A stretch of DNA of 64,000 nucleotides, from assembly GCA_907165135.1 (NCBI GenBank), contig OU015568.1:15511208-15575207 (forward strand). Reading direction: 5' to 3'. Shown here one piece after another: positions 1-64,000 of this stretch. Position numbers and translations under genes: made by a program. Positions within the stretch are counted from its first letter, which is position 1. Each line of letters starts with the position of its first letter. This DNA is from Oikopleura dioica (lineage: Eukaryota > Animalia > Chordata). The notes below the pieces were generated by a model. The model did no database searches, had not been told where the DNA came from, and saw nothing but the letters and a program-made list of their open reading frames with translations.

Positions 1-1579
1 TAGATTTAGCTCCATTCACGTCAGTACCAAAGCTCACTCAATCTCTTACCACTCATCTTCGGAAAAATTACCTGACAGAGATCAGTGGAATTAGCCAGCA
101 GAAAGGCCATTTCGATGTTGGAATGCTCAGCGTCCATTCCTTTCAAGAAGCCGTGCTGGGACGCGTTGTCTTAAATAGTTTTAATAATTCATTATTTTTT
201 TTAATAAGATAAAGAACCCAATAAAAGTAAAATGTGCTGATTATCTTCCACCAGTTCAGCATTCCATCTCGTGATCATGTGCGTCCAAATCACATTGGTC
301 ATCGAAGCCTTGCTACTTGTGTATAGATGTAGATCCTTCGGGCCATCACACGTCATCGTAACGATATTCATATAATAATATGAAAAATTCTCCGTCTTGT
401 AGATCAGCTGTTTTTTGGCGACTTTAGTGAGCTCCTTCGGGATATTCGCCACGATTACTTGATATTTTTTATAAATTTTATAAAAGAAAAATTTTAGATG
501 ATCCGGTATGAATGGAAAAAGTCGTTAAAAGCAGCCGAGAAGAAGGAAAATCTGATCAAAATCAACAACTACTCGGAGAGAGCGATGCAAAAAGCTGAAG
601 ACGACAAAAAAAGAATTCAACGACTGGTTGGAGAAAACTAGAACTGCCGAAGCTACTAAAAAGGTTTATCTTTAAGATTAATATTTATAAAATTTCCTGT
701 TGACCATCTTCTTGAACCATCAGCAGCAATCGCAGTAAGGCTCGTCGCTCCGATACGCTTGTTTCCGAGCTGCTTTCTATTCCAATTCACCTTCTTGGAG
801 CCCCATCCTTTGGAATGTGCACGTTGTAGCTCTACTTTCTTCTCGTCTATATTCATAACATCTTTTAAAGGTTTCATTTTGTATTTTTAACATTACAATA
901 AGAGTAAATGAAGCCGTTCCTGACGGGTTACGATTATTAATTTTATCGACAAGTTCAGCTGTATGACCGGCAAGTTTAGAAAATTCGATTGGTTTCTTTT
1001 GCTCCGTTTGTTTTTCCATCCCAAAGCCAAGTCGTTTGACTAATGAAACAGTACTTCCTCTTCGGTTTTTTCCGGTATTGCCTTAATTTTGGTTAATATT
1101 TAAAAGGTAGGTCACTTATTACCAACTAAATAAGTACTTGAATATGTTCGACTGTTGTTTTTGTACTCCTCAGGACAGGTTTTTCCATATTGAATTGCAT
1201 GGTTGTTTACTCTAGCTCTGAAACAGTCTAATGGACGTAAAACTTTTCCATTGTCAGCATCTAAGGCTCTGCGGGAAATGTTCGTGAGTTCAGCTTCTTC
1301 GATGATGTCATCCTCTTTGTCAGCAAGAGAGAAATGGATGGTTCTAAAGTTATAAGAATTAATTAGAGAATTGTTATTAGGCTACTACTTCTCGAAATCA
1401 ATTCTTCCAGCGTTATAAACTTGTCGATTGTCTTCAGTTCCATGCACTTCGAGGCTCGCGTATGTCTTGTCCTTGTGATCATACCAATATCGTACTTTGT
1501 CTTTGTGTATACCAAGGTCATTGCCAATCTGGACATATCTTAACGTAATTTTAAGGCTCTGATCGTTGGAAAAACGAAA

Positions 1580-2454
1580 GTGGTCGTCATCAAGCTCAAT
1601 GGTGGTCGCGGTACTTCCACGGGCTTCACTTGTCCCAAGTCGATCATTTCCGTCAGATCTGGATTGAACTTTTTGGACTTGACTGTTCAGCAAATCGAGC
1701 ACTTGAACAAGACCTACGAGACCAACGTCCCCTTGGTTTTGATGAACTCCTTCAACACCGAAGAAGACACCCGAAAGATCCTCCGAAAGAACAACAACTG
1801 CCAGGTCGACATCAAAATGTTCAACCAGCTTCCAACGAATCAACAAAGAAACCCTTCTCCCCGTCCCCACCAAGGATCTCTACAACCTCAAGGATGGTAC
1901 CCACGGTGACATCTACATGGCCCTTTACGACTCTGGTTTGATTGAAGAGCTCATAAAGCAGGGCAAAGTAATAATAAGCGAATTTGGTTTAAGTCTCAGG
2001 ACTAATCGTCACTTTTAAATCTTCCTTTCCAGCATCGACAATCTTGGCGCAACCGTCGACATGAACATCCTCGCCCACATGTCAACCCAGACAACAAGCA
2101 CTGCATGAAAATCTTTAGCGAGGTACCTTGATTGACTACGAAGACTTTTGGAAATCGCCCAAGTCCCAAAAGAGCACGTTGACAAATTCAAATCTGTCTC
2201 CAAGTTCAAGGTAGGATCAATTCTTCCGATAAACATTCACTCTATCCTCCATTAGATTTTCAACACTAATAACTTTTGGATGAGACTTGACGCTGTTGAC
2301 CGACTCTGAAGACATGGAAATCATCATCAACGAGAAATCACTTTCCAATGGAACAAATGACATCCAGCTCGAAACTGCTTCTGGAGCTGCTATTAAGGTA
2401 AACCAATTAATCGAGGCGAGAAACTAAATTATCCTCAAGAACTTCTACAACGGA
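1580..2454 (+). pseudogene. UGP2: UDP-glucose pyrophosphorylase fragment, unprocessed pseudogene
   Basis: Translates to VVIKLNGGRGTS..FLDLTVQQIEHLNKTY..VPLVLMNSFNT, (F)QRINKETLLPV, WYP..HGDIY, IDNLGATVD, EIAQVPKEHVDKFKSVSKFK, IFNTNNFW, DMEIIINEK..IQLETASGAAIK. It has frameshifts near 1830 and 1900, small deletions, an in-frame TGA near 2308, retained introns, and no N- or C-terminus. Confidence 0.9.
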
Positions 2455-2768
2455 GATTGCTAGTATGGAGTCGATGAGCTTGAGCGCGAGTAATTCCAGA
2501 GGCAACTCAGGCAAGAGCTCTCTGGTCAAAAGAAAACGAAACAAGAAATCCTTTCACAAAGTAAGTCTATCTTCCTAAAACTTCGTTCAGACAGTTCTTT
2601 TTGGACGAATAAAAATGCTCAAAAAAAGCCTCCAGCCCATCAGAACCCCGATTGTATTTAATCTATGAATTTCAATCTTTTTCATGCCTTGGCTTTGAAA
2701 TCCGGGTTCCTTATTAGTCGGAGGACTTATTTGAGCATTCTTATTGACCCATCCTCATTTTCGTTATA

Positions 2769-3186
2769 GCGCTCTGCCTTATACTCGTCGCCAATGGAGC
2801 AGGTCTTCACTGACTCGCAAGTGAATCTTCAACTCTCTCAGCACAAAGTCGACCAGAACTAGGGCTTGCCTGCACTACTTCCCGACGGCACACAAGTTCA
2901 TATTTATTGTGGAATTATCGACATCCTCCAGTGCCACAAAATTCTCAAGAAAACGGAATATTTCATCAAAAATCTTTACACAAATGGCGACGGGATTTCA
3001 GGTCTTCTTTTCATAAAAAAAATCAATTCAAAAAACGTCAATTCTAGTGGTGCGGCCTGGCTTATACGCTGAGCGATTCCAAGATTTCCTGAAAAACAAA
3101 GTCTTCATTCCCCAGTCCAAATCATCGTTACCTAATCCGCGCCAAATTCTTGAGCAGGGGCTCGAAGAAGAACTTGAAGATAAGCC
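2769..3186 (+). pseudogene. PIP5K1: Type I PIP5 kinase C-terminal fragment, probable pseudogene
   Basis: ALYSSPMEQ..., then an in-frame TAG (~2860), then GLPALLPDGTQVHIYCGIIDILQ..KKTEYFIK..GDGISV|VRPGLYAERFQDFLKNKVF, matching the PIP5K GIIDILQ and RPxxYAERF motifs. No N-terminal kinase exons are visible upstream. Confidence 0.8.
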
Positions 3187-5003
3187 GTAAGTCCTCCCCT
3201 TTGGTAAAAGCTTAACGAAATTCTAACAAAGCACCTCCTTAAGCTCTCTTCTTCCAATCTACAAAACTGACAGGAAAGAGTTTTAAAAGAAACAATCTTT
3301 TCCCTGTTTATTTTCGAGCTTGTATAAAAAGCAAAACAAGCCTTCCACCAGCGGACGAGCTTGACTATGATCCAAAGAAGCTATTCCGCAATGTTGAGCT
3401 AAAGTGTAAAAGTTTGAAATTTTAAAAGAATCCGCGAGTCGTGTATTTTCACGCAATAGAAACGGCGGATATTTGTTTTCTTTACTATTCGTCCCTAACA
3501 TCGGTTTAGAATCAAATACTGGGCCGACAACCTGGAAGCTACTTCGAACACGATCTTCTCTAACGGCGATCTTGATCCCTGGGGCCCCTCCGACACAACC
3601 TTCAAGCACCACTCGTCCACGTAAGCGCCCACCATTACGGCCTCAGAGGATCAAACAAATTCGCGCAATTCTTAATCAGAACGCCTTGAAGTTGTAGAAT
3701 CGGATTTGGAAAGCATGCGCCGAGGAAAGCCGTATATAAAGATCGATTATGAAACTGTTTCCATTATAAACTTTGTTAATAAATTTTGTTAAAAACCGAT
3801 AAAGATTATTTTGAAGAAGGCATTTAAGGGTGTCGACTCATCACCATTAATTTCCTTGATGGAATTTTTGTGATTTTTTGATGATTGTTTAAAAGGGCAT
3901 TGGGCAGGTATTTGTAACTTACGATTACGACTTTAGTTTCATTTTATGATAATCTTTCATTAGTAAAAATAGTGCAAGATTAAAGAAAATATTAAAAAAT
4001 CTAACAACTTACGATTCTCCTGCATCCTTTCTTGCGACGATGATTTTCAATGCATCCGCTCTCTCTTTCAAAGTCGACGAACTTCCGTAGGGCCCTCTTT
4101 TCTTTCTCGGCTTCTTTTCTTTACCGGTTTTTTTGTCCGGTTTCTTGCCATTAAATACAAAGGCCATAATTTAAAAATAAATAGTCATAAATTATTAAAA
4201 ATTATAGCGAAATTTGAAGAGCAAGATATTGCCCGACGGGGACGGAGCGCTCGGGCGCCACCCGTGTGTGCCTCAACCGGTTCAAAAATAGCCGGAAGAG
4301 ATAATCATACGTAAATATGATGGATAAACTTCCTCAAAGTAATGCGACATTGTATGTTTAATCATTGTTTAATAAAATTTTCCTTTCAGTTAATTGCAAT
4401 CAACAAACAAATACTAAGTTATGACAGAATATCATTATTTCTAGTAATACTTATTTATTAGTGCATGTTTTCAAAGTTGTATTAACAGAAAAGCAGTCGA
4501 ATACAGTTGGTTTTCAGGTACTTGAGGCGCTAGAATTGGAACTTTTTCGTGGCTTGGACACATAAAAATCGTACCATTCGAGTAACTTAAAATATTGAGG
4601 TCAGGATTTTGCTCCACAGATGTCGTTTTCATCTTTCGCACTAGAAAAACGTTCTATCAAATATTTATTAACTTCATTGAAATAATAAACAATAATTTTA
4701 TCAAAAATAACATAAAATAGGGCTGACCTATTAAGGCATCTGGCTTTTTATAAAAGATAATCCTTTCATTGCCCGGAGCGAGCTAAACAAGACTTTTGCG
4801 CACTCAGAAAATTAATCGATGAGGCGAATCAGCGCCGCGAGAGTAAATTTGGGCGCACGCAGAAAAGTTAGGAGAAGAAATTTTCGGGGCGCGCGGAAAA
4901 GTTAAGCGGCGTAAATTTGGGGGGTTTTGAACAAATCAGGAAGAGTAAATTACGGAAAATGTACCGAGGAATGCGCGAAAACTTGGGGGGGGGGTATGTT
5001 ATA

Positions 5004-5503
5004 NNNNNNNNNNNNNNNNNNNNNNNNNNNNNNNNNNNNNNNNNNNNNNNNNNNNNNNNNNNNNNNNNNNNNNNNNNNNNNNNNNNNNNNNNNNNNNNNN
5101 NNNNNNNNNNNNNNNNNNNNNNNNNNNNNNNNNNNNNNNNNNNNNNNNNNNNNNNNNNNNNNNNNNNNNNNNNNNNNNNNNNNNNNNNNNNNNNNNNNNN
5201 NNNNNNNNNNNNNNNNNNNNNNNNNNNNNNNNNNNNNNNNNNNNNNNNNNNNNNNNNNNNNNNNNNNNNNNNNNNNNNNNNNNNNNNNNNNNNNNNNNNN
5301 NNNNNNNNNNNNNNNNNNNNNNNNNNNNNNNNNNNNNNNNNNNNNNNNNNNNNNNNNNNNNNNNNNNNNNNNNNNNNNNNNNNNNNNNNNNNNNNNNNNN
5401 NNNNNNNNNNNNNNNNNNNNNNNNNNNNNNNNNNNNNNNNNNNNNNNNNNNNNNNNNNNNNNNNNNNNNNNNNNNNNNNNNNNNNNNNNNNNNNNNNNNN
5501 NNN
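5004..5503. other. Assembly gap (500 N)
   Basis: Run of N; ORFs spanning it are artefacts. Confidence 1.
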
Positions 5504-5510
5504 AAAAAAA

Positions 5511-5690
5511 GGCTTTGTCGGCGCTTCAGTAACAGGATTTCTATTGAGCAAGTTTTCGGGACTGACCGGCTGGTTTATCGTATTTTGGCTAACAGCAGCC
5601 ATTAATTTTTGCGGAGCTGTCATATTTCATGTCTTTGGAACATCGGAAACGCAAGATTGGGCGAGGAAAGAAACGAATGAAAAGACGTGA
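5511..5690 (+). CDS. SLC17-family (sialin/VGLUT-like MFS) transporter, last exon only
   Basis: GFVGASVTGFLL..GWFIVFWLTAAINFCGAVIFHVFGTSETQDWA resembles the SLC17 TM11-TM12 and ExQxWA tail. The rest of the gene is presumably lost in the gap. Confidence 0.75.
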   Translation, partial: GFVGASVTGFLLSKFSGLTGWFIVFWLTAAINFCGAVIFHVFGTSETQDWARKETNEKT

Positions 5691-6322
5691 GTTTTTTATT
5701 ATTAATATTGGTATAATTATTGTTTTAAGTCTTTCTCTGCAGCTGTTAAATCGAGGAAATGCGAATTCAAGAAGTTATAACTAATAAATTATTTCTATAA
5801 AAACGGTCTAAAGCCCAATCTATTTCAACTCTGTCAGATGAATAAACTTTGTTGCTCTTTATTTATATTTGCCAGCAATGAGTTCTGTCGTTCTTTTTGC
5901 ATTGAGACTGCCTTTTTTCTCCACTGTTGAGTGACTTTGACGAAATTGTTCAATTCATTGGCAGGCCTCGATAATTTTTTCCTGTGACAAATGGTATCAT
6001 CACCGAATTAAAATAGAAAATGATGAGTTGGTCGAGGCAGAAATCATTGGTTATCACTCTTTTGAAAACGATAGACCTGTTTTGTTAGCGACAAGCTCCG
6101 ATTATTGCGTCTGATTGTTTTTGGAGCTTGTGTCTTACAGTGAATTATTTATCGATTATATTCAATAAAAGCGAAATTAAATGCCTCTTTACTAAGCTAA
6201 TTTTTTCATAAATTGCCACACCTACTACCAACTTGATAAATAAATGTTAACAGGCTTTCAAACTGTTCAAATAAAGACTTCACGACTCGACAAGCAATAA
6301 AGTACTCTTTTTGAATAAAATC

Positions 6323-8477
6323 ATGAGAAAAATCGTTGAATATTTCATTCTTATTTTTATAGCATGTGGAATATCAGTGGGTATTACCATGGGCGTCTTG
6401 TACGGCTCGTACGATGATGGACTCGAGAGCAAGGTTCAAGAGATAATCGACAGTGGAGAGGAAAATAATGAAGAACAGTACTGGTACGACGTTGATTTCG
6501 GACCGCTTGGAGTAATAAGGGTAAGAATTTTTGTGAATGCATTTCTTACCAATCAATTAGGGCTTTATTCATCAGACCCACAAGGACATAATTTGCATCA
6601 GAAGCGTTCCATATGCAAAAAGGCCTGTTGGAGATCTACGATGGATGGCACCAGTTTTAGAAACTGATCTGGCCGGTTACCCCCGCTCATTAGCCGAGCA
6701 GACTTTTGACGGAAGAAATATTTACCAAACTGAAGAAAAAGCACCCGCATGTCCGAGCGCCTTTGAGTTTGGGAATTCTACCACGGAGGACTGTTTGTAC
6801 ATTGATTTGTTTGTGCCGAGAAAAGCAATTGAGGAGAATCTTGAGCTGGATATCTTCTTGTATTTTCATGGAGGCGCGTTTCTTGCTGGTACGAATGTTG
6901 TTGTTGGTCCTGATCGCGGTGCTTACATCGGTAAAAACTGTTTTTGGTAGCCTTTTTCATTAACCATATTCAGCTTCTGAGCAAAATATGATCGTCATGT
7001 CAGCAAACTACAGATTCGGCGTCTTTGGTTTCATGTTTTCTAACAGTTTGCAAGACAGAATCGCGCCAGAACATGGCCTTCGGTATGACGAGGATCTTCC
7101 CGTTTCCGGAAATCAAGGTTTGATGGATCAACAAATGGCGATGATCTGGACTCGTGAAAATTGCAAATATTTTGGCGGCGCAAAAGAAAAGATAACACTT
7201 GGAGGGATGAGCGCAGGAGCGCAAAGTTTACACGCTCATCTAGTCATGGAATCGAGCAAGGATCTGTTCGATAAAGCCATCGCGTTTTCTGGACCACAAG
7301 GAATTCCGTACTACAATGCAGAGGAAGGGGAGCTTATCACAGAAGGAATTGCTCGTCTCACAAATTGCTGCGACGGTCCTTTTCTTCCGAGTCTGCAGCC
7401 CAGATGCAATCGCCCAATAGAAGCTGACACAGTCCAATGCATGAAGAAAAAGAGCACATCGGAAATTCAAGAAGCTGCGTGGAAGCTGAGACAAGCCGCT
7501 CCAATCAACAACTTTGAAAGACTAACGATGATAGCAGAACCTTATTCGCCCATAATCGGAACAGGGATGCTAAAAGAAATGCCATTTTTCCACTTTCAAC
7601 GGGGCGAAATTCATGACAAAGCGATCATCATCGATGTTGCCGACAATGAAGGATGGAAATTCGTAGAGCCAGTTATGCTCGGCTTGCCATGTGACAGCAA
7701 CAGCGTCTGTGAACAAAGCTGGGATCGGCTGAAGAGCTTTCTATTTTCCGATGAAGATAAGCAGAAGATAGACGAAAGTGGCATCTACAGCTGTCCTGAT
7801 GATGGGTCAGAGTGCTTGGAAAAAGTGGATGAGTTCTTGACGGATTTTACCTGGTACTGCAACATGAGAAAATGCTTAGCTGATGGCGTTCCAGGAAAAC
7901 TTTTTGAATTATGATTCTCATGAGATATTTCAAAGACAGATTGAAAGTTCAAAAAATAGTTAGTAATTCTCCGTTATCTAAGAATATTTACCTGGCCCTC
8001 GATAGCCAGAAGCTACCCTGGGACGATCCAAAAGGGGAGTGCGAAATCAGCCACGGCTCCGATCGTGCATATCATATGCAGCATATGATTATGACAATTA
8101 CCCTGGCGACGTTACTTGTGCCGTTCGTCATGGCGTCGGCGAACATTGGTTCTTTACCGATGTTCTTCGAAAACAAGGATTCAACGAAGACCTTCCCTTT
8201 CAATTTCGATATCAGCAGTATATTGCCAACTTTATTCGAACAGGCGACCCTAACAGTAAGCTCTTTGACTTTCAAATTTTATTAACATTCAGACTACACT
8301 GGAAACCCAATAGAAGGTGCCGAAAAAGGCCACGTCAATTGGAACCCTTGGTCAATGGATCACCAATGGCTTGACGTTGGCAATGAAGCAACAAGAGACT
8401 TCCGAATGCAAAAAGATGACCCTAGAGAAGCAGCGTGTTCCTTATGGGACAAACTCGATTTGTACATGACTATTTAA
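6323..8477 (+). CDS. Type-B carboxylesterase/cholinesterase-like hydrolase with N-terminal hydrophobic anchor (multi-exon)
   Basis: EDCLY, FHGGAF oxyanion hole, SANYRFGVFGF, GNQGLMDQ, nucleophile motif GMSAG, acidic NEG, HG near C-terminus, CSLWD tail; short GT-AG introns. Confidence 0.9.
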
Positions 8478-10469
8478 TGCCACTCAAGTCTTCAGTCTCA
8501 AGATACCGGAACTTTATTCGATCAATACAGAATTTCAAAAAACCAAAATTCCTCTGACTTATGAGTTTTATATAAGACATTAAAACGGGGCAATTTCTTT
8601 GTCGTTTACTAGCCAAATAGAGCACCAAAAGCATATATTGCCCCTCTTTCTGATGGTGCAAACAGAATCTCTGGCGCAGGTCCAACAAGTGCCTTTGCTC
8701 TAGTCGGAAAATCAGGCAGGCATTATCAGACAAGAGACACTCCATTGGGCAAGAGATTTTTGCAAGGTTTGTGGCGAACTTTGAAAGAAATAATAATCTT
8801 ACTTTTAAATCAGTACCTTCTTTTTTAACGCTAAAAGTTCTGTCTTATAGATAGACACAGTAGAATCCTCAATTTAAAATTCAATATGATATTTTCTAAT
8901 AACCATATGCACGTCATCACATGACACTTTTTCGTCGGTAAAGAGATTCTCGCCAATATAGAGGTACTTCTTGGGTAACCACGCGATAATGATTCTTTCG
9001 ATTTTTCTTTCATTCATTTATCATAAGAAAAAACTCTTTCTTTGAATAATAAAGAGTCAGAATTAAAATATCATTCTTGGCGAAGCGCTAATAAGAGACG
9101 ATAGAATATTCAGCAGAGAGCAAAGTAGCTGAGCAAGGTTTTAGTTCACCGTAATTGATCAAGGTCTTGTGCGCAACTATGCGTTATTTATTCATTTGTT
9201 TGTGAAAGCATGTGTGGTCCGCGTTTTTTCTCTTCGCGTAGCGCGTTCCGGATTTGTTTAGCTTGCGAAGCCGTCGACTTGAGAGACACAGAAGAGCAGC
9301 AGAAGCTCTAGCCGCTAAGCCGTAAAACAATAATTCAAGTTATTCAGAACAGGGATAAAGAAAGAAAAAAGAAAAGGACGCAGACGGATCAGATTTTAAG
9401 AACCTCCATGGAGACAAATTGAAAGAAAATAAGCAGAGCAAAAGATGAAGATCTTGAAAAGAACCCTTTTTCTTCTTGCACTCGTGATGGCGGAATTTGT
9501 GGATAGAGATTCAAAATTTTGAGAGATTGCTCATAAAAGTCTGAAAAATTTATTTTTCGAGCAATATTGAATCTCGATTTCGGATCCCCGGCATTATGCT
9601 TACCAATCGCAGAGCCGGCGAAATCAAGGAAGAGTAAACGGCCATCAGAATCGAAGATTGCACAAGCGGAACGACTTCTCTCACCTGGAAATGAAAAACA
9701 TCATCGTCGAAAAAAGCATGACAGAGAAACTGAGAGAGATTGACAGACTGGCAAAAGCCTCCATGGTCGGAAAATGAAGATAAGTGTTAATTAAACTGAT
9801 CTTTTAGCTGAGACCGCCTTCCCAAAAAGAAAGCATAGCCTACTTGAAGTCGCTTAAAGGCAGAAGATTTGGTGGCTATCAAGTTGACGTGCAAGGCGTG
9901 AATTTGCATGAAAAGAAATCGAATAGTTTTTTTCGTGAGTAAACCGCCCTTTCCTTGAAAATCAACGAAGAACTTCTTTCAGAAAATGTCCTGAGAAGGC
10001 GCGCTCTGAATCGACAACGAATAATCGCGCAGAAATGCATGGAAATGTTCAAAAGTGGGGCACCCAAAGGATACACATACAGCGAATGTATGGTAAGTAT
10101 CTTGATAATTAATTCATTTCTCTAATGAAATTTAAGGCGAGCAAGCGTGGCTAATTTACCAAAAACTAAACAAGCTTCAATTCATCCTCTCTCTTATGCA
10201 TAGAAATTGTTTCAATAAATCAAATATTCAAAGACTCTTTGTTTGCTTGATTCTCGACGTGAAGAATGTTCGGGAAGCAGGAAATAAATTCCTTCTGCAG
10301 AAATTGATCGGTTTTCAAAATCCCAAAATTTCGTAAAGATGCCGATTTCGAGTTCGGGTTCGATCCTAAAATTCATTTCTAATGTGGGAAAAATCAAATA
10401 CCAAGCGTAGTACAAAGTAAAACTTAATATTCTTTGGATAGTGAATGTTTACTCGTCCACCGGCAGGTC

Positions 10470-10476
10470 TATATAA
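10470..10476 (+). promoter_or_regulatory. TATA box of GST gene
   Basis: TATATAA about 65 nt upstream of the GST ATG (10535). Confidence 0.55.
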
Positions 10477-10534
10477 GTAGCGCCATGTTTATACTTCAAC
10501 TCAATCTGCCAAAACGTTCTTGAGGAAAAAGAGA

Positions 10535-11308
10535 ATGAAGATCTACGGTTTTGTAGCATCCCCGCCATCAAGAGCTGTTGAGATTAGTAAGAGATACAGA
10601 ACCGATTTTATGAGAACGAGTCGTTTTTAGCTTGCAAGTTCGCAGGGGTGGAGTATGAGTTCGTAAGCCTCAACTTGATGAAGGGCGAGCACATGAACAA
10701 AGAGTTCCTTGCTATCAATCCCCGACACTGCATCCCAACAATCGTCGATGACGATTTGTCGCTCTGGGAGTCACGGGCAATTCAACAGTACATTGCCAAC
10801 CAGTATGCACCTGAATCGTCACTCTATCCTTCCGAAGCCAAGGCAAGGGCAAAGGTCGACTTTTGGCTAAACTGGGACATGGGATCAATGTACGCCGCCA
10901 TTGCAGCTGCTGTTTATCCAAAGGTTCGTCTCATTTTACAGACATATTTCGACTTATTCAATCATAAAGATGGGCTTTGCCCCTATTCCCGATGATCTTG
11001 CAGCGAAAGAAGCCAAGCTTGCGGAACAAATTCGATTTTTGGACGGATCAATTCCCTCTGGCAACTTCCTGACCGGAACGGACATTACAATCGCTGATAT
11101 CAGCATTGCTTGTGGGCTGACTATGCCCTGCCTTGTCAATCCTAACTTCCTCGATGATTTCGAAAATGTCAAAGCCTGGTTTGGACGAGTTGCTGCTTTG
11201 CCACAATTTGCTGGCGTTCATGGACAATTCCAAGAATTCGCTGCACAAATGATGGCTGCCAAAGCAGAGGAAGAAAAGAACAAGCCTCAAGTAAAAACTG
11301 CTTTTTGA
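10535..11308 (+). CDS. Glutathione S-transferase, delta/epsilon/theta-like; 3 exons
   Basis: MKIYGFVASPPSRAVEI..NPRHCIPTIVD..LWESRAI..SLYP..DMGSMY..TIADIS; two ~45-nt GT-AG introns. Confidence 0.93.
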
Positions 11309-11381
11309 TGAATGAAACAAACATGCATAAAGAGAATTTGGGATTTCGTCGATTGGGTTTTTCGTGTATTGCGGTTAATGG

Positions 11382-15082
<3,701 letters not shown>

Positions 15083-15833
15083 TTCAGGCTGAATAAAGTT
15101 CATTTGAAACTGTAATAATTAAAGTTCTACTAATCGAATTTATCTTTTTCCGCATGTTGTTCTGTAAAGAGTAAAGATATACCGAATTGGCGTCTAGCTC
15201 AACTGGCCGAGGATTCGAAGGGGAAGAGCTTGGAAAGGAGCTTCGCGTGAAAGACGACTAAAGACAGCGAGTCAGTCAAATTGAAAAAAAGACAGCAATA
15301 AATAAAAACGGTGAATAAATAAGTGAGCTGTAAATTGCGGTAAAAGCGACTGTAACTTGAATGACTGAAAATTCAAGCGTTATTTATTTACTATTTCATA
15401 GCCTTCGAGCTACAAGACACCGTCGAGAATCCATTCGCAATCTTAAAGTAAGATATAAAACCGTTGTTTCTTTCAAATAGTCGTTTGATAAAGGGCGGAA
15501 CGGAGCACCGATATTAATACATGTACGAGCTCTGTAGTACAGCAAGAAGGAGTCTCTGTATACAGTGATCTTGACTATCAGTATCAGCAGCGTTCGATTC
15601 TTCATTTTGTTAATTTCTTTCTTTTTTTTTGTTGTTATCTTGACCAATAGTTAGAAATACACATGGTTGTTCTTTGAATTGAAGTATCTGTCATCATATT
15701 ATCTTATCAGTAAGTGAAAGCTATGTAAAAGTGGAAGAGATGAAGAATGGCGAGAAAGGGTCGACTTGCATAGAAGCCGATACGAACAGTTTGACTTTTG
15801 AAATAACAGAAGCTCATAAATTATTTTGAATAT

Positions 15834-18800
15834 TCATTCTTCCATTTCAGAATCGTCCGATTCATCTTCTTCGCTCTCGACGTTGGCTTCGACGACGAGG
15901 TTGTCTTGCTTGAGTCCGACTTCCTTGAGCGTCTTTGTTCTTTTCAGCGCTGAGATATCAGCTCTGGGTATTTGTCGAATAAGTCGGTGATCGGACTAAA
16001 TTTGACGATTAATTCAACTCTCGGTTGATCGAGTTTGAGTACCTCATGGAAGCCCTCAGCACCAATAAAGAGGAATAGCACAGCAAGTCGATCACTTTCC
16101 ATGAATCTTCTGGACAAGACTCGTCCATCGGGAAGCCGGAATCGAAGCTGGCAACTCTGATGATCATAAGATTAAATCCCCGATTAATATTTTAGCGTCT
16201 TACCCCTGCTGTACCAGCAGCAGGCTCTGGCGGAAGATTGTCCTCAGCTTGTTGTTGTTTCCGAAGATTTTCCCGCTCTTCTTTTTCGATCCTCTGTCTC
16301 TCGAGTTCGGCGGCAAGTTTTTCAGCCTCCAGCTTTTCCATTTTTTCTCTGTAATTATTAACAGCATTGACGCGTGATAAAATATGCATGGGAATACCTA
16401 TCGGCTCGCAAGGTCTGTTCATAAGCTGATTCTTGCTCCTTGACTTCGTTTTCACGCTGGAGCCGTTCATTTTCTGCCTTGATATCGTCTTCTTTTCGCG
16501 TCTCGTTGATTGTCAACGAGTTCATTAGAGAGTCGAGCATAGATGCGGGCGTTGCATTACCTTAAATTATGGATAGATAGAAGGCTAATCATCACCCCCT
16601 TTTTCTTACTTTTCTCAGTGCTAATGACCTCGTGATATGCACTTCGGCCAGTGCCAATTATAAATAAGGGGAACTGGTCAGGCGACATTCGGCGAATTTG
16701 CGAAGTAATATTACCGCTTTGGAACATTCGGTCGAGCTAGAAAAACGATAGGAACCTTGAGAAACTCACTGTTTTTGACTCACTGTATTTAAAAGACGAT
16801 CTCTGTTGAGGTAGTTGGTCATATCATAAGCCCATGCGACACAGTTCGCGTTGATGAAATCGCTGATTTGTTGGGAGCAAAGGATTTGCGAGCAGAAGAT
16901 GTTGGCTGATATACTCTTTTCGTTGTGGATGTAGATTGCTACGAAATTAATCAAAACGTGCTAATAAAAAATGGACGAACCTAAGAGACGTCTATCCGCC
17001 ACTTTGACTCGGCTGCCGTACGCTTCTGCCGCTGCGTCTTCTATAATAGTGTCAGATAAATGATAATTCTAGATTTTAGCAAACCGCATCTTCCGATGAA
17101 GAATTGAGGGCCTTTGTTGCCGAAACGTCTTCTGAATTCCACCTGAAGCTCTGTCGTTGCGACGATCCAGTCGTCCGTATTCGATTGAACTAAAGATTTC
17201 AATGAAAAAATGAACCCTTCAGTCAGTTTTAAATTGAATGCTCTGTGAGATCTCGTACTTAGACACTCCTGATTCCTCCTTCCAAAAGAGCTTGGTTCTG
17301 GTTCTTCAAACGCGTCTCCGTAGTCGTCGTAGTCATCGCCATCATCATCGTCATCATCATCAGTGTCCTCCGAGTCGGAGTCGTGTATCGTCACTGGTGC
17401 TTCTTGACGACTGCTCGTCGTTGCGCGGTTTGTGGAAGGTCTGTTTGAAGGCGTGTAAGCAGGAATAGCAGGGCGCGTGTCGGAAACTTCGAGGATGAGC
17501 TCGTAGCCCTCCAACTCGAGTTCCCACAGAGCATTCTACAAAATTACGTTACTCACTCAAATTGCCTTTGATGCCAGCTTTCTTGCGGCGCGCCATTTCC
17601 GCCGCATAACGCTTTTTATACGCTTCAGCTTTTCGGCGCTTTTCAGCCAAGCTTTTCGCTTTGGCTTGTTCTCGCTCGCTGACTGTTCTAACTCGTCGCT
17701 TTTCCTCCTTTTCTACGAAAAAAAATGATAAGAAAAGTGAATTCTAGAGGACATTTCAACCCTTTTCTTTTATCATAGCTCGCTGACGAGCAGATCCTCC
17801 TTTAGTAGTGGCGCCTTTGGCAGCCTTGGAGCTTTTCGCTGGGTTCGACAACCTGTGTAGAAACCTGAGTCAGGAGCCTGAAGGATAGTGATTAAAAAGG
17901 CGCTCAGTGGCTTTTCAACCCTAACCCTAAAGTGATGAAAAAAGATTGAGATTATAGTTCTGGTTTGCCGTTTCCAGACCCTGACTCAGGTTTCTACACA
18001 GGTTGCCGAGCCCCGCCTTCTGGCATTGGATGCAGCAGATTTAGTGCGCTTTCCAGCCATGGTTACTTTTTGTAATCTTCCTTGATTTCAACTAACTTTT
18101 CAACCCCAAAAATCCTGCAAAATATCCTCCGTTCTAGAAAAAGAACTGTACTTACTGAATCAGAGGACGATCTCGGCCAACCTCTCCATTTTTGTCTATT
18201 CGGAGGGATGAGCGTTAATGAGTAGACGTCTTCTTTGATTGAGGCGATTTTCTTACGCCCGGGGTACTTGAGCTGGTGGTCTTCTTGCTGGTCGATATCG
18301 GCGATTTTGAGCGTGAAATGGCGGTCTTTGCGTTCTTCTCGAAGTCGGTTGGTGGCTGGTAGAGGGGCAGGAGAGGGGTCGATGTGGATAAGGTTGACAA
18401 CTGATGGCAGGTTCAGAATACTGAAATAATGAAAAACCAATTCGTTTTCCGTATTTTTACCTTAGAGGAAGATCATTATCCGGCTGTCCTCCACTCGGCC
18501 AGCCAGTGAACTTCACAGGATCGTCTGGGCGTAAGTTGCAAGTGCTTTTTGCGATTTCTAGCACCGTTCCAACATGGACTTCTTCGTCCACTTGCACTTC
18601 TTTGTCTTGCCCGTTAGAGAGGTGGATGATGAATTTGATCTCGCGACTGACTCTTGGAGGCCGCGATGGGCGAACTTCTTCGACTTCTGGCGGGTTGAAG
18701 TGTTCAGAAATCGCGCTAAAATCGACATGAAAAACTTTGAAAAAAGAATAAAAGCATACGCTTCGAGATTCCAGTTGTGCTTCTCAAGAATCGCCAATGC

Positions 18801-18863
18801 TTTCACAATATCATCGGTGGCGGTGAAGGACTGAAACTGCGCTATCGCCAAGTCCTTGTCCAT
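15834..18863 (-). CDS. FAF1: FAS-associated factor 1-like (UBA-UBL-UAS-UBX)
   Basis: MDKDLAIAQFQSFTATDDIVKALAILEKHNWNLE (UBA-like), UBL-like segment, acidic linker, UAS (AIYIHNEKSISANIFCSQILCS..WAYD), coiled coil, C-terminal UBX (FRLPDGRVLSRRF..TLKEVGLKQDNLVVE). Confidence 0.88.
17549..18060 (-). CDS. Small highly basic protein (~90 aa), 3 exons, nested on the same strand in a FAF1 intron
   Basis: MAGKRTKSAASNA|(T)KSSKAAKGATTKGGSARQRAMIKEK|EKEEKRRVRTVSEREQAKAKSLAEKRRKAEAYKKRYAAEMARRKKAGIKGNLSE*. Intron 2 is a 47-nt GT-AG intron; intron 1 is mostly a MITE. Confidence 0.55.
17839..18015. mobile_element. MITE, family with TIR CT(A/G)GGNTC(A/G)ACAACCTGTGTAGAAACCTGAGTCAGGG
   Basis: Long inverted termini; degenerate 8-bp flanks GCTTTTCG/CCTTCTGG. 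Confidence 0.85.
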
Positions 18864-19143
18864 TTTTAAATTCTAATTCACGATTTCTTGCTTCTCTGAA
18901 AAAAATGAATGTTTTCCCTTTTTTTCTCTCATTCGACAAAAGTGGCAAGACAAGACGTAAAAACAAAAATATCTAGAGCTTTTTCCAACCCATTTTCTCT
19001 GTAATTTTGAAAAGGCGTCTGATGATAGAAAAATGACGGGTCATTTGAGTGTGAAACCGAAAGTTTCAGTTCTTTCAGTTGGTTGCGCAATACAGGAATG
19101 TTCGAGAGCCTCCAGGCAGAGTTTGAGAAAGAGCAAAAAGTCG

Positions 19144-19216
19144 CGCCCGATGTGGGACTCGAACCCACGACCGTTGGATTAAAAGTCCAACGCTCTACCG
19201 ACTGAGCTAACCGGGC
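19144..19216 (-). tRNA. tRNA-Lys (UUU)
   Basis: GCCCGGTTAGCTCAGTCGGTAGAGCGTTGGACTTTTAATCCAACGGTCGTGGGTTCGAGTCCCACATCGGGCG; cloverleaf with A/B boxes, followed by a T5 Pol III terminator. Confidence 0.97.
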
Positions 19217-19789
19217 TCTGCTGGCCAGCACGAATGGGTACATTATGAATACCATTTTTTCGAAAAAATTGGTTCGAGAAAATTCCAGCCTTTTCTTGAG
19301 CTCTTTTTAACAAGAAATTTGCGATTTTTATTAATTTTTTCGGTGTTTCCTTGAATTCTATCATGTTATTATTCGAAGAGATGAGACTTTTTGGTGTAAT
19401 AATGTTTAATTTGCTAAATTCTATTTACAACTGTTACAGTCAAGGATAGGTGTTGCTCCATTCTTTCTTTTCTTTTGCTTCAACAAGGAGTTGCACAGGA
19501 GTTAGTTCAGGGTTTTAAGGAAAGATAGAGCAATTTCGAATCGTCTATTTTGAGCTTTAAAATAATTGCGAAGGAAATATAAAAATTACTTGAGAAAGGT
19601 CAATAATTTAGTTGTTGCTTTCAGAAAGAATAGTCAGGGATAAATTACTGTAATTGAAAGTGATAGGAGATAGTAATTGACTAATTATTTTAAATTTTAC
19701 TAAGATTCTTGTTGCTTTGATAAAATTGGACACATGGGTGATGGCGTGGCAGGGCGATCGGCAGTAGTAAGTTCGGAAAGGAAAGGACT

Positions 19790-21990
19790 TTAGGACGTTT
19801 TGTCTTCACCTTCTTCTCCAGGTATTTTGGGCGGAGGCATACTCATGATCGTGTTGTATTCTTCGAGTGCAAGTTTATTAACTTCGAGAAGGTAGTTTTC
19901 GAGAATTTCTCCTTTCTTCGGCCCCTCGGAGAACCTAAAAACGGATGAAAATGAAGATAAAGAAGAGGAAAACCTTGGGTAATCAGTGATTCTATCGATT
20001 TCGCTCCAGCAGTCCTCAATATCCGTCAGCCACTTGTTGATGTCCTCCGTTTTCATGCCTCCCTTTCGATCGTCCTCGTCCGAGTCATCTTCTTCCTCCA
20101 TCAATTCCACGATCTGCTGCTGACCTGAAGACATAGAAGACTCAAAACACGCTCTAAAGAAACAAGTTCTTACCAAGACGAAGTCGTTTGATATTATTCT
20201 TCGTCGCTCTAATCACGGCCATATTCGCCAAATTCAACTTTTTCACGTGCGAGAATCGATTTGGATCGTCGATATTAACCGTTCTCGTAAAGTTCGGCCT
20301 CCGTTCGTCAATCCTAACTTGTGACTGCTGCCGCTCCTCTGGTGCGTCTTTCATTCTCGGGAGCGCGTTCAAAAGCAGCGTTTTGAGCTCGTTGTGCTTG
20401 TGCGGATCGACGTTTGGCGTTTTCTCGTTGAGAACAGATCTGGGAATTGAAAATTCTACGGTTGGGTTGTAGTCTTTGTCGCGCGTTCGACGGAGTTCTT
20501 TGCCTTCGAGGAAATCTTTCGACAGATAGAGGTCTAAATAATTCAGTGATGCTTCTGTTTGCGCCTGTAATTCAGTATGTACCTTCGCTTCTAAGAATAT
20601 TCATCAGGCAATTCTCGTAATGCTCCTCGAAGGTGGGATCCGCAGGCGGATGAATTTTTACGTTATTCTTATCGATAAGCAGGATCGCTTCGGCGAACGA
20701 GAGGCCTTTTAGCAGTTTTGCGCCATTATCTTTCGCCGCAGCGGCTTGAAGTAACATCATTAATTGCGCTTCTTTGTTGAGTTGTTCTATTCTTAACTTT
20801 TCTTGTACATTTGGATCTGCGCGATCTAATTTGCGGACCTAAATTGGGTAGTTGAAATCAAGGAAGAGAATTGGTTTTGCCCAGGGATCGCCAACTTGTG
20901 TAGAAACCTGAGTCAGGGTCCCGAACATTTATCATCTCAAATTGAGATTCTCCATCCATTGCACGACTTCTGGCGAAGCCGCTTTATCAAAGCGCTTTGA
21001 CAGTCCTGACTCAGGTTTTTTCACAGGTTGCGTGCCGGGTTTCCACTTACTTTTGGACTTGGAACATAAGGGACTGGTGCTTTTTCTTGCGGCTGTTGCG
21101 AAACTACTCTAGTTGAAGGTGGCGTCTGCGGAACTAAAATTTCAGGGATTTGAGTTGCATGAACTTGTGGAAGTGTGAGAGGTTGAAGGTTAAGCTGTGG
21201 TCGCGGCTTATCCGGAGCTGGTTGCTTCGGCGGCTGATTCGAGGAGGATAAGTTAGTTGAGTTTTGATTAGGCACGGTTGTAGACGGCGCGGCTGGAGGG
21301 TTCGCAGCGGCGTCACTTGCAGCTTGCCGCTTTTGCTTCTCTTCTCGAATCGCTTCGGCGAGTATTTCGTCCATTTTTACGAAGATTTCATATTCCGAGA
21401 TGACGTCGATGAATTTTTTCAAAAGCTAAAAAATCATAGGCATTTTGTTTTTCATTTTTTCGTACCTGTGGAATTTGACTGTATCTAGTATGGCTAATTC
21501 TAGTGGCGATTTGTTGAACAGTTTGATGATGCCCTTTTTGACTGTGGGTCATTTTTTGGAGTTGCAAAATGATGTCGTGATTAATATTCCAATTCGCCCG
21601 ATAATCTTTGTGAAAGTACTTGTCTTCGTGTTGTATATTCATGCTCAGATTGCCCATCATATGTTGAACGGCTTCGTAAGACGGATCAAGTGGATTCACC
21701 CCCGGCCCATCGTGGTCAAGAGGGTGTGGATGGACAAGGTCAATTTCTCGATTGGCTCTTTGAACTTGTGTGAATTCTTTGATGTTGCTAAGCGGCGTGA
21801 AGATAATGAAGAAAAAACCGGGGATCGAATCGTCTGGCATCATGTTACTCACTGCGTCCCAGTTCAGCAAGTCCCTCAGACGGCCTTGATCCGATTTCAC
21901 CAAAAAGACAATCATTTTTGAAGTCGTGACTTCAGAAAGACAAGCTCGTGTATCGCGATCGAAGACTTTGTTGATGTTTTCTTGGTTCTC
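19790..21990 (-). CDS. Uncharacterised multi-exon protein (5' end uncertain)
   Basis: Chain of same-strand ORFs (21388-21915, 21021-21422, 20572-20760, 20154-20372, 19790-20176) linked by GT-AG introns; globular N-terminal part and P/Q-rich linker; no family recognised. Confidence 0.65.
20882..21040. mobile_element. MITE, same family, intronic
   Basis: CAGGGATCGCCAACTTGTGTAGAAACCTGAGTCAGGGTC ... CCTGACTCAGGTTTTTTCACAGGTTG. Confidence 0.8.
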
Positions 21991-22248
21991 AGGGGAATCT
22001 ATAAAACTTTGTCAGACAGGGGTTGAAAAACCATAACTCAAGAAAATTGTCCCGCCATTGGATTTTTTACTTCTTTACTAGGTCAGTGGTAAAGGTGTTT
22101 ACCTTGCTCCAAATCATGTATTCTCCTTTCACATTTTTACATCATTGACAAAAAATGTTCTAGGTTAACATGTACAGGAGTGAACTTATGTTAATTATTT
22201 TTGTAGCTCTCCGGCTCCATAAGGAGGGCAGTATGGAAGGTTTTCTCT

Positions 22249-22596
22249 AGAATAGCTATTTTCAATCAAATGAATTTCCCACGAGTGGAGCTTCAAAAAC
22301 CTCAACTCAAAAATGAAATTCTTTTCAAGTCTCGGCCGAATCGTCCGATCATCCCAACGAACTTTGGAGTCCCGACTTCGGGAGAACCTCATTATCGAGA
22401 AAAATCTCCGAGAGCAAGCTGCAAGAAAGGTAATTTACAGAATACTATCGTTGTCAAACTAAGCTCAAACTAGGGCGGCCAGAACAAGCCAAAGAAAATC
22501 GAGCAACTGGTCGAAGAAACTATCAACGCTGAGAAAGCAAACGATGTTTTCAAGGCCGAGAAAAAACACCAACGAATCTACAAAGTCGAACCATGA
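22249..22596 (+). CDS. Possible small multi-exon gene of unknown function
   Basis: Exon-like segments with AG/GT boundaries; last exon GGQNKPKKIEQLVEETINAEKANDVFKAEKKHQRIYKVEP*. Confidence 0.3.
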
Positions 22597-22720
22597 GAAT
22601 GAACTTACTCTGAATATACGCCGGGTAACACGACCACATCCCTGCAAAACTCTTGTGCATTGATTTCTTCGGCTGTTTTTGGGATTAAATCTTGTTCAAA
22701 ATTCATTTCACAAAAATTAA

Positions 22721-24852
22721 TCAATAAATTCTACATATACGGTATTTTATCCGATCCTTTGTAATTGTGACATTAAGTTTAATGATTTCCGAACTCAAAT
22801 CGTTGAAAAGAAGTGGCTTTAGCTTCGAAAAACGCAAGTAACACTCGCTGATGAGGAGCATGTCGGGATCCGTGTAGTGCATCAACGAAGCATCAATTTC
22901 ATCCTCCCCGAATGCGAGTTTTCCGCTCCAGTACGTTATCGCTTTCTTTGGAAAGAAACGTTATTTATACTTTATAAATGGCTTTTCCTACTCTTTTCGC
23001 GCTGACGCGTTCGAGGCGGGTTTTAACATATTCTCTGCAGAAATGATCCTTTCTTCCGTCAGCCATTTGTGCAGGATTGGGGGAAGCAAGTGGGACTGTC
23101 AGAAGATTTTGATTCGCGTTTGGCACTTTGTTGAATTGTTCCGAATGGCGTCTCGCCAATTCCGGTCGTCCGGGTGGACCTGGCGGGGAGATATGCGCTG
23201 CGCTACTATGAGGTGAGCCTTGGAAACCAGGTGAGTTAGGAAAGCCGCCAGTTGATGGAAATCGACCTCTATTCGGCGTGAAACCGTCGTTCGGCGGACC
23301 GCGCTGATGAGGTCCTCTTGGAAAGTTGTCCGGCGTCGGTAATCCGTCGGGAGACATCACATGCGAATTCGGAGTGGACATGCTTCGATCCATTCCAGGA
23401 CGAGGTCCTCGAGGATTTTGCATTTGACCGTTTCCATGCGGCATGCGCATGTTGTTATAATGCGGATGTCCATACGACCCTTGGTGCGGATGATAGCCTG
23501 GTCGCATCGGCATCCTATGATTCGGTCGGTATCCACCCGACGGCCCGCCCGGGTAATTATTTCCGTGATAATGACCGTTACTCGGTGGTACTCGATTTTG
23601 ATGCCCGTCGAAGCCATTTTGACCGTGACCGTCGCTGGGATTCTGGTTGTTGTAGGAAGAATTCATGTCTTGACTGTACGAAGACCCCCTTCTCTCATAG
23701 TTTGGCGGCCCATCGAAGCTATTCTCCCCAGGCCAGCGCTTGTCATTCGAAGAAACTGAACCTCTGCGATCATCCTGATCGTACTTTTCTTTTCTGTCTC
23801 GGTGGTGACTATCTCGTCTCCTGTAATCTTCGTCTCGCCGAGATTCGCGGTAATCATCATCTCGTCGCTCTTTTTTTATTCTGTACCCATCATCGCGATC
23901 CCTGTGAGACCCTCCTCGATGTTCTCTTTCTCGACTTCTGTCTCTTTTGTCGCGGTGGTATCTGTCTCTATCTCGGTCCCTATGATCGCGATGATCGCGA
24001 TCTCGCTCACGACTTCTGTCTCCTCTTCTGTCACTAGGACTTCTACTCCTTGAGCGTCGTTCTGATTTGACGACAGCGCTTTCTTGTTCCCTCGAATATC
24101 GTTTCTTTGGAGCAGGAGGTGGAGGCGCTTTCTGATCTCGGTAAGAAATGACGGCGAGCGGATAACACCATTGGTTGGAGAAATCTCTTTCTGTATGGAT
24201 CCATGTGTACGATGTTCCTTGAATATGCTGCTGCTCGCGTTTGACATATTCTACGATGACCAGGAATCCGTCAAGCGTTGGATTGCGCTTACGAGTTGGG
24301 CAAAAGGCGAAGATCGTTTCTAGTTTTGGAATTTTGCAAAGAAACGTCCCACGGTCCGGCTTGCATCGAACATCTCCTTTGAACTCGATGTGCTGTTTGA
24401 TTCCCTCGTGGTAATTCGAAGCAGTCAATCCTCGATCGACAGCGTCTTCGAGTCCTTCCAAGTCGAGGCGCTCGATGACGATGAAGCCATAGTCTTTTTT
24501 GGCGCTACGGGATTTCGAGCAAAATTCTACCGCTCGACGAGAGAGTCGTTTTACTTTCCCAAAAGCTAAAGAACACCATTTTATTGGGCTAAAGAGAATA
24601 AGCTTGTACTTACAGAGATTATTATTTTCCTTATTCTTTTCATCGAAATATCCTCCCTTGAGCTTGTCCCCAACTTTATCGAGGACTTCCTTTTTCCACC
24701 AGGGATCGGAAGGCTCAATATCTTCAATATGTCTGAATGCTTTGAACATTTTCACAGAAGCCCCTTTGCCGGTCCATTTACGAGAATTGCTCTAGCTCGT
24801 TTAGGCTCATTCTAAATTAAGATTGAACGGTTTGGAAATTGTACGACATGAA
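22721..24852 (-). CDS. Nuclear protein with possible SPOC-like N-terminal domain, RS/RD-rich and G/P/H-rich disordered region (ends approximate)
   Basis: 596-aa ORF. WTGKGASVKMFKAF..EFCSKSRSAKKDYGFIVI..GFLVIVEY is loosely SPOC-like, followed by RSRSRS and DR repeats, a prion-like G/P/N/H tract and a small helical C-terminal domain. Confidence 0.6.
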
Positions 24853-25877
24853 CATGTTTAAAGACAAAACAAGGTAAATCTTCTCTTCGAAAGAAAAAGA
24901 TCTAAAATTGGCATGATTGTAGACAGCAAATTGAGAAAAAAGGGAAAATTTTAGGCGAAAATACAACGATCAGAAAGAATCATCCCAGGAAGGGGGCTGA
25001 AATCTCTGACACGGGAAACAATTAATTTGACCAATCTACAGTAAAAGATGCCAAGTTGGAAAGCAAGAAATAATTTCAGTGAAAAAATGTGTATTTATGG
25101 TTGTAACTTGTGCGACAATCAATTTATGAAAATTTGCAGTGAAAAAATGGGGGGATTTGAAGCGTATTTTTGAACTAACAGGAGTCATATTTATTGACAT
25201 ATGTCTATGTAGCCTAGAAATAAACTAGTGTAGCAACTGCGCGAAATAACAATTTCTCGAATTTGAAAAAGACTTGTGAGTTGCTAAAACTCGCGGGAAC
25301 TTGAATTTAGTAAATCTAATTGAATTAGAAACTGTGTACAGCTAAAAAAACGCGTGTTTTTGTCAATGTCGTAGTAAAGTCAGTAACATAATATTAAAAT
25401 TATATTTTTCAAAATGTTCTATAGTATGTGCACTTTCTTAAAAAGAAACAGACGGAAAACATAAAATAAAAGTCGAGGGAAAATTGGGGAGGAATAAAAA
25501 ATATGAATTCTCAACGAAAGCATAAAAGGATGTGTGTTGAACTTGGTAATCTATTTGAAGAGATATCGTTAAAACATGTAATCCGGTGCCTAGTAAAATA
25601 CTGTAATATGTGCCTGAAGTATGTGTTAGTAACTGTAAGACAGACTGGACGAGAGACTTTCGAATTTCAAATTGGTGCTCGAGAAGGTGACGGTTTTCGG
25701 ATTGTGCCAAAAGAGAGAGTAACAAGCAATAGTTTTAAAAAGTAGGGATGATGATGCTCCAAGATTGATTGAGGTATTCGAACGGAAAACAAGGAAGAGT
25801 TTCTCAAAATTTCACTTCAGACAAGTTTTAAACTTCTTCACAAAAAACCTGCGACAAAATGCAACGATGCTCATGAA

Positions 25878-26075
25878 CTGGGATCGGCAAAATGCGTAGA
25901 AAACCTGAGTCAGGGTCCTGGAAAAGATTTAGTAAATAGACACATAGCGGCATTAAAAAATAGCCGACGAGCGGCTTCGATTACAAAAAAGCCGCCACTC
26001 TTCTTACTAAAGCTCTTCTACGACCCTGACTCAGGTAGCCTGTGTCCGTTTTCATACACGGGCTGCCGGAATCGG
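25878..26075. mobile_element. MITE, same family, intergenic, degenerate right end
   Basis: CTGGGATCGGCAAAATGCGTAGAAAACCTGAGTCAGGGTCC ... GACCCTGACTCAGG. Confidence 0.75.
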
Positions 26076-26517
26076 CTGATAAAGATCTTCTCAGTGGTAA
26101 ATAACTCTTATTCTTAGGTACTTAGCCTGCTTTATTATAGACCTGCATAATAAAATTTTTTCACTGCTTCGATTTTATCCTGCAAAAGAGGGAGAGAACT
26201 TGATGCCATAAGCGGTTATAGATTTTGAAACTTGGAAAAAGATCTTGCTTGAAGAGGTTTATTGTGAAGTTGTCCGGTGCGCATGAAAAGGAGGAAGGTC
26301 GATTTCATGGATATTTAAATAAAATGTAATATGTTCGTAGGTAGAAGCGTCAAGAAACGGGAGAATAGGAATAGGAGTATTGGGGATTGTAAAAAATAGT
26401 TGTAATGATGGTGATCATAATTTTACAAAGAATTATAATTGTAATTGCAGTTTATTTTTTCTTCTTTTTGTCTATCTTGAATTTGGGCTTGGATTACGAT
26501 GTTTTTCGTTGAATAAA

Positions 26518-28779
26518 TTAGAGTTTCGCCATCTTCTCGAGCGCTTCGTTTGCGAAGAAACTGACGTCGATGTCGCTGTCTTTTGAGAGGCTGTCCAGGG
26601 CGCTTTTTACTGTGGCGTGGTTTTTCTTTGAGATCTGAAGAGATAACGTTTAGTCGCATTCTAGTGCTAGGAACGTACCAAAGTGGACATCGATCCGAGC
26701 GTCTTCGCTACATTGAATTTGACATTTGCGACTTCATCCTTGTGCATGTTGCAAACAGTGGAAACACATCTGTCAGCGATTTCTACCTGAAACAAGTTCA
26801 TTACAGCGATTCCGGAAGTCATTTATAGTAGCTTACCATGTCAGACTTATTTTTGAGCGAGGCGCTCATGAGGAAATTAATCTGGAAAAGGACGGTCATT
26901 CTTCGCAAGTAATTCTGCTCCGCGGCGAGCTCGAATACTTTCGGAAGGACGACGTCGCGGGCCCACTCAAAGCCGTAGATGTCGACGATCTTCTGGATCT
27001 GTGTGCAGGCAGCCTCGCGGATCGAGAAAACATGATCTGCCAAACAGGTCATCATTAAGTCGAAGAGCTTCTCGTCTTTGAAACTATCTCTGCTTATTTG
27101 TTTAGCGATCTTTAGCTGGATTTATCAAGAGAGTCATATTTACGGCGTAAATTTTACACTTTGGTTTCAAAACGTTTAGGGTGGGCACAAGTGAGCAAAT
27201 GCTAATTAGTAATTACTAACTAGTGAAGTTTTGAAAATCCGAGACAAAGGCATGTGTTCCAAGATTGCCAATCTGACGCGCCACTTGGTATCTTCGGCGA
27301 GCTTGAGCACGGCGGGCAGGAGTGTGTTCTGGAATGATTCGAATCCAATGACATCGTGCACAGTGCTGATGGTGTTGATGACGTTGAGGCGAACGTCGGC
27401 ACATTCGTCCTTGAGGAAGCCGACGAAAAGGGGCAACAGGTGCTCGTTTGTGTTCTCTGGGCCGATAATTGCTGCCAATTTCATCATGGTTGAAGCAAGA
27501 GCAGTTTTGACGGGCTGGTGCGGGTCTTAAAACCAGTCAACTTGAAGTAAAAAGGGAGGACTCACCATTCGAAAGGTCTTTTATGAGAGGAATTATATGT
27601 GTCATCGTAAGGTTCTTTTTACTTTCTGCTGGCAGCCCATTCGCAAAGTTGAAAATATTCTTGGCACCTTGAACTCTAACTTCACCTTCCAGATCTTTTA
27701 CCAGCGTTTTGAAAATATTGATCGTCTCATTTACTAAAAAAACGGTAAACTCTTATCAATGTCTTTCTCCACGAACCTAAGGATGCATCCAGAGCGGAAA
27801 CCAGATCGACGAGTATGTTTGCAAGCGAATTTCGCACCCTCCAGCTTTTGTCTTCCTGGAATTTCTTCAACATGACAATAATTTTGCTCTCTTGGGTTTC
27901 AACATCAAGCTTGGGAATGATCTGCACAAAAGCTGGGCAAATCAAGAGTCTGACTGAGTCCTGGTCGTCGGCAACAAAACTCTAAAAGGAGCAGATTCTT
28001 AGACTTGAAGAAGAAGGGGAAGTCAATACCTCATAGAGTTTCAGGAAGTCATTTTGAACGAAGTCCTTCTCCATTTCTGCGACGAGGGGGCCAATTTTCG
28101 AAGCAGCAGCTCTTCGAACCATTGGAGTTTCGTCGCCGCAAAGGCTTGGGTAGAGGGATCGCATTTCCTGCTTGACATGGCCTGTTCCTCTGTTGTAAGC
28201 GACAGCGAAGAGTCCGCAGGCGGAAGTTCTCGAGGTGAACCTGAATAAGGTAACGAGGGATCGAAGAAGGGTGCTTCTTACCAGTCACCAGTAGCGAGTC
28301 GTCGAATAAGAGGCTCAAAGTACTGCTCAATGTGCTCAGCAGACATCTCCCGAGCGATGGCGCAGAGAGATTGGACAGCTCGATCACGGACAACGGTTTC
28401 TTCGACCATCGCCAACGATTCGAGCGGAGTAAGAATGATGTGTGCATGGGCGGGCCCGCCGACCAAGGGAATGAAGCGCTTTAATTCATCTGCGAGTCTG
28501 AATTTCTCAACTTAGCTTATCTAGTAAAGGGGCTTTTTCTTACCGCTCGAGAACTTCGTCTTCGTCGTAAACTGAGTCAATGATGAACGGGATAAGTTCG
28601 GACTTTGTTCTTTCAACGCCAAGCGCCAGGGCGATCGTCGGGAGCTACAAAATTCAAGTTATAAAAAAGTATAGGATGATATTTTTATCTACCTTTGACA
28701 TTGACTTCAGTCTGGACGAAATGTCTTCATTTCGAAGTTCGTCGATAAGAATCGAGATGGGTTCATCGCTGTCACCCAT
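26518..28779 (-). CDS. PPP2R1A: Protein phosphatase 2A scaffold subunit A (HEAT repeats)
   Basis: [106 protein letters not shown]. Confidence 0.96.
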
Positions 28780-29147
28780 ACTAGAAAGAGAAAAAGGATT
28801 AAACGACTGCTGCTACCAGTAGTTCTGGCTTGATTGCGGTGTGAAGTTGCAGTAATGAAGATAGGTAAAGCTTTACAGAATATTTAAAGTTGAATAAACC
28901 GAACAATTGAACGAAGAATTGCACAAAAATGCAAGCGAAAGCGTGCATTTTACATCAGAATAAGTACAGGAAATGTTTGAGCAGGTAGAAAAAGGAAGTA
29001 CGTTTAGGAGGAATAATTTCAGTCATATGGTTATTTTAGTAAGGCTAGGAGATAGATCAATGGTAAGGGGATCTTAATTTGTTCTGAACTTGTTCACAAG
29101 ATAGAGAGAGGGTGTAAATGGGGTAAATGTTAGGCTAAATGCGGAAT

Positions 29148-32100
29148 CTAGTAATGGGATGATGCAATTTCAGAAAAGTAGTTGAGGATGTCGGAGAGGG
29201 TGAAGTCCATCTTTATGCCAGTCCCGGAGTAGCATTGTTGAAGAAGACTGAAAATAGAGCTGACTACAAGCAGTTGTTCAGAGACTTACTTGTCATAATG
29301 GTTGTATTGTCTGATAAACTCTTCCTGCATCTCTCTCCAGACGACTTGCAAGAGTCTGTTATCGTCTTCCGCCGTGTGCTTCTCGACCTTGAGATAGAGC
29401 TCTTCAAGTCCCTTCTTGACCTTCTTGCCGGGATACTCCTTGATCACTTTTCTCAGCGAGCTCTTGTTGTACATCGCCATGAATTGAATCTCCTCAGCTG
29501 GCCGCTCTTGGTCGATCTCTTTCGTAACACCGTCGAAGAAAATCGCGATTTGCTCCAACGGCCTTCCCAAGAACAAAGCGGCATACGATTCCATACAGGA
29601 CTGATACAGCTTCTTCGTCTCTTTCCTCTCATTCGCCAGTGCTTCGATTCGCAGGGAGGATAAAACGGCAAAGCAATGGTGGTAGTTCTGGAAACGGATC
29701 ACATCCGAGGGCGTTTTTGCCCCGCTGAATAAAAATGAATGGGAGGTTTTGAGACGGGATCAAACCCTGGTAAGATTTAGGGAGATTAGAAACAGATGGC
29801 TGTCTATTTTTTGGAAAAAGATAGTTTTAGGCGTCGTTTATAATACCGGGATTCTCATGTCTGGCTGACTAATTTTCTACTGGTAAAATCAAATTGTGAT
29901 TATAAAAGAAAAACTGCTGAAGTTGTCTCTTGCTCGAAGCCGCTTGCGGCTTTTTATTTTTCAACAGGAATTTTTCTTTAATAACAATTCAAAGAATATT
30001 CGTCTGTCAAAAACGAAGAAAATGAAATTTTAAGAATACCTGTTCGCGCATTGTTCGATTCCGCGTAAAACGCCTTGTAACAACTTTTTGTAGGCTCTGT
30101 CCAAATCGGTTCTCCGCTCTGCTTTGTCGAATATCGTCTCGGCTAGCTGGGCTAGATCGTCAAACTGCTTGACGAACCATAGAATTCCGACTTTTTCACC
30201 GGTTCGCGGGCGATACTCATCGATTCGCTGGATTCGATCATTCACAAATCGATCGAAGGACCTCTTCACTGAGTCAGGGCTTCACAAAAACACACGCGAT
30301 TTCTTTTTTTATACAGTTTCTTTTTAAAGAAAAAAATATTAGTTTTCGCAATAATTTCTTTAATTTTTGTCAAGCCGTTCCTTGAACAAGCGCAAGTCCC
30401 AATAATTTTCCCAAAAAGGTTTGTACCTTTTCTCTCAATACCCGTTCGCTCAAAACGACAAGTAATGAGAGTGAATTCAGCTTGTCAAGTTGATCTCCGA
30501 ATTCGATCAATTGACCGAGCTCATCCTCTAACGAGTCTGATTCGCCGCCAAAGATATCTGACATCAACCGTCGGATTTCTATGTAAATCATTAATTTTTA
30601 ATTTATCTGAAGACCCATTCATTGACGTAAAAATACAATGATTTCGCTTTGTCATCTTTTATAATATGAATTATAATGATATTATATAATTGATAAAAAA
30701 AACAATTCTAGCATTCTCTCTGACGTCAAAAAGCCCTGGATTTACAACAGTGTGAGCGACAAAACGCCCATAAAGTAACCAAATATTGACGCTAAAATTC
30801 TACAATACAGTAACTGCCCGAAACGACAGTGATTTGGGCGGGTTTATTTTCCTCGCTTTCTCTGGTCCAATTCCATTTTTACCTTTATTGATCGCCGCCT
30901 CGATAGCTTGTTCGCGCTTGGCTTCGTTATTTTCGTCAATTTCATCGAAACGAATGAATGAGTCGCCTTCGTAGAGTCCTTCGGCTGAAAAAATGGAGTT
31001 GAAAGAATAGTGTTTATATAAATAAATAAAGTTGTGTGAATGCAAAAGGAAGTTGCAGTGAAATTTCTTGCCGAGCTCTTTTGGAATAAAAAAAATCTAT
31101 AAAATAAAGTTTCAAATTTGCAATTTTTAATTCTGCGTGTATCGAGCTGCCTGTACTCACAATGCAAATATCTTTGAGCGTGGGTCTCTCTCTCTTTGTA
31201 AATGCGTAAATGAATGAATAAAATGTCACCATTCTACTTGACAATTGAGATTTCTAAAATCGTTGAATTTGGTGTGCGTATGTCAATGTGCTCATGAGTA
31301 ACAAAAGATGCGGAAAAGTGCGTTCGAAGCTGATTTTTCTAAAAGGAGAAGTTGTCGTTTTTTTGTTGCCTTCATTTTTTGCTGTTTTTGAAATCAAGGA
31401 AGACTACCTATTGGAAAATACCTGTGAGGTTAAAGAAGTCGGTGATAAACTTTTGCTCCTCTTGGCAGATCGGCTCCATTTCGTTGAGAACTTCGCGCAT
31501 AGTGTCCGAAAAACGTGTCCTGTCCGCCGCGGACAAATCAATTATCAATGACCCTAAACGCAAATACTACAATCCAACACATGCATGTTCTAGAGAAGCT
31601 CCCCTTTTTCTGGGAAATTGGAATCCTTACCAGAACCGATGGATGTCATCGATGCAGTACGCCCGAGCCCCTTGCCCTTGTTGATGCTCAGCGAGGAGCC
31701 GAATTTTTTTGCTTTTTTCGTCAGACTTAGTGTACTTTTCGACAGGTTTTTGATGCTTCCGCCAATTTTGGAGACACTCTTTATTGAACCAGAGAGCTTT
31801 TTAGATGATCCAAGTGTCAGACCACTCGAGCTTTTCAGCGTTTTGTTTTCTTTCGCTTCTCGCTCCTTCATTTGGTCCTAAAATCATTGTTCTGGATTGA
31901 CCTTTAGACGGGTTTAAGTCAATTTTTATGACAATACAAACATTCTAGAGATGATAACGGGTGGCCTACCTCAAATCGCTTCTCTGCTAATTCCCGGAAT
32001 TGTCTTATTTCTCGTCTATAAACGCCCCTCACAGATTCTGTATACGTCGCAACAAGACTCATGAAAGTTGTTTGATCGTTCATTCGCAGCCACACGATCA

Positions 32101-33473
32101 GCGGACGATACGGCATCAGTCGTTTGTGGAGCTGTGTATGTTTAGGAAGCTAAAGCAAACTGTCAAAACGCGATAAGAAAAATAGAGTACACTTGCCTTT
32201 AGCGCGCCTCGATCAGAAGCTTCGCCAACATGATCGCGTTGCTCGAGGAATCGGTTCTCGAGATGCTTCATCAGGCGCTGGGAGAACTTGGCTCTGAGTT
32301 CGTTGAAGAGCTTTTGCTGCTCGATGACCGAAGCAATATTGCTTAATCCCATTGGCAGTTCAACTTTCATCGCTCTTGATAAATGCTCTGCTGCTGCAAT
32401 CGCCGATTTTATCCCGTCAGATGAGTCCAAATCGGCATCCCGGAGAGCGCGATGATGTTCTTTTGGCATTTCTAGCTGGTCAACAATTGAGGCTATTTCG
32501 GAAACAAGACGGCGCTGATTCAAGTCGGAAATTTGAATGAAACTCTGTTGCGACTTCATGGCACCCATTTGGGTCTATTTGAAGGTTCAGAATTCGCTTG
32601 AAATTGTGTGATTTATGAAAGACGAAAATTGAACCCATTTGCCTGAATAGATCCCAACATCGCATCATATCGTTCCAGTTCGGATTCGACCCTCACGACT
32701 TCGTTAATTGCTTTGTCGAGTGTTTTCATCAACTCTTTGATGTCCGAGTCTGATTTCATAATTGCCGACATATTATCCCCGTCAAGAGAGGATAAATTTC
32801 CTTGGAGAAGTTCAGCAAACGCCTCGGCATTTTGAAGCGCGCCCTCACAATTCTGGAGGATATCGCCAAGATCTGTCTGCTCGACGTCTGATAGTTCCTG
32901 ATAATCGGCGATTCTGGCGTCGGTGAGGTCGTCTGATTGTGTTTGAGAGCGGTCGGGCGTGGATACGTTGATGTTCTTGAAGGTAATGCTGGAGAGTTGC
33001 GTCGGAGAGAGGTAGCGTTTGGCAAGTTTTACTAAGTTCATGAGGAAGTTCTCTCGCTCCGACTCGGAAGCGGCTTCCCATCTGTACAATTTGTCGAAAA
33101 CGAGGTCAAATTCTCATTTTGGGATAATTAAAAGTTCACTCAATCTTTCAATCAACATTTTCTCATGACTATCCCAAGGCGTAGGACCCGAATTGGCTTT
33201 CTATCCCATTCCTGTTGGATTCTGCAGGGCCTCAACCTGCTTCAAATCAGTCAGAAGCCACTGAATATGCCTTTTGTACAACTCATCATTTCTTGCTCCT
33301 TTCTTGACGACACTGACAGACACTTGTACTGGTTGCTCCGAAGTGACGGCCAGACATAAGAAATTATTCTTTTTCGACTTCGATTTATTCTTGGTGACGT
33401 GGACAACGCCTAAAAGGCGCTCGTCGCGCGCGGTAAAGACGTCTCGCTGGAGTGCTTGTCGAATCGCCGCCAT
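29148..33473 (-). CDS. EXOC1: Exocyst complex component 1 (Sec3)
   Basis: MAAIRQALQRDVF..FLCLAVTSEQPVQV, EFDLVFDKLYRWEA, KVGILWFV, IRFQNYHH, VIKEYPGKKVKKGLEELYLKVEKH..LLQVVWREMQEEFIRQY, ends LSDILNYFSEIASSHY*. Confidence 0.96.
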
Positions 33474-33572
33474 TTTTACCGCATTCTAGTTATTTTGATT
33501 GATTTGAGACGATTCATTCTTGGCAGTTGAAGGTTTTATTCGCAGGACAAATTAAAAGAGCAGTTTTTAACA

Positions 33573-34763
33573 TTACAAGTGTTGGTTGTAGACGATTTTC
33601 TGACCCCACTTGCCCGAAAGCTGATTGGTACCAGCTCTTTTGACCAGGCCGTTGTCCATTTGAACGTACTGGTGGAGTGATTTCGAGCTCAAAGTCACAT
33701 CTGTAAGTGCTTGTATCATTCGTCCATCTGAAGAAAAAGGATAAGTATAAAACCCCATCATCTTTTGTACCTTCTTCGTGTTTGTCCATTATCTCTGGCG
33801 GAGCATAAGGCGGGTCAGAGAAGATACTGTCTGCTTGCCGAATGATGTCAATGTCTCCTTCAAGCTCGCCAGTTGCTACCGCTTGAAGGTATTTCTCGAG
33901 AATTTTGACCTTTTCAAGAACTCGTTCTGCAGCACTGGCGCTGTGGTCGCCCAGACCATCACCGATAATTCGATCCATTCCGATCTGAAATCAGTTTTTA
34001 TTTGAAAATCAGGAGGGAAAAGCAACTAACCCGCTCTTCATCTTGAGTTTCCATATTAAATTCGCGCTGCTCCAAACAATTTTCGCCATCCAAATGTTCA
34101 AAAATCACGGCTGGTGTTTCATCCTTTAGAATTATTAGAAACAAAAGAAGAAAATTGGCGCTCTTACATTGAAAGGATCAACTTTCATCATAATAACAGT
34201 CGAATCGAGCTTTTCGAAGAGCATCTTTGTTTGCGCCAGATCATGGTGGTCGACTGTATGAATAGACGTACAGTACCAGCCGACCACGTCAAGGCTGGTG
34301 ACTTCTTGAAGATGGTCGTGTTTCTCGAGGAGGAATCCCAAGTCCATGAAGCTCAGTGGATCTCTCGGATCGCTCGGGACTTCGAATGTGTCGCAAATTT
34401 CAAGAACCGATCGTGTTTTGCCCAAAAGAGCTCCTTTGACAGTGAAAATTCGAGCGGGACCTTCTTCTCTAATTCAAGGATCATTCCTTGGAAGAACAAA
34501 ACAAACTGAGCAGAAACCTATGAAGAGAACCTGTGTCAGTGCCCCGAAAGAGCTCCACTTGTAAAAAAACAAAGGCGAGAAGTACCCTGACACAGGTTTT
34601 CTCCAGAGGTAACAGGTTAGTCGAAACCTGATTTGAATGACCCTAATTTTGAAAGCTGCGCACGAATTCGGCTAAAGTGCTGTGAAATATTCAGGAGTAC
34701 TAGCGGATGAACTTTAATTCTAGAGTCGAATTCTTCAACCTCTTCTCGATGCCGCACCGCCAT
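33573..34763 (-). CDS. COPS6: COP9 signalosome subunit 6 (MPN-minus domain)
   Basis: KVHPLVLLNISQHFSRIR, GALLG, VLEICDTFEV, DVVGWY, C-terminal helices (LEKYLQAVATGEL). EIF3F/PSMD7 paralogy is not fully excluded. Confidence 0.8.
34520..34630. mobile_element. Degenerate MITE of same family in COPS6 intron 1
   Basis: AACCTGTGTCAGTGCCCCGAA ... CCCTGACACAGGTTTTC..CAGGTTAGTCGAAACC. Confidence 0.55.
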
Positions 34764-35093
34764 TTCTTTCTAATAATCTTCCGATTATACCGAGCGTTAG
34801 AGAATTTTGAAAGAACATGAAGATAATATTTATTCAATATCACCACGAACAGAAAAATATAGTATAATAATTACTACTGAAAATAGAGTTGTTAACGAAT
34901 CAGAGAAAATAGACGCGGGCTTAATCTCGTTTTGGTGAAAATGAAAAAGGTGGGATACTTTGAACATTGAAATAATACCATTTATGCAGGTAATCTTGAT
35001 TGGAATAGACAAGGAAAATGAGACAAAAAAGTGCGACAAGAATTTTGGCATATTACCGCTAAAATAATATGCAGAAAGATGAAATTCAGAAGT

Positions 35094-35266
35094 CTCAGGC
35101 CGGCAACCTGTGCAGAAAACCTGAGTCAGGGTCGGAAAGATCATCAATGAAAAGCGGCTAAAGCGGCTTATTTTTTAAACAAAGTCTCAAATGGCTTCGA
35201 AAATACAACCCTACTGAGCTGCTTCAGACCCTGACTCAGGTTTTCTACACAGGTTGTCGAGCTTAG
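35094..35266. mobile_element. MITE, same family, with perfect 8-bp TSD
   Basis: Flanked by TCAGAAGT at 35086-35093 and 35267-35274; this fixes the family termini as CT...AG and indicates the hAT superfamily. Confidence 0.92.
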
Positions 35267-35800
35267 TCAGAAGTTAAACCTCACTAAAGCGTCAAAGCTT
35301 CACATTTTTAGGCACCATTTTTTAGTAAAAATAATGATTTCAAAACAAATATTCATAGCTGAAAAAGTGCAATAATCTTAGACACCTCAAGCGAAAAAAA
35401 TAAGGCTTAGAAGCAAAGTGCTAACGAGAAACGACAAAAACAAGAAGCAAAACTTTATTATAGAGAATTGTGATTTTATTTCGAATAATTACCAGAAAAG
35501 GCAGTTTCTTAATAAAGAACAGATATAAGTATAATTAACAAAAACGTCTGCAAAAGCTTGAAAATGACGAAAAATAAAATAAAAATTGAACTGTTGAACT
35601 GATTGAAATTGTTAATGATTTCACGTCTTCTTTCTTTTTCGACTTAAAAATAAAGAAAAAAAGGAAGAGAGTAAGTTTTAAGGGATCAGGGCGGGATCAT
35701 TCATTTGATGATTCGTTTAGTAATTATGAATATTTTTAAAATTGGAAAAGAGTTGGTAAGATGAGGCGGAGGAAAGACAGCTGAAAAAAATGAAAACTTT

Positions 35801-38800
35801 TCAGAATTTTTGATTTGAATGCGTTGTGGAGTCGAGGTAAGTCTGAATGATGTTGAGCAGGTTGTTGAGACCGTATAAGTAGCCTTGGTCTGGTCCAACG
35901 TGGATTTTGTCATGAAGAAAGCCCGAATACGTCGCTACAAAAAAGGCCTTGATTGAAAGCCAAAAACTCTTTTCATACCTTTGGCGAAGTCGACCATTTT
36001 GATGGAGACCAAATTGTCCATTCTCAACCATCTCGTGAGCTCTTCAACTTTGTCTTCATCAACATTACACTCGTCGAGTCTCTCCCACGCTGCTCCGTCG
36101 AAAATGAGGAGCAAACTGCACCCAGGAAATCTGTAAGATTCCAGACTTTCTACGCATCTCCTGAAATTTCTCGTTGATAACATAATGCGGTGGAGTTTAT
36201 TGAACTCTTTTAACACCCATATTTGCTCGTTCAATATTGATTAAATTATGATTTTTAAGTTAGACAAAAGGACACGAGGGCTGGCTTGTCAAATTTTCAT
36301 TGTCCTTTCTCCTGATCCAGGGCATTGAAGGAGCTATAATAAAAGCCGCGAGAAATCAATATAAAAGGCTTTATATGGGGTTTAAAAGCGGTCAAATCCC
36401 TTTTGAAATTGGTAAGTGTACCTTAATAGCACCAGATGTTGATGTAATGCCGAGGCGATAGGATATCTCAGCCTTGGATGGCTTGAATCGATGAATGTAA
36501 ACACTGCCTTTTCAAAGGACGCCGAACTCAACGAACGGCCCCAGTGCTTGTCCCAATGTTCGAATTTGTCTTCTTCAGGGTGGTAGATCTGAAAATTCAT
36601 TTTATTGAGAAGAACATTATGTTGTAGCTACCTGAAGTCCGTGAAGCCTGAGACCGAGACTCTCCGTCGTCGTATTCTTTGCTTTTATCACGTGATTGGA
36701 TATCTTCTTTTCCGTATCCAGCGGGTACCACAGGCGCGTTCCAACTTTGACATCGAGAACTACAGGTTTCTGACAGTTGGCTGTGACATTCTCGAGTAAG
36801 ATGACTTCTAAACAATCTTAGTAGAAAACAAAAGAATAAAAACTATAATATATAATAAATAATAAAAATTTCTAGTGCCAAAAAAGGGTGTGCTCTTGAC
36901 TATCAATAATCACACCTGATCTTGAAGTGCCAGGAGATACGTATCAGCGTATTTGGTGATTTATCTGGCACGCTACAAACGTATGCTATGAAAACTGTTG
37001 TTTTTAAAACAGAGCAAGTTAAAAAAATTCCTGTTCTTCTTACCGAATTTTCGATGACTCAGACACCGTTTTTCTTTGTGAATTCTTTCGCTCCAGGAGT
37101 TGGCTGATAATGTGTTGTCGTTTTCATCCCCTTCTGATGAGTCTTTAGTGTGGCTTTTTCTATATTCAAACCAGTTGATAACGACTCAAACCGGGATCAA
37201 CAACCTGTAAAGAAACCTGAGTCAGGGTCCTGAAAGAAGATTATTTTTTCAGGAGCCAGAGTCAGGCTTTTTTACATGTGGGTGATGTAAGGATGAAACT
37301 GTGAAACAGATTTTTATTATGCTTGAAAAAGCCTTTCCTCCATCAGAAGTCGAGTTGTCTGACTTGTGTCTGACCCTATGCTTTAGGGGCAGTCGATGAC
37401 AACTCAGACTGGGGGCGTTATCATTTGAAATGGCGAGAATTTGTCCTTGATCGTTGACCCTGGCCACCAATCTGCCGCGGAAACGCGGTGCGAATTTTTC
37501 GAGGCGCTTGACGAACCCGCGAGAGTTGTAAAACTGCGCCTCGCGGGGATTCAGTGGCTTGCAGATTGTCGTGCTGTCTGAACATAGAAGCTTTATAGAA
37601 GCAAGAGGGCACAAAATAAAGAATGGTCGGGCTATAAAATCGACTCTGTCTGTAGTAAAAGCTCTGTATTACTAGCTGTTGGTTTTCATTGCCAGATAAT
37701 TTCAAAAAAATTCTTTCGGGCCCGGAAATCATGAAAAAACTGCTAGTGTACGATTGTAGAGCTCGTTAAGACGAGTCGATTGATACCTCCAACTCTTGAA
37801 AATTCCAAGATTTTCCGCCTACGCAACTGATAAGAAGGTTGCTCAAACAAAATCGTATTTCCACTGCCGTTTTTGTTCTAGAGTAGCTACAAGGGAGTTC
37901 GACCCCAAGAAATGATCCTTATGAAAAGTTGTACTGACAGAGGAAGTTTGGACCTCTTATCACGTGTCTTCCCGAGCTTATCAGTAAAAAATAATTTTTT
38001 CCATATTTTCTTACAAATTGATATTAAGATTGAGATTAATCGTTTTTTTAGAGATAATATTTCATTCATTAATGAATTCAGCGCAAAAAACTGATCATTT
38101 TACATGTTTTGTGAGAATATATGGAAAAAAAATGATTTTTCACTGATAAGCTCGGCAGGACACGTGATAAGAGGTTCAAACTTCCTCTGTCAGTACAACT
38201 TTTCATAAGGATCATTTCTAGGGGTCGAACTCCCTTGTAGCTACTGTAGAACGAAAACGGCAGAGGAATTACGATTTTGTTTGAGCAACCTTCTTATCAG
38301 TTGCGTAGGCGGAAAATCTTGGAATTTTCAAGAGTTGGAGGTATCAATCGACTCGTCTTAACGAGCTCTACAATCGTACACTAGCAGTTTTTTCATGATT
38401 TCCGGGCCCGAAAGAATTTTTTTGAAACTATCCCAGGGCTTTGGAAAAACATCGTAAAAATTTATCGTTGGCTTTTCATTTGAGCTTTCAGTCCCTGATT
38501 CCGAAGTCAGAGACGATTGGGCTGATGATTACACTATTTTGATGAAAAAAGCTAATAAAACTAGTTAGTATGGCCTTCAGGACTAATTTTTGTTTACGTT
38601 GTTTTCGTAATTATGCTCTCCAGTAGACTAATAACCTAATAGAAATTTATCGAGTGATTCTAGCGCTCGATATGGGTCAAGTCTAAGAATTTTTTTTGAG
38701 CTTCAAATTAAAATAATGTAGAAAGATATAATTTATCTCTTTTCAATTCTGTGTGCTCACAATAAATCACGAGAGAAATCTTACCTATGCAGTACATGGG

Positions 38801-38914
38801 GTTCCTCCCCGCGACTTGATGTGCAAATCTTTTCAGTAACACGCCTTTCTCATCATGGTCATCTTCTTGTTTCGCATAAGTTCGCTTTCTGTCTCTTTTC
38901 AGTACATTTTCCAT
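35801..38914 (-). CDS. IP6K: Inositol hexakisphosphate kinase
   Basis: FAHQVAG, TICKPLNPREAQFY, PVVLDVKVGTR (PxxxDxKxG), LGLRLHGLQ, RFPGCSLLLIFDG, IKMVDFA, GPDQGYLYGLNNL. Confidence 0.9.
37191..37290. mobile_element. MITE, same family, degenerate, in IP6K intron
   Basis: CCGGGATCAACAACCTGTAAAGAAACCTGAGTCAGGGTCCTGAAA..TTTTCAGGAGCCAGAGTCAGG. Confidence 0.7.
37695..38432. repeat. Long foldback element (~320-bp near-identical inverted arms, ~90-bp spacer) in IP6K intron
   Basis: 37700-38015 is the reverse complement of 38105-38427; possible 3-bp TSD CCA. Confidence 0.9.
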
Positions 38915-41196
38915 CTTTTCTTTTCTGTTTTTCTGGTTTTTGGGAATTGAAAATATTTTTCTTCGGTTTTTACAAAAATATATTTTTCTTTCTTTTTGAA
39001 GATAAGTGCGTCGATTTTAGTCGTCCAAGGTTGAAATTGGAAGAGTAAATAAGTGAAAGTGATAAGTGAGTATTTTTGTTGAAAAACTCGTCCACGCTCG
39101 ACCTCTGTGTCCGAATGCGATGAGTCTAAATGAAAAATTTGGTGAGCAGCGTGGCTCTATTTATAAAGAAAAAAGTTATGGCTCACGCTCAGGCGCGCCC
39201 TCCTCAGAGTTTTACAGATCTTTCCGTTCAGGAATCAACAGGAAGCGCTGGGAAAACAGATTGTATTCAGTAAATCAAGGAGAATTATTCAGTATCTCTA
39301 AGGAAAAAATATCAATACGAAAAGGACCGATTTTGATCTTCAAAAATGACTTACGGGCTCTTATGTAATCAAGTGTATTTCAACCTGACATGGCCTTAAC
39401 CCTCTCACGTCCGGTGGTCATAAAATTGGTCAATAAAAAATTCGACCATTTGAAAAGTTATGACCTGTTATCACTCTTATTGTGACCTCTGTTTTAGAAA
39501 AAATGCGCTTCTTGTTTTAGAGAAGATATTTATTCAAAGGATTTATTGAGCGGAAAAATTTTTGAAAGAAATAGTCGAGGTTGGAGCCCAGCCAACCTCT
39601 TACAGAAGAAATTTTAAATATTCATCGATTAGAAGGAAAGGATTAAAGGAAGCAGGGGATAAGAATTGAATTGATTACAGTAATTGAAAGTCAGAAAGGG
39701 TTAGGTTTATGGTAAAAAAAAGAAGGAAATACTTGCGGAATGTAAAAAATACAAAAAGAGCGACAAGTTGAACTCATAAAAAACCCGGCTAAAATTTACC
39801 CAATGCTGGAAAAACAAGAAAGAAAAGGATTTGGAAAATAGCAGCCCTGGCCTCGTTAAAACATCAATCAAGTCTGTATGAGTGGTTTTCTTGACATTCA
39901 AAATATATTGAGCAATTAGCTACACAGTTTGAGTTATTACTGTGATATACCTGTAGAAACTGTATTGACAAATTACCCTATTGTAGTGTTATAAAAGGAT
40001 GAAGATATTTCAGTTGACGAAAAAAGGTGCAAATTGCCGTCCCGATTCGACATGAAATAAGCTCTCTACCAAGAGCTTTGAATTTATGAGACAACTAGAT
40101 CAAGTTTCATCTAATAATCCTCCTCATTTTATCTGTAATCTTATACATAAATGACCCTCTGGTCACTCCTACAGTTCATTCACTCTTATGAGTCCTGCTA
40201 TATTTACCTAAAATGACGTGTCAAACGTCAAATATACTAAAGATTACAGTCATAAGATTCAGTCGATTCATAGAATGACGCATCTTGAATTTCCAGTTCC
40301 AGTAAAAAATCAGTATAAATTTTGAACTCAAGGATCTATCACTTGATTCTACTAGAAAAGGGGTGAACGTGAAGATTATGCCTTGTCGTGTAATGCCGTT
40401 GACATACTGTCACACACAGGTCAGCACAGCGAGACCACCTGAGTAGCCACGTAAAAGTCTGGTACTTTTGCACGTCCTCTACTCAATCAATTTTACAAAT
40501 AAGGGCGTGAATAGCTTAAAACAACTTCATAGTCATAATATTATTGGATGATTAAGAATTACTCGATAAATTTATGTGCCAAGATTAGTCTGAATATAAT
40601 CAGAATATCGACTTTTATCGGGAAAACGCTCCATCATTCAAAGTTCAAATCATCATAAATCTGATCTGTTGTCACTGTTGAGAGCATTTAAGAATGCTGA
40701 CGGCCGGTAGCGAGAATACTAGAACAAGAAATACGGCCGTTTCTGTCCACGCGCTAACCAATTCCCAAATCATAAGTCAACACGTCTTAGTCTGGTAAAT
40801 TCTGCACCTCTACGTCACACACTCTCCAGCCTGGGCACTGCTCTTATCACATTTTCCTAATCTCTTCTTATTCAAAATTTCCGCATAGAACAAACAAAAG
40901 CTAGAAAAGGCATATAAGCGGTGGTAAAAAAAAAGATAAATTTCCGAGTTCAAATGAGGTCAATTTGAATCATTTTTTTTTATATTTAGGGTTTGATAGC
41001 TTTAATATTATTTTTTCACAATGAGCTGCATATAAACAAAGGATAAGTTGGACGGAGCGGTTGAACTTGAGCGAACAGAAATGTACAGAAGTAATCATCA
41101 GTTTAGCAATTTTTGTGGAAGGCAGAGGTAGCTTGAATAATTAATGACCTACAAAAGAAAATTAATAAGGGCTGGAGTTATATAAATTTTACTACC

Positions 41197-43385
41197 TTAT
41201 CTGAGAGTCCTCTCCTTTGGCCGAGGTCTCTGTTCTCGTCTGTCGACGCTTCTAAAGCCATTTTGCGTCTGGAACGAGCCCTGATGTCTATCATACGGGC
41301 TTGCCGACGGCGGTCGTTCTGTATTACTTCTTCCTACTGCTTTTGCTTTTCCGTATGTTTTAGGAGGCTCTGAGTATCGATTCTTCTGTCTTTCTGGCAC
41401 TTGGGCGCGGCCGAGAATTGCATCAAAGATCGGCTTGATTTCTCTGAAAGTCGGTCGATCTTCGCCCTTCTCGCTCCAGCACTCGTTCATCATTTGGTAA
41501 ATTTCATCGGGGCAGTGGGGCGGCTTGGCCAGTCGCTTCCCCGAGTCGAGGTAAGTGAGGATGTTTTGAGCTTCGACAGTTGGGTATGGAATGACAGCTC
41601 TGGAGAACACTTCCCAGCACGTGATTCCAAACGACCAGACGTCCGTTTTTTCGCTGAAAATTTTCCAGTTAGAAAAGCACAAAACAAAAAGCGCAATGCT
41701 GTGGCAGACAGGTGCTCATAATTCTAGCTTTAAATATATGACAAATTTAACGAGGTGCTAGTTAATCACTTACTTGTAATAGTTGTACTTTATACTTTCC
41801 GGGGCCATCCACTTGAGCGGAAGTTCAATCGTCGATTGCGCTCTAGAATGAATCGAATCATCGAAAAAAGTTCAAATGAGCAAATTCCTCACCTGTAGTA
41901 ATCGCGTTCGTTTGCGAAAACGCGGGAAAGGCCGAAATCAGAGACTTTGATGCTGCATTTACTGTCGACCATGCAGTTTCGGGCGGCGAGATCTCGGTGG
42001 ACGAATTTTCGCGAAGCCAGGTACGCCATTCCATCGCAAATCTCTTGGCAGAACTTGACGAGGTTGGAAACGGTGACGACGATTTTAGGATCGCGAAGAT
42101 AGGCACGGAGATCGCCCTTTTCGCAAAATGGAAGAAGAAGCATCGGAGATTGGTCGCCCTCACAGACTCCGATCAAGCTCAACACGTGCGGATGATTGAA
42201 TTCTGAATACCGTTTTAATATATTCGTCTGGCGAAACAATTATCATTCCAAATTCTCGAGTCGGAATACTTGCGCAATGGAAATTACCTTTCATCAGTAC
42301 TCCCTCGCGCATGAAGGATTCAAAGCTGGAACTGTCCGTGACGCACTTCAGGGATTTGATCGCGATCGCCTGTTTTCGACCATGATTGATCAAAGTTCCT
42401 CTGTAAACCGCTCCGAAATTTCCCTCTTTTAGGAGTTCGCCGATGGTCACTTTCTTTCGATCGATCAGGCAGGATTTCACGTCCCTAAAAGAAGGTTGAA
42501 AAAAATTTCATCATTCAATTCGGTACCTCGCGAGTTTTGGATCTTGAATGATATATTGAGATCGAGAAGCAGCGCTGATAAGAGAGTCGGATCGTTGATC
42601 CATGTACGGAGGTGGTGGGCCACTATTTCCAGTAGAGGAATTTGATTGTTGAGTCGACTGGGATCTGCTTGAAGAGCTAGTAAAGTTTTTATCGCCAATT
42701 CAAGAGCCTTTACGAGAGTGTACCTATGAACAATTGGCTTGAGTCCAACTTCAAATCTCCCGAAAGTTCCATTCGCTGAATGCCCCATTACATCTACATG
42801 CCCATGGTTAGCCAGAAGATCGTTTGTTTCTCCTTGGCCCTTTTCTTTTTTGTTCTGATTGTTTCGCCGCTTTCTCCAGCAGAAATATAAGACGCCGATG
42901 ATAAGTCCAGCGCTGAGAATGATCACAATGATCGGCCAAATTCGAAGTGTTGCTCCACTGGCATTATCGGGGCTGTAGGCCCTATCCAAAAAATCTGTTT
43001 CTGGGGCTCTGGTTGTTGTTGTCGTAGTAGTCGTCGTTGTAGGATTGATGTAGTTTGGCCAAAATTTGTTGAGACCGATGACATCTAACTCGAAGATTTC
43101 CCGCGCTTCCTCGTAGTTGCAAACTTCCTCCAAGCACTCTTGCTCAAGATTCCCCTCGCCGAATTCTTCCATTCCCGTGTTTGCTCGTCTACTTCTTGAG
43201 AGAAGAAAGCTCGCTGCCTCTTCTTTATTAATAAACACCATTTTGAAAGGTCCGATATCAACTAATCTGAAAAAGAGGGAATAAGGAAGGTTGATTTCAT
43301 GAAGAATTGATTGCAAGAATCCGGCAGAAGAAATACGTTAGAATAAGAAAAGGTATGAAGAAAATGGGAATGAATAATTTGAAAC
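41197..43385 (-). CDS. Gla-domain receptor tyrosine kinase (Gla-RTK), Met/TAM-like kinase (5' end uncertain)
   Basis: Propeptide VFINKEEAASFLLSRSRR, Gla domain ANTGMEEFGEGNLEQECLEEVCNYEEAREIFE..FW, poly-Thr stalk, TM IWPIIVIILSAGLIIGVLYFCW, kinase with EGNFGAVY, IAIK, HRDLAARN, DFG, KWMAPES, DVWSFG. Confidence 0.92.
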
Positions 43386-43424
43386 TTAGAAGAGTTTTCT
43401 ATAAAGAAAAGATGGTGGGTGTTT

Positions 43425-46400
43425 TTATGTTTCTTCGCGTAGACTTGGAAGCTCCAAAGTAGCTCCAAGGGAAGAAAGAAGGTCGAAGCCTCCATGAAGA
43501 ACGGTAAGCTTCGGATAGCCAAGGGAGAGAAGCCGCTCGGCAAAGGCCTGCCCACTGCGCGTATCTTTTCCAGCGACGACGATGATCCTGTTTCCACGCG
43601 AGGAGATGAGTTTTATGCTCGAAAGAGAGGGGCGCAGACTTGGGTTCGGAATTTCAGCTGTTGGATCTTCGAAAGAGCTTTCTGCAGGCAAATTTATTGC
43701 ACCAGGTAGCGTTCCAGTATTGAATTCCTCTTCTGGGCGACAATCGACAATCAGTAGCCGCTCTACTGATCCGATGCTTTCAATGTCATCGACGATTTCG
43801 AACTCTTCGCCAGTGAAATTGCCAATGAAAGTTGATGACCTGATTCTGTTCATTCGGCAGACATCTGATAACGAAATGATCGGTAGACGCTCCATTCGCC
43901 GAGCTTGGAGGTCTATGTCTTCTTTGTGAATAGACAGAAGCGAGGTATCTTCAAAGTCCGGCTGGTGAACTCGATAAGAGCAGCTTAGAGGAGTGTCTCG
44001 GTGGAGAATTGTACTTTGTGTGACAATGTCGTCTACGTCTATATCCGGCATATCTATTCAATAATGAAAATGTTATTGAAAAAAAATCATCACGTGACAA
44101 ACCTGAGAATGACAAGATGCAGTCGTTAAAGCTGAATGTCATCAGCTGTCTTTTCAGGCGGAGCATGATTGCAACTGCAATAAACAGCGGCAGCGATGAA
44201 TCATAAACCAGCAGTTTATCCCAGAGATGGAAGATCTTCTTGATGGGGAAGACGTGTGAAAACATTGTGAGGAACCACGGGATGGCGTACAGATCTGGCA
44301 CGAACGCCTGACCGTCCATATCGAGTAAGTGGTTGGCTAGTTCCGGGTCGTGATGGCAGATCAGCTGCTGGAAAACAGCGAGGTACTCCTGTTTTCGAGT
44401 TGTCAATCATTACGTAAAATTAAAAACATAGAAGACTATTCAAGAATAATTTTAACAACACTTTCCTGAATGACAGCCGCGTTGTCTCGCTGGAAAAGAC
44501 CATTCAAGTACTTCGGAATGAAATTCGACATGCTTGCATATGCCAAATCCTCGCGGTCGTAATGCAGGACTACAAAAGGCACAGTAAGAGAGTCCAGTCC
44601 TTGCCAATAAGTCAGCCCCGGGTTGGTAACAAGCCAGGCTTTGATCACACGCTTGAGCTTCCGGGCACCCTCAGGACTGGCAATCACTTCCAGATATTGA
44701 TGACATCGCGGGATGTCCACATCGATTTGCCTGTCAGTCTCTCTGATTGCGCATTTGTTGATGCGCTTGTACATTTCTCGCGTGTCGCCGGAAACTTCCA
44801 AAAGAGCGCTCCAAACATTGCTTCTCAAATTTGGCGGGATATCAATCTTCATTTGGATTTGTTGTTATTTTTTGCTAATGAAGTCGGCCTCACAAAGATC
44901 AAACGACAACGGAAATTTAAAAGATTGAAAGCGCCCGTTTGATGGGGAAATTAAAATTCATAATTAAAAAACCCTAACTTGGCCTCTTGAATGATCCTCT
45001 CGAGCGTATGAGGGTATCCGGACAAAAGGCGTCGGTAGATCAAAGTCCTCGAGAACTGGTAGATTATCGACGACTCTCGGATTGAAAGAGGCAGTCGTCG
45101 TTCTTCGTTGATCTGGCGAAGGGTTGGCGAGAGTTTAGACTGGTCAATATCGATTGAAATTACGGGATTGGCGGCGATTGTGTCGACTGACTGAAGCGTG
45201 CCCTCCAACACGGTGAGATCGATTTCCGTCTGAGAAAAAACGGGATTATTTGACAGATAAATATGCTCAAGCCCTCGAAAGTCTCTCTCGATGAACAAAT
45301 AATAATCAATTCATAATTCAGAGCGTATCATTCTTGACAACATCCTTTTATTAGTCCCGGAAGCAGAATCGAAACGACCTGATTTCATTGGACAGGTCGT
45401 TTCGCTTGAAAAGTGATAAAAAGGAAAATGAGTGTGCTCCGTTTACTCAGCAAATATTTTGTTAACACTTTCGGGAATTAGCGTTTTGTTTAAACATCGA
45501 TTTGGAGACTTCATGAGTTCTGTCTGCAGTATCAAAATCCTAAGTCTTCCTTGATTTCAGGGGGAAATTTAATTAGCGTTATTATGCCATAATTTGCCGC
45601 TTCTTTCATCCCTAATTATCCCGGGGAAGTCAAATTACCTGTTTATGCGAGTTTTCCTCCCCGGATCCTTGTCCATTGTCTCCGCCACTTGCGTGCGTAG
45701 AAGGGATGAGCCCGACTTTCGAAATCCCGACAGTTTTTTGGATCAATCCGCTTCGCTCCAGCTCGCTAAAAATCCCCGGTTAAGAAGTCTAATCGTCACC
45801 TTTTCAAGAGGATCCCTATCACTTCTATCAAAACTACAATTTTTAATGCGACACGCGCTGCCCGAAGGGGGGTCTCAACTTATTTTTTTAGATATTTTCG
45901 AAAAGGAATCGATTTTTTTCTAAAAGATTGCCCTTTTCGCCATTGCCGGCGCGGCGGGGAGGCGTTCTCACAGAATAAAGCTTATCAGATTTGTTAAATT
46001 AATCATTAGAACGCAGCAACACCCAGTAATTTGTATTATCGCGGGGTTGACTGGAATTACCGGTTATGCGAAAAAACGCTTTTGAAAACAACCCTTGTTA
46101 GCCAATTTTAAGGGTCAAGCTACTATCTTAATTTCACCCGGAAAACTAACCTGTTGAGTCCATTAGAAGAAAGCCTCCAAAAATAATAAGCATCATTATG
46201 CCCCAGTGCTTCTATGATATCTCTGAGTGAATGGTTCTCTGGAATGGCGACGTTGGAAACGTTCGAAAACAGGTTTATTTCCGGAAATTCGCTCTTCGGG
46301 CATTTCAGTAGCTCCAAAACTTCGGCAGCTGATGGGCGATCTCTGGGTCGATGACTGAATAATAAAAAGATGAGTGGAGCGTTATAATTTTTATCGTTGT

Positions 46401-49323
46401 TTTACGACACTTTTCGTGCAAAAAGAAGAGTAGCGTCTTTCTCTTTTTTTTAATTATTCTCGATAACAAAAGACCCGCGAGGCCTTGTGAACAGCCATGG
46501 TCTTGAGCACCAGGACCGTGAGTTATTTGCTCTGCGAAAGAAAGCGTGTGTAAAGAAGAATGATGACTAGACCAAATATGCTCGCTTCTATGTGTATTTT
46601 TCCCGTGCCAGCATCATAAGCACCCGATTTTTACAGACATTTTTATTGTTAACTTATGGTTAAAAAAGGGAAACACTGTAATTTATCCTCTCCCTGAATG
46701 ACTTGGTTAAAACTGGTTAATTGCGGTTTTGTTGTTTCAAGAACAAAACAACCAGTTGTTAAAAAATCAAGTCTATCTTTGTTTATAAAAACACGATAAT
46801 TCGGTAATTCCTCGAAATAACAAGACATTCCCTTCGCCATCTTTATTTGTTTAATAAGGGCCAAAAAGAAAATTCATCAAATAATTGACCGTGGTCGTGT
46901 GCCAATGTCACAAGGACTAGATTGCCAGACTTTTGTTTTGGAGAAGTAAGCCACTTATTGTTACTAACCAAAATGAATGACTTTTGATAATCCAACGAAA
47001 GTCCTTTCGATATATTCACTATTTAAAGACATTTTTGTTAATAAAAATCTTGGAACTCAATATTGATAATTTGAAAAACCGTGGAACCAACCGGTATGCA
47101 TTATGTAAAACTCTTTCATTCGATTTTTCATACGTACAGACATCAGATTTTCTTGGGCGACTTCCTGGGTAATCTCTTGAATAACTGGGCATAAAATCTC
47201 TCTGAAATTATTCAAAAAAGCATTGTTCTCTGCTCTAGTGCGCAAAAGTGGCCGCGGTCCATTCAGGGTTTAGTCATCAGCTTGAAACTCCAAGCTGCGC
47301 CAAAAAATAGAAAATACTACGCCGCAAGGCAGAGGTGCTTTACTACGCGCCCGCTTCACTGCGCAAAATGCCGCCGCTGGGCGTCCTTGTCGCCCGTCCC
47401 GATTTTTTCCCTGTCTGGCGCGGAAAAATAAAAAAAAATGGGAGCAATAATAAATCACAGCCTGTAGCCGAAAAAAGGTTGTTTTGGCAAGTTAGTGCCC
47501 CAAGTAAGATTGGCCACATGGATGATTGACCTCGACTGGCAGTAGGGGCAACTAGTGATGATTGTTTTATAAGGGTTTAGCGAGGAGTTAATTGACCAAC
47601 TATCGAGGAGAATCTGGGCTCGACAACCTGTTTGGAAACCTGAGTCAGGGTCCTGAAAAATATCTAATCAAGTGTCAATTTGAAGCTTTTTCAGGACCCT
47701 CACTCAGGTTTCTTCATAAGTTGACAAACCCAGGATGAGAATTTGGCAGAAAATCCCACTTTTACAAATTGAAAATCATAATTTGCGAAAACCATGAAAA
47801 CGTCCCCGGAAAATGAAAATAATTGATATCAATTTTCCTCCGCGAAATTGAATTTGATCCCTCTTTGCTCAAAAAAAAATATTTCTCATCAAAAAAAGAC
47901 AGCCGGATAAACCCCGGATGATCAGCAACCTCCTCACCTGGTGGTAATTTCTAGTATTTTTCTCAACGCTGGGTCGAGTTCTTCAAAGGTTTTGCCGACG
48001 CCAAGGGTCTGAGTGAGGGCACCTGCTACTGAGCTGGCTTCGTGCCCGCGTTTCGCAAGGGCGAGCTTCGTTTTTACGAGGGACTTGATATCTTTGTCGT
48101 CTTTCCACAGCTTTAATCCGAAGATGGCCTCGAATAGGATCAAGCCAGCGGAAAATATATCGGCTGATTGTACGGATCTTCATTTTCTAACCAAAACAAG
48201 ACGCATTTCAATTCAACTTTCAAACTTTTTGTTGATTGAAAAACCCGAATCTGAAGGATGAACAATTGCCGCCGAATCGCGTAGTTTTGAAATTATCACT
48301 TCTGGGGCCGAGTACTTGATCGATTGCCGGAAATTTATGCCAGCAAAATCGCCGAAATCCGTCAAAGCATTAACGAACCACTCAGAGATTTTGAGAGAGT
48401 CAGAGTTGACATCGTAATGGACTGTTTTATTTGTTAACTTTTGACAGGGAATAAATGGTTTAAGATGTTTGTAATATTTTTAATTTTATTACAAGGTCTA
48501 TTTGTCAAATAGCATTTGAAACAACAGAAACAGGGCAGATAATATCAATTCAAGAACAATGTTTTCATTTTATCAAAAATGAATATTTTAAGAGAGTCGG
48601 GCGAATAAGCAAAACCAAGCGAGCTTTGCTCGCCGAGCAGATTTTTTCTCTTTCATGTTTGGAAGACCCGTGATGTAAAAATTAGTACGATTGGTTTCAT
48701 ATCTAAAGCTGCATTTTCTACTTGATTTAAATTTCAAGCAACAATAATGAACATCCTTTTATAGCGTCCAGATAGTCTTTAGCGCTGTCTACTTTTCATG
48801 CATGACTTCCACATCGAAAAGATCGAATGAGCCATTTTACGCTCCCTTTCCTGACCGTGAACCAGCCCCTTGCCGTGTAAAAAGTCGATTGCCGAATACA
48901 ACATCTGCGCAAATCGCAGCCTTTCATCCTTCCCCAGTTTGCCATTCACTTCAAAAAGGCTTGGCTGGGAAGGCATCTCGCTGACAAACACAATTCGTTC
49001 CTGATTAGATGATTCTACGTCAACAAGCGATTGCAAATTCGCATGGCGCAGCTTTTTGAGATACTCGCCTCGGCCGACGATTTTTGTGGACGTCAGGCAT
49101 ACTGGAAGGCCGCTTTCAGGGCATTCAGGCAGCGTTTCCTTGTTTTTGGAGTCTTGGGAAAGCTCAAACAGGAAGTTTTATCGAATTTAATATGAAATTA
49201 AGATTTTATTGATTGGGAACTCCAAGTTGCATCTCTCGAACGGATTCGCTGAGTGTTAGGTTCCTGAATTTATTGCAAGACTCTTTCCTTGGACAAATCA
49301 AAATAGCCCAAATTCAGCTTCAT
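43425..49323 (-). CDS. TBCK: TBC1 domain-containing kinase (pseudokinase-TBC-rhodanese)
   Basis: [93 protein letters not shown], rhodanese LLIVDCR..GAINLP..VLHGG. Confidence 0.93.
47614..47734. mobile_element. MITE, same family, in TBCK intron
   Basis: CTGGGCTCGACAACCTG..GAAACCTGAGTCAGGGTCCTGAAAAA ... TTTTTCAGGACCCTCACTCAGG..CCCAG; flanks AGGAGAAT/ATGAGAAT (7/8). Confidence 0.85.
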
Positions 49324-49514
49324 CTTTTTCGACGATTTCAAGTTAACTTTCAAGTTGATAAATCAACTCAACTTTTTTGATATTCAAAGCAACATGGTTT
49401 TTTCTCTAAAGACGATCATTGAGTTTGAACTTTTGGTTTATTGGTAGTTTAGTTACGGGGATTCTTTTGACAGATTCACACGCCTAGAGCGTTTTCACGT
49501 AAAAGGATGGTTAA

Positions 49515-50297
49515 GGATATAGCCTTGAATATTGAACTTTCGTACACCCGAATCCCTGTTACGAATTCATTCATTTTTCAAATTACCCTACCTAAAATTC
49601 ATCGTTGATTTCGAAAATGACTTTTTTTCAGTACTTTCTAGGGTTTAAGTACCTAAAAATCGACTTCAAAATATAACAGACCGTCGTTCTCTGAAAATTT
49701 TCATTAAAAAGGTAAATCTGGATTGATGATATGAAAGATTGAAGCCTTATCTCCAATCTAGCGGTGGATTTTGTAAAAATATTGAAGATTACGGCTTCTA
49801 GGAACTGGTTTTTGATTGTACTCCGAAATGGAGAGTGGCGCGCGCAGCCAATGAGAGCGAGGGGAAAATCTCACTCAGCCATCGCTCATCCGATTTTACA
49901 CGAGAAATTTTGTCGACAGCTTGAACGAAATCTTACTGAGATTCTCCCCTCGCTCTGATTGGCAGCGCGCGCCACTCTTCATTTCTGAGTACAATCATAA
50001 ACCAGTTACTAGAAGCCGTAATCTTCAATATTTTTATAAAATCCACCGCTAGATTGGAGATAAGGCTTCAGTCTTTCATATCATCAATCCAGATTTACCT
50101 TTTTAATGGAATTTTTCAGAGAACGACGGTCTGTTATATTTTGAAGTCGATTTTTAGGTACAAACACCATAGAAAGTACTAAAAATAAGGGTTTTTTCGA
50201 ATTCTACGCTAGATTTTAGGTAGAGTTTCTTTGAAAAATGAATAAATTCGTAATAGGGATTCGGCGCTACGAAAGTTCAATATTCAAGGCTATATCC
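49515..50297. mobile_element. 783-bp palindromic non-autonomous DNA transposon with TTAA flanks (Kolobok-like termini GG...CC)
   Basis: TTAA|GGATATAGCC ... GGCTATATCC|TTAA; ~365-bp inverted arms and a short spacer. Superfamily assignment is inferred. Confidence 0.8.
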
Positions 50298-50690
50298 TTA
50301 AATTATTTTGGTGATTTTTTCGATTTGACGATTTCGATTGACAAGATGCTACAACAATCAAAAACAGCAAGGTCACAATCCCGTATTACCGCGGTAATAC
50401 AGGGAACATGCTAATTTTGTAGAGACTAGAGAAGGCTTGAAACTATTTTAGCAGATAAACAGTATTTTTTGAGCAACAGTAATTGTCATAAGATACTAAT
50501 GAGCCAATAAAGTCCAAGCATGTAGGAGTAGAATTTCAAGAATTTCAGTTGAATTTTTCCTAGCGGCTTTTTTAAGTTAAAAAGTTTAGATTTTGCACGA
50601 GAAAAGCGATCCAAAGAACCGGTTTTTCTTCTAAGAGGAGAGTTTGAGAAGGAAGGAGAAAAGGGCGTCGATTTGATCTTCCTTTGCCGT

Positions 50691-51350
50691 TTAGTCACTT
50701 TCATCACTGTCATCGCTCTCGCTTTCACTGCTATGGAAGGGCTTAGAATTGAAAGGGAGGGGTGAATTCTACCTGATAACGGGCTGGTAGGGCTGTGGGG
50801 CAATTTCATCTCCAGAGTCCTCGTCCGACTCGTTGTCGAAGAAGATGTCGTCTTCAACCTCGTTTCCGTCGACAACCTGAAAAGACGCGATGGAAATACA
50901 GGAACATCCAGGAGGAATCTTACATTAACGGACTCAGGAAGGTGGCCCATGTTCTTGAGTCGTCGAGCTTCATCAGAGTTGTACTTCATGATCACATCAG
51001 CCTTTGCGTCTTGGTAATCTCGGAGACCCACCAGAATGATATCTAAAACTCGTTACTATCAGCATAGAAGAGATGATGCTTACCAGAAGTGTTGATCCAT
51101 TGTCGCTTTCTGAGCTTGCCCCGAATGTGCGCAAGTCGCTTTGTTCCGTCAAAGCACATTGCCTCCAGTCGCCCGTTTCCCAACATTTTCAACACCTAAA
51201 TCGAGCAATCAAAGCTTCTTTATCTACCCCTTGACGAACCTGGGCATATTCCTGTCCTTCCTCTTTCAAAATAAGCTCTCGCTTGGCTCCCTCATTCTCG
51301 TTCTTTCCTCGACGACGGTTCTTTCCTCCCTTTCCTTTATTCTTGGGCAT
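50691..51350 (-). CDS. EIF1A: Translation initiation factor eIF1A
   Basis: [37 protein letters not shown]|[43 protein letters not shown]; acidic tail. Confidence 0.97.
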
Positions 51351-51879
51351 CGCTGCTCAATCTGGACAAAAAGAATGGTTGAAAAGAGTAGCAGAATAGA
51401 TATAAAATGTTGAACTTGAAAGAGGGAGAAGAACAAACACAAGATTTAGAAAAAACATGAAGTTTGGAGAAAAAAGTATTGCAGAAAATTGAACAAGAAT
51501 GGTAAACTTTGAATGGAAATGGCAAGGATGCAGATTTGGTTTTGATTTTTTGGAAACTGGAAACAGCTGTTTTTGTCAATCTTACTCTTCATTATCCGAA
51601 ATCGTCTGAAAACGGGTTTTAAAACAGTGCATGATATTCTGATGATTACTTGATGATGAGGTGTTTTAAAGTCTGCATGTTTCATGCAAAAGAAAAGACT
51701 GTTTTATAAACTAGGAATAAAACTGGGAAAACATAAAAATGACTTGATGAGAGATGCCACTACTTGGTACTTGATGTTACATGTTATTTTGTGCATACAA
51801 CTTTTAATCAATTTTTAATTTACCTCAACAGAGTAACACTAAATAGCCAGTTTTAATCAAGAAGGCTGTCTTTCCGAAC

Positions 51880-52883
51880 TCACCTGAACCGACATACACA
51901 TTGGCGGAGGTCGTTTCTGCCCAAAACCGGACCAAAAAGAAGACTGCGGAACTTCCTCTTTCTTTTCGTCGCCATTTGAGAGGCCGTCGACGAGAGTATC
52001 GGATACTTTGTTGAGCGTGTTGGAAGCCCAGCAGCTCCAGCTGGAAAGTGTGTTGGAAATGTTTTGCTTCGTTTTGTCCAGGCTTTCGTTTTGCTCCTAA
52101 AAGGATTCATCCAGACAGCCACAAGGAGGGAAAATCTGACCTTGAATTCGCTGAGCTCTGCCTTTGCCATTTCTGCCGTGCTCTTCATAAAGCCAGAAGC
52201 AAGAGACAGCCCCTGCCCCAGTCTCGAAAAAGTATCAAGCTCTTCTTCTGCCTCAACTTCCACGACCTTGACTTCTGCTGGTTTAGCATCCCTCGGTATT
52301 CTCTGTTCTGTCGGATCGTTCGCATCTGTCAACGAGATCTCCGAGAGCTGTGAGGAAATTGTATCGGAAGATTTTGTAGTTGGCTTTGAATTGATGAAAA
52401 TGGGGCTTTCTTCTTCGATCCAGATTTCGCCAGTTGCTTCGATTGTTACTTTATCTCTGTACAACGCAGCCAACTGAACAGAAACTTGGTTAAACTCGAT
52501 GAAAAAAGAAATGAAAATGCACCATTGAGTTATACTTTTCTTCAATCGTCCATTCTGCAACGTAATCGTCGTGGGCTTCGAGGAACTCTTTGAAATTCGA
52601 ATTTCCTCCTGCTCTGACTTTTTGGACTTCTTTTTCTGTCCACTTGTCCATCGTGATCGATTTGATTTGAGAAAGATGGAGGCCCAAGAGTCGGTGTTTT
52701 CCAGAGCATTCTACGCAGACCCAGATTCTGAAAAGAGCTTAGTTAGTCTCGACCAACTGTAATAGCTTACCCGTAAGTTACAGAGACCCATTGAGGATTG
52801 AGCTTGCCGCACTCGAAACAGATGTTATTCCCACAAGTCGAGCGGATTTCTTTTAGAGCTCTTCTCGACGTTGCATCCGCCAT
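51880..52883 (-). CDS. ARFGAP1: ADP-ribosylation factor GTPase-activating protein 1 (3' end uncertain)
   Basis: [64 protein letters not shown], ALPS-like tail. Confidence 0.92.
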
Positions 52884-53262
52884 TTTTCTGAAGAAAATAT
52901 TGAATTAAATATTCAGCCAAGGCATTCAGATATCTTATCAGTAAAAATAATTACGGGTTTACACGATTTTTGCGATAAAAAAGGTTGAAAACAGTTTTAA
53001 TTGATCAAAATTAACCCTTTTTTGCTAAACATAATATTCAACTGGATTCTATGTCTCCGTTAATTATTCTAGGAACAGTTAATTTGTAGAAAAATCAAAA
53101 TTACGGTTTTGCTCTTACTCTTCTGAATCTCTCTTTCCCTCCTTTCTCGCGCCGCTATTGGCCACTTTCTCATTTCATTCATCTCCGCGCCCAATTAGAA
53201 TCCCAAATCTTTCTCTGAGAATATTCTGAGTTAGGAGACGGCAACTTTCATTTTCACTAAAA

Positions 53263-56200
53263 ATGAAGAGCAAGAAGAAAGTGCTGAGCGGAGGGCCGAT
53301 TCAAGATCAGACAGAAGTAAAGAAGGCGCTAATTGCTTTGAGAAAATTTGACTTGAAAGGATGTTATCAGCAGTTGCACAATTTAACGGCCAAGGAACCG
53401 GGAAATGTTACAGCGTTTATCCTCAAGGAACGGTTCTTTCTCTATCCTTATCAGTTGGTGATTATTGCAGAAATTCTAGAACTGTGAGAATACGGAGCAT
53501 GATCACGTGATTGCTGAAAATGTCTTGGAGCAAGTCTTTTGCATGAAAGGGGCCTTTCTCAAGATTGTCGACTAGACATCAAAAGAACCGAATAACAGAT
53601 CTACCATATTCTCGATTACCTCCGCCAAGTGCCCAGTCCCAAGTACCCGTATCGTTACCCAGAAGATATGCGCAAAGAAGTTATCGACTTTGCCCGCGAG
53701 AAGGCAACTGAGATCGCTGAATATGAGGTAAACTTGCTCTTGAATTTGCAGTAGTTTGCAACAAAGGTGACTGCATAGATTGAATAGATAATAAGCTGTA
53801 ACGTTACCTTCGATTACCGGTAAATAATGGCCAAAAGATGCCATTTTCTTTTTATCTCTGAAAACATCATTTTCAGCCTTCAAATGCATACGCTTGGTAC
53901 GTTCTTGGCTTGGCCGAATATCTCGCCAAAAACAAGCAAGAAGCAAAAGAAGCTTTCCGCAAATTTTCGTCTCTGAATCCAGGAGACCTAGCGATGCTCC
54001 ATCAAATCAATCGAATCTGGGAGCTTCCAAAGGATATAGCGGTGGCGAATAGAAGAGCAAAGCCGGGAAATAAAGTGGATAGCCAGTACTACAAGGAGAT
54101 TCTCAAGAAAATGAACAAGTTTGGCCTTGATGATAATGCGCTGAAGGGAATGATCGCGGAAGAAGACCCAGAGGTGAGGAAAATTAAGCTTAGTCTTCCT
54201 TGATTTCAACGAAAAAAAATTACGGAAAATTTCGAAATTTTCAGAAATTTCTTCTTTTTTAACAGCCCGATACACAATTTAAATGTTTTGTATTGATAAA
54301 ACTAATTGTCCGCTTTTTTAGTTGACACAGTATTTTTTCTTTACTAATGTTTTCGTGAAAAACAAGAATTTTGTTCTTCAAACAGGTTATTTTTGAAGAG
54401 AAAGATCATTTAGCTTCTTCATTTTTGAACAAGAAATTCTCACTAATTGCTGCATTAAAGATTTTCAACGATGAACGCGTCAAATCGCTCATGCAGGCGC
54501 CTGTTTCTCCGCGGAAAGCACCTGAAATTCAACTAGAGGACATTCCACCACTCGACATTGTCATTCCTCAAGAGCGAGTCATCACGATCCCGCAGGAGCA
54601 AATTGACGCTGCTAGGCTTGAGAAAGAAAAAGGCAACCAAGGCAAGCGGGTTCATGATAATTTCTAAAGCATAAATTCTTGTATGTTCGAAAAATGAGAT
54701 TTACCCGCGAATACAGCATACAAAAACAGAGAGTTCCAAGTTGCGCTGGAACGCTACGAAGCCGCCTCGGACCTTGATCCGACCGATGTTCTCTTTCTCG
54801 CCAACAAAGCTGCCGTTTATGTTGAACTTAACGACTTCAACGCTGCGAAAGCGTAAGAAAGGCTCAATCGAGATTCCCCAAGCCGCATAATTTCACCTTC
54901 AGACAATGCCAGATTGCGCTCAAACTGGCGAAGCAGTTCGGTTGCTCGCGTCAGATGTTCGCGAAACTCTACTCGAGACTGGGCAATTGCGAGAAGGGCT
55001 ACCGCAACTACTTCCAAGCAATTAAGCTTTATAAGACCTCCCTCGTCGCGGATCCAGGAAATGTTACTGTCCAGAAGAATAGAGATGTCTGCATCAAGGT
55101 AAATTACAGAAGGGTTTAAATTTGACTTAGAATAAGAAACATTGGATCATTTAAATATTTTGTCAAGATAATATCAATCTCCGGTCAATTGCGGTCGTGT
55201 TCCACCTTTATAAAAAAGTTTAAGTTATCGGTTTATACAGTCTTTCATTTCACGAACGACATTTTGCGAAATTCTAAAGCTCTAAAATTCCAAGACTTCA
55301 AAAGTAACTCCGTTAGAAAATTCAGAAGCCACTTGACAGTGGCCGTAGCTTATCAACCAAACCCTCCGCTTGTTATGTTAACAAATCTAGCCTTCTCTTG
55401 AGAAATCATCTTAGAAAGTAATTCTAGCTCATTTTTAAACTAAAAAAATGCCTTCACAGCTTCTGGCTGTCCGGCAGACACAGTCAATTTTACCCTATTT
55501 TCGAGTTTTTCTCGTGCTCCAAGTTGGCCATTAGCGGCTTTCTTGAGCGCTTAGTTGTTGACACAACTTCCCTAAAAGTCGCTCTAGCAATATTCAAAGA
55601 ATAAAAGTGTTGTATTTGAAAACAGTTTTAAGTTTTCTAGCGGCTTCTCGATTTTCTAGGGCTACTTCCACCTTCTATATTTTCAGTGCTGCCACCCACT
55701 TGAAATGAACTGTTTTTAAAATGGGATGACAGCGATACGATGTTTTGAAAACTTTATTTAGGGTTGTTAATTACCTCTTCCGGATTTTAGAATCGAATTT
55801 TGAGTTGTCTGACAACAACGTTGAGTTGTGCTCAGATGACTGAAATGAACTAAATAGACGCAAAATGATTGGAAGCAAAATATTTAGACAACAATTTTCC
55901 TTACTGTAACTACCTGCAAAGCTAATAGTGTAAGCTGCAGACTTTAACAAGCCTCAGGTATCTAAACATAATTTAGATTCTTGAGGCTTCTTACAGTCTG
56001 CCGCTTACACCGTTAGCTCTGCAGATAGTTACAGTAAGGAAACTACTGTCGAGAGGAAAGTAGTTGTCGTAGTGATTTGCTTCCTCTTATTTTGAATATT
56101 TCAGTCCTTATTAGGCTCCTTTGATGATCTCCTATAAGATGATAGCAAAAATAACGTGACATAAGTATGTTAGGAAATCGACCAGATCACGTCTAACAAA

Positions 56201-56699
56201 GATAAGAGAGTCAACTTACAATGGCTCTTAATAGACCCACATCTGTAACACAACGAATACAGTCTGTAATTAATAATTGTCTTACTGAATATTTTCAGCC
56301 CATACATAGTTTGTGGTTAATCGCGTTGGAACATCATAATGAATATTTGCTTGTGTTACAGTAAATAGCCATTAATGAACATGTTAGCAAAGAATTTGAC
56401 CCAAATAAATGCGGTCATTTAAAATTTTACCGGTTTAGTAGGGACGTATTAACTTGTTCGTGGAACGAAGTTAAACGAAAGTAGACCAGTTGCTGGGCAA
56501 TTATCGAGCCTTGACATTGAAACAGTAATTCTTTAGCGGCTGAAAGAAGAAAGACGCCGGCAACGATGGAATGCAGAAGAATTTGAAAATGAACTGCGAC
56601 AAGCAATTTATCTGGCAGATGAGCAGCGATATCTGGAAGCGATCGAAGCATTCAACGAAGCTGAAATTTGCCTGCCCGAAAATAACAAAGAGTACCAGG
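53263..56699 (+). CDS. TPR-repeat protein, STI1/Hop-like TPR2A repeats (ends uncertain)
   Basis: ARLEKEKGNQ|AYKNREFQVALERYEAASDLDPTDVLFLANKAAVY, FAKLYSRLGN..AIKLYKTSL; an additional TPR-like exon at 56538-56699 with AG/GT ends. Confidence 0.65.
55871..56084. repeat. Palindromic (foldback) element, core 55896-56042 with 5-nt loop
   Basis: TTTCCTTACTGTAACTACCTGCAAAGCTAA...ATCTAAA-CATAA-TTTAGAT...GCAGATAGTTACAGTAAGGAAA. Confidence 0.85.
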
Positions 56700-57487
56700 T
56701 TAGTGAGTGGTTTATTGATGTATTATGGTGTGTATGGATTCCGTACTTTGGAAAGACGCGTCGAGGAAAACGTGGTAGCAATTTGCTGTTCGTGTACTTG
56801 GTAGTTAGTACTTTGTTATACGAGCTGCTTCTGTCTAGGTGCCAAATTCGAGTTTATATTAAGGGTGAAGTCGTCGATTTGGCCGTTTTCAGGGGGTTAT
56901 ATCTCGGGACTTGGAATATGTGGGAGGCTGCAAAATAGCTTATATGGACCCTCACTCATGCTTTCTCATTATTGTCAGAAAAAAATAGAGACAAGTAATT
57001 ATTTTCTGAGAGAAAGTATTTCCCCAAACATTGAACCGGAAAGTATCTCAGAAAGAATTAGGTACCTCCCCCTAACAATTACCAAATATCTTCCGGCCAA
57101 ATTTAGGCGAAAAACAAAACTCACGTGTCTGAGAGTTCCGACTCTTTCTGAACCCCAGGTTATTTACCGTTGCATTTAGGGAGAAACAAAAAAGCGCCGG
57201 GCCGCTTTTAATGAGCTCCATTTTCTTATCGGCCTTTTAGAGTCGCCGGGGTCAAACAGCAAGCGCCACCTCATAATAGACTTTGGCGATACGTTTTCTC
57301 GTTTCGTAATTTGAAAAAATGATAACTAGGTCAATCATTGTTTTGGAGAAAATCGCTTATTCCATTCACTCACGTTGAAAAATGGTCAAACTATTCATAA
57401 TAGAAATCGCAATCCCTTTGACATTCGCTGTCGGACTGTCATCAGGGATGGAATTCGCTGGCGGTGCAAATATTCAAACTTTGTTGC

Positions 57488-57840
57488 CCTGAATTTTTGT
57501 AGCATTTTTTCGTGCATTCGATTTTTGAAAGAAAAAATGTCGATTTTTCAATCTTAGGAAGGTACCAAAAGGCTGGCAAACTAGGTTCGATAACCTGTGT
57601 GAAAACCTGAGTCAGGGTTTGAAACTGCTAAAGAAAAAGCCGCATATGCTACAGCAGATTTTACAAAATTGAACCCGCTATGCGGCTTTTTCTTTAGCTT
57701 TTTCAAACCCTGACTCAGGTTTTCACACAGGTTATCAAACCTAGTTTGTCAGCCGTTTGGTACCTTCCTAAGATCGAAAAATCGACATTTTTTCTTTCGA
57801 AAAAATCGAAAGCAAAAAAAAAATGTTCCAAACATTCAGG
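57488..57840. repeat. Foldback with a family MITE (57581-57744) at its centre
   Basis: Inverted symmetry continues ~95 bp beyond the CTAGG/CCTAG MITE termini on both sides. Confidence 0.85.
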
Positions 57841-58657
57841 TTTTTTGACAGGTTGGCTAGCCCAGGCTTACAATAGCCTTTTTCCCTAGAACTTCGTCAA
57901 ATAGACAGTCTAAAAATTATATGGAACAGTATTTACTGTTGGTTTAAAGAATTGCTAAGTGAGCAATTTAGCTCCGGTAAAAAACTAAAACATCTACCGC
58001 AAACTCCCACAAATTCATGTTAGGCTTGGTTGGCCCCGGCGGGTTCCTCCCCTTAGATACATAAACCAGATATTTATGTTCCCCTGGTTTACCCTATTTC
58101 GTTATCCGGATTCCTGAATGTTGGGAGAAGAAGAAAGAGACTTTCTTTGTTGTAAATAGTTAAGTAAGGGGGTAACAAGCGATTATACGAAGTGAGAACA
58201 TGCTTACACAAGAAGCAAACACAAAAAAACCTATGTTTGCTGAAAAACACTGGGTAAGGAAACGGCTTCTCTGAAATTGATAACTATTTCTTCGATTCTA
58301 TTTTGAATTTATTTTCAAAACACATTCGAGAAATATTTTTACGAGTTAACCATTCCGGCTTTTAGTCTCTATTTCGATTGAATTTAACGCACAATAATAA
58401 TTTGTGCCGGTAGACTTATCACAGGGAAAAATCTGTGATTATTGACAAAGTGGCATCTCTCGAATTAATTGTTTCTTCTCGAGTTACTTGCTCGCAAAGA
58501 AGTGCTAGTTGTTTGAATTGGCTTGTTGTTTTGCCAACAATGGTGGCAAATCTGTAGGGGAAAGGTGTGTATTTTATACCCAGCAATATGTTTCTCCTTC
58601 AACGAGAAAACTCAATTATATATGTTTGTTGCATAGATCTAAGCAAGAAATATATAA

Positions 58658-59015
58658 TGTAATAGTTCTCAAAGCTGCTAACTAGGAACTATCATCTAAC
58701 TAAGTATGCCCTCTGAATCGACCAAACGCGACAGTCCTGCAATATACAATAAACACACTGTAACTCTCAGAAATCGTTTCTCTGTCTCTATTATTCCAGT
58801 CGGGGAGGCAGAGGATAAAACAGTATTTTTGTAAATTGGGCTGCTCGGCCCGTGCCTGTTCGTCGAGTGGAGTGGCAGCGCCGAGCTGAGTGCAATTCGG
58901 AAAATTTTGTGCCGAGTCACGCCCGGGCCAACCACTGGTTGGTCAGACGTGGCTCGACACTGACTAAGCAATTAAGAGGGAATCGTCATTACGTAACATC
59001 TAGGAGAACTATTAA
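58658..59015 (-). mobile_element. 3' LTR (~358 bp) of Ty3/gypsy (Tor-like) element, preceded by PPT
   Basis: Terminal inverted repeat TGTAATAGTTCTC / GAGAACTATTA(A); adjacent purine tract GTCAAGGGGG on the minus strand (59016-59025). Confidence 0.75.
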
Positions 59016-59132
59016 CCCCCTTGACGATTCCGTCTTCCTAAAATAGCAGGGCAGTGAAGTTTTGTGCAAGTTGTCGTGAAGCGGAGGTGAATTTGAAACT
59101 GAGCAGGAAGATGACAACTGCACCGCGGTCCA

Positions 59133-60558
59133 TTAGTATCGGCCGCGCATGTTGAGTCCACCACGTCGAGGTCGACCACGGTTGAATTCACGTCGACGGT
59201 CAGCCTCGAGTCGAGTGTGGTCATGGCGAGTTTGGAGCTGCTTGCGCTCTCGCTCCCTGTTGTAAGCCTCCCAGAGCTCGCGCCGGGAAACTTCTGAATC
59301 AAGGTCGGCCGGGTGGACCTGAACGGCCATGTCGATGACTTCGACGATCCCTTGCGACGCCGGAAGTGCCCGAAGGGGCCCGGATTCTACCAGCAAACGC
59401 TCGGTAGGAGTCCAGCCCTTCGAACCGACGGGGAAAAGTGGGGCTGCCCGGTATGGGAGCTTATCATCGCCGGGGAGGAAGGTCCCAGCGCTTCCATTCC
59501 AGGACGAAGCCGGGATCGGCGCCGATGATGTCGACGTCATTGTCGAGGAGGACTTTTGGTCAAGGGCGTCGGAGCCGGAAACGCCGACGTTGACGGTGTA
59601 TCCCGGTCCGGCGCGTCGTCCATCCAGGAGGGTTTACGCCCCTCAGGCGCTTTTTCTCAGGCTCCCCCTTCATCGATTGGGGAATAAATTTTGGAGGCTG
59701 AGACATGGGTTTTGGCCTCTTGAAAGCCGGTTTTTCGGCGGAAGAGCTCCGAGCGCCGCGTTTAGTTGGCAACGCCGCCGCCCGGTCCGATTTCGGCGCG
59801 GGCGCGGTTTTGCCAGTCTTGAAATTACCAGAGCGACGCTGGAACTTCGCGGATTTCTCTTTGACTAATTTTGACGCCGCGTCGTTATATTTTGAGCTGC
59901 TATGAAACAGCATCGAGGCCGTATTGAGAATCTCCGCCAGTTCGCTGGAATTGCGAAAGGCCTTTTTGTGGAGATCATCGCCTTTGCTGGCCAGCTTGGC
60001 CATCATTCCAAAAATGAGGCTCTCGATTCGATCGTGAGTCTCAGTCGTGGAGATCAAGCGGCCATTTAGAAGGAGCCTTTTTCCTTCGTTCCTTGCCTGA
60101 GCAAGGAATTCGTTTCGAACCTCGGTTCTGACGGGCTCGTCGATGGTCACTCTGAGTTCATCGGACTCGCCATCGGCGTTGTCCCACATTAGCCGATCTG
60201 GTGGCGAGGACACGGTGCGTACAATAAAGACGTCTGGTGTAGAGTCCGCAGGCGCCACAGTCGGTCTTTCCGGGGACAGAGGAGTAAGTACAGGCATTTC
60301 TGAGCCCGGTGACGGCGCTGATGTCTCCCGAACGGGTGACGACGACGCCGACACCATCGTTGCTTGCTCATTGGTTGGAGCCGACTCTGACTCAGTAGTT
60401 GGAGGCTGGGCGTGCCCGGAATCCTCCGAAAAGGGCTCAACGGGCCCAGGATCGGTTGAGTCCGGCGTAACGGTCTCGTCAAGTAAGCTGTCGCCCCCGG
60501 AGCCGAACTCGGCCGCACTGTCGAGTTCGACGCCGAGGTCAATACTTTGATGTTCCAT
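59133..60558 (-). CDS. Additional retroelement ORF (ORF3, ~470 aa, one frameshift), not Env-like
   Basis: ORFs 59560-60558 and 59133-59540 join across one frameshift near 59600-59650; located between pol and the PPT/LTR; no signal peptide or TM segment. Confidence 0.75.
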
Positions 60559-60700
60559 TTCTACGTCTAAAATATAGAGTATTAGATAATGTACGAGCTA
60601 TCACGTGACTTGTACAGAGTAATTTATTGACAATTCTTGCAAATAAACTATCTGAACTAGAGATTTTGGTACACAACGCACCCCCTTGATAGGGTGTACA

Positions 60701-63700
60701 TTATGTTCCAGAAAAGGGGTTTTTCTGAGAAAAACGAATAGCGCACTTTCTAGAAGACCGGCGGAGTTCACCGCGCTGGAGTTCCTCCGCCAACTTTCGA
60801 TCATTTTCCGCGCGACGAACCTGCGATCTTGTGACATTTTGCCGAACAGGTTCGACGCGCGCGTTTTTTGGTCTCAGACCTGAGTCTGGTACTAGAAAAT
60901 CTATGGGTCGGTTTCGTTTTCTAGGTGGTGGAGCACTTTTTGGTTTTGTTGGAACTGAGGGCGCCACCTGTGGCCCTTGAGTTTGATCTGAACTGGGTTT
61001 TCCTTATCACATGTCTCGCCCGATGAGTCAAACGTCCCCTCAGGGCAATTTAACTCCGGAGCAGAAGATTGCGGAGCCTCGAGCACCGGAGATTCAGTCT
61101 GAGCGCCAGGGGCTCATCCATCAGCGGTTTTTGTACTTTTTCCGGCTGTGGAAGGGTTTTCGGTAACGGAACTCGTAAACAAGGGAAAAACGGGACACTG
61201 CCAAGGGCGGGTGGGCGCTCTACTCGTTTTAAAACACTGGATCTGTGGAACCAGTCAACATTGCCGTGCTTGTCGACAAGCTGGACAACGTAATTATTCG
61301 AACGATTAACGATATAGGGGCCCAACCACGAGAGTTTATGGGTCTTGGCAGTTGTACTCATTTCTCGCTTTAAAAATACTTCGTCCCCGGGCTCGAGAAT
61401 CTCAGGAGAAATTCTCGGACCATTTGCACGGACCTTGGCGTCCGCAGCTTCTTGACAAAGCTTTATCTTCTTGAAAAGAAGGTTTGTGACCCTAGCTCTA
61501 TCCCGTAAGAACTCAGGAATGTTTTCCCGACGAAATTACGCCATCTTTATCGAACTCACTGAGTCTCACTGGAGTTGAGAATACAACAGAGGATGGAGCT
61601 ATTTTTGTAGTACTATTTGGAACGCTGTTCATCACATAAGTTACTCGTTTTATTATGCTCGGCCAGTCGAGATTAAAAGAATTGGTACAGATGTATACGC
61701 AATTTTTTAATTCTCTGTGACGCGATTCGAGTAAAGAACACGCTTGGGGTCGAAAAGCAATGTGATAACGCCAGGCCAACCCGTTAATCGCGGCAAATTC
61801 GCTGTTCAGAGCGCTAGTAAAATGAGTACCGCGGTCTGTCGAAATCACCTTGGGATGGGGAAAAACGTCCAGTAAGTGCTCCTGGATAGCTTTACATGCA
61901 TCAACAGCCCGGCACCTCCGGCAAGGAACTGCGATGATGTAACGACTAAATGTATCGACCATAGTGCACGCATATCGAAGACCGCTTTTTGACGGCTTCA
62001 TCTCTATAAAGTCAACGTGAACTCTTTCAAAGGGGCGAGATCCCTTTATGGTTGGACGGAATCCTGGGTCCACGTGATGTCCGCGAGCACCTTTCCCGTG
62101 CACGCAGAAACATGAACGAACGTACTGAGTCAGATCGTCACTGAAATTTGGCCATGTTAAGTGGCTCATGCTTTCAACCATCCGGTCCTTTCCGGCGTGG
62201 TTCTTTCCATCATGGAATGTTCTCAGAATCTCTGGGCGCATTCCACGTGGCACGTATATTCGATTTTTGAACATGAGCGCGCCAGTTTCAGTGCACAACG
62301 ATAACTGTTTAAAATAACGCGAAAGAAATGCTGCTTCCTCACAGTTCGAGTCGAAACGCATCTCTTTATTGTGAGTCAGAGCTTCGATTGCCGCTTTACA
62401 GGGCTCATCGTGAGCCTGCTCAGAGATGAGTGACATTTTCGCGTAGATACCCTTCTCAATGGGAGCTTTTTCAGTGACATGAGCGGCTATGTCACTTGAC
62501 ACAAGTGCTGATAGACCTTCAGGTGAGGTCAAGTCATTTGCGTTGAACTTTACCTCTGGGGAGTCTTTAAGTGACACCCACGATGGAACGTAGATATCAA
62601 AATTGTGAAATTTGTGGAACGTCCCAGCTGGGCCGTTCTCGCCCTTGTAAGTAGGACGAGACATGTCCAAGTTAGCTGGCCGACTGAAGTAGTCAGCGAG
62701 CGCGTTTGCCTGACCTTCGATATATATACAGACAAAGTTGTACTGTGACAAAAATGCCACCACCTTGCCAGTTTGTCGTTTTTACTGATCCGCTGATCAA
62801 TAAAGGTCAAGGCTCTGTGATCTGTTTTAATGATAAATCTACGTCCAAGAAGGTATACTCTACAGTCAGTAACAGCCAATAAAATAGCATTGGCTTCGCG
62901 TTCGGAAGCCGAATACCTTGACTGGCACTCTGTAAATGTTTTTGAACCGATTTTAACGATTCTGGACTTACCGTCCACAATTTGGAGAAGACTCCATCCT
63001 GCCGCCGATGCAGAAGCGTCGGTTACAAGAATGAATTCCTTCGAAAAATCTGGAAACCAAATCATTGACTCCGAGGCAAGCTTGACCTTGATTTTATTGA
63101 ACGCTTTCTGCGCACTCGAAGGCCAATCAAACTTACCCCGTGGTCTATTAGTTTTCAGAACTTGATTGATGGGCTTCATTAGATGTGAAAAATTTTCGGT
63201 GGCAATGGGGTCGCCCGGTTTAATTGATGCAAAGTTGCGGCACCAATTTAACATCCCCAATAAGGACTGCAGCCCTTTATAATCTTTTGGGGGCTGCATA
63301 TCGACGATGGCTTTGACATTATCTGGGTCGGCTCGTTGGCCCTGGGCGTCTATGATCCGGCCTAGCCACTTGTTCTCGGGGAACAATAATTTCGTTTTGG
63401 ATCCTCCACAAACGAAACCGTACTCTGCGAGTTTGGATAATAACTCGTCAAGAGTAGCGCAGTAAGTATCAAAGTCATCGCTGAACAATAATATATCGTC
63501 AACAAATAACATGATGTTCTTCCTGTGCTTCATGTCCCGGAGAGCGTGCGTAATTGCACGGACGAATAAATGACCTGAGCTACGTAATCCAAATGGAAGA
63601 CGAGTGAATTTCAAACACTCGTCGTTCCAGAAAATAGACAATTTTACCTGGTCCTCCTCCCTTACCTTGATATTCCAAAAACCCGATGCAATATCTAAGA

Positions 63701-64000
63701 GGCCGAAGTATTTCATTCCCACTGGGACCTCCATCGCGGCCTCGATATTCGGAATTTGGTAAGTGTCTGCATCTACAAGAAGGGGATTAACCGTGAGGTT
63801 TAGATTAAGTATGAGGCGGGAACCCCCGTCGTGCTTGCTAACAGCACCGACGGGTGTATTCCACCCCATACTATTCTCACAAATCGCCAGAACCCCGATT
63901 TTCTTGAGCATTTCAATCTGCTCAGTGATGGGCCCCACGTGTCGCTCGGCGACCCGAAACTGTGGAACGTGACGAGTCTTACCGGGCACGGTAAGGATTT
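60701..64000 (-). mobile_element. Ty3/gypsy pol: RT, RNase H, integrase with GPY/F and long C-terminal tail (frameshifted; runs off window)
   Basis: RT WNTPV..LDIASGFWNI..RLPFGL..FVDDIL; RH LVTDAS..YSASERE..IKTDH; integrase HHCC (H..H..C.C), RPFERVHVDF, D,D35E, WLGPY. Domain order RT-RH-IN is gypsy-type. Confidence 0.95.

What the first reader, a model, noticed from the sequence alone, without database searches (positions are those of the whole stretch)
41197..43260. Vitamin K-dependent Gla domain fused directly to a receptor tyrosine kinase
Seen: carboxylase-type propeptide, RR cleavage site, Gla domain, mucin-like Thr stalk, TM and an apparently active kinase (K, HRD and DFG intact; first Gly of the G-loop replaced, LKEGNFG). 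Known: vertebrate TAM receptors sense phosphatidylserine via separate Gla ligands (Gas6, protein S), and Gla-RTKs are reported in ascidians. Inference: a ligand-receptor fusion able to sense PS-exposing membranes directly; its retention in a gene-loss-prone larvacean implies a working vitamin K cycle.
Basis: partly seen in the sequence, partly recalled or inferred. Interest (0 to 1): 0.7.

Follow-up and report, generated by a model that had tools for sequence, protein, structure and literature searches.

The report
Larvacean Gla-domain receptor tyrosine kinase
This Oikopleura dioica gene really does join a vitamin K-type Gla domain, through one membrane span, to a tyrosine kinase. It is the larvacean counterpart of the Gla-RTK already known from sea squirts, so it is a sound but not new kind of receptor.

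Summary
On the minus strand, 43266-41196, lies a six-coding-exon gene of about 566 codons. It encodes a carboxylase-type propeptide, an RSRR cleavage site, a Gla domain (Pfam 55.9 bits), a Thr-rich stalk, one membrane span, a PPPPY juxtamembrane motif and a tyrosine-kinase domain with all catalytic residues.

RNA reads place the Oikopleura spliced leader 25 nt before the ATG. The protein therefore starts at the propeptide, with no signal peptide, as vertebrate PRRG1/TMG1 does.

Two introns are confirmed by transcript contigs. The others rest on GT-AG sites, on comparison with a second O. dioica lineage, and on exact collinearity with a full-length leader-capped cDNA of another larvacean (P0166).

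The closest named relative is Halocynthia roretzi Gla-RTK (Q8T6I3). The same architecture occurs in Styela, Clavelina, Ciona and Phallusia. The Gla-RTK kinases form one clade (97/92) separate from TAM and MET/RON, and its sister group is unresolved.

Strong purifying selection (pN 0.06-0.17, synonymous sites saturated) argues for function. Phosphatidylserine sensing, carboxylation and the presence of GGCX/VKOR were not tested.

Verdict: a new member of a known kind. The scan has noted other Gla-domain genes in this genome, but not this one.

The parts
43267..43269 (-). Spliced-leader trans-splice acceptor (cag); the mRNA body starts at 43266
   Evidence: Depth is 0 upstream. The same leader heads the cDNA L001.
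43242..43266 (-). 5'UTR of 25 nt, with no ATG
   Evidence: Read in frame, the leader contains TGA and no ATG (my reading of the leader as seen).
43185..43241 (-). Start codon and carboxylase-recognition propeptide (residues 1-19, ending RSRR); no signal peptide
   Evidence: aligns with the factor X propeptide from factor X residue 24. A9, F12 and L13 are invariant in 12 Gla-RTKs; no N-terminal hydrophobic segment.
43050..43184 (-). Gla domain (residues 20-64)
   Evidence: Pfam PF00594, 55.9 bits; the Glu, Cys and Trp columns are invariant.
42942..43049 (-). Thr-rich stalk (residues 65-100, ten consecutive Thr, one N-A-S sequon)
   Evidence: The length varies between lineages.
42876..42941 (-). 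Single transmembrane segment (residues 101-122), followed by RKRR
   Evidence: the only window with Kyte-Doolittle above 1.6; it aligns with the membrane span of the ascidian Gla-RTKs.
42724..43241 (-). Coding part of exon 1
42677..42723 (-). Intron 1 (47 nt, GT..AG, phase 2)
   Evidence: splice sites; in the second lineage L003 the indels here are not multiples of 3, whereas those in the flanking exons are; exons 1 and 2 hit P0166 residues 1-163 and 165-212. No junction read was obtained.
42527..42676 (-). Exon 2, Ser-rich juxtamembrane region with the PPPPY motif at 42604-42618
   Evidence: pN 0.064. PPxY recurs in P0166, P0167, P0158 and P0161.
42485..42526 (-). Intron 2 (42 nt)
   Evidence: a contig of the metatranscriptome run X1 skips exactly these 42 bases.
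42288..42484 (-). Exon 3: kinase N-lobe (LKEGNFG loop, AIAIK lysine, alpha-C Glu)
42203..42287 (-). Intron 3 (85 nt)
   Evidence: an X1 contig skips exactly these 85 bases.
41893..42202 (-). Exon 4: kinase core (HRDLAARN, DFG, DYY)
   Evidence: 121.9 bits; best solved relatives are MET (108 bits), RON (93), AXL (83.5) and MER (82.8).
41843..41892 (-). Intron 4 (50 nt, GT..AG)
   Evidence: exons 4 and 5 hit P0166 residues 281-382 and 384-405.
41774..41842 (-). Exon 5: end of the activation loop (PLKWMAPES)
41654..41773 (-). Intron 5 (120 nt, GTAAGT..AG)
   Evidence: exons 5 and 6 hit P0166 residues 384-405 and 407-579.
41196..41653 (-). Exon 6: kinase C-lobe and basic C-terminal tail; stop TAA at 41197-41199
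41149..41195 (-). 3'UTR intron (47 nt), starting one base after the stop codon
   Evidence: an X1 contig skips it. Loose ends of X6-X8 reads at 41186 agree.
40947..41148 (-). 3'UTR exon (its far end is not defined)
   Evidence: X1 record 1 covers it.

Best explanation
This is the Oikopleura dioica orthologue of the tunicate Gla-RTK. It is a single-pass receptor tyrosine kinase whose whole ectodomain is a vitamin K-type Gla domain on a short stalk.

Shown here:
- The gene is expressed and trans-spliced to the spliced leader 25 nt before its ATG.
- The protein therefore begins with the carboxylase-recognition propeptide and has no cleavable signal peptide.
- The single membrane span is followed by a basic cluster.
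- The cytoplasmic part carries a conserved PPPPY motif and a kinase domain with all catalytic residues.
- The gene is under strong purifying selection and belongs to a well-supported Gla-RTK kinase clade.

Inferred:
- The membrane span acts as a reverse signal-anchor that puts the acidic 100-residue N-terminus into the ER lumen.
- The propeptide docks gamma-glutamyl carboxylase, which converts about ten Glu to Gla.
- A furin-type protease cuts after RSRR.
- At the cell surface the Ca2+-loaded Gla domain binds anionic phospholipid (phosphatidylserine) on an apposed or the cell's own membrane. This clusters the receptor and drives trans-phosphorylation of the DYY activation loop.
- The PPPPY motif recruits WW-domain proteins, as it does in PRRG proteins.
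For: Domains and motifs.

Spliced leader at the 5' end in RNA runs X6 and X7, and introns 2, 3 and the 3'UTR intron in transcript contigs.

Full-length larvacean cDNA L001: it begins with the template-switch remnant, the full 40-nt leader and an in-frame upstream stop. It encodes Gla, membrane span and kinase in one ORF (P0166) with no signal peptide.

Collinearity: each window exon hits P0166 in consecutive positions, leaving one residue per split codon (tblastn).

Second O. dioica lineage (L003): exon indels are all multiples of 3 and intron indels are not. pS is 0.72-0.84 against pN 0.06-0.17.

Named homologues: Halocynthia Q8T6I3, plus Styela, Clavelina, Ciona and Phallusia proteins, all with Gla plus PK_Tyr.

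Kinase clade: support 97/92.

Precedent for starting at the propeptide with a PPxY tail: TMG1/PRRG1 of gar, caecilian and elephant shark. PRRG PPxY motifs bind YAP, TAZ, NEDD4 and MAGI (PMC3764795).
Against: - No read or contig of this lineage spans the exon 1-exon 2, exon 4-5 or exon 5-6 junctions. The bulk RNA runs come from a lineage only 90-95% alike and cover only conserved stretches.
- GGCX and VKOR were not looked for, and no carboxylation, lipid-binding or kinase data exist.
- The first glycine of the nucleotide-binding loop is replaced. This holds in all family members, which argues for tolerance rather than decay.
- The stalk is short, about 36 residues here and about 12 in ascidians. 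Reaching another cell's membrane would therefore need very close contact.
- The Gla domain is no closer to PRRG than to clotting-factor Gla domains.
Confidence: 0.75

Rival explanations
1. Same gene and same architecture, but the Gla domain does not sense phosphatidylserine on other cells. It would instead bind a protein or matrix ligand, mediate Ca2+-dependent self-association, or lie on the cell's own outer leaflet and report the cell's own lipid scrambling.
For: The stalk is very short in ascidian members, about 12 residues. From my own knowledge, Gla domains also bind proteins; protein C Gla binding EPCR is one example. From my own knowledge, the extracellular ligands of the similarly built PRRG proteins remain unidentified; what PMC3764795 shows is their cytosolic WW-domain partners. 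The hydrophobic positions 4, 5 and 8 of the omega loop read G, M, F here, so one bulky residue is missing.
Against: All Ca2+-coordinating Glu positions and the aromatic stack are invariant across the family. That fits the canonical membrane-binding fold.
Confidence: 0.3
2. The kinase is a pseudokinase or scaffold, because the first glycine of the GxGxxG loop is lost.
For: The loop reads LKEGNFG here and (T/S)SGNFG in ascidians.
Against: The Lys, alpha-C Glu, HRDLAARN, DFG, DYY, WMAPE and subdomain XI Arg are all intact. pN is about 0.10 over the N-lobe while synonymous sites are saturated. The second and third glycines are kept.
Confidence: 0.07
3. The Gla-like domain works uncarboxylated because the larvacean has lost the vitamin K cycle.
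For: GGCX/VKOR were not checked. From general knowledge, larvaceans have lost many genes.
Against: The propeptide residues that only make sense as a carboxylase docking site (A9, F12, L13) are invariant from ascidians to larvaceans. The scan has noted several further Gla-domain genes in this genome (unverified by me).
Confidence: 0.05
4. Gene-model artefact: a PRRG-like Gla-membrane gene and a separate kinase gene lie head to tail on two transcripts.
For: No junction read for intron 1 in this lineage.
Against: One cDNA carries both halves in a related larvacean, and its junction region (VHSSSSRSQ) matches the predicted exon 1-exon 2 join. One search listed no second leader site (not all loose ends were shown); polyadenylation between the exons was not examined. 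Exon 2 is conserved in frame. Ascidian proteins have the same architecture.
Confidence: 0.03

Closest known systems
Halocynthia roretzi Gla-RTK ('Gla-like protein', Q8T6I3 / AAL74247.2; Wang et al. 2003, J Thromb Haemost 1:118, pmid 12871548) and its ascidian orthologues (Styela, Clavelina, Ciona, Phallusia)
   Same: Propeptide, Gla domain, one membrane span and a tyrosine kinase. No signal peptide. The first G-loop glycine is replaced. HRDLAARNCMV, DFGLSR..DYY and PLKWMxPES motifs are shared. Same kinase clade.
   Different: - Identity is only 33-55% per exon.
- The larvacean has a furin-type RSRR site, where ascidians have KLLK/RRLQ.
- It has a longer Thr-rich stalk and a longer Ser-rich juxtamembrane segment with PPPPY, which Ciona and Halocynthia lack.
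Vertebrate PRRG1/TMG1 (transmembrane Gla proteins)
   Same: The protein begins at the propeptide without a signal peptide. Gla domain, short stalk, single membrane span and cytoplasmic PPxY motif are shared (PMC3764795).
   Different: PRRGs have a short tail without a kinase. The Gla domain here is not specifically closest to PRRG (51.6 bits for TMG1 against 55-87 for clotting-factor-like proteins).
TAM receptors (AXL, MER, TYRO3) with their Gla ligands Gas6 and protein S
   Same: Kinase of the same MET/RON/TAM superclade, with a DFGLS...DYYR activation loop. Functionally, a Gla domain is coupled to a tyrosine kinase.
   Different: - No Ig or FN3 ectodomain.
- KWMAPES instead of the TAM KW(I/L)A(I/L)ES signature.
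- The kinase falls outside the TAM clade, which has 100/99 support.
- The Gla module is in cis and lacks EGF/LG domains.
MET/RON receptors
   Same: Best solved-structure matches for the kinase core: MET 108 bits, RON 93. HRDLAARNCM motif shared.
   Different: No Sema, PSI or IPT ectodomain. Not nested within MET/RON in the tree.

Membership tests
Tunicate Gla-RTK | N-terminal carboxylase propeptide plus Gla domain above the Pfam threshold | tested here: met
   (55.9 bits against 27).
Tunicate Gla-RTK | Single membrane span shortly after the Gla domain, with no other ectodomain module | tested here: met
   The leader acceptor lies 25 nt before the ATG, which excludes upstream coding exons.
Tunicate Gla-RTK | Cytoplasmic tyrosine-kinase domain belonging to the Gla-RTK kinase clade | tested here: met
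   PF07714 on exons 3-6. The best hits of each exon outside O. dioica are Gla-RTK members. The orthologue P0166 lies in the clade with 97/92 support. The window's exons were not joined and so were not themselves placed in the tree.
Tunicate Gla-RTK | Gla and kinase on one mRNA | tested here: inconclusive
   Introns 2 and 3 are seen spliced. The exon 1-exon 2 join is supported only by comparison and by the one-piece cDNA of a related larvacean.
TAM receptor tyrosine kinases | Ig-like and FN3 ectodomain | tested here: not met
   the ectodomain is the Gla domain and stalk only.
TAM receptor tyrosine kinases | KW(I/L)A(I/L)ES kinase signature (from my own knowledge) and placement inside the TAM clade | tested here: not met
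   The sequence reads KWMAPES. The TAM clade (100/99) excludes Gla-RTKs. A sister relation is not rejected (p-AU 0.335).
PRRG/TMG transmembrane Gla proteins | Propeptide, Gla domain, membrane span and a short proline-rich tail with PPxY, without an enzymatic domain | tested here: not met
   The N-terminal half and PPPPY match, but the tail carries a full kinase domain.
MET/RON receptors | Sema-PSI-IPT ectodomain | tested here: not met
   none found.
Vitamin K-dependent proteins (functional class) | Glu residues are actually gamma-carboxylated by GGCX, with VKOR recycling | not testable with these tools
Only indirect support: invariant propeptide and Glu columns and purifying selection.
Active protein tyrosine kinases | Catalytic Lys, alpha-C Glu, HRD, Asn, DFG and APE present | tested here: met
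   Only the first G-loop Gly is replaced, in the whole family. Enzymatic activity was not tested.

The most novel reading that the evidence does not exclude
Gla-RTKs are PRRG1-type, signal-peptide-less (type III) Gla membrane proteins that acquired a MET/TAM-superfamily kinase in the tunicate stem lineage. They act as one-piece, vitamin K-dependent phosphatidylserine receptors, the tunicate alternative to the two-piece Gas6-TAM system. WW-domain partners would read out the conserved PPxY motif.
Probability: 0.3. Interest if true: 0.6.

Novelty: new member of a known kind. Interest (0 to 1): 0.35.

Why it matters
The finding extends the Gla-RTK family from ascidians to larvaceans. The family therefore dates to the common ancestor of these tunicate groups, and it has been kept under strong constraint in a genome known for gene loss.

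It also gives a compact model (about 566 residues, a 2.1-kb gene) in a transparent, fast-breeding animal for three questions:
- What a membrane-tethered Gla domain senses.
- How a Gla protein enters the secretory pathway without a signal peptide.
- Whether PRRG-type PPxY signalling and tyrosine-kinase signalling are coupled.

It does not change what is known about the kind of receptor.

Tried and rejected
1. Signal-peptide exon. I looked between the upstream gene's stop (43425) and exon 1. A hydrophobic frame exists at about 43300-43400 but has no ATG. The short ORF beginning MKSTF is out of frame, and the leader acceptor removes all of it. In a sister lineage an ORF caller extends the protein upstream (P0002, P0151). 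That ATG is missing in L003 and out of frame here, so I treat the extension as an artefact.

2. Annotated full-length O. dioica protein. Word searches with P0066 and P0166 listed none. The region search was set too strict (E 1e-5 against 5.8 billion sequences) and returned only the query.

3. Papers. 'Gla-RTK' and 'Oikopleura + gamma-carboxyglutamic' gave nothing. Kulman et al. 2006 (PMC1635082) is not held. Coban et al. 2022 (PMC9643190) name O. dioica E4WZI2 as the orthologue of a Ciona Gla protein, and a figure legend lists PKinase_Tyr. Neither the text nor the supplement gives the architecture. This gene may therefore already sit in UniProt unremarked.

4. Resolving TAM against MET as sister group. 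Neither is rejected.

5. The 41226-41317 'joint' in the RNA reads. It is a diverged stretch of the other lineage, not an intron (loose ends).

6. Joined steps left out. All searches were made exon by exon by reference, and the natural protein P0166 stands in for the larvacean lineage in the tree.

Full report
**What is there.**
Reading 41150-43700 on the minus strand in three frames gives a gene with six coding exons. In window coordinates these are:
- E1 43266-42724, with the ATG at 43241
- E2 42676-42527
- E3 42484-42288
- E4 42202-41893
- E5 41842-41774
- E6 41653-41196, with the stop TAA at 41199-41197

The five coding introns are 47, 42, 85, 50 and 120 nt long. All are GT..AG, and their phases restore the frame. 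The product would be about 566 residues.

**Domains.**
- Pfam finds Gla in E1: 55.9 bits against a cut-off of 27, residues 24-64.
- PK_Tyr_Ser-Thr matches E3, E4, E5 and E6 at consecutive profile positions 2-56, 58-158, 162-180 and 184-255. The four exons therefore make up one kinase domain.
- E1 residues 2-64 align with the factor X propeptide plus Gla domain, starting at factor X residue 24, which is just after its signal peptide.
- The mature N-terminus would follow RSRR. Glu occupies Gla positions 6, 7, 14, 16, 19, 20, 25, 26, 29 and 32. The Cys17-Cys22 pair and the F-W-x-x-Y stack are present.
- After the Gla domain come ten Thr, an N-A-S sequon, the only hydrophobic segment of the protein (residues 101-122) and RKRR.
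- The kinase has AIAIK, the alpha-C Glu, HRDLAARN, DFG, DYY, PLKWMAPES and DVWSFG. Only the first glycine of the nucleotide loop is replaced, giving LKEGNFG.

**Transcript evidence.**
Three bulk oligo-dT RNA runs labelled with the same species (X6-X8) come from a lineage only 90-95% alike, so they cover only the conserved stretches. They still give three results.

The leader's last CAG coincides with the genomic acceptor cag at 43269-43267, so the mRNA body starts at 43266, 25 nt before the ATG.
- Read in frame, the leader contains TGA and no ATG (the leader sequence as seen). The protein therefore begins at the propeptide, with no signal peptide.
- Contigs of a marine metatranscriptome (X1, 94-100% alike) skip exactly 42485-42526 and 42203-42287. 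This confirms introns 2 and 3. They also skip a 47-nt intron (41149-41195) that begins one base after the stop codon.

No read or contig spans introns 1, 4 or 5.

**Comparative support for the remaining junctions.**
L003 is a 960-bp genomic contig of another O. dioica lineage. It covers E1, intron 1, E2, intron 2 and the start of E3.
- All exon indels are multiples of three. The intron indels are not.
- Synonymous sites are saturated (pS 0.72-0.84), while pN is 0.17 in E1, 0.105 in propeptide plus Gla, 0.064 in E2 and 0.10 in the E3 part.

P0166 is a 583-residue protein encoded on two independent metatranscriptome contigs, L001 and L002.
- L001 begins with a template-switch remnant and the complete 40-nt Oikopleura leader. 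It has an in-frame TGA at 65-67 and the ATG at 98. It is thus a full-length larvacean cDNA carrying Gla, membrane span and kinase in one ORF, again without a signal peptide.
- The window's exon pieces hit P0166 at residues 1-163, 165-212, 216-279, 281-382, 384-405 and 407-579. At four of the five junctions exactly one residue is left for the split codon; between exons 2 and 3 three residues are left.
- Its sequence across the first junction (VHSSSSRSQ) equals my predicted join.

I rate separate transcripts at about 3%.

**Relatives.**
A full-library search with E1 found 849 Gla proteins. Among the 150 listed I scanned ten long ones, and one had Gla plus a kinase: P0066. P0066 is Halocynthia roretzi 'Gla-like protein', Q8T6I3 / AAL74247.2. 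This is the Gla-RTK of Wang et al. 2003 (pmid 12871548; the citation is seen in PMC6570729; the paper's content is from my memory).

Searching with P0066 found the same Pfam architecture in:
- Styela clava, Clavelina lepadiformis, Ciona intestinalis and Phallusia mammillata, which NCBI mostly names 'hepatocyte growth factor receptor-like';
- eight unnamed assembly, metatranscriptome or catalogue proteins.

No named protein with this architecture came from outside tunicates.

**Kinase tree.**
I built a tree of 46 kinase domains.
- The Gla-RTKs form one clade with 97/92 support. A larvacean branch (P0166, P0172, P0167) is sister to the ascidian branch.
- TAM (100/99) and MET/RON form separate groups, and the three-way relation is open.
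- AU tests reject neither Gla-RTK+TAM (p 0.335) nor Gla-RTK+MET/RON (p 0.233).
- Among solved structures the kinase core is closest to MET (108 bits), then RON, AXL and MER.

P0166 stands in for the larvacean lineage in the tree.

1. There is no signal peptide. This is a family trait. Halocynthia, Ciona, P0158 and P0161 (which has a stop two codons before its ATG) also start at or just before the propeptide. Only P0167 has a classical signal peptide.
2. Vertebrate TMG1/PRRG1 of gar, caecilian and elephant shark start the same way (query residues 2-3 align with their residues 4-5). They continue with Gla, a short stalk, a membrane span and PPxY motifs.
3. The juxtamembrane exon 2 carries PPPPY. 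It is conserved in both O. dioica lineages and present as PPxY in P0166, P0167, P0158 and P0161, but absent from Ciona and Halocynthia. In PRRG4 and PRRG2 such motifs bind YAP, TAZ, NEDD4 and MAGI proteins (PMC3764795).

The extracellular-to-juxtamembrane half therefore looks like a PRRG1-type protein rather than a piece of Gas6. It has no EGF or laminin-G modules.

**How it most likely works.**
The shown steps are: expression, leader trans-splicing, architecture, intact catalytic motifs and selective constraint.

The inferred steps are:
- The membrane span, with an acidic N-terminal side and a basic C-terminal side, acts as a reverse signal-anchor.
- The propeptide (A9, F12 and L13 invariant) docks the carboxylase.
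- A furin-type protease cuts at RSRR. Ascidian members lack the dibasic site.
- The Ca2+-loaded Gla domain binds anionic lipid and clusters the receptor.
- The DYY activation loop is phosphorylated in trans.
- PPPPY recruits WW-domain proteins.

The short stalk makes binding in cis, or across very tight contacts, as plausible as sensing of distant apoptotic cells. A protein ligand cannot be excluded.

**Vitamin K cycle.**
I could not test for GGCX or VKOR. No query sequence was available from any tool, and the protein searches were exhausted. Indirect support comes from the invariant propeptide and Glu columns, from purifying selection, and from three other Gla-domain genes that earlier notes of this scan report in the same genome. 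I did not check those notes.

**Novelty.**
The kind of receptor has been known since 2003 in ascidians. Its presence in a larvacean was expected but, as far as I could find, has not been described. Coban et al. 2022 (PMC9643190) probably touched the Norwegian-strain protein (E4WZI2) without comment.

New here:
- the leader-defined 5' end, which proves the absence of a signal peptide;
- the PRRG1-like organisation with a PPxY motif;
- the monophyly of Gla-RTK kinases outside TAM and MET/RON.

Verdict: a real, intact and ordinary-for-tunicates gene, and a new member of a known kind.

Noticed in passing
window 43425-44406 (minus strand): The upstream neighbour on the same strand encodes a RabGAP-TBC domain followed by a rhodanese domain (TBC1D23-like). 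Its stop at 43425 lies only 158 nt from the Gla-RTK leader acceptor, so the two genes may form an operon.
   Followed up: partly
window 41149-41195 (minus strand): A 47-nt GT..AG intron begins one base after the stop codon. It is spliced out in a metatranscriptome contig, and reads of three RNA runs are consistent with it.
   Followed up: partly
window 43010-43045; L003; P0151: The Thr-run of the stalk varies in length and composition between O. dioica lineages (10 Thr here, 11 in P0151, a T/P mix in L003). Reads show 'goes back' joints and extra ACN-type repeats here.
   Followed up: no
window 43270-43300; P0002, P0151: In a closely related lineage an upstream ATG is in frame and ORF callers add a 19-residue, weakly hydrophobic extension. 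In this window that ATG is out of frame, in L003 it is absent, and trans-splicing removes it.
   Followed up: yes
alignment A1: Ascidian Gla-RTKs have KLLK or RRLQ instead of a dibasic furin-type site before the Gla domain. Larvacean-branch members have RSRR, HKR or RRRR. The propeptide may therefore stay attached in ascidians.
   Followed up: no
P0005 and P0004: P0004 and P0005 are further unnamed Gla-domain ORFs; P0005 also has a membrane span. Their propeptides resemble the larvacean type, and intron-like insertions interrupt the reading frame. They suggest additional Gla-membrane genes or orthologues in other larvacean species.
   Followed up: no
window 11894-12130: Weak kinase hits for all Gla-RTK queries fall in the PRP4-kinase gene, which another finding of this scan has already noted.
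   Followed up: no
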